Below, piece by piece: positions 1 to 64,000 of a DNA stretch of 64,000 nt. This DNA is from Cladosporium halotolerans (taxonomy: Eukaryota), in NCBI RefSeq assembly GCF_011745625.1, contig NW_027191461.1, forward strand, positions 310,001 to 374,000, written 5' to 3'. The notes under the pieces are model-generated. The model made no database searches, had not been told where the DNA came from, and was given only the letters and a program-made list of their open reading frames with translations. Within the stretch, counting starts at the first letter, position 1. Each line of letters opens with the position of its first letter. A program made the position numbers and the translations under genes.

Positions 1-257
1 GGACTTGGAGCAAGTCGCTGCGCCAAAAGAGATCGAGACTATGATCATGGAGCAGAACGCGACATTCGGCGAAATCACGGTGTGGGATCATGAGGCGTTG
101 CCGGATAATGAGGACGTGTATGTGAAGGGAATAAACGAGTGGATCGGTTTTGCGGAAGCGGTAGGTTGATGTGTTTGGTGATCTGCTTGTTCATTCGACT
201 GACGCAAGCTTCCAGATGCATTCGTACGACGACAATGAGGCGCAAAAGCCCGCATGA
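1..257 (+). CDS. Ribonuclease H2 non-catalytic subunit C (RNASEH2C/Rnh203-like), 3' part only; exons <2-160 and 216-257
   Basis: Frame 2 reads ...TFGEITVWDHEALPDNEDVYVKGINEWIGFAEA|MHSYDDNEAQKPA*, matching the C-terminal F..W.H..p..D...W..fA..H signature of RNase H2 subunit C. GTAGGT donor at 161, ACTGAC branch, CAG acceptor at 215. Not in the ORF track. Confidence 0.8.
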
Positions 258-614
258 GCAGCCCATATCGCCTGCGTCCTTCGAACCATATCGAATCGCC
301 CTCCCTCCTCCGCCCTCTTCAAGTGGTCTAGCAAGAAGTTCTCGCAGCTCCAATCCTGCTGAGACCTCGCCATCATCCTCCACACGCGGCGAACACCGCA
401 GAAAGAGTTGCAAGCTAGGCTTTACAATCCTTTCACAGCGACAGCTGAGACGGAGCCTGATGCCTGATGCGTGCCAAAAAAAGTAGCACGCGGCGCCTGC
501 TTCTGTGCTTCAGCAAAGCATTACGCAGCAAGCCACAATTCCAGACCACCGTAGCTGCCGTACATCCTTCCAAAACGAAGACACCTGAAAAGACAACCGC
601 AATCCCATATCTCC

Positions 615-1244
615 TCAACCCTGATCAGACTCCTCTTTGACCGCCGCCTCCTCTTCCTTCTTCACCCCATCCTCCCCCTTCCCCTTCCCACCCCTATGCG
701 CCTTATCCCACTCCCTCTGCTCCTTCTGAAACTCCCTCTTCAAAACCCCATACCCCTCATCGCGCCTACACGCCTCCCACGCCTCCCTGAACACCCCGCT
801 CGCCGCCGCCTTCTCCTCCATCCCCTCGTGCCCCCGACTCCTCTCCAGCTCCCTCCTGCCTCCACCCTCCCTCTCCACCTCCGCCGCACTGCGATCATAC
901 TTCCTCCCGCCCTTGTGGTTCGCGTACCGCGCCGCGCGCGTCATGCCCATCTGCAGGAACTTGCGCGCCATGTCGGCGCCGACGAAGTCGCCGCGCGCGA
1001 CGTAGCTGGCGAAGGCGGCGCGCAGGGCCGCGGACGAGGAGAGCGCGAGCGCGCGCGTTCTGAAGCGCCAGAGCGGCAGGAGGTGCGATTTGTAGGGCTC
1101 GAAGGTCAGGACGCCTTGCTCGCCGCGCGCGATGCGGTAGCTCATGCGGAGGGGGGTGGAGGTTAGGGCGGGCGTGGGGAGGGGTGGGGAGGGTGGGAGG
1201 ATTTCGGGGGAGGGGCGAGAGGAGGGTTTGGGGCGGGGTGGCAT
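615..1244 (-). CDS. DUF4385 family protein, intronless
   Basis: YRIARGEQGVLTFEPYKSHLLPLWRFRT and DFVGADMARKFLQMGMTRAARYANHKGGRKY motifs are typical of DUF4385. Confidence 0.85.
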   Translation of the reverse strand: MPPRPKPSSRPSPEILPPSPPLPTPALTSTPLRMSYRIARGEQGVLTFEPYKSHLLPLWRFRTRALALSSSAALRAAFASYVARGDFVGADMARKFLQMGMTRAARYANHKGGRKYDRSAAEVEREGGGRRELERSRGHEGMEEKAAASGVFREAWEACRRDEGYGVLKREFQKEQREWDKAHRGGKGKGEDGVKKEEEAAVKEESDQG

Positions 1245-1718
1245 TTTGGGTGCTGGTGGGTTAATTGGTGGGTTGGTTGGCGGGTTTTACATGGTTCCAG
1301 TGCGTTTGTGGGAGTGTCGTGTAGATGTCCATGTGTAGACGGAATGAATCGTGCTGTAGATCCCGGATACGTCATCTTGTCGATCGAACTGGCGCGGGTG
1401 GACGGCCTTTGGCCTTACATGTACGATTTGAGCCTGTGTACGTTGTAAGATGTCGACATTGACACATCTTAAAAGATTTGAAAGTCATCATTCACAGATC
1501 ACCCGTGTTTGTAGTTTCATTTCGTGCATCGAGGGTTGGTAGTATCTTCTTTCACACACTGAGTTGCAGTCGACGAAGAACTCACGAGCGAGCTCGGCGA
1601 AGATGGCGAACTTCATCCTCCCATGACTTGATCGCCGACCTCAGACTCAAACATTCCACCAACCCTTTAGCATACTGGAATCGACTGTGGACCTTGCTCC
1701 GAAAGGAAAACCAACATC

Positions 1719-2190
1719 ATGGCCGAGACTCAAGCCCAAGCACCAGTCCACCTCCCCGCGCGTGGCAATCACCTACTGCACGCAGTGCAAATGGCTCCTG
1801 CGCGCCGCGTACTTCGGCCAAGAGCTGCTATCAACCTTCGGCACAAGTATAGGCGAAATCGCCCTGATCCCAGCCACCGGTGGCCTCTTCACAGTCAACT
1901 TGACCTACAAGCCGCCGGGCGAGAGCAGCGAGAACGTGCAAGCGCAGGAAGTCCTGCTCTGGGACCGAAAGGCTGAGGGCGGGTTCCCGGAGACGAAGAT
2001 CCTGAAGCAGAGGGTCCGCAACCACATCGAGCCTGGCAAGGATCTGGGCCATTCTGACAAGCCTTCCAACAAGGCGGCGAGCGGTGGCGGCGAGGCTGCT
2101 CAGCAGAACGAGGCGAATTCCTCCACTGCGGTAAATGCCGCGGCGAAAACGGACTCGCAGCCACCGGCCGATTGCGCAGATTGCAAATAA
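1719..2190 (+). CDS. Rdx (SelT/SelW/SelH) family thioredoxin-like protein with an apparent +1 frame break at ~1755
   Basis: ITYCTQCKWLLRAAYFGQELLSTF...LWDRKAEGGFPETKILKQRVRNHIEPGKDLGH signature. The good-context ATG at 1719 (ACATCATGG) is one base out of frame with this domain. Confidence 0.85.
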
Positions 2191-2599
2191 CGGGGCATCG
2201 GGTTGATCACGATCCCTGCATTGTACTACACTGCCAAGCTTCGGGTGCCAAAATCGACGGCACAGACAAGCACCGCCTGGGCAAAAGACAAGACTGCCTG
2301 CATTGATCGCAGCTCGTAGGTCTCACAATGCTTGTTCCCACGCAAACTCGACCACGTACAAGGCACTAGTCATCACGAACGGAACGAAACACAACAAAGC
2401 AAGGCACACATAGACGATCGAAAGTCGAAGGCTTTTCTATATAGACCAACGCCAGCGCTGAAGCTACATAATTTTTCTATCGCACAGGTCTCAGCACGCT
2501 CAGGCTCAATCTCTCAGCTCTCACGTCGCCCTTGTCACACCAATCTGATCATATCCCACTGCATCCAGCGGCAGCAGCGGCACGAGTCCGGCGAGCCAT

Positions 2600-3541
2600 T
2601 CAAGCCTCGGTGATGTCGGACTCGCTGTAGATGCAGGCCTCGCTGGGGCCGGAGCCGATCTTGGAGGGCTCCTCGTCGTTGTTGTCGGTGCCCTTGTACT
2701 CGGTGCAGATGTCGTCGACGCCGCTGGCCTTGATGTTGGAGAAGGTGGCGGTGTCGCCGTAGTTGGAGTTGATACCTGCAGGTTTCCGTCAGTTGGCTGA
2801 TCTTGGTTTCAGATAGGGGTTGTCGAGTCGAGAGTCGACTTACCGGCAAGAGCCTTGCCCTCGGAGGCGGTGATGTCGTCGAAGATGACGTGGCGCTCGT
2901 ACATGCTGTCGCAGTTGCCGCAGCTCCTGTAGAGCTTGCCGAAGTTGTCGACGGTGAAGCCGGAGACGGACATGGTGCCGGCGCCGTTGTGCTGGAGCAC
3001 CTTGTCCTCGGCGCCGAAGGCACCGCCGCCGGTGATGGTGGTGGTCTGGCCGGCGTCCTGCTCCTTGATGGTGAAGGCGTCCTCGCAGACGGCGGACCAC
3101 CAGACGTTCTCGAGCTTGCATCCGCCGCCCTTGCAGTGGACACCCTCGCCCTGGTTGGGGCCGATGATCACGTTGGAGAGGGTGGCGCCTTTCTTTTCGG
3201 GTTGTCAGTACTGGATTTCTAAACAGGAGTCCTTGGATGCTCACCTCGAGGATGAAGACGGCGTCGCTGTCACCGCCCTCGGACTGACCACCGCACTCGG
3301 TGCCGCGGTCGTAGACGAAGATGCCACCGTCGAAGGACTCGCCGGCAGCGACGGTCTGGACAGCGTCGAGGGCAGAGCTGCCAGAGGAAGCCGGAAGGCT
3401 GCCGCCGGACTCGGCTCTGCTCAGAGTAGCCGCAGCAGTGGTGGTGGGAGCAGCGCTGCCGGTGCTGTTGCTGGCCCTGCGGTGGAAGCGGGCGTTGGCG
3501 CCGAGCGCGAAGGCAAGGAGTGCGATCTGAGTGTACTGCAT
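2600..3541 (-). CDS. Secreted pectate lyase, family PL3; exons 3541-3245, 3192-2844, 2775-2600 (273 aa)
   Basis: Signal peptide plus Ser/Thr-rich linker; motifs [66 protein letters not shown]. Splice sites join in frame. Confidence 0.95.
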
Positions 3542-3862
3542 TTTGACGAGCTGGGTGTTGCTGGAAAGATTGATCGAGAGTCGAAAGACGAGTGCAAATG
3601 GATCAGAGCGACCTGTCGCTTACTGAGAGATAGATTGAACAAGAGAATGCGATTGAAGTGAAGACCTGCCGAGTGAAAGAGTAGCAACACCTACACAGAC
3701 AGCCATTCTTATACAAATCTGCAGATAGGGCATCTCCTGTAATGGGCATGACCGGACGAGGTCCCACACGCAGTGACATGCAGTCTCCATGCCGCCGATC
3801 GAGCGTCTCGACCGAAGAGCCCTCCCCCAAAACGTTCATGCAGTATCGTCTGAGACGAGCTT

Positions 3863-3914
3863 GTCGACAGCCAAGCCTTTCGAGTCGAGAGCCAAGCCTC
3901 TGTAGACAGCCAAC
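3863..3914. repeat. Short imperfect tandem repeat, GT(C/A)GA(C/G)AGCCAA core x3 with 21 and 18 bp spacing
   Basis: GTCGACAGCCAAGCC / GTCGAGAGCCAAGCC / GTAGACAGCCAAC read directly. Confidence 0.7.
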
Positions 3915-4450
3915 GACGATCTTGATATGTACCACTACTAGCTGTAGTGCTGAACCCTAATGGCGCCCGGGAAGCCCTCGTGTCTGTGATCATGGCTGTG
4001 CAAGCGTGGCCCCAGGATCAGCGCTAGGGCTCCGGCGACTGGGCGTTTCATCAGGGCCACGCGACGAACCGAGCCCGGCGAACCACTCTGTGTTTCATCT
4101 ATCTGCTGCACTGCGAGTCAAGAGTTGGCGGGCATTGGGAGAAGCTTATTCATAAGTCCCAACGTTATCTAGTCGTCACAGTACAATCGCCGAAGAACAG
4201 GCAGTCTGGGATTGATTCGTGGGGAGAAGATTCTTCCATGGCAAATTTTCTGGCTGTGCGAGATTCTATCACCACGGCGGCGCAGAATGTTCAATTATCG
4301 TTCGATGTCTGAGACGAACGTTGACTAATTACGAAAAAAAAGAAAAGCCTGAATGCTCTGTACAATCACCGTCGGATGCGTCGTAATCCCAGTGCCAACC
4401 CTTGCATAACACCCTCGACGAGCAATCAGTGTGCCAGGCGATGAGGGTGG

Positions 4451-4653
4451 CTAGCGATCAGCTACCACAGGCTACCTGGTCGTGCAAGACCGTCCCTTTA
4501 ACGAAGGAACGGTCTGCACAACTAGGTCTCTGCCTGTGGTCCCACTGATCGCTAGATGATCAGCTACCGCTGGCAAGCCTACTGTGCCAGATCATCCCCA
4601 ATAACAAAGGGACGATCAGCACAGCAGGCCACCACCAGCGGTCACACTGATCA
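4451..4653 (-). other. Tandem pair of homologous long hairpins (4451-4555 and 4557-4653) downstream of the YTA7 stop codon; candidate structured RNA element
   Basis: Multi-segment inverted repeats in each unit, clear sequence homology between units and compensatory substitutions (details in findings). Confidence 0.8.
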
Positions 4654-4677
4654 GACTCGCACCCGCGCCGGCCCCAC

Positions 4678-7600
4678 TCATATACTCTCCCTCCTCTGCA
4701 TCTCCAAAAACTCCTCTTGGCTGGCCTTGTGCACATTTTGGCAGTCCTCGATGTCCTTGACAGACTCGTTAAAGGCGGACTCCACAGCCTGGACAACAAG
4801 GTTGCGATTCCACTCTTCCCTGGTGTTGTAAATCGCGTACATGATGTGTGCAGAGACTTGCTCGAGCTGTTCGACGGTCAAGCCTGACGAACGAGTCGTG
4901 AGTGCGCGGTGGAGCTGCTCGACGTACTTCTCCTCGAGCACGTACAGGTTTTCAGCCTCCTCCTGCGTGTTCGTATTGAGCAGGTTGTGAATGGAGGCGC
5001 GGTGGGGAGGCGGGCCCATTGGCTGAGAAGACTGCGAGGCCGGCTCCTGAGAGGATTGGAAGTTGGGCTCCTGGGTGTCGGGAAGCTGACTGCCACCGCT
5101 AGTGGGCGCCAGAGTCGAGAAGTCAGGGTGATCGCCTCCAGGACGCATGCTGTTGGACTGCGGGGTGTTGTTCAAGTACGGACCACTAATCCGACTGCGA
5201 TCGCTTGTCTTCTGACCAGAAGTTGTGGTAGATGCGCTGTTCTGGTACTCGGTAAACTGCGAGCCTTGCGCAAGCTGCGTGTGCGCGCCCCTCTGCGAAT
5301 GCTGTCCTTGCGTGTTTTGCTGGCCGTAGCTCTGTGGGTACGCATGGTCGTTCGGGCTGACGTCGTACATGCCCGAGTCTTCATTGACCTTCGAGGGCGC
5401 TGTAGAGCTATTCGCGAAGATGGAGCCGCCATTAGGGTTGCTCGAGTCGATAGAGTTCGAGCTGGGTCCTGGCAGCCTGCTAGGCGTGACCGGCAACAGC
5501 TGGTTGACTCCGGGAATCTCTTGACCGAGTACCACAGGTCCAGATCCTTCAGTAGTCGTGTGAGAAGCGTTCTGCGGCGGCACGTTGGGTACAACGGCAG
5601 ACACATTCTGTCCCTGTGCCTTAGCCTCGGCCTCCTTGCGCAGGCGCTCGCGCTCGCGCTGCTGCTCGCGCTCATAGAGCGCCACACAATCCAGCAGTAA
5701 GGCCGGGTTCTGCTCCTCAATCCCGGCCATGTCGACATCAACATTGGCATGCAGCTCATTGGCCTTGAGCGTGCGTTGCTGGTTGCCCAAAGTCTTCGCA
5801 TCCTTGGCTAACCGCTTGATGTCCGCGACAAAGTCCTTCGGGCGCTTGTAGTACCCGTTCGATAGGCGCTGCTCAATGACCACCAAGTTCAGGTTGTAGT
5901 AGAACTTCCCTGTTGCAGTCTCGCGCAGGCCTTGGACGCCCTTTTCATCCGTGTCGACCTCGTACGGCCGGAAGAGAGCTTGCTCTTGGCGCTGCTCTTC
6001 GGTGAGATCGCTGGACAGGATGTTGGGGTCCTGCTCGTCGTAGAGGTATCGGATTAGAGTGTCGTCGATGGGCGAGTCCTTGAAGATCCTGTATTTCTTC
6101 ATCTGCTCCATCACGGGCTGAATTAACATCTTCAGCTTGTTCAACGTCTGCCGATCCTTCTTCTTCTGCAGCTTCTCCGCTACCTTGGGGTTTTGCTCGA
6201 CGGTCGGCGCAGGCGGCGGTGCGGGTGCCAGAGGCAGCTCAGCCAGCTTTCTGCGCTTGCGCTGCGACGGGTCGGGGAACTGCTTCGGTGACTTGCGCAC
6301 CATGTCGACGACCTGAGTGAAGTACTCCTCGCGCGCGGCTTCGTTCGGTCGCGAAAGCTCGTACTGGTTATTCAAGGAGTGGCCGAAGAGATTGCGCACC
6401 ATCTCTGGGTTGAGCTTCTGATCAAGGTCGTCCAGCTCAACGTATCCAAGCAGGAGGATAGGCTCGGCAGGGTGAATCGCGCGTAGCAGGCCGGTGAATG
6501 TGCGACGTGCAGAGTCCGACAGCGCCTCGTACCAATTCTGCACATCGGGGATGTAGATGATGCTTGGCTTGTGGCGTCTAACTTCCTCGAACAGCTGAAC
6601 GATCACGGACTCCTGAGACTGTATGGATGTTAGCGGGATTCAAGAATAAGGCGGAATCTTGGAGCACTTACTCTTGTATTGTCGGCCATCACAACACTCA
6701 GACCAAAGTCCTGCACATGCAGACCCTCGAGCTTTGCCATTACAGCGCCGGCCAGGTAGTTCTGACCCATTCCCGAGGAACCCTTGATCAGCAGACGCGG
6801 CCTAAAGATGCGCGATGATTCAAACTCTCGCTGCATTTCGTGGCGCTCGAAGCCGAACTCGTCGTCGCGGTCGTCGTACATGGCCTCTTCAAGCGCAGTG
6901 ACCTTTCTCTTGCGAGGAATGGACTTCCCCATGAGAGCGAAGATCTCGGACAGCGGCAGGCGCAGCAGCGGCTCAACGCTCTTCTTCAGCGGCGCAGCCG
7001 TTGATGTGGTCGATCGAAGGCTCGAGGGCACGATCCTGTCAATAGAGAGCATGAAGTCCTTGGCAAGAACCTTGATCTGCGCAGGGTCGATCAGGAGCTT
7101 TTCCTTGCTCGAGTAGATCTGCGGGTATGTGCCCTGCACAGCATTGAGGGCGGCTTCGACACACAAGGCGCGGAGATCGGCACCACCGTAGCCCTTCGTG
7201 AGCGACGCGAGCTTGTCTTTGAACTCGTCTGCGAGAGGAGGGTCCCAGCCTCTGGTGTGGATGTTGATGATGGCCCGTCTTGCCTCTTGGTTCGGGAGCG
7301 GGAAGTAGAACTCTCTGTCGAAGCGTCCAGGACGCCTGAGCGCAGGGTCCACCGAGTCCGGCCTGTTGGTGGCGCCGAGGATGATGACCTGGCCTCTGCT
7401 GTCCATGCCGTCCATGAGCGCTAGCAGTGTCGATACAATCGACGCGTGGATCTGGTCTTGCTTGCTTGAACGTACTGGAGCAAGGCCGTCGATTTCGTCG
7501 AAGAAGATGATGCTGGGCTGGTTCTTCTTCGCATCCTCGAACAGGATGCGCAGCTGCTTTTCCGCTTCGCCGACCCATTTGCTGAGGGCATCAGCGCCCT

Positions 7601-9551
7601 TGCGCACGTAGAACGTGACCTTCTTGCCGTGCGAGCTGATGCTGTGCGAAAGTGCGCGCGCAAGCATCGTCTTTCCCGTTCCAGGTGGGCCATGGAACAG
7701 GACTCCGCTGGGCGGCTTGATGCCCAGCTTCTGGTAGACCTCCGGGTACAGGAGGGGCAGGGAGCACATCTCTTTGAGCTGGTCGATATGACCATCGAGA
7801 CCACCGACATTATCGAAATTGATGCTCGGGTCTTCTCCCAGCGAAGAGGTGTCTGCCAGCGGTTGCTTGTCCTTGACTCTACCAAGGTCAGGCGGTCCGC
7901 CTCCTGGTCCGGTAAGTGCGCCCGGTTTCTGCATGGGCCTGTTAGGCGTCATGCTCGTGGCGCCGGGGAGAGCTTGGGCTCCCCCCTCGTCGTCCTCACT
8001 GCTGTCGGAGTCGGCGCCGCCCGCCAACTCCTGCTTCGCAGACCCACCGAGGACGGCCGGAGGATCTCCGTATCCGCCGAAAGGACCACCGGTCGAGAAC
8101 AGGCTCCTGTAGCCGTCTCTGTCGGCCCTGCGCCTTGACTTCGGCGCGGCCACGGGTGCCTGCTGCGACCCGACCGGTTGGTAGTCGGCCACCGCATCGT
8201 CCTGCTCCTGGTCGTTGTTAGTGAACTCAGCGAGCGACCGCATGCGGTAGTCGACCTTCTCCTTTCTGGCGCGGAGGGATTTCCTCTCGGCCTCGTATGT
8301 GATGGTGGCAGGCTTGCGCCTGCCACCGCGCTTCTTGCGCTTCTCTTCGTCTTCGAGGTCTGCTGCCTCGTCGGCGATCTCGTCGGAGTCCAGCTCCGAG
8401 TCTGTCGAAGGGCGTCGGGACTTGCCCGCCTTTCCCTTGGTGTTGCGGGCTGAACGCCGCGCATTGGTGCTCGCCCTGCTTATTGGGCGAGAGGACCGAA
8501 GTGACTCATCACCGCTAGTGATGGCCACGTCGGCCTCTTCCTCGCCCTCAGCAGGGTCGGGCTCGAAGTCGCTGCCAGCTTCGGCGGCTGCTGGCTTGTG
8601 CGACTTCGTGGCGCCGCCGGCGCGCCGCGGCCTCTTATGGGCCGCTTCTGAGTTCTCGGGCTCCATCCGAGAACTGCGCTTTCTGCTCCCGCCCTTGACG
8701 ATGGGAGCATCATCGTCGTCGTCTTGCGACTCCTGAACGATGTGCTCCATGGTGATCTCATCGTCGGCAGGAGCAGTGCCGGCGGCGCCTTGGTGCTGTG
8801 GAAGCAGTTGCGAGGCTTCCATCGATTCTTCCAGGATCGCGCTGGGCATGTTACGCAGACCCTTGGTTCCTCGGGTTGGGCGCTTGGTTGCGCCCGGGGC
8901 CGGCTCTGGTGTCGCTGTGCCGCGTCGTGACCTGGTGCCGGTGGCAGGCAGTGCCTGCAGTGGTTCGTCATCGGATCGCGAGATCCGGCTGCTTCTGCGT
9001 GTGCCAGTCATGGCTGGCGTGGGTGCGCGCGTTATGATGCTCTTGCTGCCGGTGCGCGATCTGGTGGTGCGGGCAGTCTGCTGCGGCGCTGTGTTGTTGG
9101 CGCTCAAGCTTGGGACTTTGAGCTTGACAAGCAGTTGTGCAGTCGCGGGCGTGCGCCTTTTGGCGGGCGCAGTGTCTGGGTCGCCGTCCGCGCTGATGAG
9201 GTCGTCGTCGTCTTCGCCGCTTGCCTCCTCGTACTTGATCGCTTTGCGCGCGGCGGTTCTCACGCTTCTGCCTGTGCGCGGGTTGCGCACCATGTCTTCC
9301 TCGTCGTCTTCGTCGTCTCCGTAGCTCTCCTCCTCTGCGTCGTCCTCCTCGGTGTCGTATTCAATCTCGTCGTCTGAGCCGACGTAGCTCTCCTTCCTTG
9401 AGCGCTTCTTCGCGCGCGTGCCGCCCTTGCTCTTTTGCGCCGTGCGCTGCGGGCGCTTTGCTGGTGGTGACTCGGCGGCGCCGTAGTCCAGGTCGTCGGA
9501 GTCGGAGCGGTTGGGGTCGAAGTCTTCCAACTTGCGCTTGTAGCGAGCCAT
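4678..9551 (-). CDS. YTA7: AAA+ ATPase with bromodomain-like region (Yta7/ATAD2/Abo1 histone chaperone); exons 9551-6672 and 6618-4678
   Basis: Acidic N-terminus; FDNVGGL, Walker A GPPGTGKT, RKGADALSKWVGEAEKQLR, Walker B IIFFDEIDG, ATNRPDSVDPALRRPGRFDREFYF; degenerate second AAA domain (RPRLLI..GMGQ.Y); IEQRLSNGYYKRPKDF. GTAAGT...GCTAAC...CAG intron. Confidence 0.95.
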
Positions 9552-11280
9552 GGTGATCTCGCGCTGTGTTGTCGTGTCGCTGGGAAAGGAAGACGCAGGA
9601 AGCGGAGAGAATTTTGTCGGCGGGCAGGTCGTGAGCAGGCAGGCACAACAAGCGGGAACGCGGGATCTTAGCCCAATTGGGTTGGTGCTTGAGCAAGTTG
9701 TTGTCACGAGGGCGCATTCATGCGCGTCCCCTGCTTTCGAAGTCGAACTCGACGGCGTGCATCAACGACAGCGTGAAGCAGCGCAAACAATGGCACGAGC
9801 AACGCGATACAATGCTAATTCAAAATATAGCATTTACAGAACGCGAAATAATCGATGGAGGAGTGCTGGAGGCGCGTCGACGTCGATGGGGTCGCTTTAC
9901 CAGCGGGAGTCGTAACTTTGCGATACCAGCGCCAAGCGCGCTAGCGTCACTAGCGTCGCCGCGCAGCGTTTACAATTTTGGGGAAACAGAGAAGCCGATA
10001 CACGCCCAAGAAGAAGGCAACAATAATCACGGCAACGAATAATTAATTGTTCACAAAAAGATACACAGATGATAGCGCAATTATACCAAGCCACTACCGG
10101 CTTTTTTGGAGTCAACCGAGCCCTTTTCAATGTGATCTCGTGTTTTTACAACACGAGCATATCGTCGCCTCCCAAAATATCTCCGTCCCTCTCCACCTCC
10201 CCACATCGACCACATGGTACAGGGACATACAGCTTATGAGCTTAAGTGGACGTCGCCTGCCTGTTCCTGACAGGGCTGATCGACCAAACCACACGTGACC
10301 CCGCTTCGACAGCCCGGTCTAACTGGAATTCGTGCCCGTGCAAGTACCTGTGAGAAATAGATGCTACAGTACGTTTGCGCATTTGCTGTTATTTGCACTG
10401 GCCAACGAGACCCAATGGAGGATGATGCGCAACGCGAAAGTATTGTAGCCATGATGCGTACAATTTATTTGAAAGAGTCTTGATTTCTTCACCGCATCTC
10501 GACGGCCACGGTCGAGAGGAAGACCACGAACATTACGGTAGTAGCTTCAAAGTTGGTTGCGATTAATATACGGATGCGGGCGTGGTGATGTTCGAAGACT
10601 CTCTCGGGCCGTGAAGCATCGAGCTCAGGACGATGCCGAAAGGTGCGGCGCGCACGTCGCGGGATCTGCGTGCTGTGTTGATCACGTGATGTCTCAAAAG
10701 TCGCGATAACCGGCCGAAGGTTGCTGCCCTTTGCGGTCCACCTTCAGCATGAGTGCTTCTCTGCGCTGTGCAAAATGTATAGGTGCATATAGAAGCATTC
10801 GAAACTCTCAAAAGCTAGGGTGCCATCCCATAGCTCATGAATGGAATGACGTTGGACGCATGGTGCTGAGATTGAAGGAAGCTTGGCCATGGTACACTTT
10901 TGTTACAGCTCTATCAAAGTCAAAGCATTCCTTCCTGAACGAGTCGACAGAACACCTTTTACGCTATGCCTCTTGCCGAACGAAAACCAAACGTAAACAA
11001 GCCCGAGCTATGGTCCAAGAAGCCACCCTGTAGGCTTGCTTATTCGTTCCAGAGCAACACTTGCTCGTTCCAAGCCAACCTCCGTTCTGTACTCCGTGCT
11101 TCGCTTGAACGATGTAGGCTGATGCGCGTGCTATGCTGCGTGACGATGTACCTGTTCTTGCTTTGATCGCTGCCATTCCCACCCGCTGTCGCTTTCCCAA
11201 CCTAACATCGCGAAGCACGGAACAAGGAACGGAAAGAGAAAATTACATACCCGTTTGTCATGTGATCATTGCGTAGGAAC

Positions 11281-13528
11281 TCAACCCTGCGAGTTGGTCG
11301 GAGTCTGGCTCTTCAGCCCAGGGACCCAGCTCTTGACGCCGTCCTTGGGGATCTTTGGCCGGCCAAATCCGAGGTCCAGGTCCAGAATGATCTTGAGCGC
11401 GTTCCTGCTCCTGAGGTACGGAAGCGGAGCCTTCGCCTCCTGCAGGCCGGTGATGGGCTCGACAGTGCCGCGCGGTCCAAGCTCCTTCTCTGCGGACTGC
11501 TCGCCAGGCAGGGGCAGAAGGCCTTGCAGGACTTCGTAACCGGCAAGAGTGAAACCGAATTGAGGCGAAGAACGAAGAATCCGAGCCGGACCGCCCTTGA
11601 AGAATGCCTTGAAACCCTCCTCTTTGAAAACAGTCTTCGCGCAGTGGCGCAGGGAAGTGTATTGCGTGTCGCCCTTCCGGCTTTCGACTTGCAGGCGAGT
11701 CTTGATAACATCAAAAGGAGTGGTCATGTACGCGGCAGGCATACCGGCGATAGCACCAGCTGTGAGAAGTTGAAGGATGCCAAGCTTCTTCGAAGGCGAC
11801 TCGCCGAAGAAGTCCTTCTTCAAGTGGCTGTAGAACGGGAAGTAGATAGCCGAGAAGGGCATGTCGCGCAGCAAACAGGCAGATGCGCCCTTGTACAGAC
11901 CAACGACACCAAGGTTCTTCACAATCCAAAGGGCAGATCGCTTGGTGACCTGCTCACCCTCGCGGGCAGCAGCCTTGATGGCCTCGCCCTGAACTTGCAG
12001 GCGAATCTTCACAATCTCGAGAGGGTTCGTGAAGACAACCTGACAACCACCAGCTGAACCACCAGCCAGGATCTCAGCCCAGAGTGGGATGTTGCCAGAC
12101 TGCTTGTCGGTGAAGGTGCCGCGGACAAGGTCGTTGACGGTGAGCTTGATGGCCTTCTCCGGCGCGACACCAACAAGCTGAGGGAGAACACCGGAGTACA
12201 GGCCGCGGAAGCCCTCGTTGCGAATGACTTTCTGGAAACAGTCGATGCTGTTCTTGTAGAGTTGCTGACCAACGACAGAGCCGCGCTGGTTCTGCATGCG
12301 GGTCTTCACCAGGTCAATGGGATACACCATGAAGGCACCAAAGGCACCAGCAATAGATCCAAGCGCGAAGTGGTGGGCCGAGACAAGGATGGACTGAAGG
12401 ACTGAGCCGGACGCAGCGACGGCCTTCTGAGACACATCCGAGATAACCTGATCCGGACGGCTGCTCAGGCCAGCAGCAACGGCGTGCCAGCTCGCGTCGA
12501 GTACGCGAGCAAAGTCGGTGATGCTGAGGCGGCCAGAAGGCTGATCAAGCGAAGCGAAGTGGAAAAGAATATCGACCTCCATTGGGGTGAAGAGGGTGAA
12601 GCGCGTAATACGGGCCGCCTCGTTCAAGAAGTCTGTACGGGTGATCCTGCCGTCGGAAGACTTGGCGATGGCATTCTTAATCACCAACTCAACAAGATCC
12701 ATCTCCTTGATGACATTTTGGAAGGCGCGAACGTTGGCATAGCTGATCTTGCTACCAGGGCTGATGTTGCAAAGTGTTGGCAGGTTAGCCAGGAGGTGAT
12801 CGGAAAGCTTGTGGGATGCGGTCTGCTTGATGATCCGGCTGAACTCTTCCGGCTCGATGTATCCGTCGCCGTCCTTGTCGAAGTAAAGGAAAGCTTGACG
12901 CACGCGCTCACCCTGCAAGGCACGTAGCATCTGTGCAAATTGCGGGTAGGTCATGGAATGCCTGTTTTTCCTGCCACCAAGATACAGCGACGCCCAATCG
13001 CTGTCCCAATTGAACGGGATTGCATCATGCTGGCGGTGACGAGCATACTGCTCTTTGAAGCTGTTGAAGTCGACCAGACCAGTCTCGGGGTCGCTGAAGA
13101 GGCGGAACGCAACATAGTATTCGGAGTCGGCTTTTGCAAGAAGGTTGTTGAAGACGGACCAGTCGTGGATGTCAATACGGTCCTTCTTGCGACGATCTGC
13201 AATGCTGAAAAGGATCGCGTATTGTTCGCGTTTGATTTTGTGCTTCGATGAGGTCAGCCTTTAATAATGGCGGAGCAAGCCGGCGACAGGCGCGCAGCAG
13301 GCCCAACTGTAAGGTAACCCATTGGTCCCAATGGCAAGGTGTACTCACATAATCTTCGCCCTCTGGCGCAATGGCGTCGACGAACTCGACTTCAGTCATG
13401 TAGTGCTCGCCAGACTCTTCATCTTTTTTTGCGTGCTGCAGAAAGTTGTTCCTGGTTTGCGCCGACAGTTGCGGCTCAAGCTCTGTGCCCAGGACCTTCT
13501 CTTTCAACGTCTCGGTGACGGTCGCCAT
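11281..13528 (-). CDS. AGC1: Calcium-binding mitochondrial aspartate/glutamate carrier (aralar/citrin type); exons 13528-13349 and 13242-11281
   Basis: EF-hand region (FDKDGDGYI) followed by three carrier repeats: YPIDLVKTRMQNQR, NPLEIVKIRLQ, TPFDVIKTRLQ; also GVAPEKAIKLTVND and RSSPQFGFTL. Confidence 0.95.
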
Positions 13529-14187
13529 GACTGCGAGTCGACTGCACTGCAGTTTTGCGGCTCGATCGGATTTGGTGGGTTATCGCAAGGAGGGTTGGGT
13601 GATGTACGATGGGGTTGAATAAGGAGGCAGGGTATGGGATGTAGCCTTTCGTCGCGCGCCGCCGACTTCGCTTGCCGTCACTCGAAGGAGATGCTGTGTG
13701 ATGGAGTGCGGTGGAGGCTTGCGGTTGCGCACAGATTGGCCGCTACGGAGAAGAACGAGCCGCTAGACGCCACGGCTCCACTGTGTTCGGAGAGCTGTGG
13801 AGAAGACACCAGGCAAAGGCGGAGTGAACAGAACGAACGTGAGAGAGAAGAACGCAAGTTGGCTCCGTTGAGTTTTACAAAGGAGGAACGCTGAATGCTG
13901 TGGCGCGTCCAGCCAAAACGTGTTCCTGCCCCTGTCAAAAAGATTTCAAGCCTCTCTCCCACGCCGCCGGTCATCGGGCATGGATTTCCACGCGCCTTGC
14001 GCCCACGCTGCCGGCTAAATCCCGACGAGGCTAGCACCGGGTTTTGCGTGACTCGGTGCCTGAGGCTTCACACCGTAGGGCTGACTTCTGGCTTGTGTGA
14101 GATGCGAGAAAGTTGATCGCATCGCAGAGCAGATTACACCTTTGCATACCAGCTACCCTGCCTGCAAGTGTATAGAGATCTGCCACC

Positions 14188-14878
14188 ATGTCTTTCGTGC
14201 GGCCTATGACGCCGATGGACTTGCTGAAGTTTAACCCCTGCAACCTCGATCACCTTACTGAAACCTACAACATCGGTTTCTATCTCGAATACTTTACCAA
14301 ATGGCCGTCATTATGCAAAGTCGTGGAAAGCGAAGACGGCAAGATTGAAGCATACAGTAGGTTACGTGTTGATAGTGCATCTGTTTTGAGCTTGCGCTGA
14401 CCTTTTTAGTCCTCGGCAAACTCGAAGCATCACCGTACCCGGCACCTGTGGAGCCTTACGATCCCAGTCTTACAATTTATCGGAAGAAATTCTCAAACTA
14501 CTTGCCATGGCACGCCCACATTACCTGCCTCACTGTTGCTCCTGGCGCACGTCGCCTGGGACTTGCCACTAAGCTTTCTGAAGCTTTGGAGGTGGCCGGC
14601 GATGAGGCTAACGGCTGGTTCGTCGACTTGTTCGTGAGGGTGGAGAATGAGGCGGCTATCAAGCTTTACCAGAAGATGGGGTGAGCATCACTTACCATAG
14701 ATCTTGTTATTACCCTGCTGACTTCGAAAGCTACTCTGTCTATCGGAGAATAATAGACTATTACGCCGACGGCGCAGATGCTTTTGACATGAGGAAACCC
14801 CTGAGTCGAGACAAGCAGCGCAAGACGGTCCGCCCGAACGGCGAAAACATCAAAGTCGATCCTGCAGAAGTATGGTAG
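14188..14878 (+). CDS. NAT3: NatB N-terminal acetyltransferase catalytic subunit (NAA20); exons 14188-14356, 14410-14680, 14731-14878
   Basis: NLDHLTETY..FYLEYFTKWP, PWHAHITCLTVAP.ARRLG.A, FVDLFVRV.N..AI.LY..MGYSVYRR, DAFDMRKPLSRD. Introns join in frame. Confidence 0.95.
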
Positions 14879-15209
14879 ACTTCTTTGTTCCGATGTTGAG
14901 AAGGGGTCGGACACCCATGATTTGGTTCTTCAGTCCAGTAATGCGACCCTGGATATGGGCTAGGCGTCTTGAGAGATCGCAACCACAACCACATTGTCGT
15001 GGTAATGAAATACTCTCAACTTTGCAGGGATCCATCAGCATGGAAGGACGAGCGGCTCGTTACGGCTGATAGACATCCGCTCCTCCCCTCTACGACAGTG
15101 ATGATGCTATGAAACACTCGCATGCCTATCTCAAAGCAGATGATTGACGCAATTCAACGAAGACCTATCACCGCGGGCTTGAGCCATGAATTTCGTGGCC
15201 TAGACCATC

Positions 15210-16991
15210 TCATTTATGCAGATAGAACGCTAAATCGGCATCCGGGTCGTACTCCCTTCTCGTCCTTCCGTTTCCCATGAACCTGAACCGGTTCCGCGTC
15301 CGATACACAATGTCGAAATCCTCTGGCCGGATCTCATCGATCATCTCCTTGTACCCAATCACGCTTCCGGCCCATACTGCTGTCACCTTACCGTCGACAC
15401 GGTTGTTCTTGTACCAACTCTGGCATCCGCCACTCCAGACCAGAGTTTGCATGATCTCGTCCGCATATGCATTGAACTCGTCCACCGCCTCCTGCTTTGG
15501 CAAGACGTACTTGATGTCCTCGGCGGCAATCTTGCGCAGCCATTGGCACATCCAGTCGGCACTCCAGCCAAGACCTGCCATCAAGCTGCCATGGCCTACG
15601 GGCGCGTTAGGTCCAGAGAACATGAAGAAGTTTGGAAATTGCGCAGCGGCGAGGGAAAAGTAAGACATCGGCTCGTCTTTCCATGCTTCCGAAAGCGAGA
15701 GTCCGTTCAGCCCAACAAGCGGCCAGGGAGGTCGGTGAGAAACATCAAAGCCGGTCGCGCATACAATGGCATCGAATTCATGAACAGTGCCGTCTTCCGT
15801 GCGGATTCCGCTTGGCTCGAAGCGCTCTATTGGCAATGTGACCAGGCTTACGTTGTCGCGCGTGAAGGATTCAAGATATCCAGGACCCGGTGTCGCTCTC
15901 CGGCAGCCAACCTCCCATTCAGGGGTGAGTTTATGCGCAAGATCATCGTCATTGTTCAGTCTCGCCTTCATCATGTCCGCGGTCTGCTGCCGGCCGACCT
16001 TTTGCGCCTTAGATTCTTTTACAAACATGTCGAATGATCGATTGCTGCCAGCCTGGATCTTCTTGCGGTACTCGTGCAGTGCCTTCGGATCCTCTCTGAA
16101 CCGCCGCTTCTCCTCTTCACTGTACACGTGCTGTGTCTTGCCACCAATTATCGCTGAACCGAGACCCGGAGTAATATACGTGGGTCTCCGCACGAAGTTC
16201 GTCAGATGCGCCACATCTTCGACAAGCTGCGGCACAATCTGTATGGCAGAGCTGCCATTTCCGATCATAGCGACTTTCTTCCCGCGGAAGTCATACTGGC
16301 TGTCCCAGGCTGCGCTGTGGCACAAGTGACCTTCGAAATCATGAAGTCCAGGGATGCTCGGCCAACGCCAGTGAGAAAGGAAGCCAGTGGCCGATATAAG
16401 GACATCACACTCGTCTTTGATGACACTATCCCCATTGCGGACATCCAGCTCCCACTTGCCCTTCTCTTCGTTGAAATCCGCACGCTCAACCTTGTGCGAG
16501 CACTTCACATCTCGCCCCAGATCGTACTTCTTAACGGTCCGCTTGAAGTACTCGAGGATCTCGCCTCCACTTGCATAGTACGCACTCCAATCCGGATTCG
16601 GCTCGAACGGGAAAGTGTAGATGTGAGCCGGCACGTCGCAAGCCACGCCCGGATACGTATTAACGTACCACGTGCCGCCGACCTCGTCGTTGGCTTCGTA
16701 GATAGTGTGCTCCAGGATGTCTCCGAGCTTGTGCTCATGCTGGAACTTGTATGCAAGACCCATAGCGCTGATGCCTGCGCCTATGGTCACGACACGCAGC
16801 TTCCGCGTAGGCGTTCGCATTGGTTTGCGGTACAGGGGAATCCATTCTTTCGGTAAAGGCTGACCGTACCGTTCTGGCGGATCAGGCTTTGGGCCGTTCG
16901 CAGTATCTGGGTCATCGCATTGAGAGACAGTTGGATCGTTGGCGAAGAGGTCCTCCATGGAGGGTTCATCGGACATGTAGGCGCCTGCCAT
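15210..16991 (-). CDS. Flavin-containing Baeyer-Villiger-type monooxygenase, intronless (first ATG at 16991)
   Basis: GAGISA Rossmann motif, GGTWYVNTYPGVACDVPAHIY, BVMO fingerprint FEGHLCHSAAW, IGNGSSAIQ, ATGF. Confidence 0.93.
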   Translation of the reverse strand: MAGAYMSDEPSMEDLFANDPTVSQCDDPDTANGPKPDPPERYGQPLPKEWIPLYRKPMRTPTRKLRVVTIGAGISAMGLAYKFQHEHKLGDILEHTIYEANDEVGGTWYVNTYPGVACDVPAHIYTFPFEPNPDWSAYYASGGEILEYFKRTVKKYDLGRDVKCSHKVERADFNEEKGKWELDVRNGDSVIKDECDVLISATGFLSHWRWPSIPGLHDFEGHLCHSAAWDSQYDFRGKKVAMIGNGSSAIQIVPQLVEDVAHLTNFVRRPTYITPGLGSAIIGGKTQHVYSEEEKRRFREDPKALHEYRKKIQAGSNRSFDMFVKESKAQKVGRQQTADMMKARLNNDDDLAHKLTPEWEVGCRRATPGPGYLESFTRDNVSLVTLPIERFEPSGIRTEDGTVHEFDAIVCATGFDVSHRPPWPLVGLNGLSLSEAWKDEPMSYFSLAAAQFPNFFMFSGPNAPVGHGSLMAGLGWSADWMCQWLRKIAAEDIKYVLPKQEAVDEFNAYADEIMQTLVWSGGCQSWYKNNRVDGKVTAVWAGSVIGYKEMIDEIRPEDFDIVYRTRNRFRFMGNGRTRREYDPDADLAFYLHK

Positions 16992-17376
16992 GGTTCTTCT
17001 TCTTACAAGCTTTGGGTAAAGCAACTTGATCGTGCATACTGTAAATGGAAAGAGAACACATTGATATACAAGTCTACCTTACCTTGTCCACTATCTACAT
17101 CATAGATGCTGTTTCTGCTTCTGGGCTGTCGCTTCAAGCTGTGCCGTACCCGAGGAAAAGGTGAGGGGAAACGCCTTCATGATCTGCATGGAGCGATGGG
17201 TCTTTCTAGGTCCTCACGCGCAAAAGCACGCGTGGCCCGTTCACGCGACGAGAAGCAAAAGCACACTTCAGGCTCGCAAGATTGTATAGCAAAAACCAAA
17301 AATATGAGGCAGAACGATGCTGGTGAGCCAGCACCGGAAGACTTTAAGATCTGTAAGAGATGTTCATTTCTGAAAT

Positions 17377-17468
17377 CTCCCCAACAGGGAATCGAACCCT
17401 GGTCTCCCGCGGCTTATCATCGGGTAATTAATGACAAGCGGAAATCATAGCCACTAGACCATTGAGGA
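17377..17468 (-). tRNA. tRNA-Asp(GTC) with a ~20-nt intron
   Basis: Minus strand reads TCCTCAA-TGGTCTAGTGGCTATGATT-TCCGCTTGTCA-[intron]-CGCGGGAGAC-CAGGGTTCGATTCCCTG-TTGGGGAG, with A box, B box and cloverleaf pairing. Confidence 0.93.
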
Positions 17469-18190
17469 TTTGGTGTGTTGTACACACCAATGGATGAGGT
17501 GGGGAGTTAGCTGTACGTTTATATAGCAAAACACTGGTGTCTTTGAGGGTACTTGGGGTTAGGGTTGGGGTTGGATGCATCCACTTTTCGGACACCTCTG
17601 CGACCAAATGCTCGGTTGGCAAGGTACATTTGTGCTCAAGGCTTTGAACATGCATAACAGAATATACTCAGGTGCTACAAGCATCCATATTGCACCTGTC
17701 GCTATGGAGTGAAATCGCTAGATCCAGCGCAAGCAACACACAAATGATGTTTGGAAGAGCATGTGTCCATGCGAGCAAGGTATGCGCGCACACCCAGACC
17801 TGCGCATTTTCTGGAGATCAATATTCACAGGGCTCGACGGATGAAACAGATGCCAAGCAGAAAGGCCACACCACTTGGCATATTAATGCAGGCTACTCTA
17901 CAGCATGGGTGACGAGCATGCATCGCGCAAGACGATTTCTCCGGAGCCCTAAGCCCTGCGTTTCAAATCAAGAGAAGCTCGGAGCAATAACCAGGGGTCA
18001 AGCGATGGATGTTATTATTGAGACAATGTCCTAGTGAAAGGCTCGCAGTGGATGAACATCGATCGTCGTCGAAAGTCGACGCTCAACGGACATTCGACGG
18101 ACATTCGACCAACGTATGACTCCAGCATGGAAGTGAAATGAATTGCAAGAGATATAGATTCGCGAAACACTCGGTAGCAAAACTCGCCAC

Positions 18191-19922
18191 CTATCTAGGC
18201 ACAACGGCACCCTGTCCCTCCGCAGCAGGCACGCCCGCTCCCCGGCTGCTCTTGCGCCACTGGAGAATAGCAATGGGAATGATGCTGACGACGAAGATCA
18301 GTCCCGCCATCAGGCCTCCGCTGCCAGAGCTGCCCAGCGTAGCTTCCATGTCGGGGAACCAGAACGGCCCGATGAAGCCCCAGGTGGAGCGGACGACGTT
18401 GATGAAGACGCCGATGCTGGAGCTGTGCTCGACGTAGCTGTCGATGGCGTAGGTGACGAGGACGGTGGTGACGATTTGGTTGCCGACGGCGGAGATGGCG
18501 ATGCCGATCTGAAGAATGTGTTAGTCTACGGAGTGATAAGCCGATGAAATTTTGGGAGTGACTTACGACCGGAGTGATATTCCACACGCCTTGCTTGGCC
18601 TGCTGGAGGCGCACGCTGAAGACGATCAGGCCGACCATGGCCAGCACGAAGCCGATGTAGCTGAGCCACAGTCTGTATTCGGGCGCTGGGCGGCGGCCGA
18701 GTTTCTGCGTGCGCTTGTTCATCCAGAGATCGCTGATTCTTCCGCCGACTTGTTCGCCGATGACAAGACCGATCAAGATGCCAAGGAACTGGAGGCCCAA
18801 CTCCTGCGGGTTGAGCTCGAATTTGGGAAGGAAAAGCTGCGGAATCTCGACAGTGAGGAGCACGCTGCAGAAGCCGAAGACGATGGAGTAGGCGATGGTG
18901 GGAACCCAGATGGAGGAGTAACGGAAGAGGAAGAGAGGTTGGATGAACTCGAATGGCTTGAAGGGGGTCGGGTCGATGCGCTTGAAGTTGAGGTACTCCT
19001 GCTTGAAAGCAGAGACGTTGTGGCGGACCGCATTGCGCATGTAAAGGGTCTCGGGACCAAGGAAGAGGTAGGTGATGAACTGAACACCGTTGACCTGTCA
19101 TGTTGTTAGCCTTGCCCTTAGTATGACTAACAAGACTAGACTCACAATCGCAAGAATCCAGTAGATCCACCTATAATCACCAGTGTGGTAGACCACAAAG
19201 CCCATGAAGAAAGGACCGCCAGGAGGCCCGAAGGTAACAAGCAACGTCCACATGCCGACGTAAGTAGCGCGCTCTTTCTTGAAGAAGGTTTCAGTGACGA
19301 CGCCAGAGCCGGTTCCTCCAGGCGGGCTAATGAAAAAGGCACAGAATGCCCTGCAGATTGCCATAGTGGCATAGTCGTTGCTATTAGCACATCCGATGTT
19401 GAACGCAAGAGCGCCCAGGGTGCTGATGAGCCACACGGGTCTCCGGCCGTAACGGTTGGCGATTGGTTTCCAGAAGAGCGGAGCCCAGCCAAGGATGGCA
19501 ATTTGGAGAGAGGTAAGATAAGAGGTCCTGTGAATGGATACGCCGAGGTCTTCAGAGATGCTCTCGTAGGCAGGAATGATGGCGGATGCAATAAAGGTGG
19601 TCATCATGGCCTACTGGGGTTAGTGATAGGATCAAACAACATCGGAATCCTGGCTACTAACATGGAAGGCGACGCAGGCCAGGTTTGTGACCTTCTTCCA
19701 TTGTGGCCAGTTATAAGGATCGGCCGGGTCAGCCGAAGGTATAGGATCCAGGTCGAGAGTGCCATGGCGTTGCATCAGGTAATCGCGGTGCTCCTGGGTG
19801 AGGTTTGCCACATCCTGATTGATGAACACGGGCGCGGTGCCATTTTCGACATTGTCGCGCTCTTTTTCACTCCCAGAGTTTTGAGACGCTACTTCGTAGC
19901 CCTTCTCATCGTTGGTGGCCAT
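18191..19922 (-). CDS. Major facilitator superfamily transporter (DHA1-like); exons 19922-19662, 19610-19146, 19094-18567, 18508-18191
   Basis: RHGTLDLDPIPSADPADPYNWPQWKK, PLFWKPIANRYGRRPV, FF.KERA...G.WTL, WIYWIL, LGPETLY, PEYRLWLSY; multiple hydrophobic helices; three GT-AG introns. Confidence 0.92.
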
Positions 19923-22070
19923 CGGGAAAAGCACTCTTTGCGAATGTGCCAGCCGAGTATGTGTCTCCCTGTGGCCTTCTGACTGAAAGGTCCGAAGAAC
20001 TAATGAAAGAATGAACGGAGATAGAAACAACGAAACAGTGAGAGATGGTATGATAGAGAAAAACGAAACGGCGAAGAGGGCTCTTACATGGAGATGCAAA
20101 CCCTCGGACTCAGGTGTGCCTCTCCTAAGACCAGCAGATAGCGGTTAGGTTGGCGCTACGCACCGTGAATGTTTCCCGAGATAGATGTGTCGTATCCACC
20201 GCGCAGGCTCAAGTCTCAACCGCTCCGCACGGGACCCACATCATCTCGCCTGTGCCCCGCGATACCGCGTGCGCGCAGTTGGGGGACAGCAGTGCCGTCT
20301 TCGACAGCCGTGTCTTTGGCGTCGCAAACCCCAAGAAATCGCCCCAGTAGTGGCCGCATCACTCCGCAAAAGTGATATAATGGTGCGGGATCGTCTGGGG
20401 ATACCGTACGTGTGCGTATGTCACCCTCTGCGGTGCCGACGACATCCTCGGCCACCTCTCGACACGAGTGGGAGCGGCAGTCAACGTAAAACTCGGTCTC
20501 GGGGCGCAGGTCGTATCCCTTGGCGCTCGGCCGAGCATGGCAAGCTCGCCGGGCAAGGGGCCATGGCGCACTCAAGCCCGCCCAAGCAATGCCACGCGAC
20601 CTGGGCTGCACTCAAAATCCACGATCGGCGGCTTCGTCGGTCGTGGTGCCCGTCACTAGGATGTAATGTTTTCATGGCAGACACTGACCTGACATCACTC
20701 GAGCGCAGAAAAGATCTCTCACAGTACTCGAGAGACACACCTCCCGCACTGCTTCACATCGTCGCTAGCATCTCCTAGCCACTGGTCCGACCGCCGCGCT
20801 ATCGACCCAGAATAAAACTGCCGGGCCGACTGGTTCAGGCGGCACACCCAGTGTTCCTTCCAGTAATAAGCGAATTGTATTTCTTCAGCCCTCGCTTGCC
20901 CGTGCTTGGCGTGTTTCCCTTCAGGGCTGAAAGGCAAGACATCCGGAGGCCTTTAAATCCGCTTCCGTGGCCGTTGAAGGCCGCCCGCTGTTGACGGTTC
21001 TGCGGCCGGTCAACGGCTCTGCCGTCTGTGGAAGCGTGTTGTGTGGATGTCAATACTGGACCCGTCGCCATGGAGAACTCCGGCGGCTGAATGTCCTATG
21101 ATGCTATCAATGATTGACAACACGGCGCGTGATTGTGGGAATGCCACAGGGGCCGACAAAGGGAGACCCTCCCTAAATGCTGCCACGTGCCGGCTTGCTG
21201 ACATATACACGCGAGTTTGGACGAGCTTACGTCGCAGCGGAATATCTCTTGTATTGCTGTAGACGGTGTCATACGAGAAGCTATGTAAGATGGTACTTGG
21301 CCCGGAGGAAAGTATTCGTTCACTGCGATTTTCAGAAAACATTAGTGGAGAAAGGGACAATCGAGCAAAAGCTGAAACATGGAGTTCTTTAGAGGTTTGG
21401 GGATGGAGAGATCGACACCTCAAACGCGTGTAAGGCTCACGTGCCTAACAGAGACCGTCCGCATTAGACCATCCTCTACTTGGACCCTTTTGAAATTACC
21501 CAGCATTAGATACTCTCCGCTAAACTCTTGATCCAGTGTGGATTTTGTGCAACAGCCAAACGCATGCTCGTAGGTGGCTGGAAACGATGGTGATTCGGGG
21601 TCGAAGGAGTGCAACTTCCAACCGCTTTGTCAGCTGTGTTGTTCTCCTGTCATCTGCGAGTCAGTTTATGTACACTTGAAAACACCAGGTTGAGAAAGGC
21701 GTGAGATTACAAAACCAGCCATGAGAAGACAACTTTTGTTATTCTGCTCAAACTAGAATAAAAGCACCAAAAGCCATGTCTGGGTATACCATAAGCCATC
21801 TTTGTTCGCCTTCAACTATGCCATACGAGGCCAGAGGCGTTTCGCCGTGTCGTTAAGTACATATGCGTCTGAGCCGGCCGAGACTCTTTTTTCCCCCGGA
21901 GGACCACTTATTCACTCCCTGTCCGTAGCCGGCCCACGCTTCAAAAGTGAATCGCTCGCCGTGCGCCGTAGTTCGCCATATGCAGTATGCAGTCCGCACT
22001 GAGCGATGCTGAGGAAAATCTCATAGCAAGCTTTTCGTCCGTCGTCATTAAATCAGGGCAAGTAGCGCGC

Positions 22071-22875
22071 TTAGATAGCGTACTTGGCCTTGGCTCTGCT
22101 GGAGCCGGAGTGGGCGGAGTCCTGGTGACCGGAGAACTCGACCTGCTCGGTCGGCGGCAGGGCGAGGACCTCCTTGAAGCGCTTGCCGATGAGCTCCAGC
22201 CTCTTCTTGCCCTCCTCGCGGTCGACGCCCTCGGCGGCGGCCTTGCCCTTAGGCGCCTGGCCGGCGGTGCGGGTCCAGAGGCCGACGCGCCAGAAGGCCT
22301 TGCGGATGTTGAGCACGACGCCCATGACCTCATTGTCCTGCTCGTCCTCGAGCGTCTCGCCGATGGCGGCCAACATGATGTTGAGCCAGGTCTCGTCGTT
22401 GGCCTTGCTGTTCTTGAAGGTGTAGGACCAGCGGCCACCGTGCTTGTTCTGCGGGTCCTCCCACTCGGGGCGCACGCCCTTCTTGAAAAGCTGGTAGTCA
22501 GACTTCTGGGCGAGCTCGGAGGCGGAGGTGATGTTGTTCTGTGAACGAGCGGTTAGCGGGTGGATCCAGAAGCGCATGGCGCTGGTTTTTACACACGTAG
22601 ATACCCCAGAACTCCTCAACGCTGTTAAAGCTGATGACCTCCTTCAGAAGCTCGTTCCAGTCCTGCTTGCCGCTCGGCGGCTTGGTGAACCAGAGAGTCC
22701 AGGTGTGCTGAAGCTGGTGCTTGACGTTGAAGTTGGAGGGGTCGTCAAAGACGGTGACGACCTTGCCGGTGGAGGAGCCATTGGTGGCGGCTTCTTCCTT
22801 GTTCTCGCCCTCGGGGGAGATGGGGATGGTGTCGAGCGGAACAGGCTCGCTGGGCTTGGAGGCGACTTCGGCCAT
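22071..22875 (-). CDS. CDC33: Translation initiation factor eIF4E (cap-binding); exons 22875-22597 and 22538-22071
   Basis: KHQLQHTWTLWF, F.SVEEFWGIYNNI, SDYQLFKKGVRPEWEDPQNKHGGRW, GVVLNIRKAFWRVGLW. Confidence 0.95.
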
Positions 22876-23766
22876 GTTTGCGGTATGCGGCGGACGAGGT
22901 GAGTGCGGTGAAGGTGTTTTGATGTAGTCGCGAGAGTAGGTGATCCTTCACAGACTACGCGTGTAGCGATTATCTGTGGTGTTGTGAGGGCGGGATGTGA
23001 GCGTGTTGACGTTGATGCTTGCGCGGACGTCAGTCAAATGAAATTGATTCGGGAAGGAGCTGATTTGCGACGCTAGCAGGCGCAAACTGATCGGCAACGC
23101 CTGCAGGGACAGCTTGGCACGTGGTCAAAGAAGGCACGAATAAAATGATATTTGTTTGCATAAACCACTCACTTCTCCTGATGACTGACCAAAGGCGAGG
23201 AAACAACGTAGTCTTTCAGTGTATGTGTAGGGGTGTCTCAATTGCAATGTCGCAGAAGACGGTCCTTGCGCTGATCTCAAATAGAGACGTTCGGCTTGTG
23301 ATCTGGCCATAGCCATTGTGTTACAGGTAAATTGATCTCGTGCGACCTCACTAAATCTCATTGCCTAAACACGAAGCCTTTTCGCGTACGTGCACAAGTG
23401 ATTACGAGTGCGCCACGGAGATCCCAATTGCTGCTGTAGTCATATGTATTTGGAAAACCTTAAGGAGTGCCATTGTCTTCGCATGTGAAATACTCCCAAA
23501 GATGATAACACATCACATGAATGAAAGTTCAATCTCCCATATAAAATGAAGCAGTGATTTCAAATACAGGCTGTAGCCTCTCCATTTGGCTCTCATCAGG
23601 GCCTAAGGGCAAGCTCGCGCCACTCAGACGCATTCAAAGCTCCGCTATCTTACAGTCCAGGTGTTGACCAACCTAGCATGTGCATAATCCATAATCCTCC
23701 CAAAAAACGCCAGAGCTAATGCTATGTAAGGTATCCAGTAGTCCCGTCATCGTGTCTCCAGTCTCT

Positions 23767-24168
23767 CTAGCCTTGCCTATAGTTTGAAACCTTGTCAGTA
23801 ATTCGTCTTCGGACACCGAGAGGCCGATTCCACACTCACCTCTGCTTGTGCTTCGGGTTCTTGGAGCAAATGATGTAGACATATTTTCCACCCTTTCTCC
23901 TAACGCTCTTGCAGCCATCACACAGCTTCTTCACCGAGCTGCGAACCTTCATTCCGCGGACCTGCTGTCTGCTCACGGCGAGTTTCGCGGCGGGGCTTGC
24001 TGACTTGATGCTGAGCTTCTGGAAGGCGCTGGTGAGGGACTGAGTTTGAGAGCCGCATGTGAGCGAAGAGCACGATCGCGCAAAGGTCGGGAAGGCGACG
24101 CGGGTGCGAATGGTGGGAGCGGCGAAAGAGCGGCGGAGGACCGCGCGGGCGGCCGGTGTCGCGAGCAT
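23767..24168 (-). CDS. Mitochondrial ribosomal protein bL36m; final RQG* supplied after a 3' intron (GTGAGT donor at 23839, TAG acceptor at ~23777)
   Basis: Arg/Ala/Ser-rich presequence followed by [40 protein letters not shown]. Confidence 0.93.
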
Positions 24169-24443
24169 TGTGATTATGGGTTCCAGGACAGTATCAATTT
24201 TTTTTGTGGGCTTCCAGGGGAGGTCGAGGATGGGAGGGAGAGACGGCCGCGTGGATTGAGGATAGTGCTCCCGTGAATGGCGTGGTATAGAGCGGGCACC
24301 TCGATGAAGTTCATTCGGGGGTGCACAGACCATGCGGCCTCCGACCCGACTCGCTCATTCACATGCCACGAACTGCGTCGCGTTTCAACAGTGACAATAC
24401 TACCGATGCAATGAAGGCCGACGCGTGAAAAACCACGGGAGTG

Positions 24444-26132
24444 ATGGCAGAATCCGCGCCCGTCGAAAAGCGAGGGCCTGGGCGCCCGCCCAAGGCTACA
24501 CCAGCGCCTAAAAGACAGAAAGTGTCACATGCCACGCCCAAAGAGTCGACGCCGACAACTACCACCGCACGCGAATCGCCATCAACGCAACCAAATGTTC
24601 CTCCTGGCCTCCCTTCGAAAATCTCTACGACTGCGCCTCTGCCTGCACTGCTGCAACCACAATCGCCGGCAGTTCCAGACAGCGAGTACCAGTCTCTCGC
24701 ATCAAGCGCAGTGCTTGCGGCCTCACTGGAGCGGTCACAACAGGCATGGACTCGAGACGGGATCTTCGAGCGCTTTTGGAGGAAGCCCGAGGGCAGAACA
24801 AAAGGTTCAGATCCTGTACTCAAGAGCATGAAGGACAAGGGCCGTTGCAGGTTGAGGATCGAGCCGCACATATTCGAGGTCAACCTGTGGGTTGTGAGCA
24901 AACCGCGACCACCTGCGCCACCAAAACCTCAACCCCAATATCGGCCGCCTCAGCAGAATCAATTCTACCAGAATCGCCCACTCCCGCCTAATGGCCAGCC
25001 TCAACCTCTGGCACCTCTGCAGAGTCGGCCTCCTCCTACACCACAGCCTCCTGCGCAACCTGCGCAACCTGCGACTCCAGCAGCAGACAAGAAGCCTTCG
25101 CCAGACCCTGTTATTAGCATGCTGGCAACGCGCGCCTCGTCAGACCCGGAATTAAAGGCATTGATGAAAGAGGTGGCTACGGGCAAAGCGACACAGGAAC
25201 AGCTGAAAGTTTTCCAAAAGCACATAGACGAGCTGAGCGCTGCCATACAATCGCAGAAGGCGAAAGAAGCAGCAGAGGAAGAGAAGCTTGCGAAGCAGAA
25301 GCAAACTCCTCAGACCCCCAACATCGCGCCTCAGCCCATGCAGCCGTACGTCGCACCTCAGCAACAAACTCCGACATGGCAGCCCCCTCCGCCGCCTCAG
25401 CAGCAGTACGTGCCACCTCCACCGCCGCCCCCAAGCGAGGTCGTCTTTGCCTTTACTCTGGCCGGCGCCACGGAGGACCGATTCCTCTTCCCCCAGTACA
25501 GCATCCTCGAACCACTGTCCGCCCAACACGTCCTGGCGTCCTTCATCGTCACCCGCAAATGCAGCGAAGCAGCCGACCCAATCGGCCTGAAACTAGACCC
25601 CGACACCGAGTACTGGCAGCCCGTGACGATGATGGTCGAAGTGGCCTACGGCCGCGAACCGCTCCTGAAAGACGTCTCCAAATGGGTCAAGCCGGCGGAG
25701 GAGGTGAGAGAGGAGATGAAGAAGATCATGCAACGGTGCACGCGCGCGCCGGAGACCTTCCTGCCGCTCCGCCTGCCCATCAAAGGAACTGCTTCGGTGC
25801 TCGAGTCCGAGACTGCCAGCAAGACCGGGACTCCCGCGCCGGACGAGAGGAAAGGCTCGAAGGCTAAACTCGCTGCGGCGGGCAAGCGGTCGAGTCTGGC
25901 TAAGGAGGCTTCCGCCAATGACAAGGAGAAGAAGGTGGATGGCAAGCAGGCGAGAGCGGGCGCCGCTGCTGGTGCTGCGAAGCCGGATGGTGCGAATGAG
26001 ACGCCTGTGCAGCCGGATGCGGCGGAAAAGCCTGCTGCGGATGCGGCGACAGAAGGTGCGAAGGACGAGAATGCTGATGCTGCTAGGCCTAGAAGGACTA
26101 CCAGGAAAAGCGTAAGGATCAGCGAGGTGTAG
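24444..26132 (+). CDS. SWC3: Probable SWR1-complex subunit 3 (Swc3-like) with an N-terminal AT-hook
   Basis: KRGPGRPPK AT-hook; SAVLAASLERS...GIFERFW.KP; IEPHIFE; PDPVISMLATRASSDPELKALMKEVATG.A..EQL..FQ.HIDEL; DRFLFP.YSILE. Confidence 0.75.
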   Translation: MAESAPVEKRGPGRPPKATPAPKRQKVSHATPKESTPTTTTARESPSTQPNVPPGLPSKISTTAPLPALLQPQSPAVPDSEYQSLASSAVLAASLERSQQAWTRDGIFERFWRKPEGRTKGSDPVLKSMKDKGRCRLRIEPHIFEVNLWVVSKPRPPAPPKPQPQYRPPQQNQFYQNRPLPPNGQPQPLAPLQSRPPPTPQPPAQPAQPATPAADKKPSPDPVISMLATRASSDPELKALMKEVATGKATQEQLKVFQKHIDELSAAIQSQKAKEAAEEEKLAKQKQTPQTPNIAPQPMQPYVAPQQQTPTWQPPPPPQQQYVPPPPPPPSEVVFAFTLAGATEDRFLFPQYSILEPLSAQHVLASFIVTRKCSEAADPIGLKLDPDTEYWQPVTMMVEVAYGREPLLKDVSKWVKPAEEVREEMKKIMQRCTRAPETFLPLRLPIKGTASVLESETASKTGTPAPDERKGSKAKLAAAGKRSSLAKEASANDKEKKVDGKQARAGAAAGAAKPDGANETPVQPDAAEKPAADAATEGAKDENADAARPRRTTRKSVRISEV

Positions 26133-26378
26133 AAGTCGAGAGCGAGTCGCTGGTTGTTCTGACCGTACGAGTTTATATGATACCCAAACAATGTTTATTA
26201 CTTCCACTACTTCTAGGGCTCCTCTTGTCAAGCACAATAGTACGGGAAAGAATTTCAGGGAAAATTGATCACAGGATACAGTAACTCAGCAGATCGATAT
26301 GCCCAATATACAGTCACTCCAGACCCCAGGCGCCTCGCTCAAGAACGCAACAAACAACGTAGGTTGAGACCGCGCTCA

Positions 26379-26836
26379 TTAGTTCCAGCCAATAATCCCC
26401 TCGCCCAGCACCGTCTGCTCGTTGACGAAAGACACCCTCCGCCCAATCACCCCGTCGCCCCCTACGCCGAGATCAAGCCGTTGGTTCAGATCGAAAGCAT
26501 TCCCCTGGTGCGCCGTCTGCGGCACCGCGAAGCGATGCAGGATCGATGATTCAGAGTGGCTCCCGGTCACGAGGTCGCCGTCGCGGCTGCGGATCGTTGT
26601 CAGCAGGGGCTCGGTGGAAAGTGATGCGTGGGAGTCACTCACTGGATCACGAAGTAGCTGCCCAGGGGGCTGGCCTCGAGGCCTTCGAAGGTTGCTGTGG
26701 TGTGGCCGTTGATTGCGTCGGCGGCGAGGCGGAGGGACAGTTCTCTGTGTAGTTGCGGGCGTTGGGAGGATGGTTTGGGCTGCAGGACGGCGATGCTGCC
26801 GCCTTGGCTTGTTCTGCTGGAGGTTCCGTTGCACAT
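26379..26836 (-). CDS. Small Cu/Zn superoxide-dismutase-fold-like protein lacking most metal ligands (133 aa); exons 26836-26643 and 26586-26379
   Basis: Splicing (GTGAGT...CTGAC...CAG) creates GSYFVIHRDGDL; the C-terminus is LGVGGDGVIGRRVSF...LGEGIIGWN. Both segments resemble SOD/CCS strands. Confidence 0.7.
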
Positions 26837-27679
26837 TGTGTTGTTGATGGTGTCGTGGGTGTTGCTGCGTGAGTAAAGTTAAAGCGGTTGACTTGTTGAC
26901 GGTTTCAAAGGTAAAGGTAGATGTTTGTTTGAAAATATGCTGCGATAATGATCGTGTCAACAACAATGAGATCGGGGAGTCGTAGCAGCTGCCTCCCCTT
27001 CTCCCATTCAGTGCATGTCTGTCTAAATAGTCTTGACCACCTCAATGGCCGGGCACGTGACGCGGCTGGTGAGCAGGTTCCCAGCGCGGCTGAGGACGAA
27101 TGAGCAAATTTCGTGTCTCGCTGTCTCACGCGACTGATTAACGTCGACCGCACCTCGTCTCTGCAGGGGCTGGAGCTGAACCACCTCATTCCTTTGTGGC
27201 TCTTCTGATCTTGTTGCTCTGGCCACGCGCCACGCCGTTTTGACCTCTCCGCGTGGATGGAAGGGGGCTGTCTTCACAACTGCAGCACTCCACTCCACGC
27301 AGCTTCACCTGTCACGTTTCAATCTGTACAGCGCCAATGCTGCGGCACATGGCGGCAGATGCCCGCCGCTTATTCAGAAGTCAATATAGAGGCACTCCGA
27401 GTAGGAATCAGTTCGAATCCCTAGATCGAAGATCAGCACGCCGCCACAGCCCACAGAGTCAGAGAACATGGGAATCAACATAGAATTTCTGAAGCATTTA
27501 GGCACGTGTTCTTTCAAGGGCTTATAATCTGCGATTCAATCAATCAATTCACGAATCTGTCTAATCTTCTGCGGGAAAAAAAATAGGAAACCAAGCATGC
27601 CATGGAGTGGAGAGAACGAATCTGACCAAAACCTCTGCTTGCCACTAATGCAGGATCACTTTTCCTCCACATCTCAAAC

Positions 27680-29140
27680 CTAGTTGCCTCCGCCAAGCTG
27701 GAACCTGCGGATCGCGCGACGAGCCCCCTGTTCCAGGAGTGCCTCTTCAATAATGTCAGCAAATCTCGGCTCGTAAAGCTCGAAATACCGCTGGGAAATC
27801 GCCATGCCGTCGAATCTGACGAGGACTGAGCCCGGTCCCACAACGCCGAGAGCTGCCGGCAAAGTCCCGTCAATCATGTCGGCGATTCTCTGGTGTCTGA
27901 CACCGAAGTTAGTGATTTGCACCGACTCCTCAACAGGGTCAGGCCAACCCGTCCAGCCAGGAGTACGAGCCGCGTCCCAGGCGTCGCTGACCTGCCACAT
28001 CTGAGCTAGAAGATCGTCCGCAAGATGCCTCATGTCGGTAAGAACTTGCGGGACGCGTTGCTGGCCCTCGGTCATCTCTGAGATCTCTTGCTCTAACTGC
28101 GTCGAGATCGTCAAAAAATCCAGGATGTCCATGGTCAATCCCGCAAATTCACGGTCATCTGCGTTCGCGGTGAAGGCAGGATCGACTTGCAGGTTAGCAT
28201 CGTCGCTCTCAGCATCATCGTCATCGCCATCATCATCATCGGCACCATCAAGGTCGTCAAGCACCTGAAGGACCGTGCTGACTATTAACTCAACGATGGG
28301 CCCGCTCTGATCGTTCAAGGGAGGATCAAAAAAGATGTGATTGCCTCCGGCGAGAATGCCCAGGACATTGATCATGATCGCGTTGAATTGCTCAGGGGTG
28401 ATGGTCTGGATATTCACGTCCCCAGGGAGCGCGACTGCAACATGCCTCGGGGCGGGCGGATCGAAGATCCCGTCCTCGAGGGTTCCGAAGCGTGGGCAAG
28501 GCTTACCGGCAACAAAGTGATCATCCCCAGTCTCCTCGCCGCAGAGGAAGCAGAACTCGGTGCCACACGAGCAAACCATGGCGTTGCAGCCGTCACGGAG
28601 CTCGACCGGAATCCCGCACGCGGCATACGGGCAGCGCTGCCACTCCTTGCCCTTGGTCTCAGGATTCATGCTCTGCTCTTGACGAGGAGCAGCGCACACG
28701 TGATCGGAGTAGGGGCGATCGACAGGGTCACGGCAAGTAACGCAGACGTGACCCCTGCACTTCCCACAGCGGGCGACCTTCTCCTTGATGACCTTACAAT
28801 CGCCCAAGAACGAGTTGCAGATATCGTAGCTCTCCTCAGAGCCGACCTTTTGCGGGCAGAAAAGCCTCTGCCCGATGGGGGTCTCGTACTCGGCGACTTT
28901 TTTGCGCCAGGCCCGCTCGAACTCCGGCGGGAGCATGTCCATGAAGTCTTCGAATTCGATCGCGATGTTACCCCAGCGGGGCGGGTAGTCGATCTCGTTC
29001 TTGAGGGCCTTCTCGAACAGCGGCGGGATGGTGAGCGCACATTGCGGGCAGATTGCGTCGCCCTCGATGTGGCGGACGTCTTTCTTTGGATCGGTTCTCT
29101 CTTCCAGGCAGACCGTGCATTCAAAGCTAACGGTCGCCAT
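27680..29140 (-). CDS. RBR (RING-IBR-RING) E3 ubiquitin ligase-like protein
   Basis: CTVC...CPQC...NEIDYPPRW; EYET...RLFCP...C..C.KC...C.TC...H.C; GKEWQRCP..C...ELRDGCNAMVC.CGTEFCFLCG. Likely start MATVSFEC at 29140. Confidence 0.85.
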   Translation of the reverse strand: MATVSFECTVCLEERTDPKKDVRHIEGDAICPQCALTIPPLFEKALKNEIDYPPRWGNIAIEFEDFMDMLPPEFERAWRKKVAEYETPIGQRLFCPQKVGSEESYDICNSFLGDCKVIKEKVARCGKCRGHVCVTCRDPVDRPYSDHVCAAPRQEQSMNPETKGKEWQRCPYAACGIPVELRDGCNAMVCSCGTEFCFLCGEETGDDHFVAGKPCPRFGTLEDGIFDPPAPRHVAVALPGDVNIQTITPEQFNAIMINVLGILAGGNHIFFDPPLNDQSGPIVELIVSTVLQVLDDLDGADDDDGDDDDAESDDANLQVDPAFTANADDREFAGLTMDILDFLTISTQLEQEISEMTEGQQRVPQVLTDMRHLADDLLAQMWQVSDAWDAARTPGWTGWPDPVEESVQITNFGVRHQRIADMIDGTLPAALGVVGPGSVLVRFDGMAISQRYFELYEPRFADIIEEALLEQGARRAIRRFQLGGGN

Positions 29141-29974
29141 GGTCGAGATTGACCCTAGGCGGTTCCTTTCAGCTTGTCCTTGTTGTTGCAGATTGATTGG
29201 TGAGTCTCGTGTGGTCCACTTGGCTCGTTGAAGTATTTGGAGAAGGAGGTTGGCCATCAGGGCAGGGGGCTGAGGGGTTTTTGATCTTGCGGCAGACGAC
29301 TCTTGTCGACCAGCGTGAATGCCCTTGTGTGTCTGTGAATTTGGAGCTTCTTTGTTCTCGCACAACGCGTAAGTGTTGTGGAAGTGAAGTGCTCCCGGAG
29401 TCGCACACTGGCCATAACGGCAGAGCGAAAAAGCGAGACAGTCTCGCTCCAGTATTGAATATTGCACCTACGGGTGCCTAACTTTTGCACGTGCGTTTCG
29501 CTTCTTGCGCCATGGGAAGGCCTCTCAGCGTTGTCACTGGTGTCGAGTTGAGGCCTGAGTGAGACAATGGTGTTGTTCCAGCAGAATCGGCTTTGTCCAT
29601 TGTCGCCTTGCACAACAAAGACAATCCTAGGACTGGTCGGCTAGCGACTTGAGCTGAATCGCCGTGTCTGGCGTTTCGTTTCGACGTGAGGGTGGCATGG
29701 CGTCTCTGTATTCAGATTAGTGAATGTGTAGCTGTTCGCGGTTGCTGGTAGTGAAGGATCGCTCGAGCACTCATGTCCCTCCAATCCGTGGTATATGAAA
29801 GAAGCCAACTTGAGCACCCGTCGATGGGAAAGTGACAAGGCTATTGAAAACGATGAGATATCACTCCGGAAACATGGTGAAGCTGATACGTCAGGTCCTA
29901 GTAAACACGTCTGTACAATTACTATCTCCTCTATGTGTATCCTTCTCATCATTGTCACGAATGGACAAGCTCAT

Positions 29975-32513
29975 TTAAGCATAGCTAGTCTGGTTCTCAG
30001 GACCAGTGCCGGGGTAGCCACCAACCCAGTAAGACTCGGTCTTGAAGTGGGGAGGCGGGGGCTGGGGCCAGTGGTCAAGGATGACAGGCTCACCAGTCAG
30101 GGTGAAGTTGGTGACGGCCTTGGCGTCGTTGTCGATGACCAGCGCGTAGTCACCAGGGTAGAGGGTCATGTCGCCGTTGTCAGCGACGCGGCCGAGAGAG
30201 CCGAGCTTCAGGTCGAGCGTGGCGCTGCCGGAGGAGCCGGCGGCGACGTCGTGGACGCGAGCGTAGGCCTTGAGCTGCTTGCGCGGGTACGGCTGGGGGC
30301 CGAACTGGCCGGTCAGGTAGCCGAGGACGACGTAGTCGGAGCTGACGGAGCCGGTGTTCTCGACGGTGACGTCGAAGCTGGAGAAGGGGCACAGGTCGGG
30401 GTAGCGCTCGTCGCAGTTGCCGGTCAGGTCCTGGATGGAGTAGCTCGCGCCGGACTCGGTGGTGTTGTTGCCGTAGCTGGAGGGGGAGCCCTGGCTGTCG
30501 AAAGAGGCGGAGAAGTTGGTGTAGTGGAGACCGTGGCCGAACTCGAAGACAGGCTCGCCTTCGTACCACATGTAAGTGCGGCCGGGGGAGCCAGTGGTCT
30601 CATTCGGGCGGAGGGTCATGTCGGTCATCGGGATCTGGCCAATGTAGGCAGCCGGGTACTGGGTGACGGGCAGTCTGCCAGCGGGAGCAGTGATACCCTG
30701 GATGATGTTGAAGATCGCAGTACCGCCAGACTGGCCGGGGTATCCTGCCCAAAGAAGGCCGGTGATGTTCGGGTTGTTGGCGATCGGAGTGTCATCGAGC
30801 ATGGTACCCATCTGAACAACGACCATGGGCTTGCCGTACTCTGCGAGACGCTCGATGATATCGATCTGGTTGCCAGACCATCCAATGTCATGGCGGTCGT
30901 GGTCCTCAGCCTCCACGTCGTTGTCGATGCCACCAACGAAAATGATCACGTCGCTTTGCTCAGCAGCGGTCCACAGCGGCTTCAGGTTGTCCTACAACGA
31001 TGTTAGTCACAATGCGGTTCGATTCGGAGTACTTGAGAGGAAACTCACGGTAGTCGGGTTGTTCTTGCCTCCGCCAGGCTGGTTGACAAGGTTTACAGTC
31101 GCACCAGTCTGGTTGGCAGCGTAGTAGGGGCCGTGCAGGTATGGTGCAATGCCGTAGTAGTTGCCTTGCATCTGCTCGGTAGCGTTCGCCCAGCTTCCAA
31201 CCAGAGCGATGGACATGTTGCTACCGAGCTTCATGGGAAGACCGCCATCGTTCTTCAGAAGAACGATGCCTTCCTCGGCGGCGCGCAAAGCGAGCTGCTG
31301 GGCCTCCTCAGTGTTGACGTCGTTCCAGCCAAGGCCGCGGTAAGTGCTGTTCGGGCCATCGAAGTAACCAAGACGCACGAGAGAGGAGTACTGGCGGATG
31401 AGGGACATGTCGAGGTCGGACTCGTCGATCAGGCCTTGCTCATGGGCACCAGGGAGGTAAGTCGAGTAGTAGGTACCGCAGTCGTAATCAGTACCGGCAG
31501 TCAAAGCTTCCGCGACGACCTTCTCACGGGTGTCATTGTAACGGTGGGGGTAGTAGATGTTCTGAACCGCGCCGCAGTCGCTGACGACAGTCTGCTGCTC
31601 ATCGGTCCAGTCCCAGTGCTCGCGGAGGACATCGTTCAAGAGCCAAGGGTCCGCGCAAGTTGGGCGACCGTTGAGAGCATTGTAAGTGCACATGAAGCTG
31701 AACGCGTTCGAGTCTCTCGCGCATTGCTGGAAGGGAGGCATGTAGTACTCCACGAGGTCGCGGGAGCCAATCTGGGCATCGAACTGGTGACGGTGGTTAC
31801 CGTTCCAGGACTCGAGGTCGTATCCGGCAAAGTGCTTGCAGGTGGCACCCATACGCTTGACCTCGGGGTCCTCTCCACCTTGGAGACCGTCGATGAGCGC
31901 CTTCACGTAGCTGCTCAAGTGGAAGGGGTCTTCGCCGGGGGTCTCCTGTCCACGTCCCCATCTCGGGTCTCTGAAGGGGTTGATGTTGGGCTAGACATGA
32001 GCATTAGCTTTTAGCGATTGACGGTAGTGATCGCTCGACACTTACAGTCCACGCCTGCAGACCTGACTTGAGGTTGTTGCCGAACGCGCGGAACTCAGTG
32101 GAGATCACAGTCGCGATGCGGTGCACCAAGTCATCATCGAAAGCAGCCCCTGTGATGATGGGCTGGGGGAATGATGTTGCGTGGCTCCATTCGCCCTCCT
32201 CTTCAAACTGAACACCGTTCTGCTCAGCGACTCCGTGGAGGGCCTCGTTCCACCAGATGTAGGGAGGCAGACCGATGCGAGGCGCACCAGGCTGGTTCTG
32301 GTCGGTGTTCGCGAACTTCTCCTCCAATGTCATCTCCTTGACCAGAGCGGTCGCTCTTGCCAAAGGATCCGCATTCCGGTTGCAAACTGTGTTGTTGCTG
32401 AGAGGACCATTCGCGCAGTCCGGGAAGTATCGTGCTGAGCGGTTGGCCTCAGTCTGGGCTGAAGCATGGCCGACGAGGGCCGTCAAAAGAATGCCACCCA
32501 ATGCTGCAGACAT
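29975..32513 (-). CDS. Secreted GH3 beta-xylosidase (XlnD/BxlB-like); exons 32513-32046, 31990-31049, 30991-29975
   Basis: Signal peptide; PDCANGPLSNNTVC, WWNEALHGVA, ATSFPQPI, PNINPFRDPRWGRGQETPGED, KHFAGYD, VSDC nucleophile motif, WAGYPGQSGG, PGRTY.WY...PVFEFGHGLHYT. Confidence 0.95.
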
Positions 32514-33598
32514 TGTAGCTGGAGTAGGTCGTGGTGTGAAAGAAGCAGAAACACGCGCGCACTCCTACCTTTTTGTAGCAACGCGTCAGGCTTGGACCTC
32601 CGCAGAAATGCCATGAACGGATGCCGTCACTTTTGCTATTTACCCTGCCATGATCCACACTTCTTCGCGGCTCGCATGGCTGACTCTGTACCTGGTTGAA
32701 GTATATGATGCTCGTGCGAGGACGAGTGGGTCGACGCAAGGCATTGGCTTCACGAGGGTGGCTCTTGGACCTGAAAAAGTGCGCGGCTCCCACCGGAATG
32801 CTGCGGGATATTGGACAAGGTTGCGATCAATAGAGGTAGGATCAGCGGTGCCCGTGGAGCCTCATGGCAGAGCGAGGATGTTGGATCAGAGGTGGAGCTC
32901 TCCATCGTTGATCCGGAGACTTTTGGAGAAGGGTCCTGGTTCTTTCCCCATCGCCAATGCGTTTCCCCGCAACGAGCTCCACTCTGCGTCAGGCAGTTGA
33001 GGTCTCTCGTCTTCATGCTCCTGGTCGTGATTTGATCCTCCGTTGACACCAGTCTGCTTTGTCTCTCTGCTTTGGAGGTGTGTGCAGCAAAGGATGACGT
33101 TAGACGGCTTGCAAGCCAAGTCGTCAATCGACTCGATGTGCCGAGAACCGGATGCACGTATGCCTTGCCAATGTTGCTTGCATTCAGGCAGAATATCAGC
33201 CGAACGGTTCGGCGAATGGATCCGAAGATTGGGGCTGTGGGGTGCCTTGGCTGGGATCCTGACATGCCCTATGTAGAAGTGATGATGAGGTTGTACATTG
33301 CTGCATTTAGCCTGAATTCTGTACCTGAACGATCTCACCTTTGTGCAAGCACAATAACAACAATAATGAACACAGTGCGCCTTGAGACCATGGAGGGATC
33401 GCGTTCACTCGCTCATGTAAAGCAGCCAAGACGCGTACTGAATAGCGGTGAGCTGTGCCGTTCGGGGGCTGCCTCTTACCCATTGTACAGCAGAAGAGAA
33501 GACCATTCGTGAATTGAAGGCCTCCAGGAAGATTTTGGCAATTCAAAAATCAATTGGTATATAATTTTAGATGGCAAGACTGAGTTCAACTTCAAGCA

Positions 33599-33691
33599 TC
33601 CTCGCTGGCGCAACCGGTAGCGCGTTCGGCTGTTAGAATCTTTGGATCTCAGCATACCGGAAGGTTAGTGGTTCGAGCCCACTGTGAGGAG
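33599..33691 (+). tRNA. tRNA-Asn(GTT) with a ~20-nt intron
   Basis: TCCTCGC-TGGCGCAACCGGTAGCGCG-TTCGGCTGTTA-[intron]-ACCGGAAGGTT-AGTGGTTCGAGCCCACT-GTGAGGAG, followed by T-runs. Confidence 0.92.
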
Positions 33692-33996
33692 TTCCATTCG
33701 CAAGGATTGAACTTCATCTTTTGCTTTTGCCTATCACGGCGTTCTCAACTGAGCAATTGATAAATTTCTACTTTGTGTTTTTGTGATGATCGTGGATAAG
33801 CCCCCCCCCTCCCCCTCCAAGACAGAACGCTATCACTAAAAGCGCCAATCGATCTGAGTATCGTCGGAAGGGGTACGGTGATCTGTCAATCGACTAAGAA
33901 ATCTCACTGCAGTACCGTCAACGTCATGGCGTAAAGAGGCGCATTGTGGTCACATGCTGACAGTACGATTGATTGGGAGAAAGAATCATGAAGATA

Positions 33997-34839
33997 TCAG
34001 GCTGAACGATCTGATTTGCTTGATGCCGCTATGGTATCTGCATTGGCCTTTTCGCCAATTCCTGTCACGTCGGACACGTCTTTACTCATGATCACATAGT
34101 CCACAGCAACAACCTTGTTGCGCGTTTTCCGGTCTTCCGGCGAGCTAACGTCCTTCGCAAAGCCCTGCCTCTCATAAAATTCATGCGCCTTCGAATTGCA
34201 GAGGAAACAAGTCAACATAACCTTCTCCAACCCAACGTTCGCCGCCACTCGATTCGCGACATGCATGAGATACTTGCCCAGCCCAAGCCCCCTGAGAGAG
34301 TCCGCCAGGTGGATCTCATAGATATACAGCACAGGCACGCTGGGTGACGAATCGTGCGTGACCATGCAGCTCAAAAACCCAAGGATGCTCGTGTCGACGT
34401 CGCCGGATCTCGTCCGCTCGATCGACGACTTTTGGCCCCTTCGCCGCACGAAGAAGTATTTCATCTCGGGCTCCAGCATTTCCTTCCGTTTCCGCCGTGG
34501 GTGCCAACCAATGGTGCTGCTTTCGTAGTCGGGCTTGCTGGTCTCTTCGACGAGGTTGAAGGATGCGTTGTGCTCGCCGGGAGTTAGCCAGTCGGCTGAG
34601 ACGAGGGAGAGGTCGAATGCTTCTTCAGTGTCGGCTTGAAACTTGTGGTAATGCAGGAGGTCTTCGTCTACAAAGCGCGACCGGAAATTCTCGGGTGACA
34701 GAGCATTCGTTTCTTCCACGATCTTCTCCTTCCGTGCATTGCGGGAGGCTTTGCGAACATCGGCTTTTGGCTTCTTCGCGTGGATGGCATGTTGCTCTTG
34801 TGCACCAGCATCCATGGCATCATTCTTTCTTTTGGCCAT
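33997..34839 (-). CDS. NAT4: N-alpha-acetyltransferase 40 (NatD, histone H4/H2A N-terminal acetylase)
   Basis: FNLVEETS..DYE.S.IGW.P..KRKEM....MKY; VLYIYEIHL...RGLGLG..LM; KVMLTCF..N..A..FY...GF..D.SSP. Confidence 0.85.
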   Translation of the reverse strand: MAKRKNDAMDAGAQEQHAIHAKKPKADVRKASRNARKEKIVEETNALSPENFRSRFVDEDLLHYHKFQADTEEAFDLSLVSADWLTPGEHNASFNLVEETSKPDYESSTIGWHPRRKRKEMLEPEMKYFFVRRRGQKSSIERTRSGDVDTSILGFLSCMVTHDSSPSVPVLYIYEIHLADSLRGLGLGKYLMHVANRVAANVGLEKVMLTCFLCNSKAHEFYERQGFAKDVSSPEDRKTRNKVVAVDYVIMSKDVSDVTGIGEKANADTIAASSKSDRSA

Positions 34840-35143
34840 GATATAGTCTTCCAGTGAAATGTCGAACACTGCAGACCGGTCCGTAACAATTTCTTGCCGG
34901 GGCGCGCGCACGCGACAATGCTGCACAAAGCCGCGTCCGCATCCGCTGATCTCAAAGACGTCGAAAGCGCGCGCGCGTGTCGGCGCTCCAAAACGCCGAG
35001 CCGACGTCAGGCCAACTCTCGAGGCTGCCGGGCGCCGAATGCATCTTCTCATTCTCCAAAAGGAAACACCTCACCATTTCCACCCTTTCTCTTCTCGCTC
35101 AGTCACCGCTCAATCGAAACGTTCGCCCGGGCTGCACATCTTG

Positions 35144-35745
35144 ATGTGGTCCCTGCTGCGCGATGGGATGAAAATTCCAGCCAGGCGCTACGCCACGATA
35201 GCGTCGGGCAAGTCGTCGCTTCGTGGCAAAAAGGGCCCTCCGCTGACGCTGGAGCATGTGGGTACCCTGTCTGATGCTATCCTTTTCATGCGTTTGCGCT
35301 TTACCGTTTGATTATTGGTCTGACAAAGCGTCGCAGTTTGTCCAACGAGGCCGCGCGCTGGCGCTGTGGAGGGATATCGTCCGGTCGACGAATAGTGCGT
35401 TTCCCTCGTGTTCTGCTTGACGTTGATCGAAGAACTCCGTTCGTCTGACGGTCATATTTTGCTATGCAGAGGTCCCGCCCTCATCGACAAGGACTGAGCT
35501 GCTCGACTTCGCGAGAGCGGAGTTCGAGCGCCACCGGCACGTGAATGATATCGTAAGTTGAGTGATCGATTGATTGCTTCTGACCGTTGGCCGCTGATTC
35601 CATGCAGGGACACATCCGATATCTCATTTCGGTAAGTACACCCTTGCAGATCGAATCGATGCGCGAGTGAGTCTAACGACAGTGACAGACCGGCAAGACG
35701 CAGCTCGACAGCATGAAACGATACGTCGAGCAGCAGGGCATGTAA
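35144..35745 (+). CDS. Mitochondrial LYR-motif protein (LYRM2-like); exons 35144-35257, 35337-35394, 35470-35552, 35608-35631, 35689-35745 (111 aa)
   Basis: Spliced product ...LTLEHFVQRGRALALWRDIVR...TRTELLDFARAEFERHRHVNDIGHIRYLISTGKTQLDSMKRY. Four GT-AG introns with branch sites join in frame. Largely missed by the ORF track. Confidence 0.9.
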
Positions 35746-36168
35746 GCGATTGTGCGTTGTCTTTCGGCGTTGAAGGATCGCCATGCACTATCGAAAAGTG
35801 CTCCTCTGGCCATGACACCAAGCGCATTTGATGGTTTGCAGCGTCCCTGGTCTGTGATAACAGAGTCCCATTCTCCCTGGGCATCAGAATTGAGGGAACA
35901 GATACACAACTAGATACTACTTCTCTAATCGGCACACGAAACATCAAAGCTGAAACACAAAGTGCGCTGCCGCTATGAACGCTTCTGATACATAGTCTCG
36001 TGAAGCCATCTATCATACATACATCGTCACGCAAAAAAAGATCCCAGTCGCCAGGAATCAGGAGAGAAATAGTCAAAAGATGAAGGGCTCCAGCGAGCCG
36101 TCCAATCATCTTCCCTGCCCTCCAGACACCTCCAAAAGAGAGAAAAGAAAAGATGGCAACGATCGCAG

Positions 36169-38710
36169 TCAGCACCCCGGCCTCGGAGGCGGCGGCATCG
36201 CTTCCTCCGCCTCCGAACCTCTCATCCTGGTACTGTTCGCAGAAACCTGAGAAGCCAGCGAAGACGGAGGGGGAGCGAATTGCGGGATGTAGTTTGCAGC
36301 TGGTACTTTGTCGGTGCCGAAGATCGGTAATGGTATTTGCGAAGAAGATTTTGTCGTCGGGACAATGGGCTGGGGTGAGGTGGTCGGTTTAAATGCTTGC
36401 CAGGGGAGATGTTCGGAGCCTGGGTAAGGTGTTGAGGGGCCTGAAGGGCGGCGCTGGTTGTTGGGGAGGGGTTCTGTGGCCGTGAAGAGGCTGGGTTGGT
36501 TGGGAGGCTGCCATTTGGGAAGGGGGATGGGTGGCTGTTTGGGGGGAGGGTCGTTGGCGAAGTCTGTTGTGCTGGACTTTTGGGTCATCGGGTGACTGTT
36601 CGGTGGTGATGATGTTTGCGGCCTTGATGAAGCTGACAATGGTGGCTCGGCTGTGAACTCAGGGTTGGAGGGGCGTTGAGCGCCAGATGGCCATCGCGTC
36701 GGTGGCTGGTCGGCAGATCCACGATAGACCTCCTGTGCCGAAGGGCTGCGATTTTGCCGGCGAGGCTCGCTTGGAGAGGAGCTCGGCGGAGAGACATCGT
36801 CGCGGAGTGCTCCTGCAATAGCGCTGGTCACGCCCTCTTCTTTCTCTAATATAGCACGCCTTTGATCCATCATTCCGGAAAAATACGTCTCTGTGGTCTG
36901 CAAGACGTCGCGCAGTTTGTTGACTTTCGTTCGCAGTATGCTGTTGTCGTGTCGTAAAATCGCAAGCTCTTCGCAGCCTGCCGGGTCGTTGCGACCATTC
37001 GCTCTCTGATCGCTGCAAGAATGACGCTCCGGTGAATTGACGCGCGCAGAAAAGGCAGGATTACTCTCCAGAGCCGCGAGCCTCTGCTGCAGCTCATCCC
37101 TCTCCCTTGATATCTTTTGGCGTTCATCCGCATTCTTGGCTTGCAGCCTGCTGCTCATCTCCAGCATCCTACCCCACTGCTCCTTCTCTCTCAGAGAATC
37201 AGAGCACTCAGCCTCGCGTCTCTTTTCGCACTGCTCGATTTGCGCCTCAAGTGTTTTGACTTGCTCGGAAAGCTCTTCGTTCTTGCAGGTCAGGTCGTTG
37301 ACTTCCTGCTCGGCGGCGACTGACTTCTTGTCCAACGTCTGGCTCTTCAAACGATCGCGCTGGAATTTCTGGAGTAGCGATGTGTATTCTGCTTGTAAAG
37401 TCTGTAATGCGAGGGACTTTAGTGTCACTTGGTGTTGCAGGTCGGCGATATGTTGGGAAGCAGCTGAGGCCGTTGAAGCAGTGTGGATGGACGATGTGGC
37501 GCGGTTCGACAAAGTGGGCGAGAGTGCCGATGGCGCTGAAGTGCCGCTCCACGGGGTCTTGTAAGAGGCGGTTGCCATAGACGAAGGAGATGGTAAGGGC
37601 CTAAGGGATTGACCATAATTCCGGGGCGACTGCTGTTCGTGATGCGCGGAAGTCGTCCAGCTTTCTGAATGAGCCGGAGAATGCGTACGGTACGGTTCAC
37701 TTCTTTGCAGGGATTCAGAAGCTCCCCTCTGTTCCTCAAAATGGGCTGAGGACATCGACCCCTGAGCCGCATTCAGTATGGTACGTGGACGCTTGCCCAA
37801 AGGCGCATCCTCATCAAGGTCGTCAGATAACCTCTTGATCGAGCCAGGAGGGGTAGCAACGGTCGGGGTATGGTCAAGCGAGTTGTAAGAGCGGTAGCCT
37901 GTGGAAGCGAGCGCTAGCGGTCCTTGCAATTCATTCTTTGCATGTTGCAAGCAGTCAAGCACCCATCGAGCGGTTTTTAACGAATCGTTTGGAGGGGCGT
38001 CGGACCTCTTTGTCACATTAGCAAGCGCCCGACACATTTTCGACTACGAGGACGTGGCATACCTTTACAAACGATCTTAGTTGATGCTTCTGCAGCACCT
38101 CTTCAAGCCCAGAAACTGCGAAGGCGATGTCTTCGATCGCAGATGTCCTCTCGTTGCAACCATGACACGAAGGCTTTTCCAGCACAGGAGCTGCTTCGAC
38201 ACCTGGCGTTGAGCCACGTTCGCGACCAGCGGAATGTTGCAACGATGCAAATGACGGAAGAAATGTGCTTTGCCTTCGCGAACGAGTTACGTCTCCGGAT
38301 GCGATCCCATCATTCCGAGGTTCGCGTTCGTTGCGACCTAAATTTGGGTCCGCCAAGCGGCCCTCCGATTTGAATAGAGACGAGGCGCTCTGTGCATGCT
38401 GGAACCCGTAGGTGTCTCTCGGCAACAGGTCCGAAGGGCCATTGAATCGACTGTCGCTTACTGTGTTGTGAGGAAAGTAGGAAGGCCCACTGGGCTCCGC
38501 CTTTGGCGTAGGCATGTCGCGTCCAAGGTATCCAAGTGGCCCTGTGCTCGACGAATGTTGCCCTTGTTCGGACCCCTTGGCTAAGGTCCTGTCGAAAGCA
38601 CGATTTGGCGCGTTCATAAGCGAGGTAGTGGTAAATGGACTAAGCTGGCGGTCTTTCCATCGTACTTCGCTCCACGACGATCCGGTGTTCATGAGGGGCA
38701 ACAATTCCAT
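36169..38710 (-). CDS. Hypothetical coiled-coil / Pro-Ser-rich protein; exons 38710-38063 and 38007-36169
   Basis: Two long ORFs joined by a GTATGC...GCTAAT...AAG intron. Heptad-rich core HIADLQHQVTLKSLALQTLQ.EY..LLQK.QR. Confidence 0.75.
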
Positions 38711-41700
38711 CGATGATCAAAGGATGGGGTAATGTGGAATCCACGCCATCATCTGTCGAACGTTCAGGTATCAGCAGCCATGGCAAGTCCAGATCGTGAC
38801 CGGGACGCCTGATCACACGTTTCCGGGGCGCGGGCTACGCTTGCAGGACAAAAAGACCAAGGGAAAAGAAAGCAGATAGGGCTTGGCCGTGTCATGTACC
38901 TGGGAGAAGAGGCAGAGTACCGAGCTCCAGCGGCACACCCGCTGCTCAAGGGATAGAGTGCGCGCGTGGCACGTATGCGGCGGCATCACTCATGCCGCAC
39001 AGGCCAGCGGGGCGTTCACGCTGCGGTATTATTATTATCCTTACTCAGAGGGTTCCGTACTGCTGGATCCGACGGTCCTGCTCGGCAGCGCAGGATCGAC
39101 GGCGGTCAGGCAGGGCGAGGGCTTCTGCGGACATGAGACGAACGCGCCGTCGATCCTTCGCCAGACCAGGAGGGTGTCGCGATTTGGCGTGGGCTGCGAG
39201 AGCCAGCCCTGACGGACGACCTTCTTCGTTCGTTCGACCGCCAGACGCCGGCGCCGGGGGCGCGAGGGGTTACGTACTCGCACTGCGGCGGGCGTGGGCT
39301 GATCGAAGTCAAAGACGGCACGGCGAGGGTCTTTGTCAGCGAAGATTGCAGTCAGCAGGCGTCCGTAGTCAGCGCCAGCGCCAGCACAGGCGGCAGGCCG
39401 AGCGCCGCCGCACGCACACGCCCCACCGCCGCACATCCTCGCCATCCACCTGGGGCACGCCGAACCTCGGTACTTTGGCGTCTGCGGCGTCGGGGGAGGC
39501 TCGCGAGAGCGCAGGGCGGCAGGCCTGCGTCGAGCAGGGAGTCGAGCACACGCGCGCCCTGCTACCTTAGCCCTTCCGTCGCCCAGCCCTACCCAAGTGC
39601 CGCTCGCCTGTCCAGCCCGCCGTGCCCGACCGAGGCTCTGCATCGCCAATCACCGTACAATTGCCGCTTTGGGACGGGCGGCCTTTGGCGAAGTCCGACG
39701 ACGAGGGACTCTCCGAGCACCCTTCCAGCCTTCGCAGGCCTGACCACTTGTCGAGGCTGTCGTATCTACTCGTTCAGGCTGCCTCCCCCTCTCAGCTCGC
39801 CGGCATGCTCATCACCGCATCGCACCACCGCGGGCGCAGCTCCGTCCTCCTCCCACCCCTCCTACTCGTACTGTAGCACCACCACGGCGTCCGCCCGGCC
39901 TGTCACCTGCCATCATGCCACCACGTCCGGGTACGCGATCCCCGGTACATGCACGCAGACGCAGCTGCCGCCCAGCACGGCAGGTCTGACAGCACCGAGA
40001 CGACGTAAACGGGCAACGCGACCCAGCAGCACGCATCTCCCGAGCTAAACCTCCACACCTTGTCAGCCCTTCAATGCACGATTAATGTATTACTCAGAAC
40101 AGACCGAGCGGGACGACCGGGGACTTTTCGTCCGTGACAGTAGTCTCTTAGGGCTCAGTCCAGCACGCGCGGAGCATTCACTGACCCATCTTCCGACCGT
40201 GGCGTGGTTATCCAGAGCTGAAGAGAAGGTTGCGAGGATTGTGCAGTTTTATGCGTGCCAGCTCGCATCACATCTCACGAATCCCAGCAAACCCCAAAAC
40301 CTTCGAACCTGAAGCTTCACCACTCGCGTATCTACACAATATCCAGAGCCTGAGGCAATCTCCGCTGAGTTCGACCACGCAACTCTCAAACCATTGCCTC
40401 TCGCCTCCACACCCAATACTAGCAACTGTGCTCGCTTAGCCACGCGGCGAATTGGTCATCATCGGCTAACGCGCTGACCGCATGGCCCTTTCGTCCATGG
40501 AGATGTAACAACAGTCTTTGTTATGTGACAGCCTGCTCACGCATGCATGTATGACGCCTTGCATCTGCGTCCGCATGGGTGCTGATAAGCGATTCGAACA
40601 CCGTGACTGCACGACGCCCTTTGCATATGCATTTGCACGAGTGTGTGTGTTGGGTAGGTAAGATCCAGCCCGCATGAATCTGGCATGCGTTTGCGTCTCA
40701 AACGTGAGGACACGGGCGGGCCCGGTGCAAGACAACATAAAATATTATTCCGCTGGTTTGTCCCGAAGAAAGCGAACGAAGAAGCACAATAGAACAGTCA
40801 CGGAATACGGATGGGGAAAACTCATCTAAAACTCGTATCACATCCGAGCAGATCCCATCTTACCCCCCACTGACTCGGAAGCGAGAATGGCGCGTGATGC
40901 GCGACTCGCGAGCGACCACAATGTGACGGATATCGTCAAACAACCGACCCTGGGCGCCAGCTCCAACAGTTCCATGGTACGCTCGCGTTTCACGGGGAGA
41001 AAAGTAAACAGAACCACAGCGTGGATCCCGTCTCGTCGCGAAACGCAACGCTATCTCACCCGCGGCCTCGCCGTATGGAGAAAATACCCCGCCAAGGTTC
41101 ATCCTTTGGAGCTAAAGCTTCCTTCTCCGCTTGCTCTCTAACGGCGTATTCAGCATGAGCTCCGTTTTGGGACGACGTGTAGCCGCACGGCTTGCATTAA
41201 CAATTGCCGTAGGATTCCGCTGCAATTTGATCGACGTGGGGTTTGAGGGGGGAGAGTTGCTTCGGTAGGATGGGCATGGCTGAGATGCACGCGTTGAGTG
41301 AAGGTGTCGTCACATCGACGGACGTGGGTCGAGGAGGTAGGAATTAGACGATGCTGTGAAGTCGCGTTTGTGTATCGTACATGATCTGATGATCCTATTC
41401 TTACAAAGCTGCGTCGAGCACGACACGATGTCGACCTCACACTCGAAGTCGCGGGCCGAGTGTGTTGGCGTCGTATGCATGACGCCGCATTCGTACATAC
41501 AGACACCGTGCTTGTCAACTAGACTGAGTTGCGGTGCTGCCGGGCAGTTGCCCGTTCATCGAAAGATGCGAGTGCGATCGATGGTGTGCAATGCTTTATG
41601 TTGCCGCAATTACCGGCGTGGGAAGAGGCAGGTCTTCCAGGCCGCTTGGCGTGCGCCAAATCATCCCAAGTATCGTACATCCAGGGCCGTAAGCCAGAGT

Positions 41701-41721
41701 GAGAATCCCCAATACATCATC

Positions 41722-43092
41722 TCAGACCGCACCGTCACCCTTCACTTTGACGTCCACATTCACAGGGCTTGCCTCTAAGTCGACCTGCTGGTGATATGCG
41801 CTGTCCCGCGCCGCCTGCTGACCAAGCAATCCAATGCCAGAAAGCGCGGCGCCCAGGTGACCGTAATCAGCAAATCGCTTACGGCCAAAGATCTGGACCT
41901 GCTCGCCGCGGGGCCAGACCGAAAGCCCTGTCCGCACGGCATAGTAGCCTCCTAGCGCAAGTGTAGCGGCAGTGCCGAGCAGGATGGCCGGCAAGTGGCG
42001 CTGCCAGACAGGCTGTCTGATCGAATGGAGGGGCATGATCGTAGGCGGGCTCTTGAGGTAGGGGATTTGCTCCACGAGCTCCTTCGACACCGTCGTCGCC
42101 GTCTCCAGCACTGTAGGCCTCTCAGGTGGGCACCATGGCAGCTGCATGGACTTCGCCTTCCTCCTCCCCAGAATGTCATCCCTCGTCACGCAGTTCGCCA
42201 GATCTAGCACATCCTCCGCCTTTGTCCCTAGACCCAACCTCTCATGCATCCTCTCCACAAACCTCACCAAACCCCCATGCTTCTCCCTCATCGTCTTCGC
42301 CAACCACGCCTGTGGCACAGCAGGATACAGCATGAGCGCCAAGAACCCGTAGGCCAAGCAATCCACCCCCGTCGGCTCACTCGTGTCCAGCAAAAACTCC
42401 TTCTCCCCCAGCATGTCCCTCAGCGGCGCGAAAAACTCCTCCGCGACGGCGTGCAATTTGAAGATCGCCGCGTGCTCCGGCCGCTGCAGCAGGCTGCGCA
42501 CGGTGTCCTTGCGCGGCAGCAGCAGGCTCGCGCGCTCTTTCGCCTGCGCCTCGAAGCCCTCGCGGTTCGGATCCTTGCCCACGCCGCCTGAGCTCGAGCC
42601 GCTGTCTTCGTGCACGTTGTCGACGTCGATGCTAGAGACGCCGAGGTGGTCGGTCAGGGCGCGGGCCGCGGCGCGGCGGCGCGGGGGCAGGATGTAGTTT
42701 GCGTGCCAGGGCAGGAGGGCTGTGAAGGCCGGGCGCGTGGCGTGGCGGTAGTTTTCGGAGGAGACGTAGAGGGAGATGGAGAGGAGGGTTGGCGCGTGGG
42801 TGTTGAGGAAGGAGGTTATGGCTGTGGAATCGGCGGTTTGGGTAGGGGTGAGAGTGTTTTGTGCGCTGGATGTGGTGGAGAGGTATTCGAATATGGCACC
42901 GTAGCCGTGGAGAGTGCGATTGTCATCGGAGCGAAGGTAGGGTAGGGTCGTCTCGTGGTGGTGCGTCGGGATGATTTCCCAGGCGCTGTCGTCAGGCCCG
43001 AAATGCGATTTGAGCAGTGCGACGGCGGCATTGCATTCTGCGTCGATTGAGGGCAGCCCGAAGGCAGGGCCCAGCACGTAGAGTTGTAACAT
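41722..43092 (-). CDS. SAM37: Metaxin/Sam37 (Tom37) mitochondrial outer-membrane SAM complex subunit
   Basis: LQLYVLGPAFGLPSIDAECNAAVA; LSISLYVSSENY...TRPAF; GST-like C-domain PTGVDCLAYGFLALML; C-terminal transmembrane segment. Confidence 0.85.
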   Translation of the reverse strand: MLQLYVLGPAFGLPSIDAECNAAVALLKSHFGPDDSAWEIIPTHHHETTLPYLRSDDNRTLHGYGAIFEYLSTTSSAQNTLTPTQTADSTAITSFLNTHAPTLLSISLYVSSENYRHATRPAFTALLPWHANYILPPRRRAAARALTDHLGVSSIDVDNVHEDSGSSSGGVGKDPNREGFEAQAKERASLLLPRKDTVRSLLQRPEHAAIFKLHAVAEEFFAPLRDMLGEKEFLLDTSEPTGVDCLAYGFLALMLYPAVPQAWLAKTMREKHGGLVRFVERMHERLGLGTKAEDVLDLANCVTRDDILGRRKAKSMQLPWCPPERPTVLETATTVSKELVEQIPYLKSPPTIMPLHSIRQPVWQRHLPAILLGTAATLALGGYYAVRTGLSVWPRGEQVQIFGRKRFADYGHLGAALSGIGLLGQQAARDSAYHQQVDLEASPVNVDVKVKGDGAV

Positions 43093-43775
43093 TGGGTTGT
43101 GGCTTCAGGAGGAAACGAATCGCATTGGAGTCCCTTGGAAAAGTATACAGTTCGACACGCGAGTCAGCGCGTGAGGGTGCCGATCGTACCTGAAATCTGC
43201 GGCTACGTCACGAAGGCAGTGTAGTCTCATCAATATGATAGGTAAAAGCCAAGACCTTCCTTCGACACTTTATATACCACCACAGTAGGATATGGCTGAG
43301 AGCCCCTAAAAGACTGCACCCCTCCAAATTACACTACGTTGTGCAAGACGAACACCAAGAAACTGATGTTTGGAGTTTGGAGTGAGCTGGAGATATCACG
43401 TGACGCCCCTCTCCGTGTCAACAAAGCGCATATAGCTTTGAAGTGTTTCCCATGAAACGATAACATCGGATCGTCCATACATGCGGCCCACGGGATGGCG
43501 CCCTGCTACCAACTTTGAGTCACAATTGGGTCAGTGCTGGAGAGCTTGATCAGGAATCATTGCAATAAAGTCGTCGCTGGCATGAAAGGTGATATTTGAC
43601 GTGAACTCTGAGGTTTAGAAATCCACTGTCCCGGGCACAGCTACGAGATTTAGAGAGCACAAAGAATCTCTGTAAGCGGTTTCCTATCAATACAATTCTG
43701 TCAAACGGTTCTCCTGTTATCTAATCACAGGTATCTCAAAATCCGGCATCTTCGTCCAGCTTTGCTGGCTCCGAA

Positions 43776-44771
43776 TTAACGATCCATAGAAAGCTGACTA
43801 AGTAGTTCGACGACTTCACCATTCTCTGACAGCTGAGCAGCCTCAAAAGGAGTATTCCCGAGACTGTCGCGGGCCATTAGATCAGCACCATGGCTCAGCA
43901 GTGCGCGGACTGTGTCGGGAGTGCCTGTAGCGGCAGCCTCGTGCAGGGGGGTACCGAGACCCACGCACTTCCGGACTGCGAATGAGAAAGCATGATTATG
44001 GTACATAATGTCGTTCATGTGAAGTTCCTGACAGTGTTGTAACACGAGCTCTATGACTTCGCTGCTGTGGTGAAGCCTCCGTCGGGCGGCATAATGAAGT
44101 AGTTGGCCATTTCGAGGCGATTGTGTGTGACGGAAGAGCAGTTTTACGACAGGAAGAGGGGCGTATTGCAAGGCGATGGAAAAGGGCGTAATGTCCATCT
44201 GGCATCTTGCATCTGGATCTGCGCCATTTGCGAGGAACCACTTGACGACTTTTTCGTCCGCCTCTGCGTCTAGGGCAAGCCTGATGCATGCGTCAGTAGG
44301 TGTCAGCGTATGAAGTGAGTAATATCAAACTTACGACAAAGGTGGAGGGATGCACCACTCGACCTCCTTGTTTAGGTCCAAGCCAAAGTCCAAGAACAAT
44401 GACAAGAGATCCAGGGAATGATGTCTGATCGCAGGTTCCACCAAGTTCACACTAACAGGCACTCCCACTGAGAGAAGCCTTCGGACCAAAGGTATACTCC
44501 CGGAAAATGTGGCTTCTAGTAGACATGCCTGCAGGCTGTTCGCAGGCGTTCCACCGTTCAAAAGCTGATCGATACTGGCAGAAGCCTCGGAGAAGCTACC
44601 AGCTCTGCATTGCGCTTCAGCTGCTGCAATGAGCGGGTGCCTAGACTGGCATATTGCATCAATATCGGATTGACTCAGCATCAGCGACTCGTCGACAGGA
44701 GTGAAGTCCGGTAGCCTGTCCTCAGAGAACCCCGAGGGATCACTCTGGAAAAACTCAGGCAGTGTGTTCAT
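43776..44771 (-). CDS. Ankyrin-repeat protein; exons 44771-44335 and 44280-43776
   Basis: VRRLLSVG, LFLDFGLDLN, KWFLANGADPDA...ITPFSIA, GQLLHYAA, GTPLHEAA....VRALLSHGADLMARDSLGNTPFEAA. GTAAGT...CTGAC...CAG intron joins in frame. Confidence 0.88.
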
Positions 44772-45066
44772 TGCAGTGGTGAACTTTAGTAGGTTGCTTA
44801 AGGACGCGAGCTCGCAACAGTTGGTGCTGTCAGCCGCAGAAAGATGTTGAGCCCTGCATGCAAGACTTTGGGGTGTGGGTAGGTACCTCGAGGTATGTAC
44901 GATATCTACCCCGCACTGCGATCCAGTATTTCTACCGCATTATGCCTTAGATGTATAAGGTAACGACAGCGATAACAAATAAAGTCGGCATTGAAGTTCC
45001 TTGAGATAAGATGTTCATCAACTTAGAGAACTAAACGCTTGCACATTAATTACCGACGTAAGCATG

Positions 45067-45370
45067 TTAATTCCCGACTGAATCAAACACCGGAAAGCCG
45101 CGATACTTCGACAGGGAATTTTCGTCCAGCAGAGCAACCAAATCAGCCTCGTTGAAAAAGATATTATAGGAAGGGGCAGGAACCTCCAAAGGACATTCCT
45201 GACAGCCATCTCGATGATAAGTGAATAGGAATGTGTGCACGCGTCTAGATCCGATAGGTAGCTGTGTGTAGATTAGCGTAGAAGCAGCGAGGGGTAGCAC
45301 GTTGTAAAATGTAAAAGTGTGAGTCGTGCGAAGGCAAGAAACTCACTTTCGCAATGGCCGCTTCGTACAT
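45067..45370 (-). CDS. Possible small spliced ORF (~72 aa) or gene relic; exons 45370-45347 and 45261-45067
   Basis: Consensus GTGAGT donor, GCTAAT branch and CAG acceptor join MYEAAIAK to LPIGSRRVHTFLFTYHRDGCQEC... in frame. No recognisable domain. Confidence 0.35.
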
Positions 45371-45557
45371 GCGAGCAATTTCGAGACAATATTCATACCG
45401 AGGGCCTATGAATGAGACCACCGAAAACTACCTAGGGCTAAATGACCTCTATCAGGAAGAAAACGCAAAGGCCTCTCGACCCTAGACGTCTCGCGTACTG
45501 TCAGCACACGGCTTCGTGGATTGACCCATCGACTGTCCGCCTTCGTAAGCTCCAGTC

Positions 45558-46121
45558 TCATGTGCTCCTAGCCAACAATGTGTTGTTGATATATACTCTA
45601 GGCATCATGCCTTCCTGATAAGCATGGATGACCACCGATGTTTCGCCTTCTCTTCTAGACTGTCCCCGTGGCATCACAGGATAGTTTCTCCAGATCGCAG
45701 TGAGTTGCAACTGCGTAAGAGCAGCATTCATGAGGCGAATGCCATCTGCCATGGCTGGTTGGTTGTTCCAGATCCCAGCGACAACCCAAGTCTCGGTGGG
45801 ATTGAAGTGAACGCGATTGCTCAAGTACAGCGTTGCCAGTCTTCTAAGTAGGCCTTGGATATGTCCAGGCCCTGGATCGGTGCCGGGGGCGATCGTAGTT
45901 GTGCCGTTTGGGAGTGGTGCAATGTGAGCAAGAATTCCAGCTTTCGGTGAAATGATTGCGATGGCAGTGCAGGCGTTGAGAGCACCAGTCACCAGAAAAC
46001 GGACCTTGTTCTCGGGCGGCCAAAACGCAATACGCACATCGTTCTGAGGTACGGCAACAGTCTCAGATCCACGACTGAGCGCCCGAACATATAAGTTGGC
46101 ATTGCTTTGACTGCCGGCCAT
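45558..46121 (-). CDS. Hypothetical 187-aa protein with a CheD/CNF1/YfiH-like Cys-His motif (putative deamidase)
   Basis: Intronless ORF with globular composition; TGALNACTAIAIISPKAGILAHI resembles the T..L.gC..v........laH pattern. Confidence 0.6.
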   Translation of the reverse strand: MAGSQSNANLYVRALSRGSETVAVPQNDVRIAFWPPENKVRFLVTGALNACTAIAIISPKAGILAHIAPLPNGTTTIAPGTDPGPGHIQGLLRRLATLYLSNRVHFNPTETWVVAGIWNNQPAMADGIRLMNAALTQLQLTAIWRNYPVMPRGQSRREGETSVVIHAYQEGMMPRVYINNTLLARST

Positions 46122-46723
46122 ATCGTGGTTTCTACACGACGCTCAGGAGTACATACCCAGTTGAAGGCTTTCTTCAGGCTGATTCACGAACAAAAATTGA
46201 CACCTGGGTTACATGCGCAGATACCTGCGCACAATAAACAAGGGAATAAGTCCGGGTAATCAGTCAGACCAGCTCTTCGCCAGACTCGCTTCCTACTGTT
46301 TCGCGCCACGTCGCGCCGCACCTTTGCCGCGCGCTTCCAACATGGTCCAGGAGCAATAGCATACTCCGCTTGTAGTGGTAAGACACTGTTCCGACATAGT
46401 AGTAGGTCGGTAGGCGAAGCTCTCTTGGTTGAAAACTATACGCAAACCGCTGCGTTGTCGGGCTTGACCTTTTGACATCTTTGCAAGTTTGAACACCAGG
46501 GCTTACCTTATAGTGTGCCTAAGGCCATCTCGCTCTCCCTCCGCGTGAAGACAAGCTGGCCTGTGGGCACTTGCGGGGGCGGGTTGCCGGCAGACCGCGC
46601 CCCGACGTCAATCCAGCCAAGCAGCGCCGCAGTAGCTGGAAGGCTAAGTAGAGCAGCACTACCAGCGCCAGAATGGCCCACCCGTCCTCCGACACCACTG
46701 CCAATCCCTGGACCGCCGCCGAC

Positions 46724-48754
46724 ATGGAGGAAGGAGGCTCGCCCTGGGACGGTATGCGCTCTGCCCTTGCGCCCTCACTGTTCCCTCCCTGCTGACTTCC
46801 ATACTCCAGACGTCCCGTCACGCTCGCATTCGAGCCATAACCTCGCCAAGGCAGCAGAAGAGAGCGAACAGCCAGCCGGTACGGACGCTCGTCGCGACTG
46901 ATCGCCTCAAACAACAAGCTCACTGTCGCAGTAGATACACCCGCTTCACCCGAACCAGCCGCTCCCACTCCAGCTTCCGCCTCGTCCCCCGTTTCCGCTA
47001 AGCCAGCGCCTTCGAAGTCCCGTGGCCCCCGAAGACATGTCAATCTCACTCAGTCCACCACCCTCGAGAGCTTGGATGATTCCATGGGTCCCTTGGGTCC
47101 GCTCGGAGCAGAGCCTGTAGAAGAGCCCGTCGCGCCAACACCACCTGTGAAAGAGTTGGCTTCTAGGACGAGGGCTAGGCCGCAGACTGGCGGATCAGCC
47201 GTATCCTCGGCCCCGAACGACCTGGACGACGATGGCGCCTCTTCGCTCAATGGCGCGAGGCAACCCCCACCGGTCCTTCCGCCGCAGTTCGAAAACAGGC
47301 CAAGGCAGCAGCAACCGTCCATGTCCGTCGAGCAGGCCGCGAAGCCAACCTTTTCCATTACAGTCGGCGACCCGCACACAGTAGGAAACGCCGCGAGCAG
47401 CCACACCGTTTACTCTGTCATTACCAAGACCACGTCAAAAGCTTACGCAAACCCTACTTTCACCGTCACCAGACGATACCGCGATTTTCTCTGGCTATAC
47501 GAGCAACTCCATACCAACAACCCCGGTGTCGTAGTTCCCCCTCCGCCCGAGAAGCAGGCAGTGGGCCGCTTCGATAATAACTTCATCGAGTCCCGGCGCA
47601 TGGCTTTGGAGAGGCAGCTCACCAAGACGGCCGCGCACCCGGTTCTCCAGCACGACGCTGATCTGAAAACATTCCTGGAAAGTGACGCCTTCAACGTCGA
47701 CATCAAGCACCGTGATCGCAAAGATCCTCTGCTAGGAGCCGGCGAATCCAAGGGCCTGATGAGTAGTATCGGACTTGGTGGAGGTGGCGGAGGAGGCAAG
47801 TTCATCGAGCACGACGACTGGTTCCACGACCGACGGATCTACCTCGACGCTCTCGAGAACCAGCTCAAAGCCCTGCAGAAATCGACCGACACAGTGATGG
47901 CCCAGCGTAAGGCGCTCGCCGACTCCTGCGCAGATTTCAGCAACAGCCTGCACAACCTCGCCGCCGTCGAACTATCCCCGTCATTATCCGGCCCCCTCGA
48001 CGCGCTCGGCGACCTCCAATCCCGCATCCAGGAACTCTACTCGCGGCAAGCCATGCAGGACATGCTGACGCTCGGCATCGTGATCGATGAGTATATCCGT
48101 CTGATCGGGAGTGTGAAGAAGGCCTTCGAGCAGCGGCAGAAAGCCTTCCACGCGTGGCACTCGTCCGAGACGAAGCTGCAGGACACCAAGAAGCAGCAGG
48201 AGAAGCTGCTGCGCGCGGGTCGCAGCCAGCAGGACCGCATTGCGCAGATGAACGCGGACGTCAGCGACGCCGAGCGCCGCGTGCACCAGAGCCGGCTCCT
48301 ATTCGAGGACATGGGTAGGCTGATGCGCACGGAGCTGGAGCGCTTCGAGCGCGAGAAGGTGGAGGACTTCAAGAGCGGTGTCGAGACGTTCCTTGAGAGC
48401 GCTGTTGAGGCGCAGAAAGAGGTATGCACATGCACCAATCCCGTCATCTCGTTTAGATCTTTTACTGATTCCCTACCTTTCCAGCTCATCGAACTCTGGG
48501 AGACCTACCTCCTGCAACTCGACAGCGACGAGGATGGCCCGCCGTTCCTGCCCGCGGGCGTTCCGGCTGCCGAATCGGCCAGAGCCGCCCCTCAAGCGCA
48601 GCAGGACGAAGCAGCCACCGAACAGACCCCCGAGGCCGGCAAGGCAAACAACCACGACGACAGTAGCAATGATGCCGCCGCCAGCGCAGCAACAGCGGCG
48701 GGCGGTGATGCAGAGGAAGAAGCCAGGCCTCAGACCGCTGAGTCGGAGACTTGA
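46724..48754 (+). CDS. VPS5: Retromer sorting nexin Vps5 (PX-BAR); exons 46724-46751, 46810-46878, 46932-48421, 48485-48754
   Basis: FSITVGDPH.VG...HTVY.V.TKT, RRYRDFLWLY..L..NNPGVVVPPPPEKQAVGRF...FIESRR..LE; BAR domain ending ELERFEREKVEDFKSGVETFLESAVEAQKE|LIELWETYL. Confidence 0.95.
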
Positions 48755-49469
48755 GGACGAGGCTTGATTGTTGGACCGCTCAGCGGCGGCTGTAAGTACG
48801 TATGTAGTACCAAGTAGACTAAATGCGACGATGATCTCCAATCACTTCACCCCTGCCGAACCTGGGTCTCGGCGTTTCGAGGCATGCTTGAACCTCGCTC
48901 CCTCAAGCGCCTGCGGTCCAGCTACGTAGCGCATACGCAGCCCTCGCAGTTCCATCGTTGTTCCGCAACAGAGACAACAGACGTCAAGAGAACCATACAC
49001 TTCGGAACTTGGAGGAATGCCATTTCATTTTCATACTCCCACCTACCAGGCCGTCGCCGACCCAGCAGCCACCTACTTCTCGCAGCGGTGGCACCATATC
49101 GTGCTCCACTGTCTGCAAGCTACCGTAACAATACCACCGCGCTCCTCACTACAAAAGCAAACGCCACCCATGAGCCAAAGCAAGCAAGGTATCGATCGGC
49201 CCTCAACGCCAGAGAAATGAGAAAAGAGAGAAAGAAAAGCCCGGCCGTATTCTCGCACCGGGACGCCGTTGTGCTCGCTCGCTGCGCTGCGCTTATGTAT
49301 AACTCCCAAAGAGACAAGAGAAAGAGAAGGAGTCGTTCAGCAAGGGAAGGTTGAAAAGAGAGATTTGCCCGCCCCATAAAATAAGGAAAGAAATTTCCGT
49401 TTGCCCGGTGTGCTTCAACGCGCGCGCGAATGGTCAGCGAACCGCGTGCGGACCGCGTGCGAACACACA

Positions 49470-51383
49470 TCACCGAATGACCTCCCACTCCTTGACCGTG
49501 CCCGACTTGCCCAAGCCGCCACCAACACTGCTGCCGCTCTTGTTCTTCTGGGAGAAGACGTCCCAGAAGCGCAGGGTCTCGTCGCCGGCGCCCGTCACGA
49601 TCGTGCCGCCCTCGGGGCTCATGCTGAGGTAGAGCACGCGGTAGGTGTGGCCCGTGAGCGAGACGACTTGCGACATGCTGGGGTACTTCCAGATGTTGAT
49701 GGCGTGCTGGGAGTAGCCGTGCGTCGAGACGAGTTCGGAAGTGGTGGTGCTGAAGAGGAGGTTGCAGACTTGGCTTCCGGTGTCGTGGGAGCGGAGGAGG
49801 TGCGGGTTCGTGGGCGTGGAGGGTGTTGGGCTGGTTGGATTTGAAGAGAGGAGGTTCGGGGTGACGGAGAGGTCGAGTTCGTTGCCTGAGAAATTGAGGC
49901 CGGGCGTTGTGTTGCTGAGTGAGGCGTTGGCTGAGTTCTGCGCGGTCGAGACGGTGTTCCAGAATTTGATGCATCGATCTGCAGTTCCACCACCGCTGGC
50001 GAGGAGGCCGCGCTGGTGTGGGCTCCATGCGATGGCTTTGACTGCGGCCTTGTGTCCTCCCTCTTGCTCACCCCATCTATGCTGCCACCGCTCGTCCATC
50101 TTTTCCCATACAAATATTTTGTTGTCGTTGCCGCCAGACGCTAGCTGCTCAGTCTCCTGATTCCATTTCAACCCGCAAACTTCTTGCTTATGCCCTGTGA
50201 GACGACGAAGGTATTGATTCGCTTGACGAACATCGCGATGCAGGATAGTGCGGTCGCGCGAGCCAGTCGAAAGGATGTGTGCGTTCCACGCAAGCGATGA
50301 AATGCGAGCTGTGTGTCCGGTCATGGTTCGAAGCTTGCGATTTGTCACTGTGTCGTAAATCATGAGAAGTCCCTTCGAGGTGCCAATGGCGAGATGTGAG
50401 CCGCGCTGAATCCAGCTGACACTTGTGACATTGTCGCCTTCGAGCTTGCAGAGCTGATCAACTTGTCCTGACTCTCGACTCCACAGATAGACGCAGTCAC
50501 CCAATCCGACCGCTAGAACATCGTTAGGGCCCCAGTCGACCAAATTGAGGTAGAAATCGTCAGCCAACTCGGGCGCATCAAGAACCTTGTAGGGGACCTT
50601 GCTGACCGCTCGTGGCGTCTTCCGTGGCGAAAGTAACATGCTTTGAGAGGAGTGCTTGACAGGCGATAAGCTGTACAGCTCTGACCTGGCGTTAATGTTA
50701 GGCCCCCGCTCGCTCCTCGATGTCGATCTGGGCGTAAGTGAAGTTGGTCCGTGGTTTCCGTAAGAGAACAAGTTTTTGTGTGGTGTCGAAGGCGTCAAAT
50801 TGGGTCCGGCGAGGATCGATCCATTTGTTGGCGGGGTTTTAGCCCGCGAGCTCGGGCCTTGATGTGATTGCGGTATGCTCTGAGGCACCTCGTCATCAAA
50901 CATCTCGGATCTCAGCAGCGAGGAATAAGTCCTATTCGCATCCCTCTTCTGAAAGTGCACCTCCGACGACGCCGCCTTCTTGTGGGCGCGCGAGGGAGTT
51001 GCAGGCGATCCCTCGTCATCTAGCAGACTGTAGCTCGCCTGAAGGTCCTGTCCTGACCGGTTGGGAATGAATCGGTGGTCGCCGGCGAACGTCTTTTGCC
51101 TCTTGCGCTGCGGACTGCCGGCCGGTGTGATATCCCTCCTACGTCCTGCATCTTCCATCTGCTTCAGAGCTCTATTCAGAGCAGTCGGATTTACAGGTGC
51201 ACTGCCGCTACGGTTGGCGGCGCTTGCGCTGAGGTGACGGCTGTGTGCTCGCTTTCCAGTGATAGTCGGCGGTGTCTTGCTTCTCGGCGGTGACAGCATT
51301 GTGGGCGTTTCCAGGTCGCCTTCTTCAGTCTGCTGGTCGGATGTTCCAGGCGGTGGCGGCGCATCGACGTCGGGTGAGCCCAT
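49470..51383 (-). CDS. CDH1: APC/C co-activator Cdh1/Fzr/Srw1 (WD40), intronless
   Basis: C-box-like RFIPNR; RAVSKVPYKVLDAPELADDFYLNLVDW; GHKQEVCGLKW; HKAAVKAIAWSPHQRGLLASGGGTADRCIKFW; TGHTYRVLYL; GAGDETLRFW; C-terminal IR tail. Confidence 0.95.
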   Translation of the reverse strand: MGSPDVDAPPPPGTSDQQTEEGDLETPTMLSPPRSKTPPTITGKRAHSRHLSASAANRSGSAPVNPTALNRALKQMEDAGRRRDITPAGSPQRKRQKTFAGDHRFIPNRSGQDLQASYSLLDDEGSPATPSRAHKKAASSEVHFQKRDANRTYSSLLRSEMFDDEVPQSIPQSHQGPSSRAKTPPTNGSILAGPNLTPSTPHKNLFSYGNHGPTSLTPRSTSRSERGPNINARSELYSLSPVKHSSQSMLLSPRKTPRAVSKVPYKVLDAPELADDFYLNLVDWGPNDVLAVGLGDCVYLWSRESGQVDQLCKLEGDNVTSVSWIQRGSHLAIGTSKGLLMIYDTVTNRKLRTMTGHTARISSLAWNAHILSTGSRDRTILHRDVRQANQYLRRLTGHKQEVCGLKWNQETEQLASGGNDNKIFVWEKMDERWQHRWGEQEGGHKAAVKAIAWSPHQRGLLASGGGTADRCIKFWNTVSTAQNSANASLSNTTPGLNFSGNELDLSVTPNLLSSNPTSPTPSTPTNPHLLRSHDTGSQVCNLLFSTTTSELVSTHGYSQHAINIWKYPSMSQVVSLTGHTYRVLYLSMSPEGGTIVTGAGDETLRFWDVFSQKNKSGSSVGGGLGKSGTVKEWEVIR

Positions 51384-51784
51384 GTTGGAGGCTTCGCTGT
51401 GTATGATGTTGCGTGGGCAAACGTCGCGGCCCAGCTCGCGCGGCCTCCGGTGAGATTGCAGAGGCGGATGCTCTCAAGTCCAGCGATTGTTTCCAGGTGT
51501 TCGGTCGGAGTGGATGGTTCGCGCTCAATCCCCGGATCCAGCGGAGTTCGGTTGCTATGCACAACTGTCGGTCGCACCCCTTGTTCGAACGTCTCAACCC
51601 GCGGCAAATGCAAGCGCACTTTGTAATTGAGGCTATGCGAGACAATGGCGCGGGGCCGCGACAATACCAATGAAAGTCCGGTAGTGAATGCGGTGGTTGT
51701 CGACGATGGGTCGGGATGCGGCGGCGGTGGGTAACGAATGCGGTGGTGGAGGGCGCTGGTGATGGTCAGGGCGTCGGGTTGTTT

Positions 51785-52062
51785 GCGCGCGAAGCGAAGC
51801 GCGTGGCTAGAGCCGCAGGGCCGGGCTTTGATTGGCGGGCCGCTCAACCTTGTCAGCAACTGTGGAAAGACGTCGTGGTATTCACAGCACGCTTCCCTCC
51901 CGGATCAGCCGCTGTGGGAGGCGCACGCGTGACAGAAAGGATGTACAGACCATCGCCTTCAGACTGAGGCATCAGGACACTTGTTGCCGGCCCAAAACGC
52001 GACCTCCCGCCAGTCGAATATGCGCGCGTCCGGACGCGTTCGCGGCTAGCGCGAACGCGAAC
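51785..52062. promoter_or_regulatory. Cluster of MCB/SCB-like CGCG elements upstream of CDH1
   Basis: ACGCGT at 51925 and 52034, ACGCGA at 51997 and 52055, plus GCGCGAA and GCGCGT copies within ~280 bp. Confidence 0.45.
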
Positions 52063-53713
52063 ACAGCCCTGCTCAATCCTCCACTTCACCTGAAACGCCC
52101 TGGCCAGTACACAGCGGGTAGCAACGAGCTCGAGCTCGAGCTTCTGACCAGTTGTGCCCTTGAGACGTTACCTGAGCAAATCAGCGGCTCCTTATGCTCA
52201 TGCTCCAGACAAGTCAGGATTGGCATTGGCTTCTCATCAAGTCATAGCCATTGCAAACCTGTGCACAGTCCATGTACATCCAGCATATCAAAATCCAACC
52301 TGACGAACATCATAACTCCCCGACCTATAGCTAGACTCCCTCAATCCACAATAGAGTATACATTGAGATCCATAATAATAATCATCTCTCACTACCTACC
52401 CACGACTCCCTCCCCTCCCAACAGCCCCCAGAATCAACATCCCCAACTGCTAGCACCACCCAAAAACCAAAAAACCCATCTCAATACCACAAAGACCCTC
52501 CCTTCCCCCATCGTACAGACGTCACAAAAGGCCCTGAGCTATCGCCCAAGCACACAGCAGCCAAAACCCAGCCAGCCCAGCACAGCCGCCGCCCTTGGTC
52601 CGACGCAGGGACTCGCACCCCCGAACAGGGCCCGCGGGGCGGCCAAAGCAAGGGAACCAAGGCTTCGCGCGTTCGCTCCCGGAACAAGGGGAGGCAGGCA
52701 CGCGAGCAGCTGCGCTGAGCTGACCTCACCTTGCCTGACCTCACCTCACCTCGCTGTTCCTCGGTCCCTGCCTTGGTCAGTAGTGTTTTGCTACTGCAGT
52801 AAGGAATTATTGTTCGGGTAAGCAATAGCGTAACGGCATCGCCGCGCGCGAGATCAGATTCAAAGAGACTCGCGGTCGCTGTCGATTCTGAGGTGTTTCG
52901 TGTAGCGGTGTAGATAAGATAGATATATCGGGGCGCGGTAAACAAAATCACGACTCACACTTCACTCCGGCACAGGGTGGACTCCAAAGACACGACCCCG
53001 CAGCGAGAAAAGACAATGTGGAAAGAAGGGGAAGGAAGGGGGCGGGGCGCAAGTCCAGAAAAAATCAAAACCTAACACAATCGTACAATTTAAAAAACCA
53101 AAACAAAACCCAAGCCCAAGCCCTACGACACAGACGGCTCGACCCACCAGCAGCAGCAGTTGGAAACCCTTCGATCCTCATTGCACTCCCCAGAGTCCCT
53201 TGCAGCATGCTGTTGACGACGCACAGACAAGCCCTCGAACATGCCCGTTGAGGGAGAGAGGGACACAGGGATGTTGTCAAACACCAAAAAGGAGTAAAGG
53301 AAAATAAAAGGAAGCACCCTTGCATTTTTCTCTGGGAAAAAAAAGACTCTCTCTCCCCCTTTGCTCACTCAGCTCAGTCCGAAAAAATGAAGCTTTCCGT
53401 TTTGATGTGTTTCTTGCAAGGGCGCTTCTCCTCCGCTGCTGGCAGGCGGTGGCCGGCGCCAGGCTCGTATTTCGCGCGTCCGCACAAGTTGTTCCCGCAA
53501 GACAAGACAGATCAGAAAAAGTCCACAAGTTTGTCTCGATCGATTACTTTCTTTCTTTCATTCGTCCTCATTACCCATCCACCAGCCGGAAGGAATGGCG
53601 ATATCGCGCGCTGCTCTTTGGCCAGGCCGGGGAAGCGCATGCGCCGTTGCGTGGATAGGAATTTCGAGGGCGATCAAAGAGGTTCGCGGTTTAGGGTGGA
53701 CGGACGTTGTCGT

Positions 53714-54815
<1,102 letters not shown>

Positions 54816-57170
54816 TGTTGGCGACGAAGGAGTGGGATGGGGAGAAAGGACAGAGCGAGGCTGCCGTTAGTCTAAACGTCCGATTATTGCCCTTCTAGGT
54901 GAGCCGTCAAAAGAACTGCAGAAAGGTCAGCGCATAACCACGACGTAATCGCCAGCGTACGGTATGCCGAAATGTGTTGTCGATAATGCTGGCTTGTGGG
55001 CGTTTGGGTGTCTCGGCGGCACGGCGGAGGTCGTGCTTTGTCGCTGGTGCGACCGGGGATGACCTGGATATCCTATTCCTGCTGCCGCGCTGCTGCCACT
55101 GCTCGCTCGTCCGTCCACCGTTGCGCCATCGCCGCCCGAATTCCCAAAGTCGCACATGATGTCAAAACAGCAAAAGAAAGGGGGGTTGCCTACCGAAAAT
55201 GCAAAGAAACGAGCGCAAAGGCTCCCTGAAACGACCGGCTGCTCTTTTCGCAGGCGTTGTCTGTCGGCGGTGGCGATAGTCTCCTTCGTGTGTTCGCTTG
55301 ACTCTCCCTCCGAGTCAGTTATCTCAGCGCGCTGAGGCTGTTGCGGCCTGGTTGCGGTTCCTCTGTTTGCTCCTGGATGTCGGGAAGCTCGAGCGGGCGT
55401 GTGTCTCCTGGCGCCGGCGAGGGTGATGCGGCGAGGTTGCGAGGGTGCGGTTGGGTGCGATGGCGCGGCGCAGTGTTGTCGTCGCGCGTAACGAGGCTGT
55501 TGTTGGTGTTTTTTCACCGCTCTAGGGCGACAGGTGGGGCACGCGCGTTGAGGCCTTGTCAGCTTGACCGGTGCGGAGGGCGACGGCGAGCGAGAGCGAG
55601 GCGTCGGGCAATGGGCGCTGTCAGTAGCGAGCAGGCGGATGAGCGTCTGGCGTAGACGGGTTGCAGTGCAGGAGCGGTTGCGGCGGTGCGGTGCTGGTGC
55701 GCGTGGTGCGGGCGGTGTTGTGGTGTTTGTGCGAGGCGCCTCGATGGTGCTGAAGTTGCAAAGTTGTTTCCCACGGCCGGGCGAAGGAGCGAACGGGGCG
55801 TGGCGGCACGGAATGCGCCTAGCTCTGCTTGTCGCCTGCACCAAGCGCTGCTTTCTGCTTGGGCACCTCAGACACCCGACGCGGTGCAGCCTGACCGATT
55901 GATGATGCCTTATGATATATCATTTATTACTGTGCTCATGAACGACTGTGTGATTCTTTGTATATCTCGATGTATGTATTTTCCAATCATAAAACCATCT
56001 CTTGCACCCGCCCTCAGACTGCAGGTGTCTCTCGCACAGCTCTCTCGTATCCCGCGGCGCAGCAGCCGTGGCATCCGCCCGACTCGAATTCTGCCTCCCG
56101 CCGGCTGACCAACCACAGCCTCCCAAAGCACTTGGAAGAAGCAAAGGGGATCGCTGCCAATTGCCCAACCCCTGCTTGCGTAAGAAGATTCACGGCTCGT
56201 GGCCCGACGCGGCCAGAAAGCACGCGTCCTTCGCTCTCCACAGATGTCCTGCAATCGCACGAATGCGAATGCTTTCGACATCATGGCCTGCACCTTGCCC
56301 ATCGACCTAAACTGCTCAATGCAATGGGTGTGGAGACGAGGAGGGGCTTCGTCATCGCCGAGAGCCTCAAACCGAGAGGGGCACGAGGGGCTATCGGGAG
56401 CTCTCTGTACCAAGTGATGGAACTGTGAGACCGAGTTCAGCATTCAAAATCCGAGGCGTGGGCTTGAAGGAGGGATCTTGACGTGAAGGGTTAATGATAT
56501 ACAGTCACACAAATCAGACGTTTATCTATCCGACCATGTATAGTCGACTCATCCCCCCAATCGCGAGCTCTGCTGCGACGAAGCCATAGCTTAGAGTTTC
56601 GCGACCTTCCAGCTACCTACGACATGAGTCTTGGACGCGATGGAGAACCAAAGCAGCCACACTCTGATCAAGTATACATTCACTGCACAAGGGCTTCGTA
56701 CGACGCCACGAATCCATACATTATCAACATCGGCACCTGTGAGTGCTCAAAGCACACGAGGCTTATTGGCGGCGGAATCATACCTCAGTCTAGACGGGCG
56801 AGCATCAACAGCCTCACTACCAACCTGGAAGCATGCACCTACTTCACCACACAGGCCTGATGTACTACAACGTTGAAGCCGAATTGGCGACCCAGACCTC
56901 TCCCTCAACGCAAACCACATGAAAATCAAACAGGCAGAACCAACCAATCGCATAGATAGGTAGGTAGTCAAGAGAGAAATCCATCACATCCAAACCACAT
57001 ATATCATGTATATACCCCTCCCCCTCCCCTCAAAACTCTAAACCTCAACAAGGCGCAAATAATCAAGCAAATCAAGCAACCCACCCAACAACGCCTCGCT
57101 ACAAAATCAGAAGCAAAGAACGAGTAAACGCTTCAGACAACCAAAAGTCCCAGAGACACTCGCTCGAATC

Positions 57171-57197
57171 AAAAAAAAAAAAAAAAAAAAAAAAAAA
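57171..57197. repeat. Poly(A/T) tract (27 nt) in the 3' region of the LRR gene
   Basis: Read directly. Confidence 0.9.
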
Positions 57198-57573
57198 GGA
57201 GGTCCCTCTTCCGTCTTTCCAACGCGAATCTCTCCATCTCCAGGAAAAGGTAGAGATCCGCGGGTATCCATACAGAGGAGGCAAGAAAAAAAAAATCGCT
57301 CTCTCTCTCTCTCTTCTTTTCGCCTCCGTTCTCGAGATCGAGAATCAAAAGATGTAGAAAAACGAACCCTTCCGGCCCCTCCGGAGAGAAGAAAGATAGA
57401 TAGTAAGGCGGTGGGGAGAGTGTATCCAAAAAAGCAAATCCAGTGTAACGCCGTCGCTAAATGCCATGAAGGAAAAAAAGGAAAAGAGGAAATGCGCCCT
57501 TTAAAGCGCAGCTTCCAAGTGCCCGGACCATCAACCCTCCCTCCCTCCCTCCTTTTTCTTTCTTCCTCACCCC

Positions 57574-60211
57574 TCACCCCAACGTCCTCCCACTAACACT
57601 CACCCCCCTCCTCCCCGCCTCCGGCCTAACCGTCGAGCTGCGGCTCGCAGGGCTGAAACTCCTGTTGCGCGAGCGCTCCTCAGCAGCAGCGGCGGCGGCG
57701 GCAGCGGCGGCGCCGACGGCAAAGCGGTCCTCGCTCAGCGCCGACAGCCAGTTGGGGCCGAGCTCGCTTTTCAGGCTTTCGATTTTCGCCTTGTACAGTT
57801 CCGGCGCAGCGGCGGCGGGGGCGGCGCCGCCGGCGTCGGGGAGCGCGGGCTGCGGTGAGCGGGCGGGCGGGCTGAGGTCGTCTTCGTCGTCGTCGTCGGA
57901 GGGGTCGCGGATGCGGGGGGTCGCGGTGGGGGTGCTGAAAGACGTGCCGAGGTGGGGGCGGGTCGGGGTGGGCGGGAGGGTGCGGGTTTGCGTGGCGGGC
58001 GCGGTGGTGTAGTTTGGGGCGTCCGGGGTGGTGGGTTCCTCGGACTCGCTTTCGGGGCGGGGCGGGACCTCGACGAGCTGGGGGCGGGGCTCCGGGTCGG
58101 AGATGTCTAGCTGGGGGGGAGGGGGGATCTCTGCTTGGGAAAGCTCGACTATGCGCCTGCGCGGGGCTTTCTTCTTGCGCAGAGAATGCCGGGGGCCGAG
58201 GTCGCTGGTGTGGCGGCGATGGCCGTAGGAGGGCGGCGATTGGGGCGGCATGGGTGTTTTGTCTTCGGTTGTTGTCGTGAAGGGATCATGGGTTGCACCG
58301 GGGACCGAGCTGTCCTCCTCCGATTCGGATTCGGGCTTGATCACGGGACGGGCGACGGGTTCGGGGACCCTATCAACGAGCTGCTTCTTCTCGTGAGATA
58401 GCGGCCCTTGCGAATCGATGGTGATGTCTTGCGAGTGTCCGGGTGTCGAACGGAAGAGGTTGAAGATCGTAACCCTATGGTTTGAGTGGGTTCGTGTGAA
58501 CGGGTTCTTAGCAACATATACATCTATTATGTCGGGTATGCCTGTAAGTCGAGCCAATTCGGTCGGGTCGCGAAGCTTGTTGTCGCGAACATCGATCCGC
58601 TCGAGAGAATAGAGCTTTTCAATCCCGGAGAGGGATTGCAGACGGTTCGAGCGCAAGTTGAGTGTGGTAATTGCCGGCAAGGGGCTGTGAGCCAGGGTTT
58701 GCACATTTCCAATCATGCAGTTACTGAGGTTCAACGCCCGCAGATGTGTGAGAGACGCAAGTGCATCGGGTATATCGTAGAAGAGGTTGCCCGACAAATC
58801 GAGAGATTGTAGCGTACCTGCAACAGGAGCAAAGCTGGCAGCACTCAGGGCAAAAAGACCATTCTCCGCCAAGCTCAGGTGACGAAGGAAGCGCCACTTG
58901 GACGAAGGGAGAATAGTCATGCCCAGAAGATCGCTCGTGCTATGCCGAGGACTCATGTCGTGGGTGCTCGAACTATCGCTTCCTGACGATCTCCGTAGTT
59001 TGGGTGTTCCACTGCGATGGCCACGTTGCAGAGAGCCGTGCCGTGAGCTGACAGGCCTGCCTGGGGAGTTACTGCGTTGGCGAGCCTTTGGTACCGACGT
59101 CTTTTTACCGTCGCTCGAGCCCTGCTTTGACAAGCTGATGCTCTGCGGACTGCCGGCGATGGAAATCCGTCTCTGGTCTACGAGCGGGGAGTTCGGAGTT
59201 GAGAAAGAGCGCGCAAGTTCCGCATACTTCGCTTTTGGGCTTGCAGTCGGCCATGGCAATCCTGAAGTAGAAGGTGTTGTCGGCATAGGCGCTCTCGACG
59301 ACCGCCGCCGACGCTTGTCCATATCGTCGAGGACAATGTTCAACAGCAGATCGATGGGATCGTCCACGTTCGCACGACGTACGGTCAAGCTGCGCACCTG
59401 CTCGGCGAGCCTGTCCCAACCGTAGAACTGCCTGAAGTCCAGGTCACAAACCTCAAGCGCACCCAGGTTCTTGAAGACGAAGAGCGGGACGGCGGCGTCA
59501 AAGGGGAACTCTTCGAAGCCAGAGATGAGGTGCGCCCTGTGGTCCGGCGAGAGCCGGAGCGCGGGTATCTTCGTGAAGCACGAATATAGATACTTGATAT
59601 CATCGCGGAATTGTGCCATTTGCTTCTCTTGCTTTGCGACGCTATTGGACAGCGTGAAGGACGACCACATGGAAGACATGCTCGACATGACACTTCGCAC
59701 ACTCGAGACCGACTTGAGGGAGTCGGCATCGGATTGTCTACCTCTTGATTTGGGAGCGTTGCCGAGGAAGGAAACATAGTTGGAGGGAGGGACGTCTGCA
59801 TGGATGTTCTCGAGGCGGATGTTCATGGGGCCGACATCTACTCCTAGATCGTCGAACTTGGTGAGGAGGTAATAGAGGTGGTGAGGCGTGAGGGTGAGCT
59901 TCGCCGGCTTCACGTTCTGCGAGGCAAAGGAGAGGTAAGGGCGGGAGAGGGCGTCGGCGAGGGTGTAGGTGGAGGAGGTCGACGATGCCGCGGCCTTGGA
60001 GGAGGAGGATTGTGTCTGGCCATTTTTATTGCGCTGCCGCTGCAGTTGTAGCGCATTTGCGAGAGCCCGCTCATGGGTGCGTACAAAGTAGGCGAGATTC
60101 TGCGAAGAGAGATTGCAGGTTAGCGAATGCTCGAACGGCAGGAAGCGAGAAAAAGCAGCTCCAGGCGGCGACACATGCCTTTACGAATACTTGCCCATCC
60201 TCCGAGTCCAT
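57574..60211 (-). CDS. Conserved fungal leucine-rich-repeat protein (nischarin-related type); exons 60211-60179 and 60099-57574 joined by a GC-AG intron
   Basis: MDSEDGQVFVK|NLAYFVRTHERALANALQL; AKLTLTPHHLYYLL; LRR block LRHLSLAEN.L, LQSLDLSGN.F, LRALNLSNC.I, ITTLNLRSNRL, LERIDVRDNKL; NPF cap. Confidence 0.88.
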
Positions 60212-61013
60212 CGTAACGCGGAGGACTTGTAACCATACATGAGCGCAGGACGCAGATCGAAGATGCTGCGGAAAGGGAGGCAGAGGGCGCTGGAGCAGTC
60301 CAGGAGCGCTCTCAGGCTGGGTGCCTGCAGTGACTGGATGCAGGCGCCTGCCGTGTGACTAGGTAAGGTACGGGAGGGTCGAGGGTGCTAGGTCATCAGA
60401 TGATGCCTGAAGCCGCGCGGGCAGTGGGTGAGCGCTTCCACTGGATGTCCTGAAGAAAATCACAATAATGTCAGAAATGTCTTTCGCATTCGCCCCGGTC
60501 CGCGCAACCGACAAGGCTGGAGTCCAGGAGGCGGGCCTGGACACCATTTTCGCAGGCGTGCAGGCGCGGCACGCACAGCAGCAGCAGGCAGTGTGGCATC
60601 CCGCGCGGTGGGAATGAGCACTCACCAGGTGTGATACGGCGCCGGTCACGCTGTCGACAATCCCTCGTCCACGGGCGCTCGGTCCCACGTCAGCCAACCA
60701 CGCGCGCTGGACGATGGAGAGTGCTTGGAGGGGCAACAGCCGGAGCTGAGGATGGGCCAGAAAGCGGCGCAGGACTCGGGCCTGCGGTGGCCGAGGCCGA
60801 GTGTTATGTATGTGTATGCGTATGTACGAGATACGGCGGCGGCGGCGAGAGGCATGGGCGGGAGGCGCGGTGTGAAGGGTCGCGCGGGCCAACAATAACG
60901 GTATGGCTTCATGCACACAATCGGAGACACGGCGGAGGCTAGTCGAGACGCGGGTGGGACCCTGGCCCTTAGCAGATTGCAGCGTGAGGATCAGACAACC
61001 CATAGTCTGTATG

Positions 61014-61057
61014 CTACTGGTCTACTGGTCTACTGGTCTACTGGTCCACTGGTCTAC
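61014..61057. repeat. 8-bp minisatellite (CTACTGGT)x~5.5
   Basis: Read directly; one CCACTGGT variant. Confidence 0.9.
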
Positions 61058-62983
61058 CGCCCACGCGCTGCCGTGCGACTCGCAGGAGGAGTCCTGGCGC
61101 GCGCGAGGGCGGTGAGCGGCGTGCTTTCGCGGTCCGCCGTGCAAGTGGTTTGCAGCAGCGCGCGACGGGGCATGCCAGCGGCCTGACAGGCCGGGAGAGC
61201 CTGGCGGCGGGCGTGCACGGCTGGGCCCAAATACCTGCCTACAACCGTCTCCAGCTGCGGGCTGCCTGGCTACCTGGCGTGAGTGGAGGGCGCTAAAATG
61301 ACTTGCCAATTTCTCTTGCATCCCGCCCGCCACCAGCTGTCCCTCCTCCCACGGCCTCGCTACTGTACACGCTGACGGCGACCGCTCCGCTCGTGTATTC
61401 GCGGTGTCCGTCGCCGTGGCCGCGTCGCCTTGGGTCGGCCGGCTGGCGCGGACTGCGATGCACACAGGTGCAGGCCGGCCAAGGCGCTTGCGGGCGCGGT
61501 GGTGGTGGTGGTGTCTGCCCTGCCGGCACCACCGTCGCAGGGCAAGGCGCGCTGCTAATGCGCTGCGAGCCTGCACCACCCTGCCCACCCCCACGCTACT
61601 AAACTCAGACTGCGTCGCCGGCCGGAGGTCGTGCAGGCGGCATGACGGATGGTCTCACCATCCTTCGGCAACACCGCGCCCACGACTCCCACGACTCCAT
61701 GGGAGATGCGCGGGGTGCTCCTTCACTTCCTCCTGCTCCACTCGGCGTCTGCCCCGCAGCCGCTGCAAGCGAGCAGAAATGATGTTGTGCGACATGCAAG
61801 TCATGTGCCTCCAGGCGCAGCGCGGCTCTGGCAGGGCGGCCGAAGTGTTATGTACACACGCCAGCGATCGGTCGCTTATCGCATCTGCCCGCCCGCCAGA
61901 CTCCCCTAAGCCGACCCTGACTTCAGATGACGCCTTCGGGGTCCTGGCCACACGCTGCTGATGATCTTCACCGAAGACCCTTGCCACGCCGGCGCCCGAC
62001 GCGTCTCCTGCCACCCCGGGCAGATCCTCAGCCGCCCGGCGTTTGCACACGGTATAGACACACCCAAGACAGACTCATGTATGCATGTCGCAGACGCGCA
62101 AAACTTTTCTACCCGCCCGACCAACACCGGCTGCACGCTGCCCCTCCCCCCAGCTTCGCGCATGAATGCAAGCTGCGGCCTTGACGTTAGCCGCAGACGC
62201 GCTCCCAGACTCGCACAGCCAATCCAGCGCTCGCAATGCGGACGACACGCTGTCCGACGCGGCTACTGACAGCAGCGCTCCAGCCATCGCCAGTCTGTGC
62301 ACACACCGCTCGCATGCCGGCCTGTTGTGTTTGACGCCGCCGACTACCGCCGGACTAACTGCGGGGCCATCAAATATTTTCTCGTCCTATCAGTTGGCGG
62401 GGTCTCCGGTGGTATACGTGTGTCTCGACAGACAGCCCCTCCAGCGTGCCAGCGTACACAGGCGGATGGCGGGGCAGGTGAGGTCACACGCGACGGTGGC
62501 ACGCAGCCCCACGAGCTCTCCAGCACGGGGAGCGTGCTTTAGCGAGTCTGCCGCCCCTGACTCGCGTCGCTATAGCGCCATGTCAAACCCGAGCTGCCAC
62601 CAGATGCGCCATATCTGCCGAGCGATTGGGCCTTCGGCGAGCGGCCTCTGACGCCATGCTCGACGAAACGTGCAAGTCCCTTGGGCGGCGATGACCACGG
62701 CTTCGACTTCACCACCACTAACACTGTTCTTGGCGCGACTGCAACCAGATCGTCCAAGCGCTACTGTGTCGTTCGACCGACATGGTTAGCTATGGCATCA
62801 TGCTAAAGCGCGGCTTTAAGTCGACATACCGCCTCCAGCCTTGCCGCGCGATCACCAGGCGCTCTTTACAAGGCATCCCTGCGTATTACCACACCGATCT
62901 ATGAGGCTCTGTCGACCCTGAACCTACGCTGCGACCAAACCCTAAGGAAGGCAAGGGAGTGAGAAAAATAGTAATATGCCTCA

Positions 62984-63010
62984 CAGCCAGCCAGCCAGCC
63001 AGCCAGCCAG
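62984..63010. repeat. (CAGC)n microsatellite
   Basis: Read directly. Confidence 0.9.
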
Positions 63011-63934
63011 AGTGGATCTTGATGAGCGCATTCCACCTGCTGTCGATTTCGCGCAAGCCTCTCCTCTCGATGACACTTCCCAGACCTGACAAACAGAAAC
63101 CCGGAGAAATCTCTCGTCGCGCCCTGAAGACGCAGGCTCAGGCCCAACGTGGCCTTCGATGCACGCGTGACACCCCAGGCCGAAGATGCCCGGGGAATGT
63201 CGCGCTGGGTGGGTGTGCGTGTGCGGGTGGTGCTGACTCGTTTGCAGAGAGGTGTGCGCTGCGTGCATGCGCGACCGCTCGGCCATCACCGATCTTGGTG
63301 TGCGGGTTCACTCCGTGGTTGTGCCAACCATTGCGGACAATCGAGCGTTGGCAGATGTCTCTCTGCTCGTTCGCGACGCCACTGTATCGTGGAATTATGT
63401 ACCGCTGTTTGCGTGTGCGCTCTATCGATCGGCAGGCACAGTGCTCACGCAGCTGCGTCTCTACGTGGCTGCTCGGCAACAGTAGAACGCCTTGGTGAAG
63501 AAGAGCTCCTTTGAAGAAGCATCCTGGCATCGCTTGGACACGGAACTTGACCCATTCAGATATAGCCCTGCCTCGCCCGAAGGAAGTCAGACGGTCGGGA
63601 AAGCGCTAATTTGGTAATATCGACGACCTCGAAGCATACTTTCATTATACCAGTACAGACGGCCTCGTTGCTCTGAAGTGCAAACGTGAGCCTCGCTGCG
63701 GAAACCGTCAGGGTAGGAAAACAAGGACAACGGTATTCGCCTCAGATATCAAATACGTTAGCTTCCGGCAATTGATGACTATTCAAGCTGGGTATATCCC
63801 ATATTAACAACTTCTATCAAGTCAAAGTCAACGAACAACCACCAAACTCACGTCGCTCTCTCCGACTTCCTCTCCGCAGCTCTCAACAGACAATCCCGCA
63901 TCCCACCACGCCTCGAATCGACCAACACCGAATC

Positions 63935-64000
63935 ATGGTTCGTCCCCTCACACGTCCTCGTCTCAAAATCCACCCACTCACCCACCCCCTCCTGCCGCCA
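63935..64000 (+). CDS. Probable start of the next gene: ATG followed immediately by an intron; product unknown
   Basis: C/A-rich leader, AATCATG context, then a GTTCGT donor-like site and pyrimidine-rich sequence up to the window end. Confidence 0.4.
   Translation, partial: MVRPLTRPRLKIHPLTHPLLPP

What the first reader, a model, noticed from the sequence alone, without database searches (positions are those of the whole stretch)
4451..4653. Two tandem, homologous ~100-nt hairpins with compensatory base changes right after the YTA7 stop codon
Seen in sequence: unit 1 (4451-4555) pairs CTAGCGATCAG/CTGATCGCTAG, ACCACAGGC/GCCTGTGGT, ACCTGGT/ACTAGGT, GTGC/GCAC, AGACCGT/ACGGTCT and CCTT/AAGG around a TAACG loop. 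Unit 2 (4557-4653) pairs TGATCAG/CTGATCA, ACCGCTGG/CCAGCGGT, GCCTACTGTGC/GCACAGCAGGC, GATC/GATC and TCCC/GGGA around a TAAC-containing loop. The units are clearly a tandem duplication (both begin CTAG..GATCAGCTACC), yet they differ at four or more pairs where BOTH partners changed: C:G to T:A in the basal stem, A:T to G:C and A:T to T:A in the ACC stem, and C:G to T:A in the upper stem. The same 2x4 asymmetric internal loop is retained. Most remaining A/C mismatches become G-U wobbles on the minus strand, i.e. in the YTA7 3' UTR, starting ~25 nt after the stop. Inference: the structure has been maintained rather than the sequence. Candidates are an undescribed cis-regulatory RNA element on a histone-chaperone mRNA, a milRNA precursor pair, or a palindromic mini mobile element. 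I do not recognise it as any known RNA family.
Basis: partly seen in the sequence, partly recalled or inferred. Interest (0 to 1): 0.85.

Follow-up and report, generated by a model that had tools for sequence, protein, structure and literature searches.

The report
Twin RNA hairpins in YTA7 mRNA tail
Two adjacent, related 100-base hairpins sit in the transcribed tail (3' UTR) of a chromatin-regulator gene of a Cladosporium-like mould and have kept their base pairing while their sequence drifted, so they are a credible but still untested new regulatory RNA element.

Summary
Units 4451-4555 and 4556-4653 each fold into a ~42-bp hairpin (z about -10). They are the best-folding 110-nt windows in the 64 kb. 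The units are about 72% identical. All 37 shared pairs stay paired, 6 through two-sided changes. Random placement of the same changes breaks about 9 pairs.

New here:
- A polyadenylated RNA contig places the poly(A) site at about 4276, so both hairpins lie inside the roughly 400-nt 3' UTR of the YTA7-like mRNA.
- The mRNA-sense strand has 10 G·U pairs and the antisense strand 1-2.
- No second copy at 80% likeness or more lies in a 30-Mb contig set of the same genome or in the window.
- Rfam has no match.

Most likely this is an RNA-level, sense-strand structure, probably a double-stranded RNA target for an RNase III-type enzyme or binding protein. A neutral palindromic relic kept paired by template switching, or an old diverged MITE, is not excluded. 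No orthologous sequence from other species could be obtained, and within-species variants show no extra constraint. I rate it a new member of a known kind, of moderate interest.

The parts
4556..4653 (-). Hairpin unit 2, the 5' one in the mRNA. It has 40 pairs (33 Watson-Crick and 7 G.U), a 3x1 loop, a second 3x1 loop, one bulged U, and an 8-nt terminal loop that contains GUUA.
   Evidence: Fold -69.9 kcal/mol, z -10.3. Pair list. Covariance-model hit of 101.2 bits on the minus strand against 22.6 bits on the plus strand. Covered by RNA contigs of X7 and X14.
4451..4555 (-). Hairpin unit 1, the 3' one in the mRNA. It has 44 pairs (41 Watson-Crick and 3 G.U), a 3x1 loop, a 4x1 loop, one A.C mismatch (4523/4478), one bulged U, and a 5-nt terminal loop CGUUA.
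   Evidence: Fold -71.9 kcal/mol, z -10.8. Pair list. Covariance-model hit of 118.7 bits on the minus strand against 49.8 bits on the plus strand. In lineages X7 and X14 the A.C mismatch is a U-A pair (4478 G>A).
4276..4677 (-). 3' UTR of the YTA7-like mRNA, about 400 nt. The poly(A) addition site is at about 4276.
   Evidence: X7 contig (record 10, minus strand) covers 4276-6082 and carries 26 non-templated T's before 4276 on the plus strand, which is a poly(A) tail. X14 contig covers 4252-6394. Folding the whole 402-nt UTR keeps both hairpins as separate domains.
4678..9707 (-). YTA7/ATAD2-like AAA ATPase gene (the start was not checked). It has a 53-nt intron at 6619-6671 and a stop codon at 4678-4680.
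   Evidence: ORFs. Pfam AAA 5.5e-41 and a weak bromodomain match, E 8.4e-4, below the cut-off. 69% identity to a Cladosporium fusiforme protein, aligned to within 11 residues of the end. The intron is spliced out in RNA contigs of X14 and X17 (GT..AG on the minus strand).
4456..4468 (-). The 3' half of the basal module of unit 1. Its partner is 4539-4550. The same module in unit 2 lies at 4558-4570 and 4641-4652. It comprises the basal stem GAUCAG(U)/(G)CUGAUC, the 3x1 loop and ACC/GGU, and is almost invariant between the units.
   Evidence: 23 of 24 basal alignment positions are identical between the units, against 45 of 70 elsewhere (alignment A2).

Best explanation
The two hairpins are a sense-strand RNA structure carried in the 3' UTR of the YTA7-like mRNA and kept by selection at the RNA level. 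Each is a roughly 42-bp imperfect double-stranded RNA stem with conserved bulges and a nearly invariant base. The most likely mechanism is recognition by a dsRNA-specific factor. That factor would be an RNase III-family enzyme (a Dicer or an Rnt1/Pac1-type nuclease) or a dsRNA-binding protein. It would set the fate of the message (nuclear cleavage or decay, stability, or fail-safe 3'-end formation ahead of the next gene) and might release small RNAs as a by-product.

Shown: the hairpins exist; they are in polyadenylated mRNA; pairing was preserved through 6 two-sided and 7 G.U-mediated changes; the wobble pairs favour the sense strand; no dispersed copy at 80% likeness or more exists.

Inferred: that selection did this rather than a DNA-level mechanism; the identity of the reader protein; any regulatory effect.
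For: 1. Transcription. A poly(A)-tailed contig of X7 covers 4276-6082. An X14 contig covers 4252-6394. X14 and X17 show the gene's intron spliced out, so these libraries hold RNA.

2. Strand asymmetry. There are 10 G.U pairs in the sense stems. The antisense fold has 1 in-stem plus 1 at the loop. The one-sided binomial is 0.006 for 10 of 11 and 0.019 for 10 of 12. Unit 2 folds at -69.9 on the sense strand against -48.8 on the antisense strand. A cruciform or other double-strand DNA mechanism predicts no such asymmetry. The single sense-strand A.C mismatch is a U-A pair in the two other lineages laid.

3. Compensation. 0 of 37 shared pairs are broken despite 19 changed stem positions. The null expectation is 9.2 broken, and 0 of 200,000 trials did as well. 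Stems differ at 19 of 74 positions and unpaired columns at 10 of 23.

4. Architecture. Bulge and internal-loop positions are the same in both units. The base is 23/24 identical against 45/70 elsewhere, as expected for a protein-recognised junction.

5. Not a dispersed repeat. Only 1 of 16,459 contigs of X1 (30.1 Mb) lays on 4000-6800 at 80% likeness or more. The covariance model finds only the two units in 64 kb; the next hit has E 0.08.

6. Variants in other lineages. Three of four hairpin variants cost nothing or stabilise the sense fold: unit 1 goes from -71.9 to -76.5.
Against: - There is no cross-species evidence. The only 'covariation' is between two paralogous units in one genome. Orthologous DNA could not be obtained.
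- Within-species variant density shows no extra constraint. In X14 there are 4 differences in the 203 nt of hairpins, 5 in the other 199 nt of UTR and 8 in 1,717 nt of CDS.
- One variant, 4620 C>G, breaks a mid-stem pair without compensation and costs 3.7 kcal/mol.
- 1 destabilising change among 3 substitutions is not unusual: P = 0.20 when 435 of 609 possible substitutions destabilise by 1 kcal/mol or more.
- Template switching can create and repair hairpin arms without selection (PMC8794818).
- Strand-biased mutation in a transcribed region could contribute to the G.U asymmetry.
- The terminal loops are not A/UGNN tetraloops, so the best-known fungal RNase III rule is not met (PMC13183374 passages).
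- No small-RNA or cleavage data were seen. The full-length contigs show that at least part of the mRNA keeps intact hairpins.
Confidence: 0.45

Rival explanations
1. Neutral palindromic relic. A local inverted duplication or an old foldback insertion was duplicated in tandem. The arms of each palindrome have been kept complementary by DNA-level processes: replication template switching (quasipalindrome correction) or arm-to-arm conversion. The element is transcribed only because it happens to lie before the poly(A) site.
For: - Template switching is documented to create perfect stems and to produce apparent compensatory changes (PMC8794818, abstract and section 8 read). Search listings only: PMC8604942 and PMC13100816 for yeast.
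- Variant density in the hairpins equals that of the rest of the UTR, and one uncompensated stem-breaking SNP is present in X14.
- The element is known from only one near-identical group of lineages.
- The plus strand also folds far better than shuffles.
Against: - A double-strand DNA mechanism predicts equal numbers of G.U on both strands. The observed counts are 10 against 1-2.
- The asymmetric loops and the bulge have stayed at the same positions in both units instead of being erased by arm homogenisation.
- The basal module is far more conserved than the rest: 23/24 against 45/70.
Confidence: 0.28
2. Two adjacent insertions, or a tandem dimer, of an old, diverged palindromic MITE or foldback transposon family. 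Its other copies are now less than 80% alike and so escaped detection. The conserved termini are the transposase-binding inverted repeats.
For: - Whole-length inverted-repeat architecture of about 100 bp.
- The termini are nearly invariant between the units while the interior is about 64% identical, as in MITE subfamilies.
- Unit 1 is bounded by CTAG/CTAG, so a TA duplication cannot be excluded.
- The copy search was limited to 80% likeness or more in one contig set and to 64 kb for the covariance model.
Against: - Only the source contig lays on the region, out of 16,459 contigs or 30.1 Mb.
- There is no copy in the window.
- An exact-termini pattern gives 0 matches in metagenome, prokaryote-genome and viral contig collections.
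- Old decayed copies should have lost pairing, yet 0-1 of about 42 pairs per unit is mismatched.
- Young copies should have near-identical siblings, and none were found.
- No direct-repeat duplication flanks unit 2 or the pair.
- Both other lineages carry the element, so no empty site was seen.
Confidence: 0.15
3. The hairpins are primarily precursors of microRNA-like small RNAs (milRNAs) that act in trans. The YTA7 mRNA merely hosts them.
For: - Stem length, bulge pattern and size fit hairpin small-RNA precursors.
- The only Rfam hits, though far below threshold, are miRNA-precursor models on the minus strand. The best is mir-2237 at 21.6 bits against a gathering score of 70, E 0.16.
- The sense strand is the better folder.
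Against: - No small-RNA data were available.
- Weak matches to miRNA-precursor models are expected for any long hairpin.
- Intact hairpins persist in polyadenylated mRNA contigs.
- The search of Cladosporium plus milRNA gave 10 papers; none of the 8 listed is about Cladosporium small RNAs, judged from titles and abstract starts.
Confidence: 0.1

Closest known systems
RNase III (Rnt1)-mediated decay hairpins in yeast mRNAs, e.g. BDF2 (PMC4169253 and PMC8594472: search listings and abstract starts; PMC13183374: passages read)
   Same: A stem-loop inside the mRNA of a bromodomain chromatin factor serves as a cis-acting dsRNA target that tunes the amount of message. It acts on the sense strand only.
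   Different: - Rnt1 substrates are short stems capped by A/UGNN tetraloops and are cut 14-16 nt from the loop. They mostly lie in the ORF.
- Here there are two roughly 42-bp stems in the 3' UTR, with 5-nt (CGUUA) and 8-nt loops.
- YTA7 is not mentioned in the main text of PMC13183374; its supplements were not opened.
- No cleavage has been shown here.
Fungal milRNA or hairpin small-RNA precursors (recalled; no paper read for this)
   Same: Roughly 100-nt imperfect hairpins transcribed by Pol II. They are plausible Dicer substrates.
   Different: - No small RNAs have been shown.
- The hairpins sit in tandem inside a protein-coding 3' UTR.
- No Rfam family is matched.
Palindromic or foldback MITEs of fungi, e.g. 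mimp of Fusarium (recalled; one search found no Cladosporium MITE description)
   Same: A roughly 100-bp element made almost wholly of inverted repeats, with conserved ends and a non-coding interior.
   Different: - There are no dispersed copies at 80% likeness or more.
- There is no clear target-site duplication.
- Pairing is intact despite about 28% divergence between the units.
- The wobble bias is specific to the sense strand.
Hairpins created and maintained by replication template switching (PMC8794818)
   Same: Long stems whose two arms change together, with multi-base 'compensatory' patterns that need no G.U intermediate. Here that includes an A-U to U-A change.
   Different: That mechanism alone does not predict the 10:1 sense-strand G.U excess, nor the retention of identical bulges in both units.
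DGCR8 mRNA hairpins cleaved by Drosha in animals (recalled)
   Same: Two neighbouring hairpins in an mRNA act as RNase III targets for dosage control.
   Different: Fungi lack Drosha. Those hairpins lie in the 5' UTR and CDS. This is an analogy only.

Membership tests
MITE / foldback transposon | Terminal inverted repeats | tested here: met
   Each unit is an inverted repeat over its whole length. This feature does not discriminate, because any hairpin meets it.
MITE / foldback transposon | Many dispersed copies in the genome | tested here: not met
   1 of 16,459 contigs (30.1 Mb) of X1 lays on 4000-6800 at 80% likeness or more. Only the two units are found in the 64-kb window by the covariance model and by the repeat search. 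Copies less than 80% alike elsewhere in the genome could not be searched, because no genome is held.
MITE / foldback transposon | Target-site duplication flanking the element | tested here: inconclusive
   Unit 1 is bounded by CTAG...CTAG. A TA duplication there cannot be told apart from the palindrome itself. Unit 2 and the pair as a whole have no flanking direct repeat.
MITE / foldback transposon | Presence/absence polymorphism (empty sites) | tested here: not met
   Both other lineages laid (X7, X14) carry both units, and no joint skips them. Only 2 lineages were examined, and both are about 98-99% identical to the window.
Any Rfam family (including miRNA precursors and snoRNAs) | Covariance-model score at or above the family's gathering score | tested here: not met
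   Across 4000-5000 there are 7 matches with E up to 10, all far below gathering. The best is mir-2237 at 21.6 bits against 70.
H/ACA snoRNA | Two hairpins joined by an H-box hinge (ANANNA), with ACA 3 nt from the 3' end and pseudouridylation pockets | tested here: not met
   The hairpins are separated by a single nucleotide, there are no large symmetric internal pockets, and there is no Rfam snoRNA hit. The H/ACA definition is recalled.
Rnt1-type RNase III mRNA substrate | Stem capped by an A/UGNN tetraloop (PMC13183374, passages) | tested here: not met
   The minimum-free-energy loops are CGUUA (5 nt) and UUUGUUAU (8 nt). A UGUU tetraloop is possible in unit 2 only if an extra U-A pair forms. 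The specificity of the orthologous enzyme in Dothideomycetes is unknown to me.
Rnt1-type RNase III mRNA substrate / milRNA precursor | Enzyme-dependent cleavage products or discrete small RNAs from the stem | not testable with these tools
   Only assembled contigs were available. No small-RNA or degradome data were seen.
Conserved structured cis-regulatory RNA | Structure conserved with covariation in orthologues of other species | not testable with these tools
   No eukaryote genomes are held. The metagenome protein scan confirmed 0 relatives: 60 pattern matches, none passing tblastn. The DNA pattern gave 0 matches. Only paralogous covariation between the two units is available: 6 two-sided changes.
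3' UTR element of the YTA7-like mRNA | Lies between the stop codon and the poly(A) site of a mature transcript | tested here: met
   The stop codon is at 4678-4680. A poly(A) tail is joined at about 4276 in the X7 contig spanning 4276-6082.

The most novel reading that the evidence does not exclude
The twin hairpins are a lineage-specific dosage-control module. A nuclear RNase III-class enzyme (Dicer-like or Rnt1/Pac1-like) recognises the invariant hairpin base and cuts the stems, so that the level of the YTA7 histone-chaperone/bromodomain ATPase message is set post-transcriptionally. This would be a filamentous-fungus counterpart of Rnt1-BDF2 in yeast or Drosha-DGCR8 in animals, possibly with small RNAs as a second output. 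It may also act as a fail-safe terminator protecting the pectate-lyase gene about 730 nt downstream.
Probability: 0.2. Interest if true: 0.7.

Novelty: new member of a known kind. Interest (0 to 1): 0.5.

Why it matters
Structured cis-elements in the 3' UTRs of filamentous fungi are almost uncharted, and Rfam holds nothing like this one. This candidate has several unusually clean properties:
- It is proven to be inside a polyadenylated mRNA of a conserved chromatin regulator.
- It has two paralogous copies that serve as an internal covariation test.
- It has a wobble-pair signature specific to the sense strand.
- It has a sequence-invariant base that suggests a protein reader.

It occurs in a ubiquitous, easily cultured mould. 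Deletion with compensatory mutation, small-RNA sequencing and degradome mapping could quickly decide between a regulatory dsRNA module and a neutral palindrome.

It is also a useful test case for a general question. How much 'compensatory evolution' in hairpins reflects selection, and how much reflects template-switch mutation?

Tried and rejected
- **Whole-genome search of the window's own assembly.** No genome is held.
- **Orthologous YTA7 loci from metagenome contigs, using the C-terminal 642 aa.** 60 pattern matches, none confirmed by tblastn.
- **Exact-termini DNA pattern (23 specified bases, gap 60-90).** 0 matches in metagenome, prokaryote-genome and viral contig collections. This finds only copies whose ends are unchanged, and these collections hold little fungal DNA.
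- **Earlier findings of this scan.** Nothing for this genome or sequence. A word search returned only prokaryotic and viral analogies, which I did not use.
- **Gapless inverted-repeat finder.** It lists 19 pairs but misses these bulged hairpins altogether, so it says nothing about similar elements. I replaced it with the sliding-window energy scan.
- **H/ACA snoRNA reading.** Rejected: there is no hinge and no Rfam hit.
- **Repeat-induced point mutation (RIP) on one strand as the cause of the G.U bias.** Considered. One-sided differences between the units include both C/U and A/G alternations on the sense strand. RIP makes only C-to-T changes, so it can explain at most about half. There is no outgroup to polarise the changes.
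- **X17 metatranscriptome contig.** It covers only 4665-4924 at depth 2.4. The missing cover over the hairpins is not evidence of anything.
- **Depth differences between contigs of X14.** Not interpretable.
- **Test on population variants.** 1 destabilising change among 3 substitutions gives P = 0.20, which is uninformative.
- **Literature.**
  - Cladosporium + MITE: 17 papers, none of the 15 listed describing such an element by title or abstract start.
  - Cladosporium + milRNA: 10 papers, none of the 8 listed relevant.
  - YTA7 + hairpin + '3 UTR': 0 papers.
  - YTA7 is absent from the main text of the Rnt1 target survey.

Full report
**What is there**

The window is eukaryotic and fungal. 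The long minus-strand ORF pair 4678-6606 and 6630-9707 encodes an AAA ATPase with a weak bromodomain match. The best named relatives are YTA7/ATAD2-type 'TAT-binding protein-like 7' proteins of Dothideomycetes. The closest is a Cladosporium fusiforme protein at 69% identity. It aligns to within 11 residues of the C-terminus, which confirms the stop codon at 4678-4680. The next gene downstream on the same strand is a pectate lyase (Pfam PF03211, 5.3e-56; ORFs 2809-3204 and 2840-3619). The element therefore lies between two tandem minus-strand genes and begins 24 nt after the YTA7 stop.

**Check of the observation**

Both units fold as single long hairpins on either strand:

| Unit | Strand | Energy (kcal/mol) | z |
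|---|---|---|---|
| 1 (4451-4555) | minus | -71.9 | -10.8 |
| 1 | plus | -66.5 | -11.9 |
| 2 (4556-4653) | minus | -69.9 | -10.3 |
| 2 | plus | -48.8 | -9.4 |

No shuffle of 200 did as well in any of the four folds.

I scanned the whole window with 8,520 sliding 110-nt windows on both strands. The mean was -30.0 kcal/mol with sd 9.2. The two lowest energies are on unit 2 of the minus strand, at only 55-61% G+C. The other strong folders in the list are 70-81% G+C coding or low-complexity stretches.

The units are homologous, with 68 of 94 aligned positions identical. The RNAalifold consensus has 37 shared pairs. Of these, 24 are unchanged, 7 changed on one side (all still paired through G.U), 6 changed on both sides and none is broken. 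The two-sided changes are C-G/U-A, A-U/G-C, A-U/U-A, U-A/C-G, A-U/U.G and C-G/U-A.

With only two sequences the built-in shuffle has little power; 6 of 500 shuffles reach the observed values. I therefore placed the same 19 stem differences (15 of them transitions) at random. This broke a mean of 9.2 pairs and never fewer than 1 in 200,000 trials, against 0 observed. The structure was derived from these two sequences, which inflates the contrast somewhat. It cannot account for an effect of this size. Sliding the 3' partners by 1-3 columns drops pairing from 100% to 22-51%.

**Is it transcribed?**

Yes. Contigs of four public runs were laid on 4000-6800.

- X7 has a minus-strand contig covering 4276-6082. 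It ends in 26 T's (plus-strand view) that are not in the genome. This is a poly(A) tail added at about 4276.
- X14 has a contig covering 4252-6394. In X14 and X17 another contig skips 6619-6671 (53 nt, GT..AG on the minus strand). That is the gene's intron, so these libraries are RNA.

The 3' UTR therefore runs from 4677 to about 4276 (roughly 400 nt) and holds both hairpins, about 175 nt upstream of the poly(A) site. Folding the whole 402-nt UTR keeps the two hairpins as separate domains.

**Is it a dispersed repeat?**

X1 holds the whole stretch without a single difference and may be the source of this DNA. Of its 16,459 contigs (30.1 Mb, read whole), exactly one lays on 4000-6800 at 80% likeness or more. 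The same call reported pieces as short as 37 nt for another run, so short copies would have been seen.

- The direct and inverted repeat search of the window finds only the unit 1/unit 2 relation.
- The shared 11-mer occurs only in the two units, plus one 1-mismatch chance hit (3 matches against 1.0 expected).
- A covariance model built from the two units finds only them in 64 kb with filters off. They score 118.7 and 101.2 bits on the minus strand and 49.8 and 22.6 bits on the plus strand. The next hit has E 0.08 and lies inside the CDS.
- An exact-termini pattern gives 0 matches in the metagenome, prokaryote-genome and viral contig collections.

Copies less than 80% alike elsewhere in the genome remain unsearched, because no genome is held.

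The MITE reading also has a logical problem. Old copies should have lost their pairing, yet only 0-1 of about 42 pairs per unit is mismatched. Young copies should have near-identical siblings, and none was found.

**Strand asymmetry**

Every non-Watson-Crick opposition in the stems but one is a G.U on the minus (mRNA-sense) strand. There are 3 in unit 1 and 7 in unit 2. Each of these is an A.C mismatch on the plus strand. The plus strand has one in-stem G.U (4478/4523) and one at the loop. That gives 10 of 11 or 10 of 12, with one-sided binomial P of 0.006 or 0.019. About half of the ten sit at helix ends, where they are weaker evidence.

The single exception is private to the window's lineage. 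X7 and X14 both read A at 4478, which makes a U-A pair in the RNA and lowers unit 1 from -71.9 to -76.5 kcal/mol.

A cruciform or any other double-strand DNA mechanism predicts symmetry. An RNA, or a single-stranded sense-strand constraint, predicts what is seen. One-strand RIP could mimic part of it. However, the one-sided differences between the units include both C/U and A/G alternations, and RIP produces only the first kind. Transcription-coupled mutation bias could contribute. As far as I recall it is modest.

**Evidence that tempers a functional reading**

The three lineages available are about 98-99% identical. In X14 there are 4 differences in the 203 nt of hairpins, 5 in the other 199 nt of the UTR and 8 in 1,717 nt of CDS. 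The hairpins therefore evolve about as fast as the rest of the UTR.

Effects of the four hairpin variants on the sense fold:

| Variant | Effect |
|---|---|
| 4478 G>A | Stabilises |
| 4487 A>G | Absorbed by shifting a bulge, no cost |
| +C after 4493 | Absorbed by enlarging the loop, no cost |
| 4620 C>G (X14 only) | Breaks a mid-stem G-C without compensation, +3.7 kcal/mol |

435 of 609 possible substitutions destabilise by 1 kcal/mol or more. One destabilising change among three substitutions is therefore unremarkable (P = 0.20).

Replication template switching is documented to create stems and to generate apparently simultaneous compensatory changes (PMC8794818, abstract and section 8 read).

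No orthologous sequence from another species could be obtained. The key covariation test is still open.

**An unexplained detail**

The base of the hairpin comprises the stem GAUCAG(U)/(G)CUGAUC, the 3x1 loop and ACC/GGU. It is 23/24 identical between the units, against 45/70 for the rest. This fits either a protein-recognised junction in the RNA or transposase-type terminal repeats. It is the best remaining argument for a mobile-element origin.

**Mechanism**

I commit to a sense-strand dsRNA cis-element in the YTA7 3' UTR, with confidence 0.45. The most plausible readers are an RNase III-class enzyme or a dsRNA-binding protein.

The closest worked example is Rnt1-mediated decay of the yeast bromodomain factor BDF2 mRNA. 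For PMC4169253 and PMC8594472 I saw the search listings and abstract starts; for PMC13183374 I read passages. The resemblance is functional, not one of membership. Rnt1 substrates carry A/UGNN tetraloops, whereas the loops here are CGUUA and an 8-nt loop. Both contain GUUA. YTA7 is not mentioned in the main text of that survey.

Rfam has no family for the element. The only hits are sub-threshold miRNA-precursor models, which is expected for any long hairpin.

Rivals and their confidences:
- Neutral palindromic relic maintained by template switching: 0.28.
- Old diverged MITE pair: 0.15.
- Trans-acting milRNA precursors: 0.10.

**Novelty and verdict**

I found nothing in print. One search gave 17 papers and one search gave 10; none of those listed describes such an element. 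One search gave 0 papers.

The element is real, transcribed and structurally maintained, and it is not a recognisable family. Its kind is known: a hairpin cis-element or small-RNA precursor in an mRNA, or a palindromic relic. Its function is untested, and it is known from only one group of near-identical lineages. I rate it a new member of a known kind, with interest 0.5.

Noticed in passing
window 6619-6671 (-): A 53-nt intron of the YTA7-like gene (GT..AG on the minus strand) is spliced out in RNA contigs of two independent runs (X14, X17). It joins the ORFs 4678-6606 and 6630-9707.
   Followed up: partly
window 2809-3619 (-): A pectate lyase gene (Pfam PF03211, 5.3e-56) with a signal-peptide-like N-terminus in the ORF 2840-3619. 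The change of frame between the two ORFs suggests an intron. Its start lies about 730 nt downstream of the YTA7 poly(A) site, in tandem orientation.
   Followed up: partly
window 4252-4276 (-): The X14 RNA contig runs 24 nt beyond the poly(A) junction seen in X7. This may be a second poly(A) site or read-through.
   Followed up: no
window 61396-61595, both strands: A very G+C-rich stretch (74-75%) with folding energies of -60 to -64 kcal/mol per 110 nt. It ranks just behind the hairpins in the window scan. It is probably a composition effect in coding or low-complexity sequence.
   Followed up: no
window 8446-8570 (-): A long hairpin-like fold inside the YTA7 coding region (-60 kcal/mol). It is also the best non-self hit of the hairpin covariance model (17.2 bits, E 0.08). 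It is probably chance.
   Followed up: no
window 5195-5324 and 5624-5683: A second X7 contig (record 11) matches two short CDS stretches with 29 and 9 differences and has 296 unrelated letters between them. X17 contigs match 5620-5660 with 5 differences each. These are probably homologous genes of other organisms, or a paralogue, in those libraries.
   Followed up: no
window 4300-4800: The sampled 31-mers of this stretch are held by runs under at least 12 different coded organism labels and by several metagenomes or metatranscriptomes (20 rows, 17 studies). The fungus, or a close species complex, is therefore widespread or a common contaminant.
   Followed up: no
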